NCBI GenBank assembly: GCA_951406725.2
Contig: OX597814.1
Span: 65,658,001-65,722,000 of the forward strand
Length of the DNA stretch: 64,000 bases
Direction: 5' to 3'
Source: Octopus vulgaris
Lineage: Eukaryota
Shown: positions 1-64,000 of the stretch, in pieces
How positions within the stretch are numbered: position 1 is the first letter of the stretch
Layout: each line of letters begins with the position of its first letter
Notes under the pieces: model-generated
The model's input: only the letters and a program-made list of their open reading frames with translations
Databases searched by the model: none
Told to the model about the DNA's origin: nothing
Position numbers and translations under genes: made by a program

Positions 1-175
1 GCAGGACGAAATGTATAGCGGTATTTCGTACGTCTTCATGTCCTGAGCTCAAATTCGGCCGATATCGACTTGCGTTTCGATAAAATGAGAACCAGTCAAG
101 TACTGGGGCCGATGTTATCAACTAATCCACTCCTACGAACGTGCATGGCCTTGTGCAAAATGTGAAAGCATTACT
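1..175 (+). mobile_element. SINE family B (5' end outside the window)
   Basis: Similar to 30815-30960. Confidence 0.7.
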
Positions 176-262
176 ATTATTATCCTTAAGAGAAACAACT
201 GGACGTATACTCGCACTGTGCACATTATTAACCAGTCTCACGATAATTTTCACTAAAGCATG

Positions 263-341
<79 letters not shown>

Positions 342-379
342 ATATGTATGTATGTATGTATAGATAGATATATAGATAT

Positions 380-446
<67 letters not shown>

Positions 447-459
447 CATAGATAGATAC

Positions 460-553
<94 letters not shown>
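263..553. repeat. Compound microsatellite (TA)n(TATG)n(TAGA)n; one of dozens in the window
   Basis: Direct reading; such tracts explain most low-complexity ORFs in the track. Confidence 0.98.
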
Positions 554-555
<2 letters not shown>

Positions 556-960
556 GGTTGCGGCGCAGATTTCAATTCGATATGTTAGGGTTTTCTATCA
601 TGGTAACGCGTGCTGAAAAAGCTAAGGTGATTTTTTGCGAGTGCAGAAACTGATCCACACGAGTCCTAATACGTCAATGTACGTTAGGAGATTTTATTAA
701 CCTGATCTGCTTTCGGTTGATTTCCGTAGTGTATTTCTGGTGATTTCAATAAGAGTTTTGACTGTTATTTCCAGCAGGTAGGCAGACTTAGTATTCCTTT
801 GATTAATTTTATTCCTTCAGCTATTTAATGCTTTTTCTTGGGCATGAAATCCCCTGTTTTATTGATTCTGTTATTATCATTTTTTTAAATAGTCATACCA
901 GATAATAACAAAATTAATAATATCTTTAGCAAATTAATTTTTCGGGAATTATTTATCGAG

Positions 961-1016
<56 letters not shown>

Positions 1017-1657
1017 TGTGGAAGGAGTCGTCCCTTCTTATAGATACTTGTCCAAGCGTACACCGGTTTAGCTCTATATCAATTAAGGATACTGGAAATT
1101 CCACATGCTTATCGTTGGTTCTTCTCCGATTTTAGTACTTCACACTTTTGAAATTCTAGTTGTCGCTATAGAAATTTCCACCTTTTCGATATAGGAGAAA
1201 ATGTTTTACAGAGTAAGGAAAAGGGAGAATGTGTACTTATAATAATCAATATATTCATTATAATAATAGTCAATTCATGCTGCCTGCGCAAATTTCGGTT
1301 TATTACTTAAATCTATATTTATGCAATTAAATTGCGTTATGATTTTGAGAAAGTAAAAACCTTCATTAGGGAAAAAAATTGACTGATGAATTGTTTTTCT
1401 TTTTCAAATTCATAATGCAATTTATTTGCCTAAATATGGACTTAAGGAATAAACCGAAATGCGCGTAGGCAACATGAATTGACTATTATTATAATAAATA
1501 TTTTAATTATTCTGTATATGCGCTCTCCAATGTCTTTGTATTTTATATATATATATATATATATTCACGCACAGACACACATTCATACATATATCGATAC
1601 ACAAGTATATGGGAGGGGAGAGAGAGAGAAATATAGAAAGAAAGAAAGAAAGTAAGT

Positions 1658-1693
<36 letters not shown>

Positions 1694-1721
1694 GATTATA
1701 ATAATGAAGTCATTTACTCAC

Positions 1722-2137
1722 CAGCCTGGCAATTTAGCGTCGCATTTAAGCATCCTGTTTTTCTTTTACGTGATCTACCTTTTGGCTGTATTGGCAGAAC
1801 CACTCCAGTATAGTTAGATGGGACATGGCCCCTTTCAAGTCCAGCTACCAGAGGTCTGACATCACATAAACTTTCGTTATGGCCTCCTGATTCATCTGTT
1901 CTCTGCTCCCTCAATGGTACATATTCCCTGCATCCTTCCTGAAATAAGAGTTCATAATCTGTCCGACAGTAAACCAGATCGCCTTTCATGCCGAAATGGT
2001 CCCCCTTGGTCAATGGCCTGTTACAGCCTTCACACACAAAACAGCCTAGATGGTACACTAGGTCTCGCACCCTCATGACAAGTTCTTGTGCAGAAATACC
2101 CGTGTTGCATCGAGCACACTGACGAATTGCGTACCTC
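1722..2137 (-). CDS. Lhx2/9: Exon encoding LIM domain 2 and linker of an Lhx2/Lhx9 (apterous) LIM-homeodomain factor
   Basis: Translation RYAIRQCARCNTGISAQELVMRVRDLVYHLGCFVCEGCNRPLTKGDHFGMKGDLVYCRTDY...KGRSRKRK matches the LHX2/9 LIM2 pattern. Acceptor ttcttttccag at 2138-2148 and donor gtgagt at 1716-1721 (minus). Length 416 nt; phase fits the LIM1 exon. Confidence 0.95.
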
Positions 2138-2669
2138 CTGGAAAAGAACAATATTGTTGTATAAGCCTTTAAACTTTTGGGCATCGCAATATAATTCAAC
2201 TTGTTAATATCAGACATATGTTGCTTTTACTATTTTTGTTGGTTGCACTTAGTCGTGAAATCAAACTCAGTGCCTTTTGAGAGAGGTTAAGCAGAAATTG
2301 TCAGAATTCCATCCTATATATGTGTGAGTATGGAGCGTTTATGTGTATATGTATGTGAGTGTGTGTTTGTGTGTGCATGTCTTTATATTTACTTTTGACT
2401 AAGGCACCATTTGAAACAAAACCGTATGTTCTGTTTGAAAATTAGTACTCAGGCTAATATATACATGTGTACATATATGTGTGTTTGTGAGTGTGTATAT
2501 GGAAATGGTGGTAGAGGGGGATTGTATCTGCAGTACACATAATGTCACTTCTCTTCTGCCTGAGGATTAAGGTTACAATTCTGACGAATGGTCAGTTACA
2601 CGTTAATTCAGAATCAAGTAATTCGGTTGATCGTGCAAGTCTATGCTCCTCTCAGAATGACGGAGATAT

Positions 2670-2710
<41 letters not shown>

Positions 2711-3172
2711 CGCACACACACACAATCACACACACACATGCACATACACACACATGCACACACACCTACACACACACACACACAAACAAAAACACAGAAA
2801 CGCTCGTGCGCTACACTACATACATGTCACTATTCTGACTGTGCAATTAAAATTCATTTGCTAAGTAAATGTTATTATCCATTGACTATTACTAGCCGAG
2901 GTATCTAGTGTTCCCCTAGTGCCGAATATATAGACTTTTGTGCTTTTAAACCCAAAAGACTTATATACTTCTTTCTCTATGCAATATTTTCATATCATTT
3001 TTTATTGTAATTCACTACGTGTTTAAAGCTGATCTTCATCCCCAGGCTTCATTCGGTAGAAGCAAATAAAAAGCAGATAAATGTTAAACACGCCCCAAAT
3101 GCTAAAATTTGGATCAGACCTATCTTCTTTCACTATGCTGCTGCATGAAATTTGGTCATTTGAATGCATGAG

Positions 3173-3254
<82 letters not shown>

Positions 3255-3329
3255 ATAAATACAAAGAACAACAAAAAGAACAATACAGGAAGAACACTGA
3301 CAAATGAATTATTAGCTTAACACTTTTAC

Positions 3330-4400
3330 GGAAAGAGGAAGTGTCTTAGGGTTTCCGATTTTAGTTGATCATCAACAGAGAGATCTGTTGAGACAGTGAG
3401 AAAGGGAAATCGTGAAAAATTAGGCGAAGATTGAGAAAGCACCTAGGAATACTATACTAGGAGTGCGTTAAGAAGCAGGAAGTGGTGGGTATGTAGATGC
3501 CAACGTATGAGTGTATTAGTTGTATAAATATGGGGCACTCTGTGTATAGAGGTTTGCAAATATGGGAATATACTGGTACTGGTTACAGTGGAAGTGTGCT
3601 GATGAGAATGTGAGAATGTGCATTTGCATGTGTGTATGTAATATTTTGATGGGTAGCGTGAATACGTGCATATAAGGAGAAGAAAGCAGGTGTGAGTGCG
3701 AAGGAAAATGTTAGTTAATCGGATGGGATGGTAAAGCTATATTTTATTGATGTGTGTACAAGTGAATAACAAATTTATATGTATATTGAGAGAAAACGTT
3801 TTGTAACGAAAAGGAAGGGTTTAAAATATGATTTGAAAATAGAAAAAGCATGTAGGAATTCTGAGAAAAATAAAAAAATATAAAGAAAGAAATGGTTAAA
3901 ATTCCCAAGAGCTTGGTAGAGTGTCCAGAGTTTGCAAGATAATGGTAAAACCCACTAAGGAGAACAATCACCTGTAATGAAGAAGCTAGTAAAATCCATG
4001 GAGAAAAATAAATGTAGTGAATAAGTTCAAAGCCAGACTTGACGCTTGTGGAATAAAAATGGCGGTAGGAAGATTTAACTTTTTGAATAGAGTATGTATA
4101 GTAAGTAGAGGAAGCAGCAAGGGAGGAAACGCATGAGCGGGTATCGGTAATCTAAAGTGTCAGTAGCGGTCAAGCAGAGGTGAAAAGTGGAAGGGGGGGG
4201 ATGTGAGTCACAGCTTTTAAGCAATACTGGAAATTTGATGTGTTGAAGTATATGTGCTTTTATGCGTGAGTGTACTATGCATGCGTACGTAAGTGTATTT
4301 GTGTGCCCCTGTAACGGTGTGGGTATGTATCTATAAGTCGAGAGCGGGTGCGCATATATTTGAGTACCAATGATTGTATATACTTGTGCATGCAAAAACT
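3330..4400 (-). mobile_element. Highly decayed retroelement fragments, probably PLE
   Basis: Same purine-rich plus-strand skew as 5100-6400; only weak RT-like peptides. Confidence 0.35.
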
Positions 4401-5099
4401 AGGTGCGTTTGGGCACGTGTATGCCCTTGTTCCTCGGTGTGTGCATGTGAAAACGAGAAAAGCTGTGGGTGAATTGAATACATGTGTGTAGGTCTATGTG
4501 CGTGTGCGAAGATTTATATGCGTCTGCCCGAACAAAGTGTTTGAGTTTGTGCCTGTCAGTATGTGTTGTATGTGTGTATGTGTCAGTATGTGTTGTGTGT
4601 GTGTGCGTGCATATGTGTGTGCATGTGTCAGCAAAACAAGACGTTAGATGAATAGAAATTTATGCATGCGTGTATATACGTGTGTAAATGAAAAGTATTA
4701 ATGCAAGACGGAAAGGTTTTTAAAGGAAGATTTATGTGTTTATGTGAAAAACCAGCTGATGCACCCAGCATTGCTCGTGTTTTCCGTGTTGAAGTTAAGC
4801 CCGCCTCTGACCTTGTATCGTGCCAACTATTACACATTAAGATGTTATATCTGGCTCGGCAGGCTGTTTGCAGGATGGGTAGATGTGTGGCATCAGAGCA
4901 TGCGACGGTGTTTTGTTGACGGAGCGGAGTTCCATAAGGTCTTTTTTTAATTCTATAGATTTTGTTGAAATATTACACGTGAAAAAATGCAAAAGCTGCA
5001 GGAAAAATAACATCGTTATGGGAATTTCCATTCAAACGTCCGATTGAATTCAAGTTTTCGAAAAATTCCGGCCTTATTTACACTTCAAGGCATGTGATC

Positions 5100-6400
5100 T
5101 ACCTATGTGCCAAAAATCATTAAAATCGGTTTGACACTGTGGGAGAAGAGAGTTAGAGTAACCTCAAACACAAACAAACAAACACACACCATTGCACATT
5201 TATGTATATAGATGTAGTAGTAAGTGCTGGAGAGACAATGATGGCGTGTGAGGCGAAGAAGGCTGAATTTAGTGCAGGGGACTGCAAGGAAGAGGGATGG
5301 AGCAAAGTTAAGGTAGAGAAATCGAAAGTTGATACGAGGGAGTTCAAGTGTATGTGGAGGAGTGATAAATTTGGTCCGATGAGCGTGTATGTTTGGTGAA
5401 AGAAAAGGGTGCATCCTATACTGGTTTGCAAGACCAATAGGTGTTATGTGGAGTGGTTATCGCTACCGAATTATCGAGAAACAGAGAACTCGTTGATAAG
5501 TCTGATGTCTTTGAGGTGTTGTGCAAAACTGTCGGATTGTCGTCAGCCGGTTTATCCAATGCTGATAATGTTGCACCCGAAACATTGGGGTGCATATATG
5601 AGGTTTTTAGACTTTCATCGAAATGAGTCCCTTAAGTGGAACGTATAGTGGTTGGGTTTGATGAAAGTGACGATTTTGGAAAGGCAAGTGAAAGTGTGCC
5701 AGCAGTAAAGAATGTAATGCACAGATCTGGGTGGGGCATGGGTGTGAAAAGAGCAGCTGTGGATGACAAATGCACGTAGGTTGCGGGCGAGTTTAAGGAA
5801 GGAATGCGAAGAATGAGGTGTCACATGGTTGTATTCCGGACGCGAGATATGAAAGTTATGACGCGATCGCTGGTTGAGTCATAAGAAACGCAGCTTGCAT
5901 GGATACACTCGTAGAATGAATAAAATCGTCATTTGTTGAGCGTGGTTGCGGATACAGAAGCTGCAGAGTTGCTGGAACTGGAAATAGGAGATGACATGTT
6001 TTATGCAGGTGGTTTTCGCGAAGGAAAAATGTTGGTAGGAGTGGGAGCGAGTGATTTTATAGAAAATATAAATGGAGAATGTAAGGGTGATAAGTTCCTT
6101 TAGGCGAAGGAGAGTGATGCTGGTATCAAGGTTAATGTAGTCTAAGGGATGATGGTTTATATAGAGTTGCCCATGCGAAAAATGAGGGAAAAGGAGTCAG
6201 ACATAAAGAAGATAGGAAGAGATAGCGGGCATAGTTAGTGTTGTGTATGTAGGAGGAAAGTGAAGAAACCGGGGGCGGCGCGAGGTGCGTGTCAAGGTGA
6301 AAGAGTATGAACCTTTTGTGGCAGTTACAGGCATGGCTGATGGAGCTATGGTTGAGTTTATAGTGGAGTTACTGGGTGTCCGGACGAAGAGGTTGGAAGG
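5100..6400 (-). mobile_element. Decayed Penelope-like element (GIY-YIG region recognisable)
   Basis: Minus-strand translation near 5460-5605: NLIYAPQCFGCNIISIG*TG*RQSDSFAQHLKDIR...VSR*F. Ends near a microsatellite block. Confidence 0.65.
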
Positions 6401-6506
6401 TGTAAAACATTATAAATATTATCAATCCGATTTATAAAGCCTAAGTCATACATACATTCACACACACACATACATACATACATAATGTATATATATATAT
6501 ATATAA

Positions 6507-6539
<33 letters not shown>

Positions 6540-6540
6540 T

Positions 6541-6627
<87 letters not shown>

Positions 6628-9389
6628 TGCATAGATTTGCCCCAGCATAGCCACAACCTTAGGCCTGAAACATATAAAAGAATAAAAGAATATTTATGTA
6701 TGTATGTATGTATGTATGTATGTATGTATGTATGTATGTATGTATGTATATATGAGTATGTGTGTATGAAACAAACATTAACAATCCGAATATTTTCTAA
6801 ATTGAATGGTTCAATGTGAACCAAAAACTAAATAAAATGATTGTTTTTCTACCATCTTTCCAACAAGAGATTTTTAAATGATTAGTTTTAATAAGAACAG
6901 TCTTCCAGGAAATACTTTCTAAACATTGACGTTTAAAAGAGTTGAATAAAATCGAGTGAGTGCCTGGTTGTTTATGCGTGAGTACATGCGCGTGCGAGTG
7001 TGTTTCTATGCGTTGTGTGTAACGGAGAGAATGAATGAGAGAAAAGGAGAGAGAGAGAAGTGTTGATTTCGAGAAAGATACAGAAAAATGTTCCTGTGCT
7101 TCACACTAATACTCTTTCTATGCGAATCACTATTACAAATATCAGTTTTTAAAACCACTTTTCTTAAATCCTCCTTCTTTTATTCGAGAGTAAAAACTAC
7201 TCCGGATGTTCACTTCCTACATTATCCTGGAATGATTATGGGAAAGTATGCAAATTTTGAGAAATGGTAACGGTGTTCCAATTCAAACGGATACATCGAC
7301 GTTGAAATCATTTATTGTGATTCCTTACATATGCACAAAGCCAGATATTTAATGGAATGTTTTCTTTCAGGAAATGTACTTTGCTGGTACTTAACCGCTA
7401 GCGTTAATAGTCCTACTGTTTACGAACGAAGAGGTTGAAATTGAAATTTGGTATTTGCGGGATTCTAACCTAGAAAGTAAAGGGCCGTAACTATTGCAGC
7501 ATGACATTTTTGTCTCCTGCTCTACTGATAATCACTTTATTGAAGCATCACAAATATTTGTTTGTTACATAAGCACAATGCCAGACATTATTTTTGCGAG
7601 TGATTGAACAATTAGAAATATTATAGTATGTATTGCCATTTTTTGGTTACAGCCAGTGATAATATGTAACACAATACGAATATTAAAAATCATTCATGAC
7701 TCAGCTTGAAAGTTTTTAAAATGGGGAAAGTCCTGGCACAGGGCCAATCCAACTCTCGATACAATTCTATACATTTGCCCAAAAAGAAGAGGTAGACTAT
7801 ATCATTTGGTACAAACGAAGTTGCCTCCAGTTTCCAAAACTGCTGTAACTTAGATCTACTCTGGAGTGGTTTTCTGAATTACAAGATAGATAGTCCATTT
7901 GATTACTAATCTTTCTACACACCTTTTTTTTTTTTTGAGTGCTAGACATGGCTACATTGCAGCATTTCTTTTATTTTGGTTTCATAAAGAGAAAGGAAAC
8001 AATACTGTAATTCCCCTCTGTCATATAATTATGGTATACATTTTCAGTACGGAAGCCTTTCCATAATACACAAAACTGTTAACTTCACTTAATTACATAT
8101 ATTACTTCCGACCAAATCTTATCGTCATACCATTTGCGTTCTGGTCACTAAAACAGTCCCGCTGCATCTCAGTCTAATCATGTCAATAACAAGATGGTGA
8201 TTAGTGAATATTTTGACAGGAAGTCATATATGATTAAGTATATTTAACAGATTTTGAGTGTATTTGAATGATTACTGTCATCCACGTAGTAAATGCTTAA
8301 GTTTCAACACTCGGTTTCCTATGACATTACTTTCCTAACATGTACATCTCTGACATTTTCTTTAGTGATCGGCTAATTTATAACTTCTTACCTTTAGACA
8401 TCCGGTGTCTAATTTTAGTTTCCTGATTTTGGTTTTTATTCCATTATTTTTCGTTGGCATTATTTTTCAAATTTGTAATATACTTTAAACCTGTGTGGGT
8501 ACATGTAAATCGACAAGAAATAATGCGTTCTAAATTTTCGAGCGATTAAAATTATCGCTAGAGATGAAACAGATTTTTATATTAACGTCCATTATTATGT
8601 TTCTAGCGGTTTCACCTCTGATCATAAAATATCTTATTACTGGATATTTACGTAGTGATGAATTTGATTCTAACTATATATCTCTCTTGCATAATAGATA
8701 AAAGGGTTATATTCTTAGTTTAGAAGTAAAACGCTCCCTACTTGAATCTTGCTTTGTACTATATATATATATTGTAGGTTATCAAAGATTATTCAAAAGA
8801 TAACTGCTATTAAACATCCTCATTTATTTTCTTTCACTCCTGCTGTCCCTTTATAACTGGAAGTTCGACTATAATTAAATTTGTAGCAGTTGGACAACGT
8901 AGAACCTCTAAATATTAGACGGATACAATAGAGTGTTTTGCTCATAATTTCGAGGCAAGCGGTATCAACCACTTGGAGCATTAAAATGCACTCTGATGTC
9001 GAAGTTTGGAACATGCCCCTCCTGGAATGTTCACACATAAATGTTAGTATATCTCTCTCTTTGATGTTCAAGAGAGTAGATACGTAGAGCTTTCAGACGC
9101 TCGCAGTAATTAAAGCTTTTAATCAAAGTTAGTTAACAGGTGATAGTTCTTTATAATCCTTAAATTTCTCCTACAGGACCAAATATGTTTGAAGACCAAA
9201 GCTGTGAGCAGTAAACTGATCTTCTCAGAACTAAGCTTTTGTATAGTGTTATCATAACAATCATTTTTCTTGTCACGAAAGTTCGAAGGATCCATCGTAT
9301 GAAACAATCGTTTTTCTTGTCACGAATGTTCGAAGGACCTATCGTATGAGATGTGTGAATTTAGAGGTAATTTTGGTGATTCGGCAGAT

Positions 9390-9650
9390 GAAATATGCAC
9401 CATAAGTCCTGTAGTTAATTGGCGCTCTGAATCATTGTGTTATCGGATGTGAAATAATGTGATTTGTGTGTATTCCCTGCGTGATGAAGAACTTGAATGC
9501 ATTGAATTTCATATTGTTTTTATCTGCAAATTGATAAATCAGGTTTAGCTTATTATGGAGTGTGACGGTATCTTCTGGAGTTTGGATAGCCATTGATATT
9601 TTTCTGTCACTGGCTGAGTGCACCTGTAAACTTATACTCGAAGAATGACG
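9390..9650 (-). mobile_element. LINE (CR1/L2-like) RT fragment
   Basis: SASDRKISMAIQTPEDTVTLHNKLNLIYQFADKNNMKFNAFKF resembles the YADDTK..LQ.DL..W...N.M.FN..K region. Confidence 0.55.
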
Positions 9651-11270
9651 ATAAGGCGTAATGCTCTTCATCTTTAGTGCTCTGCGGGTTCTATGACCAT
9701 TACTATTTGCCGCAATAAACAAATATATATTAGACAATAGTTATATGACAGTTTCAAATAATCCTTCCATGTTCAAGAATTTCAAAATATATCCTTACCT
9801 GTAAAAAACAGAAATACGAATATTTAAGTATATATGTGCAAGCACATTAAGATAGGGTTTACATTGTAAGGAAATATTTGAAAAATTGTGATAAAGAATC
9901 CTCGTGCATCAAGGGACAAAATACGTATTTTAGTAATTAAATAAATAAAATCTAGAAAACGAAACTAACTACATTTGCAACCGAAAATGCAAAACAAGAA
10001 AATAAATATAGAAGAATATAGTGAATGACCAGCTCATTCCATCATTATGATTAAAACACTTCCATCGAAGTGAGCATAGAAGTAGACTAAATGGCTAAAC
10101 TACTAGAAGAGATTGTAACAGAATAAGAGAGAGGTTATTAAATGAAAACGTACAGCATACATTATCTAAAATTAAGTTGATGGCCTAAACGTCGAGGCAA
10201 AATTGGTAAGTAGAAGTGAGAGAGTGAGAGAGAAATGGAGAAAAGGAAAGAGAAAGAGAGAAATGAAGAAGCCAAAATATCTGTACTACAGTCTATCAGA
10301 ACTTCTCAGTGATCTAACCGCGTTTATTTGATTTCTTTAAATACGCCAAATCCCTCTCGAGTAAGAAAATCAAAGCCTTAGATTGACATTCGAAACAGGG
10401 CTGAACTGAGCGAAGCACAGGCAACAACTGCTTAGCAACAAAATTCAAAATAAAAATACAAACTATTTTTTAAAAAATTCCTCGTAACTCGATGCGCACT
10501 ATTCCAAAATGATGTTCTATCGGATGAATACGACGTTCAGTTGTGCCAAAGGCCAAACAATGGTCGGTTATGCCTCCCTTGTTCATCACTAGCATATTTG
10601 ATTCAATTCAACATTCCATTCTATTATAAAGTGCAAAACTTTAGGGAGGCATCCTAAACTATTTCATGATGATATAGGAAATAATTACCATTTGCGATAG
10701 ACGATAGATTGAGTCGTGAAGCCAAAAACTATCTGTGTAAATGTGTGTGTATGTATACACACATCCATTTATATACCCATACGCAAAGGTAATTCTTAAC
10801 TTCACAAATTAATCAACCATATATCAGATATTCACATGCGCGCACACACACACTCGCATGCATATGCACACATGTAAATACACATGCATATGTACACATG
10901 TGTTTTGTGTACAACTGTGAGTGTCGGTGTCGATGTCGGCGTATGTGTAACTTTGCCTAGTGGTTCGACAAAGAGTTGAATAAAATAAACATCAGGCTTA
11001 AAAGTAAAAAAAAAAGTAGGCTCAATGTAAGCTTTTGAATTATTGAAGTCGTTTTCCAAGATTACAACAATTAAAGTATATATAAAACCAACACACACAC
11101 ACACACACATACGTACATACTCAGACACGTATACAGTCACTCACATCGATATATATAATTCATTTAAAAAGAAAACGGAGAGAAAAGACAAGAAAAAAAC
11201 AACAACAACGCAAGCACGTGGTACATGCAAAGTATTAATAAGATGCTCAGAGAAGGACAGAAAGAGTGGT

Positions 11271-11307
11271 TGTTTTACGTTTCGAGCAAAGCACTTCTTC
11301 GAAAATA
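11271..11307 (-). ncRNA. Degenerate hammerhead-like motif related to 11600-11637
   Basis: Minus strand: UAUUU UCGAAGA aguGC uuu GCuc GAAAC GUA AAACA. The core is non-canonical. Confidence 0.35.
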
Positions 11308-11599
11308 GGAGCCACAATAAAGTCCAAAAGAAAAGGAAGAAGGAGGGAAAAATTGCCAACATTCCACGTGCAGTTACATACACACACTCATACATATATA
11401 CGTAAGAATCGCATGGAAATAAGTAGGTCCAATTCCTCACAGCGACATCCCATACTCTTTCGTAGCATACTCTAATTACATACACAATTACAAATAGGCT
11501 TATATATAAAGGGAAATTTTACGAAAATAAACAAAAAGCGAAGGCAAGTGGTGTACAAACAAACAGATGTATTAGTATAGCGCTCAGGAATAGAAAAAG

Positions 11600-11637
11600 T
11601 CTTTTACGTTTCGAGCCTACGCTCTTCTACAGAAAGA
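11600..11637 (-). ncRNA. Minimal hammerhead-like motif (A6U variant)
   Basis: Minus strand: UCUUU CUGUAGA a GAGC guag GCUC GAAAC GUA / AAAGA. Helix III palindrome ACGU. Confidence 0.55.
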
Positions 11638-11845
11638 TACACAGAAAAAAAACAAAGAGAGAAACAAGGAGAGAAAAAATATGTGTGTAGTAGCTAACGA
11701 TTTATCATGGCAGTGAGTGTGGATAGGTGTTTAAATATTTATATATATATACACACACAAATATGCAAGAGGGTGTGCGTACGCGCACTTGTGGGCCTAT
11801 CTATCTATCTCTCTATCTCTCTATCTATCTCTTACTCTTTTCTTT

Positions 11846-12324
<479 letters not shown>

Positions 12325-12386
12325 GGAAAAACGTCAAGGTGGAAAATGCTAAAATAATTGTTCTTTCAACCTTCTACACACACGCA

Positions 12387-12426
<40 letters not shown>

Positions 12427-12427
12427 T

Positions 12428-12981
12428 ACTCTTTTACCTGTTTCAGTCATTTGACTGCGGCCATGTTGGAGCACCGCGTTTAGTCGAGCAAATCGACCCC
12501 AGGACTTATTCTTTGTAAGCCTAGTACTTATTCTATCGGTCTCTTTTGCAGAACCGCTAGGTTACGGGGACGTAAACACACCAGCATCTGTTCTCAAGCG
12601 ATGTTGGGGAAACAAACATAGACACACAAACATACACACACACACATACATACATATATATATATATATGTTTCCCCAACATCGCTTGACAACAGATGCT
12701 GGTGTGTTTACGTCCCCGTAACCTAGCGGTTCTGCAAAAGAGACCGATAGAATAAGTACTAGGCTTACGAAGAATAAGCCCTGGGATCGATTTGCTCGAC
12801 TAAACGCGGTGCTCCAACATATATACGACGGGCTTCTTTCTGTTTCCGTCTACCAAATCCTCTCACAAGACTTTGGTCGGCCCGGGGCTATAGTAGAAGA
12901 CACTTGCCCAAGGTGCCACGCAGTCGGACTGAACCCGGAACCATGTGGTTGGTAAGCAACCTACTTACTACACAGCTACTC

Positions 12982-12985
<4 letters not shown>
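12428..12985 (-). mobile_element. SINE family A with internal inverted duplication
   Basis: Family A sequence interrupted at its (TA)n by an inverted copy of its own tail. Confidence 0.85.
12463..12820. repeat. Inverted duplication (152-bp arms) inside a SINE
   Basis: 12463-12614 versus 12669-12820, about 4 mismatches; spacer is (CA)n(TA)n. Confidence 0.92.
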
Positions 12986-13045
<60 letters not shown>

Positions 13046-13905
13046 GTGTGTGTGTGTGTGCATATATATGCAAGTATGTTTGTGTGCGAGTCTGCGTGTG
13101 AGTATGTCTATGTGCGCGTGTTTGTGTCTGTATGTGAAGAAGGAAACAAAGAAAAAAAGAGAGTGACAGACAAAAGTTGCACTAAGGTAAACGAAAATGA
13201 AAGAAGGCATACATAACGACAATTGCAGCAACAACAATAGAATAAAAAAAAGCCTTCGCAAAGAGGGTTTTCCTTTGAGGCAGATGTTGAAGAATGTTTT
13301 CGTTTCTCTCATATGGTTTTTCATAGATTTTTATTCCAGTTCTAAAAGCCGGTCTTCTGCCGTAATCTTAACCTTTATCTTCCACCCTTGACTTCATAAC
13401 TTTCATAATCTTACTACAAACCGGCCATTTCCTTTATTTTCAATGTGGAATGTTTCCTTATTTATTTATATATTGCTTTGATTGTTTCTTTTTTTTCTAT
13501 GATGTTTTGTTGTTTTTTGTTAGTGACATTCTTATTTTAAAATATTTTTCTTATGTTTTAAACGTAAAGATAAGATAAAAATAAAAAAACAAGCGAATAT
13601 ATATATGCGTACACGCATACAAGAATATATGCGTGTGTATTTCTGTGTTTATACTAGCGTGTATATACTTATATATATATATATATATATATATACATAC
13701 ATACATAGTACACAGACAGACGCGTGTATGTATTTATTTGAAAGAAAGAATAAGCATACATATTATGCTGTGCATGTGTACGTAAATATATGTACACGCT
13801 CACACACACACACACGCACAAATATATATATACATATATCTATGTTTATACATATATATATATACAAATATATATGTAATCACATATATATATATAAAAT
13901 GCATG

Positions 13906-13956
<51 letters not shown>

Positions 13957-15301
13957 GCATACATATATACATATATATATGTGTGTGTGTGTTTGTGTGT
14001 ATGAATACATGCATATATACATGTGTACATAAAACTGTTCACATTCATGTTTTTTTCGTGTTTGGTATTATTTTGTCTTACTACCCCACGCTTTATAGTT
14101 TTAACAATAATGTACAAGACACATGTTAAAAAATATGTTTTAACCATAAGGTTGGCTTGAAGATATATGTAAAAACCATGTATGAATGACATTTCCATCA
14201 TCCTTCGGTGTTTCTAGGTCTTTTGATTCGGTTATTGAGTGTTTCGTTCAGTTCTTTTCTCTCTTTATGTAGGTGTGTGTGTGTATGTATGTATATATTT
14301 ATACATGTGTTTATGTATTTATATGTATGAATGAATGTATGTGTTTCTCTTTCTGTTAGTTTATTTGTGGATATGTATGAGTTTTCTGTGTCTGCTTTTC
14401 TCCGTATGCCTGTATATGTACACACTCACACACACACGCGCACAATACATACATTTATACATACATGCATGCTTGCATATATACATACATACATACAAAC
14501 ATACATTAGATACAGACTACACGCTTACATTATCTATATATACGCTGAAATGCTTAAACTCACACATATACATCCTTATATCTTGTATATACATATATAT
14601 ACATATATATTTTATATATACAAATATATTTGATGTCTGTTCGTGGTCTTCTGGATGTCCTTATGTATAGCTATATAAATTTGCGTTTGCGAGCGCATTC
14701 TGCATTGGATCTTCTCTTGTATACCACTGAATCCTTCATAAATAAGTGCATTAGATTTAAGCTCTTGCTAAGATCCTGAGCAAGCAATAGCTTAGTATAA
14801 CAGCTGTTACTACATAATATAAGATAAAATACGATGTTGTAATTGGCGATTTGTTTTGAACTCGCAACATGAATCTCAAAGCTTTGCTTGCAAAAACAGA
14901 ATTATTAATTACCAAAGTTTCAACAGAATCCTCAAGAGGGACAACATGTCCAACTGATTTAGATAGAAAAATGCGCATTGTAATCTTGTAATACTTATAT
15001 ATTCTTGTGTTACGGTAGCTAAAAATGAAAATAAATGTAAGATATGTATACATTCTAAATGTGTAAATAAATTTCATTCAAACTATCGTCAGCTACTTGA
15101 GATATAAAGGCAAATCTGTTTTGTTAAGCACGTGTTTCGATCCAATTTTGTGCTGGCTCTGTTGACATATTAAAAGTCTCCTACTAAGACCTAGTCCTAT
15201 ATCTTTTGTTAGTGCACTTTAGTAGACAATCTAAGATACAGCCTATCGTATAATAGGGTAACTATTTGTTTGTGTATATATGTGTGTGTGAGTGTGTGTA
15301 T

Positions 15302-15349
<48 letters not shown>

Positions 15350-18300
15350 TGGCGTGTGTGTGTGCGTGTGTGCATGTTCTGTTAATTGATTGACGCCGGG
15401 ATATTTCTGTTATATAAGCTATGAAATGGGTAATGGTTGTTCATAAACGCATTTGTTACTTTTGCTTCACTCTATTCATTCCGTCCTCGACACCGTATGC
15501 ACATCACCATATCATCTCTTCTCGCTGTTCACCACTTCATCCTTATTACTACTACATTAACTTAACTTTAGTTTTAGTTTGTAGAATTTTTCCTCTAACG
15601 ACTTGATGGTGTAGAGAAAAGAACCTGTGCATAATTGCGTTCTCACAGAATTCACGCATGATCGGATTTCTTCACCATATCTCCCTTCTCAATAAATGAT
15701 ATGTTGTCACATTCTTCATCGATTGTCTAGAATAATCCATACATAAAACACCGGGTAACTATGCTCTAGATAACACTAGGACTATATCAGTACCTAACTT
15801 TACTGCATATTCGTATCGAGTATGCTATTTTTTATTAATATAAATTACTTTTCATAGCATCTATCAAATTACTTGCGTACATTAAATTTTGCTCAGAATC
15901 CACTGGATAATCCGTGGCTAAATTACTTCGCTGGATCACCCTTATAATCGTATGGTCGCGGTGCAAATATTTTATCGAGATATCTAATTCTTTTCGAAGA
16001 TTTCTATAAGCGGATCTCTTCATATATTTTCTTTGGAAACCCTTTGTGATTTTAATGTTGTTGGGACAGTTACAATCGGACATTTCCTAAAGTATAGGAC
16101 ACATATACCTTCATGAATAGAGACTAATATTAGTGAAAGTGAACACTAGAAAGTAATAAATTAAAATATTCAGAAACCCCACATCAAATTTAAATCCAGT
16201 TACTCACGTGTCACCAAAAATCACCATTTGAATTAGTTATGTATATTAAAACATCTTCGTGCTTTCGCAAGAAAAGATAGGAAAAAAAGTAACACTAAAG
16301 TAAAATAATAAATTCAATAGTAATCTGGGTTAATTTCGAAAGTAACCCACATTTTCCCTTTTTTTATTTTGTTACACATATATAAACGTCATGATATTGT
16401 GTATTCGCATGTTTAAATCTATAAAAATTCTGTTTCTTTTTTTTATTTTTCAATTTTGTAACAATATTTCCTTTGTGCAAAAAAGAAATACAAAACAAAG
16501 CGGCTTTCACAATTTAACCCGTTTGTTATACTATCAAACACTCTTCTCCTTGTTGCATTGTCTCGACCTCATAATATGTCTGGTTGTGTGTCATAACATA
16601 TAATCACATCTAAAACTAAATGTTGGTTTTAGCTAACATATTTTACAAGAATTAAATTTCTGATAGAATGAGATAGTGTTTTCTTCTCTTTCTACTTGAT
16701 CTTAATCACAATACTCATTTCTTTCCTTCTTTCCTTCTTTCCTTCTTTCCTCGTGTATGTGTGTATATATGTGCGTGCGCACTCTATTTATTTTGTGCTT
16801 TCTTTCCAACATTTCAGTAGGAATTTTTACTAGATTCAAACCCATCAGAAAGAGAAAGAGAATTTGTGTCGACAAGTTATTCGCCTATAGAAATATGTGA
16901 TCTTAGACGTAGCCAGGCGTGTTAATCTAGATGCTCTGTCCAGAGGAATATATTTTTTGCGATAGTATTCATTCATAAAACTACATTTTTTACTTCTAAA
17001 TTATTTAAGATATTTAATGCCGTCTAAATTCAAAGCTGTGCTCGTACCATATATTAATGTTATAAATCCAATAATGTACCTATCTGATAAGGGTCTAGGG
17101 AATAAGGAATATATTATTCTTAGATTAGAAATAAAGGTTATATGCTCATACTCAGCTTGAATGTGATTAAAACGTTAATGTAATGAAGGGTTTAATAATT
17201 CGAGAAATGCTTTAACCTTCTCAGTTATTTTAGTTTCTGCGTTGTTAAGTTGAATATATTAAGAATCAATTTTTCTCTTCAAAATGTATTTATTTAAAAT
17301 TTCGTGTCCCTATTTAAGTATATTTGAGTCGATATATTTTCTCGTTTGTCTGCGTTAGTAAAATGTCTATGGTCACTTATGCCAGTAATTTCTGTGAAAT
17401 CAGTACTGTAAATACTTATAGTGAACTGGATTTCACTCAAACGGATTTACTCAACCAGCAAAATTCAGTATTTATATAAATGATTGAAGATCGGGAGTAT
17501 TTTAGACATGCTAGAATGGAAATAAATGCTTTGTATAATGTTTGCTTATTACCCGCCTCTCATGGTCGATAGACTCCAGTCAATTACTTGGGCTGAGGTA
17601 TCCGATTGTTCTCAAACTAAACATATATGACGTAAATGTATATGAGCGGCATTAAACAATAATACATGTTCCTACAGTGTAGAGATCACCACACAGGTTT
17701 CAATTCTCGTCTTTTCTCCTTACGCATCTGCGAAGAAGATTTGACCAATAAGAACTAAATGAACGATTAGTGAAGTTTTTGTAATGATTAATTTGGAGTA
17801 TATGGTAAATCTAAGGATTTATGAATACCTGAACGTGAAGGAACAAAAATTTAGTGATATTTTGAATAAGTGCATGGCAAGTAGTAACCTTCCTGGCTTA
17901 GACTTTGTTGGAATTATTTCCCTTGAAATATTTGTTTTACATGGATTCCTAGCATGGTCGTAATCTAATGACTGAAACAAATGAAAGATAAAATAAATGG
18001 CTTCTGTCTGATTCTTGATAAATTGGGAGAATTTTGTTATTTGGATCAAATTAGGTCGCATTTGCCTTTAGCTTGACTGAGTATACAGTCATGCGTGTAA
18101 GAGAAATGGAAATCTAAATAGTGAAATTTAAAAAAAAAAACAGAATTTGGCAAAGACCTGAGTTTCTAATAAAGATCTGCCATGAAGTATATTGTTAAAT
18201 CGACTGGAATTTTTCTTGTACATATAGGTATGAAATCTGAAGAAATATTAACGGTTCTTATAAAGTTTTCGTGATTCATCAAAGCCAACAAGTGTTTGAA

Positions 18301-19262
18301 CTTTAAAAATCTATATTGCTACGAATTTCAACTGAAGTCTGATATCAGAAAGAGATGTTCAAAGTACAGTCAATGCGGATCGCCAAGTTAGAGTAGCATT
18401 GTTCGAAATAGCTAAATTTTTTTACAGCTATACAATATATTCTGTTTGATAAATGCAATTTAGTAGATTTATATAAATATATAAAAATTCCTTATGTAAA
18501 ACCAGTTCTTCACAAGCTTGTAAGTTACACGATAATATATTCTTAAATAATTTATTTTCTCTTCATTAATGTTGTGTACTGTTGGAACTAACAGTCATAA
18601 CTATTCTTATTTCTTCTTCCTCCACGCAAAAAAATAAAGAACTGGCTAGAATTCTTGTTGAATAGAAATCAAAATATTTGTGCAAAATTATTGCTAAATT
18701 AGGTTATTATTTGTAATCTGATATATTTGTATGAAAGTGTACTACAGTCCAAATTGCTTTATCTCCAATATTATACTAAGTACTCAGTAAAGACCTTGCT
18801 TCGATTAGAAGGATCTATATAATTGAAACATGCACGGAAATATCACTGCACATGCGAAGGATCAAACATACAACCTTCTTCATGCTATATTTTACATTTT
18901 ATTTAAGCTTTCTCACTATGGGTGTAGGTGTATATTTTATCAATTACAATACTTATCCTTACTATATAAAGTATGTTAATACTAACTTAAATGTCGGTAA
19001 TAGGTAATTTGCAAGTCCAGTCAAAACTGTACAATTAGAAATGGGTTCCAAATCAATACATTTGTAATTTAAGTTCAATGGAATTTGAAGTGAGATAAAA
19101 CGGTTAAATCAGATTCTATAAGACGGTTGTTGCTACCACAGACATTTCTCGGTTAAGTTGCCCTGCAATATATCTGACATTTATTTGTCTATAATCCTAA
19201 TTTGATCCAAATAACAATATTCTCGCAATTTATCAAGAATCAGGCAGAAACCATACATATTT

Positions 19263-19617
19263 TACTTTTTATTTGTTTCAGTTATTAGATTATGACCATG
19301 CTAGGGCGCTGCCTTGAAGAATTATTAGTTGAATGAATCGACCCCCAGTTCTTATCTTTTTTTAAAAACCTGGTAGTTATTCAATCGTTATTTTTGCTGA
19401 ACCATTACGATACGGGAATGTAAGATCACCAAGTTCGGTTGTCACGCAGCGGTGAGGAACAAACACAGACACAAGGCGTGTACCAAATCCTTTCACAAGG
19501 TTTTGACCAGACGAGGCTATAGCAGAAGACACTTGCCCAAGATGCTACGCAGTAGGACTGGATCTGGAACCATGTGGTAGAGAAGGAAGTTTCTTAACAC
19601 ACATCCACGCCTGCGCA
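19263..19617 (-). mobile_element. SINE family A, diverged
   Basis: Similar to 62102-62501 over its length. Confidence 0.75.
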
Positions 19618-20987
19618 TATATTAATAGCATTTTATAAATTTCAAAATATGCATAGAAATTGAGCCTGCTGACACATCAATTTCTAAAATAATAAAAATT
19701 TAATCAGGATTATCAAACAAGATATCAACAGCGATCCAACAAAGCGTACGCGCGCGCACACATGCACACAGACCAATAACATAAGCACACACACATGCAT
19801 TCGCACACATACACAAATAGATATAGACATGCATATAGGCAATACACACACATATACATTTGTATTTATATGCATGCGTGCATGTAGTATGTATGTATGC
19901 ATGTATGTATGTGTGTATATACACACACGCATATATATAACAAGAATTAGAATGAACTAGATGAAACTAGTTACAGTGGCCAATAGCTTGAGTTTGGAAC
20001 AGCGGAGACGAATAAAATTATATTATAAGCTGAAGAATAATCTTTGGTCAATTGAAACAATGTTCGTTGCGAGAGGAGTTGAATAAACAGCTGGTTGCAA
20101 TTGCGACAACTATAAATGAGAAAGGGGGATAATCTATATAACCGCAAATTCTCCGGAATCAGTATCATCAACGACAGAACACTTTATTTCTTACGAAGAT
20201 ATGAGTAGAGTTGTGAAGAGTGGTAGATACGTGTTTCTGTATCAATATTACTCATCAACACATCGATTGTCCCACCTGATTCTTATAGACATAAGACTTA
20301 GACACATGCACAAAAAAGAAAAAATTCGTAGGGTAATTTGCATAGTTTAAACAAAAATGAGATCGGGCAAGTAACTTAATACGGCAAGAAATTAAAGACT
20401 AATATTATATCGTAGACGTTAAATTCTTGGTTTACTAAAACTTCGCTTCGAAGGAATTTGAACATATTGCCTTGTGTTTATGGTTTGTGTTTGCGCGTGT
20501 ATTCCCGCTTCCTGTATAATCTATGGCTCTAGCTCACTTTGTCACCATGTGTCAACTTATGCTCTACCTATCAAGACATCTCACTTTCATTACTATATGC
20601 ATGCCTCTATTCTCTACTCCTATTAACCTTTCTTCTCTCTACCACTCCAATTTTCTCCCTGGCTCTAGTTACCGCTTCTATAATTTCGGGTCACTCTTTT
20701 GATCTCGTATTGTCACATCTGAATAGGCGTCGAGTTGTTGAACACATGTTACTTGTATAACGTTAAAAAGAGCATGACCCGGGTGTATCAGAGCACACCT
20801 TACTATCACGACACTCAAATTACCATCCCTACTTTCGTACGGATCTAGTTCATTCCACATGCCTACCTCCGTAATTATCTCCCTCCCACCGTCCTAGTCA
20901 ACACACCATCAAAACTCAAACACTTAGAACGTTAGCCACATTGTAAATACATACATTCATAAACAAACTAACGCTGAAAAGTGACAA

Positions 20988-21055
<68 letters not shown>

Positions 21056-21867
21056 TTCTTGTTGTATATATATATATGCTCATAGATATAAACACAAAGA
21101 AATATGAAGAATTTTAGTGGATCGAATTGATCCCAGGGCTATATTTCCTTTTAAAGCCTGCTACTTATTCAATGAGTTTCTTTTGCCGAACCACTTGGTT
21201 ACGGGGGTGGGGCCGAAAAAGCACCAACCGGTTGTCAAGTGGTGATTTACGATAAATACAAACACAAATACAAGCATACATGCACACACACGCGCGCGCG
21301 CTCACACGCATTCATTCAAACATACAAACATTCATACATTCACACATTCACACTGTAGATTGCTACAGACGCATATTTCTATGAATTTATATGTGCGTGT
21401 ATATACATGTACGCTCATATGAATAAACATACACATTGTTATATTTATTTTGTATAATAGAAAATACTGGTTATGCACTGATGAAAGTGCATATCTAGAT
21501 ATTTATATACTTGCATGACGGTACTTCTGAGAGACATTGTGTGTGTGTGTGTGCATGTGTGAGCGTATGTGTGTGTGCGTGAGTTTATTCAGGTGCCTCT
21601 GCGTCTATACACACGCAAACACACACACACGTAATATTGAGTATGTTTTGGATCCTATTTTATTTATGTTTTTCTTAACCTTGATATCTAGCGTTATTTC
21701 TATCGTATATTCTATATGTATAAGTGATTTTTAGACGATTTAGGCGGTTTGCCATTTTAAAAGTTGACATTTTTATTCCTATATTTATCAACCACTCATT
21801 CGTTTTGCAACTCCTGTATTTATCACGCATAACTCCTTACATGTAGTATATATATATATATATATAT

Positions 21868-21939
<72 letters not shown>

Positions 21940-22728
21940 TTACTATATCCTGGCATGTTCTGGCTGATAGCACCGAATGATATGGAGTGACCTGAGACTT
22001 TTAACGCAAACAAACCCAATATATTTCAGCCGATTTGTAAATCTTGCTTTATAAAAGTTTGGCCATGTATATACAAGAGAATTACAATAAATATGGAGAA
22101 TTATACATCTGCATAGCTTTTATCATTGTCATTTATACAGTACATTCTCTTAAACCCCTGTCCGACATATATTTCTGCATTGATACCATGGTATGTACTA
22201 TGTGGTATTTACATGCATTCTGTTTGCTCATATGTCTCCAGATTTCATCCTGGTTAAAAATGTATCCATACAGTTTTGTTCAAGGTGTTTTCACTATTAA
22301 AGTTTAAAGCGAACTGGAGTATAATAGATTTGACAGTTTTATATGTTTGGTTAGGTAGGATTAGTGATGAGTGCAAAAAATATGAGAAGTAGTAGTGAGA
22401 AATTTGATATGGATATATTTCCGTTATCAAATCGACCCTAGGATGACCCTAAGGCTTAGATGTAGAACAATGAATGCCAGATATCAAACTACGTCAGAGT
22501 ATATTTCATCCACTAGCCTTAAACAAAATAGATAGGAATATATTCTGTGAGAATATGTTCCTACTTATTCCTACCTACATTGAAGGTAGTTAATTAATTT
22601 AAAGATACAGAGATATAAGATAAAGTCAGGTCATTTTTCACAATGAGGTAGATTCCTTCCACCTACAGTGAAATCACAATTTGTAACTGTGCAAATCAAT
22701 TTTACGTCTGTATGTAATAACAAACTCG

Positions 22729-22759
<31 letters not shown>

Positions 22760-25306
22760 AAAATAGTAAAAAGTGAAAAAACTACAGAAGGCTTAAAGGT
22801 TAAAAAATATATATATTTGAGTCAATATGTCTGAAGAATATTAAAAAAATTTTTCCTTACAATGACATAGTTTAGAAGAAAGACCGGTTTCGCGTTTAGC
22901 TTTTCAAATTTCTTACGACGTTATGTTTATGTTGAACAGAGTTATCGTTATGTTTATGTTTAAAAGAGTTCTAAATAAGGGGAGGTAATGAGTGATTTCT
23001 TCCGGTGTAAGGGAGATAATCGCTTAAATTTTTTTCCTTTCCCTTGGTGTGAATTTCTCTGTATCAGTATGTTGGCATGGTTAAGTCTGGGCTTGTACTT
23101 TTCAATGAAGAATGTTTCCTTGTTTAGTCTAATTTGTGTTGATGATCCGATAGCACATTGGTAGAATGGAAAGATTAAAAATTGTGGTAGTAGTTGCTTT
23201 GCGCATTTCTCAATGTGCTCACTAAAAGGTATCATTCTGTATTCTGGGAATGCAATCTGTTGTCGATGCAGTGTGCATCTACGTTTGAGTGATAGTCCTG
23301 TGGATCCCACGTAGTCTTGGTGTCAGCCCGAGCATTTTATGACATAAATTATGTTTTCAGAGGCACAAGTAAAGTTAGATTTGATCTTGAATTTCTGTCC
23401 CTCTTTAAAGAGGAATTCTGATCCTTCTAGCAGGTTTGGACATGTTGCACAGTTCAATCTACCACATTTTTTTACTTTTGCATCCGTAATTTCAGAAAAC
23501 AATTTTGCCTTTGTGAGAATCTTTTTGAGTGATTTAGGTTGTTTGTAGCTTTTAATGATTTGGTGTATGTTTAGAATTTCCTTTAATTTTGGGTCCTTAT
23601 GAAGTATTGGTAAATTCTGGGTGATGATGGTGAAGGCTTCTTTGTTTCTGGGGTTGTATGTAGATATATAAGGTAGTATTTTCGGGGAAGGTGTGTTGTT
23701 GTGTTGAACTTTTCTTAAAGTTTCTATGTTGATTTCTGTTGCACGTCTGATCCCATCCTCTATGAGTTGAGCTGGGTAATGTCTGTCAATTAGGGTGTTT
23801 TTGAGTTCTTGCAGTCTAAAGTTCCTGGTATTTTGTTCTGACACTATTGTGCATATCCTTCTTGCAAGGTTGAAGGGGATGTTTGTTTTAGTGTGTCTTG
23901 GGTGGCATGAATTAAAAAGAAGGTATTGTTTGGCGTCTGTGGCTTTGTAAAAAATGTCTGTTTCTATTTTAAGGTTAATTTTTTTAATTAGTATATCCAA
24001 GAACGGGAGCTCCTTTTGGTTGTATTCCATTGTGAACTGTATATTTGGGTTTATGCTGTTCAATAGGTTTTTAAATTTTAGGAGTTTATCTGTGTTTTCA
24101 TTCCAGAGTATAAAACAATCGTCTAAGAATCGTTTCCAATTCTCTTTTATGTATTGAGAAAGGGGGTTTCCAAAGATTGATAAAGATTCCTGGTAAATGA
24201 TTATGTCCATGTAGCCCATTGTTAGGTTCGCAATAACTGGTGCTGCCCTTGTACCCATAGCAATTCCGGATTTTTGACGGTAAAATGTATTGTCAAACAT
24301 GAAATGGTTATTATGTAGGATGAATTCAATTGATTTAGTAATGAATTCTTTACTGATCCTTTTGGTATTTCTTCCGGAAATTGGTCCAGCCAGAACTGTA
24401 TTGCCTCTAGTCCATAATTATGAGGTATACTGGTATATAAGTTAACTACATCAAATGAAACCAGGATTGTTTCTTCCTTGGCTTTTTTTGGAAGGTGGTT
24501 TAACATATCTAAGTCATCTCTGATATGGCTATCGATATGTTTAAGGAAGGGTTTCAGGAGGATGTCCATAAATAGACTTAGTCTGTGTGTTTCACAGGTT
24601 GGGCCAGCTACAATGGGTCGTAGTTTTAGGTCCCCCGGGTTAGGTGTGTGTATGTCTTTGGTGATTTTTTAATGGTTTCATTTATAATTTGGCTTTTATG
24701 AATTTTTGGCAGACCATAGAAGAGGCTAGGTTTGCATTTAAAGTTTGTTAGAAAGTCAATCTCTTTTTCATGGGTTTTAATTAGTGAAGATAGAGTTTTC
24801 ATTATTTTTTGTTGGGTGTAGTTGGTAATTTTTTCATAATGTAGGTCGTCATCAAGCAAGGAAATTACAAGATTTCTATAGTATGATGTATCCATTATTA
24901 CAACTGCATTTCCCTTGTCCGCTTCCTTAATGGTTATATCCTCATCATTTTGAAGTTCTATCAGTTCCTTCCATTGTGTAGTGTTAAAATTTGAGTTAAC
25001 TTTCTGTTTATGTATAGTATGGTAGGGAAAGTTCTCAATGTGGTTACAGAATTCATCAAGATCTTTATCTCTTCCTCTGTGTGGGATGTGTTCACTTTTG
25101 TTCTTGACTAGTGATTCATCTTCAGTATTGAAACTGGTTGATGCTTCTGCTAGTCTTAATTTTCTGCAAAATTCTGTTATATTATCCTTGATTTCATTTA
25201 GGTTGGCTCTGCGTGGAGTTGGTGTAAATTTGAGCCCTTTTGAGAGGATGTCAATTTTTATGTTAGAAAGAGGTTTGGTTGAAAGATTGATTATCTTCGG
25301 TTTTTC
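22760..25306 (-). mobile_element. Penelope-like retroelement (Neptune-like), near-complete but disrupted RT + GIY-YIG ORF
   Basis: Consecutive ORF pieces: INLS..LSKGLKFTPTP, ADKGNAVVIMD, FYGLPKIHK, SFDVVNLYTSIP, GIAMGTRAAP, WKRFLDDCF, LPFLDI, CGRLNCATC, NIIYVIKCSG*..YVGSTG. Two frameshifts and a stop. (TA)n on both sides. Confidence 0.92.
22876..22914 (-). ncRNA. Minimal type-I hammerhead ribozyme in the PLE 3' region (U3-A8 variant)
   Basis: Minus strand: AAGAAA u UUGAAAA GC uaaac GC GAAA CCGG UC / UUUCUU. 6-bp helix I, palindromic helix III (ACCGGU), GUC site. Confidence 0.75.
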
Positions 25307-25330
25307 TATATATATATATATATATATATA

Positions 25331-25900
25331 TGTTCTTTGACTTGCTTCAGTCATTTCAGTGCGGCCATGCTGGAGCACCGCCTTTAGTCGAGCAAATCGA
25401 CCCAGGACTTATTCTTTGTAAGCCTAGTACTTATTCTACCATTGTCTTATGTAGAACAGCTAAGTTGAGGGGACGTAAACATAGCAACATCAGTTGTCAA
25501 GCGTACCCGAAACCACGCGCCTTTGGGATATATATAGGTCATGAGTTCGATTCCCTGCAACGCGTTGTGTCCTTGAGCAAGACACTTTATTTCACCTTGC
25601 TCCAGTCTACTCAGCTGGCAAAACTGAGTTGTACCTGTATTTCAAATGGCCGGCTTTGTCACGCTCTATGTCACGCTGAATCTCCCTGAGAACTACGTTA
25701 GGGGTACACGTGTCTGTGGATTGCTTAGTCACCTGCACGTTAATTTCATGAGCAGGCCGTTCCGTTGATCGTATCAGCTGGGACCCTCGTCGTCATAAAC
25801 GACGGAGTGTTCCTTTATATCCCAAATCACCGCTTGACAATCAGGGTTGGTACGTTTATTTTCCCGTAACACAATAGTTCGGCAAAAGAAAATGTTAGAA
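25331..25900. mobile_element. Family A SINE fragment(s) with a different plus-strand SINE nested at ~25535-25810
   Basis: Family A tail at 25331-25503. B box gagttcgattccc and CORE-like tccttgagcaagacactt at 25542-25590. Confidence 0.7.
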
Positions 25901-26151
25901 TAATTGCCAGGTTTTTAAAAGAAAAAATAGTTCTGGGGTTGACTCGCTACAGTCTACTGAGTGAAACAAGCGTAAGAAAAGATAAATAATAGGAAAACGA
26001 AGTTGCAGCCATGGCGGCGTAGAAAACGTATACATAAGATCAACAAAATAGCAAAACAAAAATTGTGCTTTTGACCGTTGGTCAAATGGCATTTTCTTTA
26101 ACGCTTTTGTTGTGATATGATATTTCATGCTGCAACTTCATTGATCCTCTG

Positions 26152-26231
<80 letters not shown>

Positions 26232-26849
26232 ACACACGCATTCTCTTTCTCTCTCACTCACTCTTTTTCTCTCTCGCTTTATCACCATCTCACACTCTTT
26301 TCCCTCATTCTCTCTCTACTTCCCTCTCAATTTTTTATTGTAAAAAGTTTTATATCGCTGTCACCTATCACATTTAGCTGTTTGTCACACGAACTTTTCT
26401 CTTCCCTCGAATATGTTTTTCTCCTTTTACAGTTTCTTTTCACATTTATGCATACTCAGTGACATATCACACAGACATTTCGTTTTGTCACGTATGAGGA
26501 TTTATATGATTCTACATTCAAACAATTGTCAGTGAAATCCTAAAGACAGAAGCAATAAAGATATTTCAGATAAATATATTAGTTGTTGTTTCTAACTAAA
26601 GACTGTTTTCATTTAATGAAGACAGTCATTAATCTTATTGCTCAAAGTGTAGAGAATGCATTTAAAGGATATACATGCACACACATGTGCATACGACCAT
26701 ATATACACGTATATATATATATAGAGAGAGATAAATTAATACATATATATATACACATACTTAGTATTATTATGTATATATATATATGTTTACAAATTCA
26801 TACATGCAGACAGATGTATATGTATATATATATATATACATATATGTAT

Positions 26850-26917
<68 letters not shown>

Positions 26918-28059
26918 GTATGATTGTGTGTATGTGTGTGTATTGATATTGTTCACTTGTTAATAACTGCGTAAAATCCTGGTGTCATTAGTTCATTGGT
27001 ATCTCTGATGTGTAACTCTGTATCGGTCGTGTTGCCGTAGATCTCAAAGTGCTGGAATTGTTACTTGTCTGTGAAGCAGTGTCTGTGCTTTGAAAGAATC
27101 ACGCGCATACTTCCAATTCAATGAACAATTGTATTCAGTTCCCAGTGACAGCCAACCAAAATGTAGCAATTGATGCCAAGCTGTTCTTTATTTCTGTATT
27201 TCCCGCCTAGATATTCTTTACCTTTCATTGATTTGCAAACAATTGGTTTTATAATTAGTACGATTCAGTATTCGTATTGATATATATTGTATGTGATACG
27301 TATGAGCATCTAGGAATTACTTCAGATCAACCTATGGCTGCAGTAGAAGAATGAAATACTGACAGCAAATGTTCATTTCATTTATATCTAGAGTGCTTTG
27401 GCAGAGATGTAATAAAATTAATTGAACCTCAACTACGGTTTCAACATTTCTATTATGGAATAATCTCAAAGAGGGATTTGAAACCTGCTCCGCAACGTTA
27501 TGAATCATTTATGAATTAAACGCTCATTAGCAATAGCTGTGAGTTGCGCCTACACATCATAAAGATTAAAGAGAACAAGAAATTCTCCAGTAAAGTAGTC
27601 AGGAGTCTACAAGTAACGGAAAGCAAACACCCATACACCTGTAAGTCTCAGCTATTATCGACTCAGCTTCTGCTCCGGTGTACTTATCAATAATCTATCA
27701 GTTTCTTGAATAGTTCGCATCTAAACTACCTTCAGTAACTATTAGCATATTGGTCGACCGAATTCATATAACTAGCTGCCACGATGACAAACTTGACCAG
27801 TATAAAAAAACTACTTTACAGCTTGCGATATTAAATTCAACTAATGTGTGTACAGTGTAAAACCAGAGCATGTCCGTCACAGAGGATAAAATTGGAAAAA
27901 TGATATACATTCGAAGGCTTCAGTGATGTTCCCACGATGCAGTGAATTGCACAGTAATAAATTTCGTTACTGGATCTCATGTAGTGTGTAAGGAGAAATA
28001 ATACAAAAGAAATTCGTTCGGTGAAATGCAAGATCAACGGAAGAATTATAAATTATTTA

Positions 28060-28687
28060 GTTACTGTTGTTTAACCCCCAAGTTAAACATGAAGTTAAAC
28101 ATTAACCACCATTAGCCACCCCAAAAGCGGGTCTTCACCCTAAAAAAGTCTTACTTTCTGCCTGGTGGGATTTTAAAGGAATTCTGTTCTATGAACTTCT
28201 CCCAAGTAACCAGACAATTAATTCTGAGAATTACTGCTGACAACTGGACGAGTTAAAAGCAGCAATTCAAGAGAAACGTCCAGAATTGGCCAACAGGAAG
28301 GTGTGGTTTTCCAACATGATAATGCAAGACCGCACGTTTATTTGAGAACCAGACAAAAATTACTGCAGCTCGGCTGGGATGTGTTACGCATCCTCCATAT
28401 TCACCAGATTTTGCTCCTTCGGATTTCCACTTATTCAGGTCTCCGCAGTATAGTCTTAATTGTAAAGATTTCCATTCCTTGGATGACGTAAAAAGATACC
28501 TTGATGAATTCTTTGCCATGAAACCACCTCAATTCTGCGAAGAGGGTATTTTCCACTTAAAGAATAATGGAGACGCATTGTGCAACAAAATGGTTCGTAT
28601 TTGGTTGATTAAAAATGTAATGGCAAGTAATTATTGACCTTTTTCTTTCCTTTAAAAATCGGCACGAACTTTCCGGACAACCCAATA
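28060..28687 (+). mobile_element. Mariner transposon 3' fragment with right TIR
   Basis: LHPKKVLLSAWWD, FQHDNARPH, HPPYSPDFAPSDFHLF motifs. Terminal ...gaactttccggacaacccaa followed by TA. Confidence 0.9.
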
Positions 28688-28699
28688 TCATTCGATGAA

Positions 28700-29290
28700 A
28701 ATCCACAGCTTATTTTCCTAGGTTTGATGGAAAGTATCCGATGTCCACAGCCAGCAGACTAAAGTGACAATTTTTAGTGGTCATGCTTCAAGAACCCAGC
28801 AGAGGACTTTTGCAGTCCCAAGCAGTGCTGAGTTTTGGAGATGTTCTATCGTTACATTTGTTCTATCGTTACATGAAAAGGACAAGAATAAAATACACAG
28901 AGAGTACGCCAGACAGTTTGAAGAACACTTCTACATTGCCACATTTGGAGAGCCAATGAAGATGTATGCAGAACAATATCTTGGTCTTAGTTAAAAAAAG
29001 GGGCAATTAAAAAAAGAAACAGAGAGTCTAACTGTAGCAGTCCAAGATCAAGCGATAAAAACAAACAACTTGAGAAAAAATATACAAGGAGAGAATGTGT
29101 CAGAAAAACATAGAGCCTGTGGTACTTGGAACGAGACAGTGGCACACGTTACAGCAGAATGCCACAAGTTAGCACACGAAGAATATAAGAAATGAAGGCA
29201 CGACCAGGTGGTAAAAGTTTTAAACTAGAAATTTTACTAGAGTCCAATGTGTACTAGAGTCGGAGAAATGTAACATTTTGTTGGACTTTC
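28700..29290 (+). mobile_element. R4/Dong-like non-LTR retrotransposon fragment (zinc knuckle region)
   Basis: LKKETESL.VAVQDQAIKTN...RACG...ETVAHVTAEC..LA..EYK..RHDQV. Confidence 0.7.
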
Positions 29291-29459
29291 CAATTCACGG
29301 GTCATAAACTTCCACATAAGTGGTAAACAAGTTATAGGTCAAAAATTTGATGCCAAGTTCCTATTAAGTTCCTATACTTGAGGTATAGCAGCGTTCGTCC
29401 ACTTGTCATGCAGGCATAGACGTGGTCTTGCTGCAGGCAGTCATCCAGTTGCGTAACGA

Positions 29460-30600
29460 TTATCCAATAGCCTTATACTCCGTCCGGGCCCGGCCCTTTC
29501 CAATTTGATATTTTACAAAACCTCTGTCTCACTGTATATAGATTAACTGTGACGTTCTTTTGTCTTGGTACAGTTGCAAGTTGTTTTTCCAGCTTTGTTA
29601 GCCAGTCCGCGCTGTCTTTATGTCTCACTGGCCTATACCACAGCCTTCCCTGCAACTGGAATCAGGTCCTGGTGTTGACCTATCTCAAAAAGACGCTCTC
29701 TATGTGATTGGAACTGTCTGCTCTGTTTGAAACTTATGCATCTAACATTATATATTTTGAATTTGGCCTTCAATGTTGTCACTTTTTGTGTCAATTCTTT
29801 ATGTGCTATTTGGTTTCACCCCTTTCTAACCTGTACTGTCCATTCAATTTTCTGATTATTACCTTATTTTTGAGCCTTCTCATTATCCTATTCAATTGTC
29901 ACTATTCTTTTCGTGTCTTTTCCAGCTTCATTCGTATTATCTTCCACCAGTTTGGTTTTTCTTTTCATTTCCTTTTATATCTTCAGTTTTTCTCTTGTAG
30001 TCTGCTTATATTACATTAGCAGCAGCTATGATTATTTGGCTTATTTCACTGATGTTTTCTGTTTTAATCAAGCTTAAAATTTCATTTACTTTGCCTGTTA
30101 CTCTCCTCGCATTTCTTTCCGTCCATTTGATGGTACTTCATTGTATCCTTCAAACATTTTACCTCGCAACCTTTCAAAAATCTCAATCTCTTTATTATTC
30201 AAGTCCTGTGCTGTACTTACTGTTACTTGTACAACTAGAAAGTCTTCATTAGTCACTTTATTAGTATTCTCTCATACTCTGCAATTTCCACCTTTTCCAT
30301 GTTCTTCATCCCTTACCCCTTCATAATCGCTTTCTCCTACTACTGTTTCACTTTCCTTCTGCTTTTTTAAAATCTTTCTCTGAATTCCTTCAATCTCTAC
30401 TGCCGTAATCCAATCGTTCCTTGAACTTCTCTCGTCTATCAGTTGCTGGCCGGATGCTTCAACACCTCCTTTTTCGTCCCATATTCTTTTCATTTGATTC
30501 ATGAAGCCTCTTTCATTTGGCTCACTTCTTAGTCAGCATTGTATTACTATTTTGTTTACATCTTTTCCCCATTTCAATCTTTTTCTTTTGTACTTTTGAT
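29460..30600 (-). mobile_element. R4/Dong-like LINE N-terminal fragments
   Basis: ISNWKGPGPDGV, MKRIWDEKG...QQL.D and EIEGIQ segments. Confidence 0.6.
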
Positions 30601-30786
30601 TGTGATTTTAGTCTAGATCAATAAATAGCTTGATGACAACCTCCCAGATCTTAATCAGATACTCCCTGCCTGCCGTGTACCACACCTTCACTGTTAACAG
30701 CTGCAGTCCTGTTAGCGCAGTTCTGGTTATTATTTAATTTTGACATCACTCATTTAGAGGTAGCAATTGTTAGTTTGTGCAGACAT

Positions 30787-31022
30787 CGGCGAGCTGGCAG
30801 AAACGTTAGCACGCTGGACGAAATTCTTAGCGGTATTTCGTCTGCCATTTACGTACTGAGTTCAAATTCCGCCGAGCTCGACTTTGCCTTTCATCCTTTC
30901 GGGGTCGATAAAATAAGTACCAGTTGTGCTCCGGGGTCGATGTAATCGGCTTAATCCGTGTGTCTGTCCTTGTTTGTCCCCTCTGTGTTTAGCCCATTGT
31001 GGGTAGTAAAGAAATAGGTATT
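30787..31022 (+). mobile_element. tRNA-derived SINE family B
   Basis: ggcgagctggcagaaacgttagc...gagttcaaattcc B box...cctttcggggtcgataaaataagtaccagt. Related copies at 1-175, 35710-35810, 36230-36510, 37900-38125 (-) and 42310-42490. Confidence 0.8.
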
Positions 31023-31414
31023 GTTATCGTGGCGCCATCACTAGTGGGGTTGCTAGCGAAGGGTCCCAGAGTCCACACCTAATCTGGTATACACTGTTCT
31101 TTGTGTCTGTCTCGTTCACTCCATTGTTTTTTATCTTTGTATTTGACATTTTCATCATAGGAATATTGGTGTTGCGGTAACACAACCATCGGTGTTTTTA
31201 TTGAGACACCTTCTCTAGAGGAGTTGCCTATCTCCACCCATGAGATAGGCTTAACCCCGCTAGACTCAAACTGGTATTTCTAGGTCACTGCTTGGGCTTC
31301 CAGGTACAGCACTTTGCCCAACGGTGAGCTCATGGTAATTGTGGTTAAGAGTAACCTTGCTCTTCCCATGTTGTGACACCACAACCGAATGTAGTTTCAT
31401 TTCATACCCAAGGC

Positions 31415-31446
31415 TTATTACTATTATTGTTGTTGTTGCTATCATC

Positions 31447-31543
<97 letters not shown>
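31415..31543. repeat. Compound trinucleotide repeat (TAT)(TGT)(CAC)(CAT)n(CAG)n
   Basis: Direct reading. Confidence 0.95.
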
Positions 31544-31544
<1 letters not shown>

Positions 31545-32461
31545 TTATATGTAAAATTAATGTAAAAAAAAGGAAACCAGATCTTAATTTCTGAGAACTG
31601 AATTAACTTCTTCCTCAGTGAAAAAGAGGATAACTTTAGTGCATTATTTTACAACAAATGTCGACATTTTATGAAGAGGATTTGAGTAAAATATCAGGAA
31701 TCTGACAATTTTATGACTCAGGAGGTAATTGAGTGTCATAGATGATGGACGGATTCATTATAGATGCGGTAGTTACGTTAAATATGTGATGGTATTCCAA
31801 ATAAAATAAATGCTGTAATGTTATTAATAGTCATTTAACAGTGGTGTAGTAACTTTTTAAATTATGAGAGTTTTATGGAGGATGTAGAAATTAGTAGAGT
31901 TTTATGTCGTGCCAAAATTGTTAACTATCACATGGCCACGTCAGAATAGCAGCAATGTAATCTCTACTTCGAAATCTTTCTATAGAAAATAAATATTTTT
32001 TCCACATAGTTTCAGACTCTCGTTAGTCTTCAACAAACTAACAGTTTTGCTTACAGATACACTAGTTTGTTATGCATAGTGTAGAGGAAACTATCAGATT
32101 TATAGAGGAAGGAAACTGGCTGTTCGTTATAAGGAGAAGGTGGAATAAAATTGATTCGCAAAAGGAGGTCGTTTAAAGCTTCACTTCCACACACAACGCC
32201 ATGCAAGAGTAGGTCATGAATGTAAGTTTCTTTTTTATTAGTTACACCGTTTCTATACTTTTACGAAAATCATCTTCAGTTAGTGACTATTGCAGTATCC
32301 GAAATAGATGTGATGAGAATATCGAGTAAAGAAATCTTCGGAATTGATATATTATAAAGGAAAAAATGGTTTTAATAAACCGACTAATTTTGAATAGAAT
32401 TTTGTATGCCTACGTATATATATACGCATAGATGCGTAACACACACACACACACGCACACA

Positions 32462-32565
<104 letters not shown>

Positions 32566-33059
32566 CGCTGTTACGTGGGTGGTGAAATGTGTGGATTGGA
32601 AGATCTTATCACGATACTTGAAATAAAAAGATTCTGAAAAATAAATTGTGTTGGGATGGTATTGGAGGTTTTGATTCTTATAAAATCCGAGACTTGACAA
32701 AATCTCCGCCCTAATAGAAATCCACGAAGAGCAGGTAATGATGGAATTAAGAAGGCCTCAATGCTACAACAGATCAGCGCAAAACTTTCTGCTCTCATCA
32801 GCAGCAGATGACATTTGAAAGGAATCCTCCTGTACTGCCAACAACACAACTTAAACACCTGCAACAACAGAAGCAACCAAAATACAAAGACCAACACCAT
32901 CTAAAGCAATAGCATGAAACCGTGGCAACAGTGATTGCAGCACTAGTTATGAGACTGGAAGCAGTATCTACTGCAACAAAAGTAGCAACACAACAATGAA
33001 AGTAATAGCAACAAGAACCATAGAAACACCGCTCCCAAAATTCGCCACATCATCAACAA

Positions 33060-35500
33060 CATTAACTGAATGTCACTGCAACACATTTTTGCCTTTATCA
33101 GATTTGTTCTAACGTTTTACTTCTGACCGGCTATAATTTGCATTTCGTTCTCTCGTTTCAAGTTCCCTTCCGTCAACCAGAACCAGAGATATTTGCTTCC
33201 AACATTTTTGGTTTGTTGCATGAATAGGCCGTGTACTTCCATTTCTTTCCATTTGCTTGTTACGTTGTTCTTCCACCTCTTTTTGAATTCTCCTACTGTT
33301 TTAGCCACCAAGTATCGCAGTATTAACAATGTTTTCTACGTTTAGTAATCCTCTTCTTCCTTCCTTTCTTAGTAGGTAGAGTCAGGTGATATTGGGTGGA
33401 GCGCATTGTGCATTGTGAGCAGAATTCCAGCTCTATTCAAATTCTGTAGTTCGACTACGGACCATTTCAGAAAAGGAGCAGAGTATCTCAGTACTCGCAT
33501 AGGCCATGTATTTATGATTTTAATGATGCTCTTTCCGATTAATTTTCTTTCGAGCGCCTCTCTAATTCTCCCTAATTCTTCTCTAGTACTCTTTATTGTA
33601 GTAACTTTATTTCTCATTTCTCTTCTCATTATACTATCGCCTCGCAGCATTCCTAGATATTTGTAGCCCTCATTATTCCCCAGCGGTCTAAAGATTTTGT
33701 CTTGTGATAACTTTATGACATCAGAATTTAACTTACAGCCTCTCTTTATGATCAGTACTGCGCACTTACGTACCCCCATTTTAATATCTTTACTCTCACT
33801 GTCTATATCAAAGAATTTAGCTCTGTCTCATTTTTTTGTATAAAGATTGATGTCATCCATATAAAGTAGGTAATTTATTCTCATTTTGAATTATGTAAAC
33901 TCATAGCAGGTCTCAATTTTCTCAGTATACTTGTCAGATATTTTAGTGCAACGTCTAAGAATAATGGAGAGAGCGAGTCTCCTTGGAAAATGCCCCTCAG
34001 TATTTTCACGTTGCCTAATGATTCATTTCCACTTATCAAATCTTCTCATATTGCTTTCTCCAAAAAGTTATTTATTTTCTCATTCACTCCAAGCTTCCTT
34101 ATACACACCAAGAGCCAATTGTGTGGGACTTTGTCGTAGGCCTTCTTGTAATCCAACAGCCAAATTCTTCCTCCTTATTAGTACCTCATTTTATATTCTA
34201 TCTGTAAATAGCAGTTCCGATTGATTTCTTCCAATATTTTTTTCTCTGACAACAGATTCTCCTTTCCCAGAAAATTATATTCTTCATCTGCTATGAGGTC
34301 AGTTAAAAGTTTCCAAGAAAATGGTAAGCAAGTAATGGGTTTATAATTGCTGACATCTCCACTTTATTCTTGGAACTTCTGTGACAGTACTACCCTTCCT
34401 TTAGTCATCCATGTTGGTATTCTATTTTCCAAGGAGTTAGTAAAATAGCAGTCGTATATAACTGGGTATACAAGGGATATTCTTGAACCAGAAGCCCTTG
34501 ACATTATCTGGTCTGGGTGCTTCTCAGTTTAGTCTTTTCTTGATCACCGCTTTGACGTTCTTACCCATAATTCTTATTTTTCCTTGTGTCATTCCAGCTT
34601 CCATTTGTCTTTTAAATTCTCGCCAATACTCTGTTTTTATATTATGTTCCCTTTTTTCTTTGCTCCAGATTTCTACCCAGAATTTCATTACTACTTTAGT
34701 ATCTGGCGTATCAATTCTCTCATGTTCCTCTTCATCGTTCAGTTGTTCATAAAATTTCCTTGTGCTTGAAGAGTATGTTCTACTGGTACTGATTTGTTCT
34801 CAATTGTTATCTGATTTTTAAAAAACTCTTCTATTACTATTCTTTCCTATGGTTGTTGCATTATTTGACCAAGATCTCTCTTGAACTTTTGGCTTTGCCC
34901 TTTGTTTAACTTTCATTTTAACCCGAATATTTTACACAGGGACAGAGGCTGTGTAAAAGAGAAGGTCATTTATATCTCTTACGTTTTCGTTCTAGATTTT
35001 CACAAACAGTTCGTCCATCTTCTCTGCTTCTTTATATAGTTTTCGTCTTTCGATTTTTTTTAGGGCTCTTACTTTCGCTATTTCCAGCCTTATTCAGGTG
35101 GAGTAGGGATCTCTTTTCTTCCTCTGTAACTGTCTTTTCCTCCTTAATGTATAATTTACCTTCATTCGAGCAACTGTTTCTTTTGTGAGATTTTATTGGT
35201 TTCTGTGCTAATCCTTTTACTTGTTCTGCTTTTATTTTCTTCGTGTTTAGAGTAGTCACGTTCACACTTGTTCACTAGATCTCCTCTAGTTGCAACTAGG
35301 ATAACCACTGCTTTCACGATTAAAATTGTTTGGTGCAGAATTGTTCCGTGAGAAGGAATACATCTTTCTCTGTTCAAACTTTATGCATTCTTTTCAGGTA
35401 TCCCATTTTAAGAGACTTGGTTCTGTAATCGCATTCCATTACTGTTCTATTGCCGTTTTGAGTTCATTTTCTCCTAATCTTTTATCAGTGGATCATTTAC
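33060..35500 (-). mobile_element. Decayed R4/Dong-like LINE RT
   Basis: NYKPITCL, LLYMDDINLY, KCAVLIIKRG, GYKYLGML, INTWPMRVLRYSA, WL..GNLKRE.E..IIAGQ. Confidence 0.75.
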
Positions 35501-36816
35501 TGTGTGAAGACCTTCATTCGAGTTCCAGGTTTCATAAAAGCAGATGTGACGAATTTTATTTGCCATTACCCTCCTTCGGAAGACTGTAGTATTGAGGCGT
35601 CACAACTACCAGTGGTTTCTTTTATAGAGACAACCAAGGCTAATGTACATTTTTCCTAGTGTGGTAGATTTATTCCCATGAAAATATTTTCTGTTTTTTT
35701 TTGTTCTGTAGATAAAATAAGTACCAGTTGAACATTGGGGTCGATGTAATCGACTCATCCCCTGTCCCCAAAATTGCTACTCTTATGGCAACATTTCAAA
35801 CCATTATTATTATTGTTTGTTTCTTTGCACAGCTTCTTAACGCTGAAGATATACTACGGTGTCAGCTGTTCACTATCAGGAGAGTAGTTCATGCCATTAA
35901 AATGACACTGGGATGAGATATACAAAGCCCAGTATGCCCATTATGACTACCCGTCGGATAAGGGTACACCAGACACATGCATCAGAGCCATATATGCATA
36001 TGATCTCACATCAAGAGACACAACGCATGGCCATGCAGGTGGGGATCAGCTTAAAAGGTCTCTGAATAAGGGTTGTTTAAGGAAGTTGGACAAAACAGCC
36101 ATGTTTCCGGAGGTGAATTATCCAAAACCCAAATAATTCCTCTCAACACATGGCTATGATCCTTCCCCACTACTTCTGATCGTGATCAGAGATGCACATA
36201 TTGACAGCCACTAAGGGACATGAGCTGACAGAATTGCTACTGTGCCGGACGAAAGGCTTAGCGTGATTTCTTTCGGCTTTAAGTTCCGAGTACAAATTCT
36301 TCCAGGCTGGGCATTGCCATTCATTCTTTCCGGGTCCTAACAATAAATGTCAGTTGAACACTGGGTTCATGTAAGTGGCAAGTTGAGGTCTACAATGCTT
36401 TTCAGCCTTTCGAAATCGATAAAATAATGTACTACCCAAGTATTTCATCAATATAATCGACTAAACCTTGCCCCTCAAAATGTCTAGACCCTGTGACTAA
36501 ATAAGAAACGATTACTATTATTTTTATGTTGTTCGTATTTACGCCTCGTACAGTTTCGAAAATATTTTATCTAATGTGTCCCTCCACCTTTTAGCCAGTT
36601 GAAGGTGATTTGAGTGAGATTTGGTCCCCATTACTAGATGTTCGAAATACGACGTTAATACAATTTTTTAGTCATGTTATTTATTGAAGTATTTGTGTAT
36701 TTGCATAATTGTTGAGGTTGTTGTTTGATGATGAATGAATATTTGTCACAAAATGTATCGAAAACATTAGAATTTGTTCTGGAAAAAATTATAAAAGTGA
36801 TGACATAAATACTCAC

Positions 36817-37058
36817 CTATAATAATCTTCCTTGCAGTAGAGGTTGCCGTTACGGGCGAAGCATGTTAAATAAGAATCGAGCCTCAACTTGCACTCACAG
36901 CATTTAAGACAAGAGGCATGCCACTGGCGCTCAGCAACCATCATATAATAGCGGTCCATTATACGCTTGCCGCAACTAGCGCATAGCCACATGCGAGAAG
37001 GAGATTCCAAAGAATCTGCCCGAAGATCTTTTGGACTGTCCGACATTCTGAACTGATC
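36817..37058 (-). CDS. Lhx2/9: Exon encoding LIM domain 1 of the Lhx2/Lhx9 (apterous) gene
   Basis: CASCGKRIMDRYYMMVAERQWHASCLKCCECKLRLDSYLTCFARNGNLYCKEDYY. Acceptor ttttgtttcag before 37058 and donor gtgagt at 36811-36816. The split codon AG|G gives KEDYYRRY as in LHX2 KEDYYRRF. Confidence 0.95.
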
Positions 37059-37899
37059 CTGAAACAAAAAATCATTACTAGAAATAACAAAGGGTCAAAC
37101 GAATGGCGAAAAACAACTTAACTAGAATTATTATTTACACCAAGTCTCAAAATTACTTGTTATCTTTCAGTTACAAGCTGAAGTAAAGTCGATTGAACAT
37201 GATATCTAACTATAACAAATGTCATAACATCATTACTATGTGTATTTATTTCGTCAAACATTCAAACTCGTGACGTTCCACTTTGCGCACTCTCATTACA
37301 GTATCCCGAAACAGTATGATGTGTGCTGAACTAGTTGGATAAAAAGGAACTTAACACTTTTACAAAAATGAAATTTCAGGTAACAGCATCTGGTCCAACA
37401 TTCCCCGATGCAAAGCAATTTAATCAGATAATAAATGTAGTTTTACCTCCAAATTTATGTATTTAAAAATAACTTCGCATCAGACAGTTTCTAGTTGACT
37501 AACTATATGACCAAATTTGACTTTTCTCTTCGATTTAATGAATAATATTTAATTTATAATGAACATAATCTAATCAATTATTGTTCTTGTTATATTCAAC
37601 CACAGTATTTTTGTTGTCTCACTTGAAAATATTACTAAATTTTCTTCAAATCACACACAGTCTATAAAAACGGAATGAGACATGAATGAACGTAGAATCT
37701 CCTCATTCATACATTTATATGAGGTCTACATTGTTTTGATTGTACTATTATCCGCGTCTCCAATGTGAAAGTATTTGTGTGTATATACTTGCATATTAGT
37801 ATCTGATTTTGCATGAGAGTGTATGCATACATGTGCATACACCTTTGGGTCTTTGACCAACCAATACCAGCAAACAAAACATCCGTTGATTTTACAATA

Positions 37900-38125
37900 T
37901 TGATTTCAAATATTGGCACAAGGTCAGCCTTTTCGGTGGAGGAGGTGGTGGTGGGAAGTCGATTGTATCGACTCCAGTACTCAACTAGTACTTATCTTAT
38001 CAACTCGAAAGGATAAAAGATAATGTCGATCTCGGCGGAATTTGATCCTATAACATGAAGATGGACGAATTACAGCTAAGCATTTCACCCGGCATGCTAA
38101 CGATTCTGCCAGATCGCTACCTTTA
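37900..38125 (-). mobile_element. SINE family B
   Basis: Reverse complement of the family B head (ggcggaatttga...gctaacgattctgccag). Confidence 0.7.
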
Positions 38126-38587
38126 AAGAGAAAAGTGGCTTGCGAGCCGTGAGAAACAATTGATCCATGTACCTCTTAAATTTTGATTAAGCGATCTGTA
38201 TCATTAAGCGAAATAACCCGCGACAATCGATTATACAGTATTGATACTAGTACTTACGAACCAACAAATGAGCCTCAACACATAACCCTACCTGCAAGAT
38301 ATAGCAATCAAATTTTTTTCATATCCTACCTAACTGTTTTGAAAAACAAATGCAAATAATGCAGTCGTGGTCATACAAAAATAATAAAGCAAAGAACTGG
38401 TTTGACATGTTTAGGACGCCTTTGCTTATAAATCTGATCAATTATTGCGGACGTGGTGCTAACCAACTAAGCAACAAAGCAAACAACAATAACTGTAAAT
38501 ATTTGCATGTAAACAGGCTATGTATAAAAAAGACCGTATATTGATATGTGTACATATATGTATATGATTGTATGTATGCATATATAT

Positions 38588-38972
38588 TCTCTTTTTACTT
38601 GTTTCAGTCGTATGACTGTGGCCATGCTGGAGTACCGCCTTTAGTCAAACAAATCGACCCCAGGACTTATTCTTTGTAAGCCTAGTACTTATTCTATCGG
38701 TCTGTTTTGCCAAACCGCTAAGTTACGAGGTTGTAAACATACCAGCATCGGTTGTCAAGCGATGTTGGGGGGACAAACACAGACACACACACATGCATAT
38801 ATATACATATATACGATGGGCTTCTTTCAGTTTCCGTCTACCAAATCCACTCACAAGGCTTTGGTTGGCTCGAGGCTATAGAAGACACTTGCCCAAGGTG
38901 TCACGCAGTGGGACTGAACCCGGAACCATGTGGTTCGTAAGCAAGGTACTTACCACACAGCCAATCCTACAC
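38588..38972 (-). mobile_element. SINE family A
   Basis: Full-length match to the other copies. Confidence 0.85.
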
Positions 38973-39114
38973 CTATATATATATATATACATATGTATGT
39001 ATATATATATGTGCGTGTGTGTGTGCATGCATGTGTGTGCGTGTGTGTGTGCGCGTGTGTGTGTGCGTATGTGTGTGTGGGTGTGTGCGTGTGTGTCTCT
39101 GTGTACGTCGCATG

Positions 39115-39425
39115 TAGGGCAGTGTTGTGCTTCCAAACTACATGCTCTCTTGTTCAGTCCCACTCTATAGCTTCTTGGGTGAGTACCTTCTAGTATGACC
39201 CCGGATTGACCAAAGTCATGTGAGTGCATTTGGCAGACTGACACTGAATGAAACACACACACACATACACATAGACACACATATACATGCATACATTTAT
39301 GTATATATGAGTGTGTTTTTTTCTGTTTCCGTTAGTTTCTCTCCACCGCTTGTTATGCGTTGTTGGTGTTTACGTCCTCGTAAACTAGCTGTTCGGCAAA
39401 AGAAACCGATAGAATAAGTACAGGG
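39115..39425 (+). mobile_element. SINE family A, diverged, opposite orientation
   Basis: gttcagtcccact head ... gttcggcaaaagaaaccgatagaataagtac tail. Confidence 0.7.
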
Positions 39426-39550
39426 ACCAAATTGTCCCTCTAAACACTTCAAGGCACATCCCTGAAGCAAATAATAAGATAATAAAAGGAATACAAAACA
39501 CACACATTCATGTGCGCGCGCGTGTTATATATTTATAGATAGATAGATAA

Positions 39551-39583
<33 letters not shown>

Positions 39584-40398
39584 AAGGTAGACTGTGAACC
39601 ACGGGTGACACAATATATTATGCGATAGACCGAAACCTTATTCTTCAGCCATCTGCAACACTGACAGCTTGCTGATTCCTCGATGTAGATATTTATATTT
39701 TGACAGCATGTTTGTTATTTTTAATGAGGTGTTTCTTTGTTGTTTTATCTTTTAATGAGCTATGTTTTCTATGATTGTTTCCGGATTGGCAACATTGTAT
39801 TGTATGTTGCTCTCCTTTATGCTTTGTGTATACAACAGCTTGTTTACATGTGACACCAACTTATCGTTGTAGTCAACCGTAAATACACTGCCTATGTCGA
39901 CGAATACATAGCAAAATTTTCTCTTTTATTAAGTAGATGTATCAATTACATGAGGTTCTTTGAACATTTCGTTGTTGCTTGAGCCGTCGTTTTTTTTACA
40001 GGATGTTTGTGCATGTTTACAAGTAACCGGACGATAACATGCATACTTAATTAGGCATTACCGGATATTGCGTCACTTTTCGAATGAAACTATGCACGAT
40101 ATTGGTATAGAAATTATTGCTAGGGTTTTATATTTGTATATAAAAACATCACTTACTATCCGTGAAATTTATGAATTAAAGGTGAAACTTAAATGGCCCT
40201 CTCCACTACAAGCTTTAATCCCTGCAATAATCGATTATTTTGCAGAAGAACTACGATTTTCAAGCTATTTAGTGCTACAGATTCTATTTTTTAATTATCT
40301 CCTGTTATTGTTGCCGTTTCACATCATTCCATTGACAATGGAACAAGGGGAATTACGTTCTAACACTTTTAAATAGTTTCCTCTATCCAGTGCTATAA

Positions 40399-40429
<31 letters not shown>

Positions 40430-40609
40430 CATTGTACACCACGTGCGCGCACACACTCACACGCATACCCTCACACACACCCTCACACACTCACGCATGT
40501 ATGTGCACCATGCGTGCACACATACATGTATGTATGTATGTGCAGATTTGTATGCTTTTGAATGTAACCTCATGCATGTAGTTGCATAACTAGACATGCT
40601 CATATATAT

Positions 40610-41145
40610 TTAAATGATAAACTTCTCGAAAGTTTTACAGATTTTTATTGTTCCATTGATGGATTGGATCCGAAATCTTCGAATTAGCTTTCTCCTTTTT
40701 GGTTTCGAGAAGCCTAATTTCTCAATTGGTATTTAAGCAGTGTGTTACAAATCTCAGGGCCCCAATAATTACAGGTACAAACCTAGACTTGTAAACTGGA
40801 TAGAGTAACAAAAGATTTCTCAATAGTTCAGCATAGGTACTCTAATTTTCACTGATCTTCAGCTTTATGTTAACATCCGCTGAGCAGCTAATTTCTATAA
40901 CTGTACACAGTTTGTCCTCTATCACAAATCATTATATTAGGTTTGTTGTGCTTACATTTTATTGAGGTATTCACTGGCACATTCCACTACTATTCCTTTC
41001 TTATTATGAGTGACCATGGCTTCTACCGTATTGTGGATTCTTATTTCTTTGTACTCGGTATTATCCTTCCGACATATTTCATTATAGAGTGTCTTAGCTA
41101 CATCATGTCTCATCGGTAGATAACCCGTTATGACATTCTCGGACA
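40610..41145 (-). mobile_element. 3' end of a restriction-like-endonuclease LINE
   Basis: YLPMRHD...KHNKPNIM...FVPVIIGAL; terminates at a TA tract. Confidence 0.65.
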
Positions 41146-43119
41146 ATTGCTTATGTATGTATGTATGTATGTATGTATGTATGTATGTATGTATGTATGT
41201 ATGTATGTATGTATGTATGTATGTATGTATGTATTATGCGAGTGCGTGAGCAAACAAACAGAAAACAGAAATAGCACTCCTCTCAACACATATAGCTAGA
41301 GTTAAAGTTTCCTGGCAGTGAAAGCACAATCATCTGCTCTGATATTCGGAAACAGATTGAAGAAAAGGAAAATGGCTCTTTATTCCAAAGATTACCTTAC
41401 CCGCATTGGTTACTTTGATGACATTAGCTGAATGTCACTTACTATATCAGAGTGCGTGCATGGTGCTTGACGTATATGTGATTGGTGGATCAGCTGGATC
41501 GGTGAGTTACCAAATGCGGAGAAGTAATCTCTGTACAGACAGCTTACCTTGTATAACAGATTACAGAAAGACGATAGCCTCTATACGAGCTGGAAAACGT
41601 ACCACCGAAGAAGCTGACACAGATCAATTAGAAGGCGAAAAGTGTAATTAAATTTATGCACTGAACATTTTCCGTGAGCCGTCGCATAGTACATCCGTGA
41701 AAAAATTATTATCCAAATCACCCAGATGACATCCTTCGTTGACAGGCATTGAAAACTTTATTAGAGCTTGATTAACATCATCAAAAAAGGTAAGATCCGA
41801 GCTCATTTCAATATACCTTGAACAATGACATGAAACACTTCAAACATTAGTTTTTATTCTGCCTGGTTGACCAAACAAAGGACATTTATGAAACAAATAT
41901 CTCTACCCACAAAGACTCCTTTTTAACAACATAGAAGAAAACCAGCATCACAAAGTACAGCAACAAAAATACGGAGACGAAAAAGTAGCCATCCTCACTA
42001 AGGTAGTTGTTTTTTCTCATCGCCTCGCCACTCGCCTGTCCATATCACGATTAAGGCTCACAAGGTAACTTTCCCTCTAAACCTAGATGCAGGTTAATTA
42101 GTGCATCAAAGACTGAGAGAGACATTGTATTCTCGATGACGTCAACTCTGACATAAGAAGGGCCACAGGGTTGATACAATAGGCTTGCTTCATCGCTCTC
42201 ATTCAATGTTTCCGCGGTATCGAGAACAAAGCAGTTTCAAACTCCTTTAATTCGACATCGTAGATTTTTACCTCTTTGATATCGAAACTCCGTCTCTTGA
42301 AGGACATATGTCTAAGTGCTTAGCGGCATTTCGTCTGTCTTTACATTCTATGTTCTAATTCCGTCGAGGTCATTGTGTGCCTTTCACCCTACGGGGTCGA
42401 TAAAATAAGTACCAGCTGGTCAGTAATCGACTTACCCCGTACCCAGCACTTTTTGGCCATGTGCCAAAATTTGAAGCCAGTATGTAAAATAGTGTAACTG
42501 TTGTTGCTGGGTATCACAAAAACAACGTCAATCGAAGTGACCAATGGCATGAGGACTGTTGTTTTAACTGGAGACTGGCAAGTTATATTAGATCTTGGTA
42601 TTTTGTTAGACAGAGCCAATCTAGAACATCTCAAAATGAGTACTAAGTCAAATATGGGGTCAAAGAGTAATAATTGCTAATATGTTTTTAACATCGTCAA
42701 CGCTGATATTTCTTCTTTAAGTTTCAATATGAAATTATCGAAAGAGTAAAACGAAAATTTAAAACTTTACGAAATAGATAAAAAAGTAGTTTTTAAAAAT
42801 GGTGATCGATTTAGTGACGGTGTTAATATTATCGGTGATTGTGTGAATACGTTGAAAGTAAATGATAGTTTTCTCATAATGGTAGGTTTCATAATGACCT
42901 ATATATAAAAATAAATGTGATAATGATATCGGCACAGAGATTTAAGATTTAAAGGCGAAGGTATGAGTGCATGGATAACGAATGTGCTTTGCAAGCCTGC
43001 AGTTTAGGGATTGATTTCTATTTACGGTTCTCTTAATATTCAATCCATTACTATTCCTTCAGGTTGCCAGTGGAATTTGTTTAAAGATCGTAGTGAATAT
43101 GAAATTATTTATTATATGC

Positions 43120-44560
43120 CCTACTACAGGCCAATCTCTCTGACCTCACATATAAGTAAAGTCATGGCACGAATCATCAGAAACAAGATGATAATGTTCC
43201 TAGAAGAAATTACCTACTGGACAATACACAGCATGGCTTCCATCCAGGAAGAAGCTGCCTCATACAACTCCTACAGCACTTGTACTGAATTTTGAAACAG
43301 CTGGTTGACCATTCGGGTGTCATCGTGATGTACCTTGCCTTTGCAAAGGCGTTTGATAAGGTAGATCATGACATGATATGTCATAAGCTATGAGACCTTG
43401 GCGTTGCTGGTAAACTGGGGGAGTGGCTGCGTGACTTCCTTAAAGACAGAAGTCAGGTAGTTGCAGCAAATGGTGTCCTTTCTGAGGAAACTCAAATCCC
43501 AAATAGTGTCTCCCTTCTGGGAACTGTTCTGGGGCCATTACCGTTCATAATAGCCCTCTTAGACATGCCCACGGTCATTCGGACAGCCACTGTCACTAGC
43601 TATGCCTAAGATACAAAATTATCACAGGCAATAATAAACCAAGATGGTGTCGCAAGCTTACAGCGGGACCTGAATTTGATGTACAAGTGGGCCGAAATAA
43701 ACAGTATACAGTTTAATGCGAAAAAATTTCAAGCACTGCACTATCAACTCACGAATGCACTACAGCCTGAATATACAGGAACCAAAGGCACAGACAGTGA
43801 AAAACTTGGGGATCAGGATATGCAGTGACGCATCATTTTATATGCACATTACCAAGATGACAGCAATGTTCAGACAACAGACAGGATGGATACTGAGGTC
43901 CTTCAAGACAAGTGACTAACAAAATATGTTGACCATGTGGAGAACATTTGTTCTCAGCTACCTGGACTACTGCTCCCGGTTATGGTCACCACACAGTGCC
44001 AAGCTAACCGCGGAGCTTGAGACAGTCCAACGCCACTACGCTAAAGAGATTGAAACAGTACAGCGGATGAGCTACAGGGAAAGGCTGAAAAACTACAGCT
44101 TTACTCCCTGAAGTGAATGCATGAGAAACATGCAATAAACTACATATCGAAAACTCTACAGGGTCTAGTTCTTAATTTTCGCATTGAGTGTTATATATAT
44201 TCCAGAACCGGCCACCATTGTATTGTACCAAAGGTACCATCTACTCCATCTAAATTCAGGAACAGATACTGCAATATGCCCACAGCTCTTCAATGCCCCA
44301 CCATAAAATTTAAGAAACCTGCATAAGATGGAAGTAGATGTCTTCAATAAGGAACTAGACACCCTCCTCTCCACAATACCGGATGAACCAAAATCCCGAC
44401 ATGAGGTGCAGACGAGGGCAGCAGAACCAAACTCCCTTATACACCAAATGGGCCAACAGCTGAGACAAAGGCACATACAGAAGTGGTGACGTGAAACGCC
44501 CCAAACTAAGGAAATCAGAAAGACCGTAGTGATGGTCCAGCATGACCGCAGCCGCATAGC
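43120..44560 (+). mobile_element. Decayed CR1/L2-like LINE RT to 3' end
   Basis: YRPISLTSHISKV, QHGF..GRSC, YLAFAKAFDKVDH, GTVLGP, YA*DTK, LDYCS.LWSP. Confidence 0.85.
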
Positions 44561-44658
44561 TGAAAGGAGTAAAAGAATAAAAGAATATTTATTTATTTAT
44601 TTGTGTGTATGTATGTGTGTTTGTGTGTGTATGTGTGTGTGTGTGTGTGAAAGAGTGT

Positions 44659-44689
<31 letters not shown>

Positions 44690-44960
44690 CATTGCTTCAG
44701 AACCGATGCTGGCGTGTTTACGGTCCCGTAACTTAGTGGTTCGGCAAAAGAAACCGTATGGAAGACAATTAGTAGTGCTTCAAAAGATTCAAAGTTAGAC
44801 TCCGATGTCTTTTAGTCTTGCTTTCTCTCTCTTTTGCATGTAGACATATATAAATACTTTGTATTTCATACACAAACAAATATATTTAATATTTTTGATG
44901 CATTTAATTTTTCTATCTGCACAATTGCCTCTCTGTATATATGTGTGTAGTGTGTGTGTT

Positions 44961-45052
<92 letters not shown>

Positions 45053-48000
45053 TGTATGTATGTGTGTTCATATCCACGCAAGTGCCAATCTGGAAAGTGA
45101 ACCTAAGATTACAGAAATTTATTTCAACATTAAATAGAAGAAATAACCTAAACTCATCATATATTGCAATCTATGTATGCCCAAAGATAATAATGCTAAC
45201 CTATTTATCTTAATTAAAAAAGTTTCATCTATGGATAAACTTATGTATATTCTCTACCGAAACATCCTCTGTGCCAGCGTCATCTTGCTGAAATTACATT
45301 ACTATCAAAGAGTAAATGGAAGATTTATTACAATAGCAATAGTAATAATTGTCCTTACCATCTTAATTAAATGAGTCTAATTTTTATGGAATATAAAACG
45401 CCCACAATTTGATTTGAGTACACAATTTCTCCACAAAGAAGCAAACTGGCTTATAAATATAAACTTATCCATATCATAGAATTCTCAAATTCAACAAAAC
45501 TTCAACAAAAATTAACGATAATACTATAACAACATCACTGCTAACAGAAACTTAGAATTAGACTGTTATACTGCTGATACTAAAGTAGGATAGCGCGGGC
45601 GAGTATCTGATGGTCAATGGCAATTGATCCGAAGCTCAAAATATTTCTAACACTGAAACTATTTTTGACAACCTAGCAGTGATATGGGATGATGATATTC
45701 TTGAACAAGTATAAAATACAGTTGTAAACGACAACCGTTTAGGACAAATATACAGGAAGAATTTTCCAAACCAGAACATAATATAATAAATAAACAGCAG
45801 GAAATTATCAAAAAGTTGCCTAGGCAAACGACATGAAAGAAACGTATGAAGCCTTTAATTTCTTGATGTTTTAACAACATCACTAATAAATCGCAAGGAG
45901 AGGAAATAGTACAAATATCTTGAAACCAGTGTGTTCCTCATGCCGTTAGGCATGCTCATAGATCACCTTTAGTATGGTTAGACGGCACTTCATCCGACTT
46001 TCGAAATATAGTTCAATGTATACAAAACGCTATTTGATATTCTTACAAAGTCATTATACCGCCAAAGGATGTATGGAGATGTTTAGAGTAGCTACTTATT
46101 AAACAAAATGATAACAAAGAAACCGTAAAGAACGTTAGAGCCGTGATTCTGATAGTTTGTTACGCAGGTAGATTATTATGACAGTTTTACAAATGTACGA
46201 AACCTCACGTTCACCTGTAAATGTTGTTCAGTAATTTCACAAGAGATAAACTCTCCGATAAATCTAACAATACATTTTCAAAAATTCTCCTGCTATATTT
46301 GTTTTCTCGCTAATCCGGTTATTATATCTCCTTATAAAATATGGTGTTACTGAAATCATAAGCCTAAAAACTTATCTCGGGTTTTCTTTGAGCACTATCT
46401 GGAGCTCTACACATCACATTTTAAACATGTCAAAAAGAAACTCTAGCTCATTACCAAAGACACTAGAATAAAATTTGGTGAGTTCAGTCGTCCATTTATA
46501 GTGGTAAGATAAGAATAATTTATGCCTTATTAAGAAAATCCACAGATGAATACAGTCAGGTGAAAACTATACCCGATTTGAACAAGCTAAGTAACGTTTG
46601 GTACGATGCACTCATTGAAAATTTGAAAGCAATAAATATTTTAATAATTAAATAGCAAAGCAAGAATTTTTAATACAAATTGTTGCATTGTAAAAACATA
46701 TCGCTTTAGACCTCTGAAATACACGCGATTCTTTAAAGTGGACATTAATAGACTTAAGGAAATTTGAGTTTTATTTGAAATTTCAACATTTTTATAGATG
46801 TAAAAAACCTATAATTCTTATGCAAAGAAGAAGTCCTCACTACATCAGGAATGAACTATAACAACGAATCGGAATCTCTGGTAGAGCAAACGGCTCAGAA
46901 GTTATTTTATTGAATAGAATAGTTCACTAAGAGAAATGCACATGGGTACTTAAAGCGTTAAACATAGACCATGGAAATAAGTGACGCAGGAATTTGTTAT
47001 GGGGTCCCGATATTTTATAATATCTCACCTTGAAGGTTACCTTTAAGCAATCCAGGAGCAAGAAATTCCCACCAAGAACCATCTGCAAAAGAGACAAAAT
47101 CATCAGCTAACAACAAGTTTAGACTATGCAACAGCAAAACAGACTACCTTAGTCACAGCTGCCTAAGAATAATTTCGAGTTATTACCTTCCCGTGACTGG
47201 AATGAGGCAAGGAAGATTTAACAAATAATAATGTATAAATATAAGCACATTGAAACTGATAGATCAAAAAAAATATTGGTTGAATCTGAATTTTAAACAT
47301 CGTAACATATACTATGAATGTTCGTTATCACCTTAACGTCCACAAGGTAAGAGTACTGATCTAATAGTTTAATCCCATAGGATAAAAGTACTGAAAAGCA
47401 GATATACTGAAAGAGACTACTGATGAAGTGTTTACGAATCCAACTCAAAATACACTTTCACCACTCATTGGTATTACTGCAACAAAGATGCAACAACCAG
47501 GTAGTTCTAAATGCGCCTGAATTCGTATTTCTAGAGAAAGCCCATGTTTTACAATTTAGTTATAGTAAATGAACATATATCAGAAAGAAAAGTAATCTGA
47601 AAGGTCTTTTAGTATTTACAGAGTAGTGGCCGCGCATGGAAAGATGAATAGGGCAAGACAATCTTTTTAAGTATATTTTCTTTACAATCATATCACTGAG
47701 TGGGCGGACAGTGAAAACAACACCATAACAGAAACCATATCTATATATAGATATATAGATAATCAACATGCAGATATATCAACATTGCAAATGAAATATC
47801 AACATTACATACAAATAAAAAGAAACCATACATGGCTACTTGAAACGCAGTGTTTAGAATTTTGTCAATAACGACAGGAGAATTATAAAATCACTTCGAC
47901 TTGTAAAAGAAATATCATTTCCCATTTAGAAGAATAGATACTTGCGAATTCATTTTAAACAGTTGAGTAAAAATTACTGAAGCCTTTAATATCCCCAATA

Positions 48001-48318
48001 CCCAGCTTAAATATCGATTGTTACATTTTATTTGAAGATTATATGTAGTCCTCAAGACATTACTTTCCTATCAATATACAACGCCACCAACACGAAACAT
48101 TTCACTCAAAATATTGGAGTTATTGAAACACAATCCACAATGGAATGTGCAACTCGTTTCCTCGAAATGCTAGAAAAAAGCAGATGAATTACGCCTGATA
48201 ATGCCATTATTTTTAAAAAGTTGAATGAGATATTCGATAATACAAGTCTGGATTGAATATTTGCAAGAATTATGAATATCTTTGATCAGCGTTGACATGA
48301 GGCTAAACAACAACAACA

Positions 48319-48355
<37 letters not shown>

Positions 48356-49794
48356 AGGCTGGTTTCGTGAAGAACAGCAAGCGATATTCCTAGGGAGATG
48401 TTGTCAGTCGTTTGCTTAGATGGATAAAAAAAAAAGTACGTTTGATGCTTAATCTTGTAGGCATAAATATGGCGTATTTCTGGTTAGTTTCATTGCGAAG
48501 TGAATTTTCATTTCTGGTTAGTTTCATTAAGGCATTAGCAAAGAGGTTTTGTGCGATAGAGTGTTTCATTATATTGTTTAGGTGCAGATTGTTTTTCGGA
48601 TTGACAAAGTCATCAAGAGGATTTGGAGTATCAGTAAGCATGTGAGAGACTCGGATAACTAACGATACTGTTTTAGAAAATTCGGAATGGCAAACAATTC
48701 AGTCTTTGTACTGGCAAACTTAGCACCATATTGTATTAAAAAGGTAAACTATGCTGGCTAATGTAACCTAACAAATACGTAACTAAACGGAATGTTTATG
48801 GTTGGAATGCCTCTGATCATAGATCTGTTCGATCAGAGCTGACATAAGGTAAAACACAGCGATTGGATTTCAGTGAACGAGAGGCAGAAGAGAAGTTTGT
48901 AATAAAAATCCAAAGTTAGAGTAACATCAAATATGTCGATGTTGGCAAGTTCAATGCTCGATTCTACTCCCATGCAAACACCACCTTTCAGAGTATAAAT
49001 CATAGTGACAACAATAAAGTTAGGAGGTTATGTAGAAGATGAGAGGTCTATGTTCAGAAGAATAGGAGGGCTGGTTAGCATTTTAACGAAGCTGCGTTCT
49101 CGGCTGAAAGGATGTCTACGGAAAGAATACAAAATAAACTTGAAAACGATTTTAGCTACCTCGGAAATGAAACTGTCATATTTAGTGATATTCAATAATG
49201 AGAAAATTGTTGGTTATGCAAAACCATATTTTTAGTTAATGATTAAATTTCCCTGGGTTTTCTTTGTGTCTTAGTTCCTTCTACAATGAACGAATTAAAA
49301 AAATTCAATACACATCCCAAAGTATGTTTAAAACAAAAACTCATATTTATCAAGTGTGCACCTGAATTATCAAGTTTTCTCATTAGGGTAAATCCGTGTA
49401 ATGTCCTTAAATGTATTTTTACGAAGCGAACATATTGCATATATCACTGTCGACATATTCACATACATGCACATATACACAGATTCGCGCATATCTAAGA
49501 GTGTATATATATATATATATATGTGTGCCTAAGTTAAGTATTACCTCAAAAACAATAGGTGTGTAAATCGGTTGATATGCTATAGTCATATAATATGAAC
49601 ACTCTCGCTCCTATAGTCGTGATAAGAATGTGGATAATGGTAGTTTTACTATCGTGGGGATGATATATATAAACAGTGTTATAACAAATAAAAATATACA
49701 AGAAATAATGTAAAAGTGAAATATAAAATATAAAATCGGAAATATTTGCATGAAGATGATTATTATCGGAGATAAGAAAAGAGAGCGATAAAAG

Positions 49795-49834
<40 letters not shown>

Positions 49835-50423
49835 GAAAATAAAAAAGAATGCGGAATTATAAAAGGAAGATATATGAAATTAGTTTTGTTTTTGTTTCAG
49901 AAATCGGAAAACGATAGGAATGAGCAGCGAAAGAGGGAGGTATTTTTCAGTAAGAAAAAAATCTCTATAAAAATACAATATAAAAATTGATAAAATCAAA
50001 GAATAAGATAAAATCATTTGCGTGAAGAGAAGAGCCTTCAGGGTAATGTTAGTAATCAAACTTAACTCAAGCATATGTCTTTCGCTGCTTGTCGCCATTA
50101 GTTTCCCAATTATTCTGACATTTTTTCCAATCATCTTCTGTTACAGAGTTACTATCGAGTAAAGTCTTCATATATCAGTGAACCGATTGAGAATCGAATA
50201 AAAACAAACCAACAAGGATGTGTACATGTGTACATGTGTATATGTGATTGTTGGATGAATTAAATATGATCTTCATACAAGGTGTTAGAAGCAACCTCCA
50301 TGTATGCAAATATGGGAGTCAGTATGCACATTATATGTGAACATATACATATATACACCTACACATATGTATACATATATTTCCATATACACTATTTTCG
50401 ATCAAATATCCTGCGATTATGCA

Positions 50424-50470
<47 letters not shown>

Positions 50471-50517
50471 AGATATATAAATACGCACATACGTCTAGGC
50501 ATATATTTCAATATACT

Positions 50518-50592
<75 letters not shown>

Positions 50593-50720
50593 GAAAGAGC
50601 CTTGTATCTAGGTTAGAAACCGGGTCTCTATTGGCAAGAAATCTTAAAATAAACTGAATAATGATACGTATATGTATACAAACATACATACATACATACA
50701 TACATACATACATACATACA

Positions 50721-50754
<34 letters not shown>

Positions 50755-50790
50755 CATGCATAAGTACATACAAATACACCGACACACACA

Positions 50791-50833
<43 letters not shown>

Positions 50834-51097
50834 CAATGAAAAGAATAAGACAAAGAAAATTATATAACACATCTTTAATTATAAGTTAAAAATGTTTCCG
50901 TAGCATCTCCATTTGAAACACCACTTTACGAGGAAACTCTAAAAGAAGAATCACAGTTTTAGGCGGTGGAGGGACACTTCCTCAGAATTGCATTACAGGC
51001 GTGCTATTACATAGTGTGTATATCAGAACTTGTTGCTAGGAAAGTTTCGGGAGGAAATAAAAAAGGAAAAATTAAAAAAGAGTGTATGAAGGATGAG

Positions 51098-51184
<87 letters not shown>

Positions 51185-51371
51185 CATATATATAAAAATT
51201 GAGATTGGGTTTGTAAAAGCAACCCTCCATGGGATAACATATATCCAATATACTGCTAGTGAAGTACCCAACAAAGTTAATACGTAAATGTTAATGATTG
51301 CGATGCAATTATTTCATTTCCTGTATTATATGGGCAAAGGTAAAATGATTTACCACAAATTACTAATACAT

Positions 51372-51457
51372 GATAAGAAAATGGAGAAATACATCTAAAT
51401 CAAATTTGATTTAGATAATTGATATTTGATTTAGATGTATTTCTCCATTTTCTTATC
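51372..51457. repeat. Nested palindrome (34-bp perfect arms; inner 24-bp perfect palindrome 51393-51416)
   Basis: gataagaaaatggagaaatacatctaaatcaaat versus atttgatttagatgtatttctccattttcttatc. Confidence 0.9.
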
Positions 51458-51460
51458 TTG

Positions 51461-51493
<33 letters not shown>

Positions 51494-51869
51494 GAAGTAT
51501 ATATGAAGGGACATAGATAAAACGACGGATATCTAATTTGTATACGTATATGTATTTTTGCGCATATGTGTGTGTGTGTGGCTACCAGAGAAGAACGTTA
51601 TTGAGGACGAGTTATCTCCCCAGGTTCAGAGGGTAAATGAAAGCTAGCATCTATGTTACCAGCAGTGGTACCTACACTTCAGCGCCAACCGTATGACCCG
51701 AGACGTCAATCACGACGATGATAACCGCGGCGACTACAGATAAACCAGTACCTCCCGACCAGTAGATCATAATGGCAGCATAAACACCGGTGCCACCAAC
51801 AGCATCCCCAGTCCCGGAGCCTACCAGAGATACACCAGAAATGCGAATGTAGCAACCACCCATCCCTGT

Positions 51870-52500
51870 AAATATATCAGATCGGTCAGCAATAGCTTTC
51901 AAGCGATCCTTCTGCAAACACAAGACACCCTTCAGCGTCTCAGAAAGACGTTTTGTCACGTCCCTGCCCAGCCATGTGCGGAAACTCTAAAATCAAGGGC
52001 CCGCTTGATATCAGGGGAGCAGATAATTTAACATCTAGACCTATAAATTAATGGGAGTGAGCCCTGCAAAATCTTTATTGCAGAGAGAACCAAAATTCTT
52101 AAAATCTATGCTAAACCTGAAACTTTAAATAATTGTAAAGAAATATTCTCAAAATGTGTTCATTTCAAGCGCTACCTACTGGAGAATTGGGTCTCCCCGT
52201 TTGTCGATTAGGCTAATAAGAGACCTTAATGAAATAAATTCTAATTTCCATTTATCCCCTGGTCCAGGGGGACAAAACCCGTCCTCAATAATTTTTTTCT
52301 GATTGCCGTTTGGCCATTTTGTCCTAACGTTTCTCCGCCTCCGCGAAGCGAAAAGTTGAATTTGTCTTTGTATAGAGTCTGATGAGCAGTCCTCAAAGCT
52401 GTAGCTTTCGTGGATAAGAAACCATGGGTCACTCTATGACCAGACTTTATTTTATTTTTAATACTTACTGCTTTATTCTTTAGAGTGTGCTTCTTATACT
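51870..52500 (+). mobile_element. 3' fragment of a Penelope-like element (GIY-YIG C-terminus + 3' region)
   Basis: Plus-strand translation YIR..NSF / KHKTPF..TSLPSHVRKL*NQG / CKIFIAERTKIL...TLNNCKEIFSKCVHFKRYLLEN (stop 52209-52211). This resembles the PLE endonuclease C-terminus. It is followed by an HHR and then (TA)n. Confidence 0.7.
52372..52437 (+). ncRNA. Type-I hammerhead ribozyme with canonical core and extended domain II
   Basis: AUAGAGU CUGAUGA [gcaGUCCucAAAGCUguAGCUUUcguGGAUaa] GAAA CC aug GG UC / ACUCUAU. Perfect 7-bp helix I, GUC site. Confidence 0.8.
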
Positions 52501-52522
52501 GATATGTTATATGGACAATATA

Positions 52523-52601
<79 letters not shown>

Positions 52602-52789
52602 ATAAAAATGTACATAAATGAATTAAGAGTACTGATAATGTTATTTCGTCAAAATCCTTATTATATATAAACATGAGAGACGTCCCCGTTGAAGACGACG
52701 TATGAGTCTTGAGCTGTTGCCTAAAGATCTGCACAAATGATTTGCTTATAAGGATCACACTCCCTCTAAAAAATCGATGTTGCCTGATT

Positions 52790-52947
52790 AGGTGCATGGT
52801 GTACAAAATGTCAAGTGTCGAAGTGATCGCAGAGCAACGTGAGATACAGTATTTTCCTTAAGAACAAAACACCAACCGTTCATGGAATTGAAACCACGAT
52901 CTCGTGATCGTGAGCGCAACACAACGGCCACTAGACCATGTGCCCTG
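52790..52947 (-). mobile_element. Short tRNA-derived SINE
   Basis: Minus strand TGGTCTAGTGG ... GGTTTCAATTCC. Confidence 0.55.
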
Positions 52948-52976
52948 TATATATATGAATGTATGTAAGTATGTAA

Positions 52977-53086
<110 letters not shown>

Positions 53087-53142
53087 TGTTGAGACCAGTA
53101 AGAAACAATTATGAACTTTTTTATTACACTTAACTTTTTAAA

Positions 53143-53195
53143 ATATTTTTGATAAGGTTCGTTTTTTTAAAGAAGAACCGAAACATGTAAAATTT
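53143..53195 (+). ncRNA. Type-I hammerhead ribozyme (U3-A8 variant)
   Basis: AUUU UUGAUAA GGUUC...GAACC GAAA CAUG UA / AAAU. 5-bp helix II, palindromic helix III ACAUGU. Confidence 0.72.
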
Positions 53196-53453
53196 CTAAG
53201 AAAATTAAAATTTATCTTAAATAGTGGCGTTTTCAAACTTCTTTTTTATAAATATATATATATATATATATACATACATATGTATATATATTTATATGTA
53301 CATATATATAAATATATATATATATATCTATATATACGTATAAGTATATAGACACATGTTTGTATATGTATATATATATATATGTATATATATATATTTA
53401 AAAAAAGAAGTTTGAAAAACGCCACTATATAAGATAAATTTTAATTTTGCTAG

Positions 53454-53505
53454 AAATTTTACATGTTTCGGTTCTTCTTGAAAAAACGAACCGTATCAAA
53501 AATAT
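53454..53505 (-). ncRNA. Inverted copy of the 53143 hammerhead (A9C substitution)
   Basis: Minus strand: AUUU UUGAUAC GGUUC...GAACC GAAACAUGUA AAAU. Confidence 0.6.
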
Positions 53506-53737
53506 TTGAAAATGTTAAGTGTAATAAAAAAGTTCGTAATTGTTTCTTACTAGTCTCAGCAGGATACACGTGGTTGTATCGTCTTTATGAACGTCTTTAT
53601 GCCCTTAACATATCTCTGTTACCAAACACTATATTTATACATGTAAGGTGACAATTATGTATAAAAAAACATTTTTGAATTCATAATATTCAATGTGACA
53701 ATTATGTAAAAACTTTTTGAACCCATAATATTCAATG

Positions 53738-53782
53738 TTACTTTTGACAATCTTTTACCAAAGAGTGAAACCGGTTAAGTAA
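53738..53782 (+). ncRNA. Type-I hammerhead-like ribozyme (U3-A8 variant)
   Basis: UUACUU UUGACAA UCUUU uacc AAAGA gu GAAA CCGG UU / AAGUAA. Perfect 6-bp helix I, palindromic ACCGGU, AAUAAA immediately downstream. Confidence 0.68.
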
Positions 53783-53857
53783 ATAAACATCTTTTAAATT
53801 GCCTTTTCAAACCTTCTTTCGTATATAATTCCACTCGTGCGATACCCCACAACTGAA

Positions 53858-53900
<43 letters not shown>

Positions 53901-54013
53901 TGATGCATATATGCCATTTGAATATGGCTAACCCATAAGGGTGGATGCTACTGTAGTTTGTAGCCCCAAGAAGATATCTCCTCCAGCTGGCTATAGACAC
54001 ACTATCTGTGTCC

Positions 54014-54044
<31 letters not shown>

Positions 54045-54528
54045 GTATATATGTATATTTTAAAGTCTACGAGGATTACAAATACAGTTTTAGAAGTGTA
54101 AAGGAGACTTTTCTGAAAAAATATTTCTTTAAAATATTGTTATCAAAATGAGGATGATACTAACAAAATGAGGATGATACTATATATATATATATTTATA
54201 TATATGTGTGTATATATATACACATATATGGTGGGTCTCTTTTAGATTCCGCTGCGAGATCCGCGTACAGGATTTACCCGAGGCTATAGTAGAAGACACT
54301 CGCCTAAGGAGCTAGGTATTGACAATGAAAATCAAGCCGTGTCGTTGGGAACCAAGCATTGATTTTCTGTTGCCTTACTAAAGTCCATAGGACAACATGA
54401 CATTTGAAATGATATTACAAAGAATTGTCTGGCAATGAAGCAAATCTCTATAGAGAATATTATTATTATTATTATTATTATTATTGCCTTATTATTATCA
54501 TTATTGTTATTATTATTATTATTATTAC

Positions 54529-54594
<66 letters not shown>

Positions 54595-54852
54595 CATTTT
54601 TATTATTATAAAGAAAAAGTTGTTATATAAAGAATATATGTGAGTCTATGAATGTTTAACCGTAGAGGGGCGCGCGTGCACACACACGTAAACACACACA
54701 ATGTCAGGCCTGTCAATTCTGATTGATATTAATCCAACATGCTTTCTTGCATGAACTATTTCGGTATTTTACATAGGTGTATAAATATGCACATACGCAT
54801 ACACACACACTTACACGCACATATACATATACACATGTGTATGCGAGTATTC

Positions 54853-54893
<41 letters not shown>

Positions 54894-54905
54894 ATTATAT
54901 AGAAG

Positions 54906-54958
54906 GAGCTTCTACAGGACTAGAACTGTTTCATTCAAGAGAAATCTTCAGGAAGCTC
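54906..54958 (-). ncRNA. Type-I hammerhead ribozyme, canonical core (copy 1)
   Basis: Minus strand: GAGCUUC CUGAAGA uUUC ucuu GAAu GAAA CAG uucuaguc CUG UA / GAAGCUC. 7-bp helix I, 4-bp helix III, GUA site. Confidence 0.85.
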
Positions 54959-55322
54959 TTTTTAGTCGGACCGACGGTTTATTTTCGAAATGGTCTTTGT
55001 GGTCTTTCAGGGTGAAGTGTGGGGACTTCACCCTCAGGGGTTCAGTTCGGTGGGAGCTTTTCATTTTCGAAAGTTTCTCATTCAGTTCCGTTTGGAAAGG
55101 TAGGTTGACTCTCCTGAATTTGATGTTTTTTATCATGAGGAAGAGGTCTTCTTCAAACGGTTCAAGTAGGCTGTTGGTAGGGGGGGCCCTATTTGATTTG
55201 AAGCCGTACTTATCATTATTGGTAGATGCTACATCAGGATGGTCGAAGAAGAAAGGGTACTGTTTCCTTGGTGGGATAGTAATGTTCTTCAGGGAAGTAT
55301 CGAGGTCGATTCTTGTCAGCAT
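54948..55322 (-). pseudogene. 124-codon ORF derived from internally deleted PLE ORF N-terminus
   Basis: SLKNITIP, YGFKS..PP, FEEDL..MIKNIKFR..FQ..L and TLKDHKDHFENKP.VRL are motifs I recognise from PLE N-terminal/pre-RT regions. Confidence 0.65.
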
Positions 55323-55452
55323 TTTTCTTGGTGATGGTTATAAGGGCACTGGGGTGTGCTAGGATATGTAGGTCCCGGGTTGATTCGGGGTTAACCACAG
55401 TAAATAAGGTACTCAATACATAGCAGAGTAAAATTAATTTATTATATAGAAG

Positions 55453-55505
55453 GAGCTTCTACAGGACTAGAACTGTTTCATTCAAGAGAAATCTTCAGGA
55501 AGCTC
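55453..55505 (-). ncRNA. Type-I hammerhead ribozyme (copy 2, identical)
   Basis: Same sequence as 54906-54958, offset by 547 nt. Confidence 0.85.
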
Positions 55506-55509
55506 TTCT

Positions 55510-55562
55510 GAGCTTCCTGAAGATTTCTCTTGAATGAAACAGTTCTAGTCCTGTAGAAGCTC
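55510..55562 (+). ncRNA. Type-I hammerhead ribozyme (copy 3, opposite strand)
   Basis: gagcttc CTGAAGA tttctcttgaat GAAA cag ttctagtc ctg TA gaagctc, read directly on the plus strand. Confidence 0.85.
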
Positions 55563-55642
55563 CTTCTATATAATAAATTAATTTTACTCTGCTATGTATT
55601 GAGTACCTTATTTACTGTGGTTAACTCCGAATCAACCCGGGA

Positions 55643-55698
<56 letters not shown>

Positions 55699-55769
55699 AA
55701 AAAAGAGAGGGAGAGAGTTAGAGGATATAGTAACTGACTAAGGGATAAAATATCCGTATATACTATCGG

Positions 55770-55807
<38 letters not shown>

Positions 55808-55831
55808 GAGAACTGTGTATGTTTATTCATA

Positions 55832-55936
<105 letters not shown>

Positions 55937-56105
55937 ATATGGTGTTTAAGTCACCTGACAGTAAATAAAAAGACGATATAATTCCAATATTCATGTTTAA
56001 CAACTGAATGAATTTGATAAAACCCTGTAAATATGAAACATTATGAAAATTGCTCAAACTGAAGAATGTTGATTTACTGTCGAGTGACTTTTGGCCAACC
56101 CTCTA
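55937..56105. mobile_element. Tc1/mariner-type MITE candidate
   Basis: Inverted aagtcacctgacagtaaat (55948) / atttactgtcgagtgactt (56072-56090). Right end ttttggccaaccctcta followed by TA. Confidence 0.5.
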
Positions 56106-56383
56106 TATATAGATGACAAAATGGACAAAGACGAAACGAGCAAATACAGTTTTGCGACTAAAATACATGACTAGAGGGGGAAATATTGAAGGATATAGAC
56201 AACAGTAAATAGCAAGACAGAACCGCTTGGCAGCCAGTAAGACAGAATGAAGGAAAACAGGCCATGGGTCACGTGTCAGCAGCAGGCAGAAGAGAAAGGG
56301 AGAAGGAAAAACAGAGAGAAGATAGAAATAAGGGAAGAAATGAAGGGGAAAAGAAGAAAGACTACAAATACAAGAGACAGGGC

Positions 56384-56415
<32 letters not shown>

Positions 56416-56889
56416 AAAGTAGATAGGCTAAATATAGAAGTAACAGGGTGAGAGAGAAAAGGAGTAGAGTCACAGAGAATATATGTAAACTTAGTCTTGC
56501 TATATTCTGTTGTCTATATCCTTCAGGATTTTTCTAAGCGTTACCCACCATTCCGCAAGACCGGAATTTGCTCGTTTCGTCTTTCTCCATCGTCTTAGAT
56601 TATATTTTTTTACTTTCGTAGGTCCACTGTGTCGTTTTCTCTGCTTGAGGTCCGATTCTCTGCGTCTTTCGCCGGCATGGCCAAGATGGGAATCCCCTCA
56701 GTCGTATTAAAGGTGCGAAACAGAGTATTATCATTCTGGTTGATAACTGTTGAAGAATTAGGCCCACTGTATCTTATACGAATACGTTTTTTTTTATCTG
56801 TCGTTGTTTATTTACAATGCACTTTTTCATTTTTTTGTAACGGTACGCAAAACACGCCAGACGTTTATTAACAGTGAGTTTATATACAT

Positions 56890-56920
<31 letters not shown>

Positions 56921-56984
56921 GATAGATATATAGATAAGAGAAAAAAATCTATCAGAAAGGAACTCTATCTCTCTTAAAAAAATA

Positions 56985-57024
56985 TCTTTTGATAAGCATA
57001 ACAAATGCGCAACCGGTAAAAAGA
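56985..57024 (+). ncRNA. Hammerhead-like motif (U3-A8, A13C mutated)
   Basis: UCUU UUGAUAA GCAU aacaa AUGC GCAA CCGG UA AAAAGA. 4-bp helix II, palindromic ACCGGU. GAAA reads GCAA. Confidence 0.55.
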
Positions 57025-57133
57025 ACTTTCACCTAATTAAATACACTCTCCCTTACTTAAATTATTTTGTCAGCATTTTCTTCATTTCTTTTTTTATATA
57101 TCACAACTCGTGTTCCACATCTCCTTTTTTTAA

Positions 57134-57168
<35 letters not shown>

Positions 57169-57193
57169 CTTTATTTAAAAGCAGCAGAAATTC

Positions 57194-57246
57194 AACAAAA
57201 CCTGTTACTCGGAGTTTCAGGTTCCCGTTCGTCGGACAGTTTTGTT
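57194..57246 (-). ncRNA. Hammerhead-like ribozyme (U4C variant), left arm of palindrome
   Basis: Minus strand: AACAAAACUGU CCGACGA acGGgaaCCu GAAA CUC c GAG UA / ACAGgUUUUGUU. 11-bp helix I with one bulge. Confidence 0.65.
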
Positions 57247-57253
57247 CGGACAG

Positions 57254-57306
57254 AACAAAACTGTCCGACGAACGGAAACATGAAACTCCGAGTAACAGGT
57301 TTTGTT
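57254..57306 (+). ncRNA. Hammerhead-like ribozyme (U4C variant), right arm of palindrome
   Basis: aacaaaactgt CCGACGA acggaaacat GAAA ctc c gag TA acaggttttgtt. Confidence 0.6.
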
Positions 57307-57402
57307 GAATTTCTGCTGCTTTTAAATAAATCATATTACTCTACCACTGGTATTTGAGTACTCTTCTTTCCACCTTGTTTCACATTTATGTGTTTACTCC
57401 GG

Positions 57403-57436
<34 letters not shown>

Positions 57437-57829
57437 AACAGCTATGTATGCATATTCATTCACATATAGTGCAAATGTGAATACCTATATTTTATTTCAG
57501 TTATTCATTTGTTTACTTAGCCCAATTTCATTAAGTGTGTCAAATTATATTACGTCAGGATGTAAGCTTAATCGCCTGATACGCTTGCTACAGAGCTTGT
57601 CAGCTGAATTGTAACCAAACTCAAGCAAGCTCTCTGTATACTTCTACCAAAAGTAATTCAGTCATTGAGGAAGTGGTAGGATAAATAATAAACAAACAAA
57701 CCACCACAACAACAAACAAAAGATAAAATAGCGTGCTCTTCAGAGAAGAAACACTTTTTATCTTTTTGGGTAAACCAGTGCATGAGATAAGATTGCTCAG
57801 AAAGCCTTTTCAGTTATTGAAAGTGTCTA

Positions 57830-58200
57830 TTCCACCACCGCCTCCTCGTTTTCATTCTCCTTCTCCTTCCCTTTTTTCTCTTTCTTCTTTATTTTTGTTA
57901 TTGTTGCTGTTGGTCTTCTTCTTCTTCTTCTTCTTCTTCTTCTTCTTCTTCTTCTTCTTCTTCTTCTTCTTCTTCTTCTTCGTCTTGTTCTCTCCTTCCT
58001 TCACTTTTCCTTCTCCGTCTTCTCCTCGTCGTCTTCGTCGTAGCCATCGTCGCCATCTTTCTCTTCCTCTTCTTCATTCTTCTTCTCCTGCTTTTCCTCT
58101 TTTCTTCTCCTTCTCCTCCTCCAGCTCCTCCTCCTCCTTCTTCTTTGTCTTCGTTGTCGTCTATGTCTCCTTTTGTTCTTTTAGAAGCTCCTTTTTTGCC
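57830..58200. repeat. (TTC)n and degenerate polypyrimidine tract
   Basis: Direct reading. Confidence 0.9.
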
Positions 58201-58282
58201 TTTTCGTATCAAACTATCAAAGCCCACCCTAATCGTCTTGCGCTCTGACAGCACATACGTACATTGGCGCACACATGCAAGC

Positions 58283-58333
<51 letters not shown>

Positions 58334-59314
58334 TGTACGCATGCCACTATATTTTATATATAAAAAATACAAAAATGGGACACGAACGCAAAACATCCAG
58401 ACAGGTTAAACAAAAAAGGAACAACAAAATATCCAGAAAGACGATACAAGGAAAAGAAGGACAGATCATTCGGAGTTTTCTATCCTCAGTCGAGTTCTAG
58501 ATTATCTTTGCAATTTCAGCTGGTTATACTCGAGATTGCTCCAATCTGGCCAGCCTCAAGGGAAAAATAAGCTAAGAGCATTACATTCCTTGGAAGAAAG
58601 CAGCGAATGTATATGAAAACAAGGACGGAAAAACACAGAGAAATGTTACACAAATACAAATAACAGGACATAACAACAGCTGTCTTTCGACTAAGAACGA
58701 ATCAAATTAAGCTGGCGTGTGTGGAAGTAAAGCCTTACAGCAGGGACATAAACTCTGAATGATCCGTCCTTGTTTTCCTTCTATCGTCTGTATTATTTTA
58801 TATATATATCAAAGCATTTAATATAATATAAATTTACATATATTAATATATGAATAACTATGAACAGCTATGACTGTGTTTATGGGATAAGTGGTTTCAT
58901 AATAATGTGAAAAGTAGCTAAGCGAAAAAAATCCACTCTGTAACAATTCAGTTGAGTCAATATTACATATTCAAATGCGAGTATGCAATTTAAAGCTACT
59001 CGGTTTTAATCTGCAATAGCTATGTAATCTATGTATGTATGCATGTATGCATGTAAATATGTATGTAAGTATATATGTATGTATGAGTGTATGTATGTGT
59101 GTGTATGTATTTATGTATGTATGTATGAATGTATGTATGCATTTGTGAATGAATGTATGTATTCATTTATATTTCGTGCCAAAAGAGAGAGCCGGTTTCT
59201 AACCAATATCATTGTAATTTCAAGAAGAGCATGCACGTGCGCGTGCGCTCACACACAGACAGACAGAGGCGCATATATATATATATATATGTATATGTAT
59301 ACATACATATATAT

Positions 59315-59398
<84 letters not shown>

Positions 59399-59448
59399 TT
59401 GTGTGTGTGCGTGTGTGTGTGTGTGTGTGTGTGCGTGTGTGTATGTGT

Positions 59449-59745
59449 GGAGGCGCAATGGCCCAGTGGTTAGGGCAGCGGACTCGCGGTTTCGATTCCC
59501 AGACCGGGCGTTGTGAGTGTTTTTTGAGCGAAAACACCTAAAGTTTCACGAGACTCCGGCAGTGGGTGGTGGCGATCCCTGCTGTACTCTTTCGCCACAT
59601 CTTTCTCGCACTCTTTCTTCTGTTGGCCTACTCACTTAGCCAGCGGGGTGGCGTCATTTGAAGGCTAAAACAATGCGAAGCGCATTGTGAGCAGCGATGT
59701 GTAGCAACATCTGATAGTCTGGTCGGTCTCGGTGATCACGGTGAT
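59449..59745 (+). mobile_element. tRNA-derived SINE family C
   Basis: A box TGGCCCAGTGG and B box GGTTTCGATTCCC. Confidence 0.7.
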
Positions 59746-59873
59746 ATACGTAAATATTGGTCGGCCCGAGCCTCTAGTAGAAAACACTCGTCCAAGGTTA
59801 CGTGCTGTGGGATTGAATGCACGACCATGTGGTAGGGAGGCAAACTTCTTATTAGACACCCACGCTTGTGCCT

Positions 59874-59905
<32 letters not shown>

Positions 59906-60889
59906 TTATAATTTCATACACAAACATATTTGTGTATACAGATAAAAATGAAAATGTGTAATAGAATACGTATTTGATACCAAAATTATGTACAAGTTGC
60001 ACCCCAGTTTCAACAGAATATATTCGGCATCAAGGGTAAAAATTAGCGAAGGAGAGGTCCAACTTCGCAAATAGGACCGGATTGCCACGCATAATCCTCT
60101 ACTGTGAAATTAGCACCGTCAACATATCATGCAGCTTCCCCATGCAGTCTATGAGGAACACCAGTATCGACCCTAAATCTAGAGATCCGCAAGCAGAAGA
60201 CACAGCAAAGTGAGACTCATCAGGATCATCATAAGTTACTTTGAAGAACGTCGTCGAAGAAATGAAGCGGCTAAACGGTTATGACGAAAGGTTTGCCAAC
60301 TCCAGTCAAGGCTGGTCGAGTAAAAACCGGTCTTCCCAGCCATCGGAGACACTGATATAAATGAGGAACAACATACGGAGGAAGAAATTCACGAAATGCA
60401 GAGTCACCGCTGACAACGACAATAAGCATGTCTTGTTTGTTTTCTTTCTTTTTTTTTTTATATTTTATCTTATATTTGGAGCTGAATATTTGAATGGAAG
60501 TGTTTTTTTCCCGCTATCTACGAATATGTATGTTTGAAAATAAGTGGTTGTGTATGTAGATTTCATAAAATGTTCTTAGCAATAGCTGAATAAAACACAC
60601 AGTTGTTTTCTCTTCTAACAAAAATATGAAGGAGACACTGCAGAAGGGAAACCCTACTGTATAACTATAAAATATTCAGCGTCCTCGATTCACGGCTAAT
60701 AGATCATCATCATTAATGTATTTAGTGCAGGCAAATTTTTTTGCTGACATGAAAAGGCTATTTAATATGTAGATAAACAAAACTTCAGTGAGACAACTAA
60801 AACGGGAAAATGCTTTGTATCTGTATGTATATATACATACATACTGAGACTGATACTTAAGTCGAAATTAAATATGTGTGTGTGGGGGT

Positions 60890-60940
<51 letters not shown>

Positions 60941-61385
60941 TAGATACGCATATATATGTATATACATATATGTATGTATATATGCATAGGTGCATGTATA
61001 TCCATAAATATATATCGAGAGAGGGAGAGAGAGTGTTGGGGAGAGAGAGACGGAGAGAGAGAGAGAGAGAGAGAGTTGGAGAGAGCGAGACAGAGAGAGG
61101 GCGGGGTGGGAAATAGAGGTTCAGGGCAGCGAGAATTAATCGTAAATTTTTGTGGCTGCAAATTATTTTACAGAATCATTTTAAAGACATGAAATTATGA
61201 AAATTTTGGGAAAACAGGGAAGGTATAGATTTAATTATAAACATAAATTTTCCAGTCACATTTTCTGCAAAATCATTTTAAAATGTACTTTATGTACTTT
61301 ACGTACTTATGTGCTTTAATACAGAATATGTAAGGTTCTGGCAAACTATACTATGCAGTTTTCAAACCCAAAGTGAATTGGTTTT

Positions 61386-61775
61386 ATTCTTTTACTTGTT
61401 TCAGTAATTTTACTGCAGCCATGCTGGAGCACCGCCTTTGGTCGAACAAATCGACCCCAGGACTTATTCTTTGTAAGCCTAGTACTTATTCTATCGGTTC
61501 TTTTGCTGAACCGCTAAGTTACGAGGATGTAAACACACCAACATAGGTTTTCAAGCGCTGGTGGAGGGACAAATACAGACGCACAAACATATATATATAT
61601 ATATATATATATAAACGACCGGCTTCGTACAGTTTTCGTCTACCAAATCCACTCACAAGTTTTTGATCGGATCGAGGCTATAGTAGAAGACACTTACCCA
61701 AGGTGCCACGCAGTGGAACTGAACCCGGTACCATTTGGGTGAGAAGCAAGCTTCTTTCCATCCAGCCACGCCTGT
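61386..61775 (-). mobile_element. SINE family A
   Basis: Full-length match. Confidence 0.85.
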
Positions 61776-62101
61776 TTATCATATTGCAGTAATACATAGT
61801 TTATTGCAACTATTATGCACTGTTTACTTTGGAAATCTTATCTTATGATTTCAAATTTTAAATGGGCACTGAACAGAAATATCCAAGACGGTGATAATGG
61901 TCTAACATCAATTATATAAATTGGATACATAACTTCTTCAGTTGGGAGAGTGACAGAGTGGAGCAAATCCATTCCATCTTCTCTTCCTCTTGAATCTTGC
62001 AGTTGCCAAGTTGAATTTATCTACATTCTTGTAGAGATGTCACAGAGTTAATATTAAACAAAAGCAGAAAAGAAGCTTTCACCCTGGACCATGTACTCTT
62101 C

Positions 62102-62501
62102 TACTCTTTTACATGTTTCAGTCATTTGGCTGTGGCCATGCTGGAGCACCGCATTTAGTCGAGCAAATCGACCCCAGGACTTATTCTTTGTAAGCCTAGT
62201 ACTTATTCTATCGATCTCTTTTGCCGAACCGCTAAGTTACGGGGACGTAAACACACCAGCATCGGTTGTCAAACGATGTACACTCACTCACACATACACA
62301 CACACACATATATATATATATATGTATATATATGCATATATACGACGGACTTCTTTCAGTTTCCGTCTACCAAATCCACTCACAAGGCTTTCGTCGGCCC
62401 GAGGCTATAGTAGAAGACACTTGCCCAAGGTTCCACGCAGTGGGACTGATCCCGGAACCATGTGGTTGGTAAGCAAGCTACTTACCACACAGCCACTCCT
62501 G
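62102..62501 (-). mobile_element. SINE family A
   Basis: Full-length match. Confidence 0.85.
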
Positions 62502-62949
62502 TGCCAACATAATGGTTATAGTCTCTCTTCAAAGTTATCTATATGGAAGTATGTCAAGGAAAAGTATTTATATTTGGTCGAATATCATGCACAGTGTTTA
62601 ATAACAACTTACAAATGGACCAAACTGTAATGTTAATGTCCATTCTATCAAGTGAATGTTAAATGGCTGAATTCCAACAACTAATATAAAACATTTTCAT
62701 TTAAATAAAATAATCAAATATTTTATATCCTTAGATGGACATCAAATTTCACCTTACAAGTTACACGTCTATTGCAAATGACACTAAATTTCGTTAAAGT
62801 ATAATTCCACAACAAAAATGCCGCTATATTGGAATCCAATCTTCCTATAATTGTCTATCGAACCGAGCGAGACAAGATCCAGTTGAAGAGCATATTCTAT
62901 CCTTCCTCTATTGGAAAAATGTCAAAGTTAAAACCTTTATAATCCATTT

Positions 62950-63400
62950 CAATTTGGATGATTTATTCGAAAGTAAAATGTGTTTATTTTCAAAGAATTT
63001 AACTCACATATGGCTCATTGAACCATCCAATAAGTGTCATTGCTGAGTACAGCTTAATGTCATAAGAATGCACCTCAAGAATCTTTTCAACATTGCAATA
63101 TATTTCAGTTGCATCTTGAGATAAGTATTTAGAACCTAGCTGCCTCAAACAGTATTTGATATGGAGGACATTAATAGCATCACACTTAAATCAAAGAATA
63201 TAAAAATTACATTTAGCCACTTAAACTTCGTATTGCACCGAAACTTACTGAATACTGCCTCTTTTGGCTTTCTAACTAAAATACTCTGCATTGTATTCAT
63301 ATCAGTTGAATCATCTACTAATAGCATTTCAATTAACCTAGCTTAGTAAATCTCACAATATCACTCTTCACTGGGCATGGTAAATAAACCATTGCCTTAC
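62950..63400 (-). mobile_element. Possible hAT transposase relic
   Basis: LLVDDSTD (DESTD-like) followed by a DATEIY...DG segment. Confidence 0.4.
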
Positions 63401-63624
63401 GTAAATATTTGTGCTAGATTATAAACACAAACACACAAATGTAATCAGTATATATTTTTAAAATCTACTTATATAAATCTCGCCCAACCATAATACCAGA
63501 AGCCTGTTATCACACTTATAGCAACATTATCATGTTTATTGCAATATTATACTGGACTCAATATATGACTGGTAATTATTTTTATTGACCTTTAAGTGTT
63601 GAAAGGCTGGATTTAAAAATCACC

Positions 63625-63669
<45 letters not shown>

Positions 63670-63673
<4 letters not shown>

Positions 63674-64000
63674 GGCCAAAATAATAATAGCGCTAACAAT
63701 AATGAAAGGACAATTGGCACCAGCGATTTTATTTAAGCGGAGAAGATCGGAAAGTTTTAGATGAGTTGCAGGAAACAATAAGTAAAGAAGAAAAAGATTG
63801 CCAGCATTAAAAGGTACCAACAGAAAGAAGCTGCTAGATATGATTAGGAAAGTAGATCCTGTTCTCAGTAAGTCAGATACTAAAAATATAGGAGACACTA
63901 ACTTCTTGATTTATACAGGAGAGGTAGTAGTTAATAGAAGATTAGATATTCCACAAGAAAAGACTAGAAAATATCAAATGTGGAAAAGGAGATTAAGAAA
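63670..64000 (+). mobile_element. R4-like LINE N-terminal fragment after (TAA)n
   Basis: KRLPALKG...DPVLS...T..LIY resembles the segments at 30000-30300 and 35100-35400. Confidence 0.4.

Follow-up and report, generated by a model that had tools for sequence, protein, structure and literature searches.

Penelope-like elements (PLEs) are known to insert as tandem, inverted and tailed copies (PMC8557442; PMC3846280; PMC4209133). Pairs of hammerhead ribozymes on opposite strands have been noted and circular templates proposed (PMC4209133). PMC8557442, PMC4209133 and PMC11167929 state as open questions how these tandem, inverted and tailed insertions arise and whether the hammerhead cuts in vivo. 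Within the PLEs, the Hydra clade has a motif set of RW(K/R), DKT in place of DKG, a CxCx5C linker, CxxC and CxH with no CCHH; a length below 3 kb is a tendency of the clade and not diagnostic (PMC8557442).

Non-LTR retrozymes are non-coding tandem repeats of about 300 bp that are present in many copies, and some are proven to form circles (PMC7229834; bioRxiv 10.64898/2026.07.22.740005). The same sources have already proposed that retrozymes originate from PLEs. So far that origin rests on co-occurrence and on pseudo-LTR trees.

We analyzed a 64,000-nt stretch of the Octopus vulgaris genome (the window; contig OX597814.1, positions 65,658,001 to 65,722,000), in which an earlier note had described a 547-nt hammerhead-to-hammerhead unit as a retrozyme-like mini-element. 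That description was incomplete, as it overlooked a third hammerhead, a reverse transcriptase (RT) remnant and the parent family. The unit belongs to an insertion with PLE parentage that has two internal deletions with unique junctions, a long and a short arm joined head to head, and extra bases ending in G.

Results

The exact 70-bp direct repeats described in the earlier note are present at 54891-54960 and 55438-55507 with a spacing of 547 nt. Both contain a type-I hammerhead on the minus strand (CUGAAGA, GAAA and GUA, with a helix I of 7 bp and a helix III of 4 bp), and we agree with the first reading of these as the type-I hammerheads of a Penelope-like pseudo-LTR. Cuts are predicted at 55460/55459 in hammerhead B and 54913/54912 in hammerhead A, giving the claimed 547-nt monomer, 55459->54913. 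All three hammerhead copies of the locus have the type-I core of CUGANGA, GAAA and NUH, helices I-III and an open helix I, and in each helix II consists of 3 bp plus a U-U pair. The U-U at the base of helix II had been called atypical. It is present but not atypical, as the hammerhead table in the PMC8557442 supplement has 14 rows, from Hydra and Penelope-n_HM families, with the same CUGANGAU...UGAA pattern, and the pair is thus common for the Hydra clade. The 30-nt hammerhead core matches the genome exactly at 5,235 places and its reversed control at 0, far above chance. Rfam gave 0 hammerhead matches in the window at the gathering score, and none of its 56 matches at E<=10 was to a hammerhead family. 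Those to miRNA families correspond to the inverted-repeat hairpin and all lie below the gathering score. A second CUGAAGA...GAAAC motif at about R213-245 (parent numbering, in which R1 is the A of AGCTTCC) has neither helix I nor helix II and was therefore taken as chance.

The whole insertion covers 54891-55646 (756 bp). On its left is the target (TA)n microsatellite (54856..54890, in a TA array at 54856-54901), followed by the short-end pseudo-LTR piece, parent R1-R67 on the minus strand, with hammerhead A (54891..54957). Six bases not found in the parent copies, AAAAAG (54958..54963, minus strand), join this piece to the ORF remnant. The G immediately precedes R1, and the joint may be the scar of a template jump. 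The spacer between the direct repeats is a Penelope-type RT coding remnant. It includes, on the minus strand, RT ORF piece 3 (54964..55051, parent about R682-R769, with a TLKDHK...RL motif) and piece 2 (55052..55255, parent about R304-R508, with YGFKS...FEEDL motifs), and 174 nt of the parent are absent between 55052 and 55051. The parent 5' end, R1-R249, follows on the same strand (55256..55504) with hammerhead B, the 5' UTR and an ATG at 55322, and 54 nt of the parent are absent between 55256 and 55255. Six more non-parental bases (55505..55510) join the arms head to head, with a G just before R1 on both strands. The inverted long-end pseudo-LTR arm, R1-R136 on the plus strand (55511..55646), carries hammerhead C with a predicted cut at 55555/55556. 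Over about 136-137 bp (from 55510/55511 to 55646) it pairs with 55369-55504/55505 with one mismatch. The right (TA)n flank is at 55645..55684. The earlier statement that the element sits within (TA)n is correct for the left end; on the right, (TA)n starts only at 55645, beyond the inverted arm.

The unit pieces R1-249, R304-508 and R682-769 are 96-99% identical to the parent, and the unit lacks the parent's TATA region. A G precedes R1 at all three hammerhead 5' edges, within the extra bases, and the three bases AAG before R1 are common to both direct repeats. Each of the two passes of the minus-strand arm ends at R1, as a linear template would give. The two deletions preserve the reading frame (1 in 9 by chance), leaving a 124-codon open frame (54948..55322, minus strand; codons 55322->54951), the stop of which is the UGA in hammerhead A's CUGAAGA; this RT remnant is not expected to be functional. 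By inspection the deletions have no GT-AG ends on either strand, ruling out spliced introns, and the parent RNA fold has no clear loop-out of the 54- or 174-nt deletion. Identity of the repeats had been taken as a sign of recent activity. The insertion is indeed young, as 7 mismatches in 541 nt separate it from the nearest parent copies with full coverage, but 70-bp repeat identity is expected from a single copying event and dates nothing. Elsewhere in the window is a 162-nt inverted repeat (53163-53486), 82% complementary and without a spacer, that overlaps an AT microsatellite.

The parent is a Hydra-type Penelope-like element. Its ORF has about 713 codons, as inferred from overlapping natural copies, and was wholly intact in none of the 12 loci fetched. 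Among 8,000 candidates scored, 1,376 were homologues. We used an alignment-based structural model (pLDDT 91) and set aside a single-sequence model (pLDDT 35). The five best Foldseek matches of the model were all telomerase RTs (TERT), with E values of 2.5e-9 to 4.6e-8. YRDD and YIG motifs are present and GIY-YIG is among the Atlas neighbours; the one ORF has both a telomerase-related RT and, at its C terminus, an endonuclease of the GIY-YIG type. Nothing informative came from Pfam, queried with the remnant and two parent ORFs, or from PDB searches by sequence. A common frame break after the WYNPP motif and before the endonuclease is found in five copies (L022, L025, L026, L028, L029), and two copies (L030, L031) read through. 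On the minus strand of the window at 22960-25408 is a second, decayed Penelope-like element of another type, in several frames, with a DKG motif, a weak RVT_1 match (E 0.003) and a YVG endonuclease-like piece. A 152-codon frame at 33369-33827, also on the minus strand, has no Pfam match and resembles an RT fragment of a non-LTR retroelement.

Like the Hydra clade (Craig et al. 2021, PMC8557442), the parent has the motifs RIRWR (R for K), DKT, CNCHDKTTC, CDLC..E and LLN..CMH, and a C-terminal YIG endonuclease with a single C before YIG and without the CCHH cysteines. It shares with the clade insertion in (TA)n and a canonical hammerhead, including the U-U pattern of the supplement rows, and also the PLE layout of partial-tandem pseudo-LTRs, an inverted 5'-truncated copy and a tail at one end. 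Unlike the clade, the window copy is a 756-bp non-autonomous fragment, and one natural tandem unit of the parent is 5,193 bp, with the ORF ending at 2,323. A long microsatellite-rich 3' region takes this unit beyond 3 kb. Tail length is about 72 nt in the octopus family versus 30-40 in the clade (PMC8557442). Compared by eye with the PMC8557442 supplement rows, the hammerhead and protein clearly differ from those of Hydra-1_Obim of Octopus bimaculoides, indicating another family. In three copies (L028, L030, L031), about 2.9 kb of microsatellite-rich DNA, unusually long for the clade, lies between the parent ORF stop and the next hammerhead. This 3' region is possibly captured host DNA.

To describe the unit as a retrozyme-like mini-element, as the earlier note did, is unsupported, as its junctions are single-copy, it consists of RT coding sequence and it has no TATA region. 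Each of the two deletion junctions has 1 exact match in 2.8 Gb, at the window locus, so the unit has not spread in the assembly and forms no retrozyme family. A genome copy search with the unit found one 100% full-length match among the 40 of 122 candidates scored. In 3 of 4 runs, public contigs contain the undeleted parent at junction 1 (54 extra bases). None of the contigs listed from the 4 runs bridges the unit's junctions; contigs show presence and not absence, and as the runs were seen as contigs only, uncovered junctions are no evidence of silence. Similar to non-LTR retrozymes (Cervera and de la Pena 2020, PMC7229834; Li et al. 2026, bioRxiv 10.64898/2026.07.22.740005), the locus has a type-I hammerhead in each direct repeat, a GC content below 45% (42%) and a PLE pseudo-LTR origin. 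In contrast to them it has one unit plus 70 nt and not two full units, is single-copy and not multi-copy, is mostly RT coding and not non-coding, and has an inverted arm.

The family as a whole is abundant. The parent's upstream context, searched as a second exact pattern, is kept by 2,101 of the 5,235 core matches, and only 103 continue from the pseudo-LTR towards the ORF. As a family sample we used contig C1, where the first 100 core matches represent 76 loci (L035-L114). Its 134 arms end at about R60-70 (64 arms), at about R139-143 (67) or elsewhere (3), so that 131 of 134 end at a short or a long point. The end of the short-end piece in the window matches the first group, and the end region of the inverted arm is as in the second. 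In (TA)n, each of the 52 single inverted pairs combines a long end with a short one (P=2e-16), a count that leaves out the 24 of 76 loci that are not single pairs within the DNA fetched. Foldbacks of 181-373 bp account for 41 of the 76 loci. The C1 foldbacks, of about 200 bp, have only two head-to-head pseudo-LTR ends, and many are fused at the palindrome AGCT. Extrapolating from C1, there are probably well over a thousand foldback insertions genome-wide.

The hammerhead 5' edge, R1-R3, is where 52 of 132 arms start, and R1 lies 29 nt below TATAAAT in the parent. At 22 of 34 independent junctions the base before R1 is a G (P=1e-6 versus 0.25), in a non-random sample from which we dropped 22 rows with a G templated by the other arm through helix I. 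The window locus fits the family rules with its short end on the left, its long end on the right and a G before R1 three times. Among 23 mapped loci, chosen because they run into the ORF, 8 including the window locus have a private unit of 154-925 bp that joins back to R1-R3. One locus (L148, G000:C7:106788700-106789220) has successive 154- and 157-bp units that share a parent 3' end but differ in their joint bases, the pattern expected from repeated template jumping. Joints of the AAG type occur also at unrelated loci.

We consider it likely that the locus is a single-copy, internally deleted Hydra-type insertion in (TA)n, probably made in one event by two reverse transcriptions and an end-to-end jump, and predict little or no 547-nt circle from it. 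Start site, cap, template jump and two-strand priming are here read from scars in the DNA. The parent RNA would start at R1. RTs can copy the cap, a base being added opposite it, and the extra G before R1 would be such a copied cap. The element's endonuclease would open both strands of (TA)n, and each DNA end would prime reverse transcription at an internal RNA site, at about R67 or about R136-141. Both cDNAs would run to R1, where joining them would yield the common 200-bp foldback. In the window, the short-end cDNA would instead add a few untemplated bases and jump to the 3' end of a shortened RNA near R769. It would then copy this RNA back to R1, losing 174 and 54 nt unless the template RNA was already without them, before being joined to the long-end cDNA. 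As the end-to-end jump itself makes a hammerhead-to-hammerhead unit, the unit would be a by-product, with no ribozyme cut or circle required.

Two internal start sites and extension on both strands would match the in vitro result for Poseidon PAc of Anolis carolinensis (Frangieh et al. 2024, PMC11167929). In PAc, as in our proposal, two internal start sites set the tail, targets are AT-rich, both strands are cut and extended, and the hammerhead is not needed for insertion. PAc differs in starting 111-118 nt inside the ORF, whereas both end points of the octopus family are upstream of the ATG (R183), and foldbacks stopping at the hammerhead 5' edge are not described for it in the part of PMC11167929 available to us. 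The proposed jump resembles the end-to-end jumps of the R2 RT, which need untemplated bases (Pimentel et al. 2022, PMC8857657). Those were shown in vitro for a non-LTR RT and not for a PLE RT, while the octopus jump is read from scars.

A normal long insertion could instead have collapsed later through deletions at the DNA level, or the locus could be an assembly artefact; to these we give hardly any probability. Inverted repeats of such length are unstable and difficult to assemble, copies with internal deletions occur elsewhere (L004, L152), and no public contig confirms the junctions. A DNA deletion is unlikely to end exactly at R1 with AAAAAG, let alone at 8 of 23 loci, and the locus has ends that obey the family rule and arms that differ at one base. 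DNA-level deletion could still account for the 54- and 174-nt gaps.

We then examined the family for footprints of cleavage, using patterns with a non-parental base just before the cut site R46 and, as a control, R42. Raw matches were equal (96 at R46, 89 at R42) and only classification separated them. The 75 matches read at R46 comprised 25 truncations, 22 helix-I joins (ambiguous, with 6-nt complementarity), 3 insertions of 1-3 bases and 25 point mutants. Truncations made up 25/75 at R46 and 7/50 at this single control position (P=0.02, or 3e-4 excluding the 22 joins), though by eye one of the 25 looks like a helix-I join and several are two arms of the same insertion. These footprints are suggestive of the octopus family hammerhead cutting in vivo, with cut-site starts making up <1% of arms. 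For PAc, no reads were found at the cleavage site (PMC11167929), while starts of octopus copies are more frequent there than at the one control position. The 132 arms often have deletions at R46 and R49 (9 and 16 differences), and as these may be subfamily variants we did not count them as a cleavage-site mutation peak. At one locus (L149, G000:C15:44664000-44664320) a 125-nt tandem of R46-R170 has its junction at R46 +/-1 and no intact hammerhead in the unit. In three other insertions (L167/L168, L192/L193, L229) the cleavage site is the exact start of both arms, which are separated by 6-29 unrelated bases.

Three arrays were also found. They have 333-bp units with 24 hammerheads on C5 (L021, G000:C5:37481400-37489300), 277-bp units on C2 (L145, G000:C2:64628300-64632200) and 271-bp units on C8 (L146, L147, G000:C8:91475100-91483400). 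Each consists of a minus and a plus block with a long end and a short end, and its arms meet internally. The same junction is on both arms in 12/12 (C2), 21/21 (C5) and 22/23 (C8) units read, and the arrays keep the TATA region, with 38, 45 and 88 nt upstream of R1. Copying of a circular or multimeric template from both DNA ends would explain the arrays best. Periodic variants in C5 and C8 show that later duplication or a multimeric template also contributed. No source dimer for the arrays was found among the loci mapped. With at least two consecutive full units, the C2, C5 and C8 arrays are better retrozyme candidates than the window locus.

Rolling-circle reverse transcription of a circular 547-nt RNA made elsewhere could likewise have produced the window insertion. 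Such an origin would fit a copy that exceeds unit length (547+70) and in which both repeats have the same three bases before R1, and circles have been proposed as PLE templates (PMC4209133). We regard it as very unlikely. The long arm lacks the junction and both arms stop at R1, unlike the three arrays with one junction on both arms and arms that meet internally. The assembly has no source locus with the unit's junctions, and the L148 joints vary, as from linear jumping.

The insertion lies near exons of an Lhx9-like LIM-homeobox gene on the minus strand (window 61977-1950). An upstream coding exon at 61933..61977 belongs to Lhx9-like isoforms annotated in another Octopus species. Its in-frame donor is not GT in this genome, with a GT one base earlier, and its use here is uncertain because of the non-standard donor. 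The exon at 47029..47082 has a canonical acceptor (TTTTGCAG) at 47082 and a canonical donor. A LIM1 exon lies at 37058-about 36818 and a LIM2 exon at about 2130-1950 (Pfam LIM E 2e-17), both on the minus strand. Lhx9-like proteins annotated in Octopus species match a neighbouring exon at 100% identity. For one Lhx9-like isoform (MWSKW...), the exon furthest upstream was not found within the window. The insertion likely sits in the Lhx9-like intron between exons 61933-61977 and 47029-47082, on the same strand, so sense intron RNA is likely. At present the locus is likely transcribed as Lhx9-like intron RNA only. D. virilis Penelope has an internal, TATA-less promoter (PMC2377424); if the octopus family has one too, the 5' end of hammerhead B could start a transcript without the inverted arm.

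The earlier note expected a minus-strand transcript to release a 547-nt circle. The transcript is probable through the host intron, but the circle is not, because the upstream hammerhead is predicted to be locked. The inverted arm, which is transcribed first, and hammerhead B form a predicted 137-bp hairpin of -245.6 kcal/mol. As a result the hammerhead B helices have a predicted probability of 0.00 in read-through RNA, the 5' cut would be blocked and a 547-nt circle is unlikely. In context, predicted probabilities are 0.02-0.08 for helix I of hammerhead A and 0.01-0.07 for helix II of hammerheads A and B. The active hammerhead fold is a minor state in ViennaRNA, which ignores Mg2+, tertiary contacts, proteins and A-to-I editing; these could weaken the hairpin. 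Helix I reaches a predicted probability of 0.83 in a nascent 76-nt RNA from 55505. The circular 547-mer folds better than shuffles (z -3.9, versus -1.8, -2.5 and -0.6 for three parent stretches).

That folding score would suit a unit that is a working young retrozyme, one transcribed from the hammerhead B edge or the intron and cut at both hammerheads, its 547-nt monomer being ligated into a circle that could serve the parent RT as a template for arrays. The two hammerheads are intact and on the same strand, matching that of the Lhx9-like gene, and the family has ends at the cleavage site and three short-unit arrays. Hammerhead tandem repeats yield circles in coral, mussel and axolotl (PMC7229834). 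We nevertheless find a working retrozyme unlikely. The window unit is a single copy without the TATA region that all three arrays keep, hammerhead B is predicted to be locked when read through, and in context neither hammerhead forms well. In vitro, 8 of 9 predicted Xenopus dimers did not cleave (bioRxiv 10.64898/2026.07.22.740005).

Discussion

The 547-nt unit is probably a dead-end insertion, and the family is more interesting than the unit. A broader reading, which we hold to be doubtful, is that retrozymes are being born in this family. Jumps and deletions would make private units, the ribozyme would cut in vivo, and units keeping the TATA region would become circles copied repeatedly by two RTs from both ends of the break, yielding the inverted 271-333-bp arrays. 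The 547-nt unit would then be a first-step proto-retrozyme, excisable from Lhx9-like intron RNA.

Among the titles and abstract openings searched, no paper besides PMC8557442 concerned octopus hammerheads, and neither a strict long/short rule nor arrays with the same junction on both arms appeared. The host could be affected by the 137-bp hairpin and by a possible ribozyme cut, as both would fall within a developmental regulator's intron, and the foldbacks of about 200 bp would give perfect RNA hairpins wherever they lie within introns. For the family, thousands of young copies predict two fixed start sites, one per DNA strand, and a stop at R1 with a G. They further predict that a minority of templates start at the cleavage site and that arrays have the same junction on both arms. 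If the arrays did arise by rolling-circle copying, they would document at base level the emergence of retrozymes from a named parent.

Follow-up and report, generated by a model that had tools for sequence, protein, structure and literature searches.

A stretch of 64,000 nucleotides of the Octopus vulgaris genome, called the window below, contains at 55369-55646 a palindrome whose two arms carry the same hammerhead ribozyme (HHR) motif on opposite strands, and the point at which the sequence folds back on itself lies at the start of helix I of the ribozyme. Why a palindrome should turn at this very position is the question raised by the locus. The initial annotation offered two answers, namely that the long hairpin sequesters the ribozyme as an off switch or that it records a template switch begun at the ribozyme, and it pointed to both the inverted pseudo-LTRs (pLTRs) of Penelope-like elements (PLEs) and viroid-like RNAs with ribozymes in both polarities. 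We find that a broken Penelope-type element ends here in a mirrored copy, which makes up the palindrome and is a known by-product of the insertion of such elements, and that the fold-back point most likely marks the start of the element RNA rather than a built-in ribozyme switch.

The palindrome and its hammerhead motifs

Realignment of the arms reproduced the annotated geometry: two arms of 137 bp, which differ at a single position (55389 G / 55626 T), are separated by a 4-nt spacer (Table 1). Both arms open with the first base of helix I, which places the fold-back at the start of the ribozyme as had been claimed. The folded palindrome has a predicted energy of -250 kcal/mol (z = -40), a value reached by none of 200 shuffled sequences. 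In other copies of the family, found in contigs assembled from sequencing runs, the junction spacers are 2-5 nt shorter than the TTCT of this locus.

A descriptor scan detected on both arms the core of a type I HHR (CUGAAGA...GAAA...GUA). The descriptor matched five times in the 64-kb window and not once in any of 12 control sequences. A third copy, overlooked in the initial annotation, is 98.6% identical and has the same sense as the left arm. By sequence and fold prediction, the motif possesses the conserved core, the three helices and the NUH triplet of type I hammerheads, and its helix III is a real helix of 4 bp with an 8-nt loop. The predicted fold is weak (-10.2 kcal/mol), and a U...U is found at the base of helix II instead of the G10.1-C11.1 pair. 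Related loci supplied 42 distinct cores, of which 16 have the same U...U, which argues for a variant of the clade rather than decay; the CAG...CTG helix III of the motif recurs in 13 of the 42. No Rfam hammerhead model matched the motif, at gathering score or at E<10; what ranked highest in Rfam were generic models of miRNA hairpins, and these stayed below gathering score. The assignment thus rests on the descriptor and on the relatives, and we identify the motif as a type I hammerhead, with self-cleavage predicted. The minimal HHRs of metazoan PLEs, as described in the available portion of Cervera and de la Pena (2014, PMC4209133), are likewise type I, lie in pLTRs and belong mostly to truncated copies; the present motif differs from them by its helix III with its loop and by the U-U at the base of helix II. 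The opposite-strand HHR pairs of Schistosoma described there are about 100-700 bp apart, in contrast to the 4 nt here.

Table 1. Positions of the palindrome, the surrounding element and a second palindrome in the window
Feature	Position	Strand	Remarks
(TA)n flank, left	54856-54890		both element ends run into (TA)n
Third HHR copy (downstream pLTR)	54888-54960	-	begins 2-5 nt before helix I; ends at the family's inner 3' terminus (55437-equivalent)
N-terminal fragment of Hydra-like PLE ORF	54963-55322	-	124-aa ORF
Upstream pLTR (HHR and tail) of the main body	55369-55505	-	from arm alignment
Type I HHR, copy 2	55453-55505	-	cleavage-site A 55460
Head-to-head junction spacer TTCT	55506-55509		4 nt; from arm alignment
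Inverted 5'-truncated pLTR copy (HHR and downstream tail)	55510-55646	+	stops at the family's outer 3' terminus
Type I HHR, copy 1	55510-55562	+	helix I 55510-16/55556-62; core from 55517; cleavage-site A 55555
(TA)n flank, right	55647-55684		both element ends run into (TA)n
Second head-to-head palindrome, HHR-like motif	57164-57336		core CCGACGA; 5-nt spacer 57248-57252

The parent element and its termini

The palindrome forms one end of an element of about 760 bp, inserted in (TA)n and laid out as an inverted pLTR, a pLTR, a deleted ORF start and a further pLTR. The ORF fragment matches the N-terminus of PLE proteins of about 700 aa (E 7.5e-12, 41-46% identity), which bear a YRDD RT and a C-terminal nuclease region; the closest named protein is from Octopus vulgaris and is 83% identical over the aligned part. 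The match is interrupted twice in frame, 18 aa being absent at 55255/56 and 58 aa at 55051/52, and everything past about residue 200 is missing, that is the rest of the RT and the endonuclease. Contigs from other copies carry different letters at both gaps, with 54 nt at the first. Splicing was considered for these gaps and rejected, the loose ends showing by eye no GT-AG. Pfam searches yielded nothing in the ORF fragment and no relevant family in five relatives. Four relatives (P0001-P0004) carry RWK, DKT and a CxCX5C linker, and all three positions fall in parts deleted here; at the first of these motifs, loose ends of the family read RWR when the contigs were read by hand. These motifs define the Hydra clade (Craig et al. 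2021, PMC8557442), and the Hydra proteins in the supplement of that paper, as far as it was available, share them with the matched proteins of about 700 aa.

The homology of the ORF, limited to its N-terminal fragment, and the partial-tandem pLTRs with an adjacent inverted 5'-truncated copy and a one-sided tail are those of endonuclease-bearing (EN+) PLEs, while the presence of an HHR and the insertion into (TA)n are those of the Hydra clade. The same layout and (TA)n targets are described as typical of PLEs in the accessible text of PMC8557442. On these sequence features we assign the element to a Hydra-like clade of endonuclease-bearing PLEs, as a dead insertion; the window holds no core RT. 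The closest known systems are Hydra-1_Obim and other Hydra-clade C-terminal EN+ PLEs, which, as presented in the same source, share the N-terminal ORF motifs, the HHR in the pLTR and the (TA)n target, as well as the partial tandem with an adjacent inverted 5'-truncated copy and a tail at one end only. The HHR sequence of Hydra-1_Obim differs, making the element of the window a different family. It is a new family member with a known PLE structure, to which it adds a modest and testable mechanistic detail, and the palindrome itself is ordinary PLE debris.

To survey the breakpoints of other copies, 4 of 24 sequencing runs (contigs of X1, X2 and X5, raw reads of X22) were aligned to 54930-55540; all counts from this survey refer to the matches listed, beside which stand a further 2970 records and 57 loose-end rows. 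Among the matches listed, 37, 16 and 2 contigs of X1, X2 and X5, respectively, pass from the family into (TA)n at 55364, and 14 contigs of X2 do so at a second terminus at 55437. The right end of the element lies within 5 nt of the 55364 terminus and its left end matches the 55437 terminus. Layout and family termini together support the suggestion of an inverted PLE pseudo-LTR made in the initial annotation. The two termini are about 73 nt apart, compared with a tail of 30-40 bp in the Hydra-clade PLEs of PMC8557442. The summed contig depth of the HHR and tail relative to the ORF was 143x, 1148x and 183x in X1, X2 and X5, ratios that are not copy numbers.

The viroid-like reading, which would call for a circular RNA replicon that has no DNA insertion stage, is not supported: the locus is inserted in the genome, lies between (TA)n flanks and includes part of a PLE ORF, and exact matches to the HHR numbered zero in viral_contigs. 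We also considered the non-LTR retrozymes (Li et al. 2026, bioRxiv 10.64898/2026.07.22.740005), which are likewise PLE-derived, non-coding and equipped with a type I HHR. The 547-bp unit between HHRs in the window would be excisable in principle, as in those elements. Retrozymes are defined in the available part of that preprint as tandem repeats of at least two consecutive HHR units; the locus holds a single 547-bp unit, with no tandem array and no sign of the unit being multicopy, and we rejected this assignment.

Breakpoints, upstream TATA and the probable start of the element RNA

Head-to-head junctions equivalent to that of the locus were found in other copies. Runs X1 and X2 contain at least four near-symmetric junctions (depths 221.5, 43.5, 14.9 and 8.9), one record of which spans 55457-55537, and at least four asymmetric ones, in which 55406, 55421, 55443 and 55472 are each joined to 55505-55511. 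In all eight head-to-head junctions listed, from two runs, one partner at least starts at the 5' edge of helix I (55505-55511). None of the junctions listed has the cleavage site as partner start, the nearest partners being 12 and 17 nt away, and we rejected the cleavage site as the breakpoint. Of the inverted arm, 31 nt were included in the surveyed stretch, and the joint classes 'left out' and 'skip' can therefore display only junctions that have a partner at the edge of helix I. The sides of the skip joints measure 21-29 nt, a short length that makes this class less reliable. Opposite-strand joints, a detection class of uncertain sensitivity, gave no contig rows; in X22, four of the five reads carry an opposite-strand joint at other positions (55418/55470).

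Within the window, the three HHR copies start 0-5 nt before helix I, and an unrelated palindrome behaves in the same way: the fold-back of the second head-to-head palindrome (Table 1) coincides with the 5' edge of the extended helix I of its motif, which is 77% identical over 44 nt to the HHR of two related loci (L001 and L002, E 0.004). Taken together, the three copies, the eight junctions listed and this palindrome indicate that the breakpoints are not random with respect to the HHR. In the second palindrome, both arms have a C at core position 4 and the spacer repeats part of the motif. Among related loci, two of six informative 5' boundaries lie near helix I and the others at -53, -115, -159 and -699, boundaries at contig ends being excluded and the L065 pair dropped as an indel artefact that runs to the contig end. 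The single inverted copy among these loci has its boundary at -115 (4 contigs), away from helix I, and the 76 related loci, a set selected for long ORFs, yielded no palindrome with head-to-head arms at helix I. We found no report of PLE inversion points at helix I in the mostly open-access literature searched; the accessible text of PMC8557442 describes neither inversion points nor a TATA at this position.

The junction of the locus itself, with its TTCT spacer, is absent from the reads and contigs listed for the four runs aligned to 54930-55540, where equivalent fold-backs occur with other spacers. A chimeric fold-back made during assembly or library preparation would account for this absence, and even in the best run the share of sampled words present is 0.60. 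Such an artefact is hardly credible, however: the arms differ at one base, the inverted arm ends at a natural terminus of the family, equivalent junctions at depths of 8.9-221.5 occur in two runs of different studies, and the layout is the published PLE layout.

In other copies of the family, sequences continue upstream of helix I (21 contigs of X1 among the matches listed). A TATAAAT lies 28 nt before helix I, by hand count, in three divergent upstream sequences among the loose ends listed (21, 2 and 1 contigs, with agreement of 0.69, 0.82 and 1). In the 76 related loci, 11 of 38 non-redundant HHR contexts have a TATA-like motif 33-45 nt before the core; shuffled sequences gave a mean of 3.7, with none of 1000 reaching 11, and six control windows gave 0-7. 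The remaining 27 contexts lack a TATA, and several of them resemble a 3' splice site instead. The upstream copies of L023 and L026, which belong to one family, begin 4 and 6 nt before helix I, that of L026 lying 31/29 nt past the TATA. The copy that forms the palindrome has itself no upstream TATA. The TATA 28 nt upstream in other copies and the TATA spacing and copy starts in relatives suggest that the element RNA probably starts at about helix I, a position read from sequence.

We propose that transcription would start at about helix I from a promoter with its TATA 28 nt upstream, which would make the HHR the 5'-terminal structure of the element RNA. Once the (TA)n target is cut, each of its strands would prime the RT, which would begin at about 70 or 140 nt of the RNA and copy until the template runs out at its 5' end. 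The 3' ends of both cDNAs would then be joined head to head, with a few bases that vary from joint to joint. On the left side, the cDNA may have jumped into the ORF from an RNA 5' end before it was complete; alternatively, the gaps in the ORF may be later deletions. The hairpin and its buried ribozyme would be by-products. We give this model as a whole, two run-off cDNAs in a dead Hydra-like PLE insertion, a probability of about 0.68. It predicts many very short copies, in keeping with the depth ratios given above. Against it count the contigs of X1 that continue upstream of helix I, the second partners of the four asymmetric junctions, the joint at other positions in X22, the boundaries of relatives away from helix I and the contexts that lack a TATA. 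In vitro, a PLE protein cuts and extends both target strands, the RT starts internally at two sites and HHR cleavage is dispensable for insertion (Frangieh et al. 2024, PMC11167929, available portion). The element studied there, PAc Poseidon, resembles ours in these points, its two RT starts defining the tail; its HHR overlaps the start codon and its RT starts lie inside the ORF, whereas both termini of the present family lie in the 5' UTR. The portion of that paper available to us gives no account of 5' junctions or inversions. If the RNA of TATA-type Hydra elements does begin directly with the HHR, three observations would find a common explanation: that the fold-back point is fixed, that HHR copies of 70 and 140 bp are in excess and that breakpoints are lacking at the cleavage site. 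The finding bears on the origin of the tandem and inverted ends of PLEs and on the role of their hammerheads.

The breakpoint position would also fit a PLE origin in which the RT stalled or switched template at the ribozyme structure, or in which helix I marks a 3' splice site. Splicing would agree with the intron of Drosophila virilis Penelope, which ends at the 5' end of helix I (PMC4209133, available portion), with the pyrimidine tract and CAG present at helix I in several relatives and with one upstream variant of the window's family that by eye ends in a pyrimidine tract and YAG. However, a stop caused by structure would be expected at 55453, not 55505, because the RT would reach helix I from its 3' strand, and the HHR fold is weak; the AG is retained in the junctions rather than spliced at, and the TATA spacing is conserved in three variants. 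We regard a stall, switch or splice site as unlikely. The annotated template switch that began at the ribozyme is thus consistent in position, but the RNA 5' end is judged its likelier cause. The relatives with a pyrimidine tract and CAG in place of the TATA are L013, L016, L033, L041, L044 and L051, a subgroup that resembles the intron end of D. virilis Penelope; the latter has a TATA-less promoter and an intron 46 nt past the start (PMC2377424, available portion), which speaks against the generality of a TATA-driven start at helix I.

A single cDNA that folds back at its end and is then copied would produce nearly identical arms around a spacer of merely 4 nt. Palindromes at inverted junctions were read in this way, as self-priming on an antisense template, for the Penelope of Adineta vaga (Arkhipova et al. 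2013, PMC3846280). That element shares with ours two direct pLTRs and an inverted one, junction palindromes, TATA/Inr in the pLTR and internal deletions; it differs by its visible TSDs, which are not seen at the element of the window, and the available text does not mention an HHR. Against such self-priming, the inverted arm halts at the 3' terminus of the family although the supposed template runs 400 nt further, and asymmetric junctions with unequal arms occur. We hold it to be quite improbable, and retain the joining of two run-off cDNAs.

The buried ribozyme, A>G differences and other features of the window

A transcript across the palindrome would bury the ribozyme: within the hairpin, the predicted pair probability of helix I is about 1e-55. 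To this extent the off switch proposed in the initial annotation is physically sound, yet nothing seen points to a function. We read the hairpin as a by-product, since deletions have broken the copy, the upstream TATA is missing from it and many other spacers occur at such junctions. That it was instead selected, being kept to silence the ribozyme or to feed ADAR or Dicer, is very improbable. For this proposal speak the abolished folding of the HHR in silico, the wealth of dsRNA-forming repeats and editing in Octopus with the massive editing of a lizard Penelope element (PMC5625713, available portion), three A>G differences confined to run X5, and the presence, at distances of 18 and 53 kb, of LIM-domain exons that share the strand of the element. 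Against it, spacers vary and the copy is itself broken; the HHRs of metazoan PLEs cleave poorly and as dimers (PMC4209133, available portion), cleavage can be dispensed with in vitro (PMC11167929, available portion), and no A>G is listed on the antisense arm, contrary to what a symmetric hairpin would lead one to expect.

The exons are two LIM-domain exons of a LIM-homeobox-like gene (36813-37094 and 1714-2226, minus), which we take to be of Lhx2/9 type. They lie on the same strand as the element, which makes read-through of the element possible.

The three A>G differences lie at 55457, 55460 and 55468 on the HHR-sense strand, one of them being the cleavage-site base, and are found only in X5, a run guessed to be RNA, none of the 24 runs being recorded as such. 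They reach 9.6%, 8.5% and 18.9% of depth, versus at most 0.11% in X1 and X2, and are the only X5-specific differences listed; no A>G is among the differences listed in X5 for the antisense arm. Against editing, the three are much alike in depth, as would be the case if they formed a single genomic haplotype. All three sites are followed by G, and the ADAR group of invertebrates prefers A downstream, not G (PMC5625713, available portion). An argument for editing from the UAG context (two of two UAG hit; 0.0005 for three random As all in UAG or AAG) was post hoc and is weakened by this preference, and we set it aside. The claim of an ADAR substrate is thereby reduced to a weak lead at the level of the family. 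It is doubtful, but conceivable, that abundant HHR-headed PLE micro-copies are transcribed and ADAR-edited on the sense strand, the edited positions being the cleavage-site A (GUA becoming GUI), one in helix I and one in loop III, through which dimers form, with head-to-head copies supplying the dsRNA. Inosine at the cleavage site slowed an engineered HHR about 30-fold (PMC3923133, available portion). If true, this would be natural host RNA editing slowing a retroelement ribozyme, for which we found no report concerning a PLE hammerhead in the mostly open-access literature searched; such a lead would matter more than the palindrome, but it is weak.

Several other features of the window and of related loci were noted. 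A frameshifted remnant at 22960-25408 (minus) resembles, by eye, another Penelope-like RT-endonuclease ORF, two pieces of which gave no Pfam match when tested. At 11632 (minus) lies a single minimal HHR-like motif with one core mismatch, accompanied by a weak second copy near 11273-11352. One related locus (L007, 711-904) shows another kind of inversion, in which the two arms of the repeat lie on either side of a single HHR and the loop contains the ribozyme. An inverted repeat (86%) at 53082-53566 surrounds a microsatellite centre, and its arms consist of a hairpin followed by GAAACATGTA, resembling a decayed inward-facing HHR. Fold-backs are common in the window, with further short-spacer palindromes from other repeats at 12463-12820, 1241-1511 and 51366-51463.
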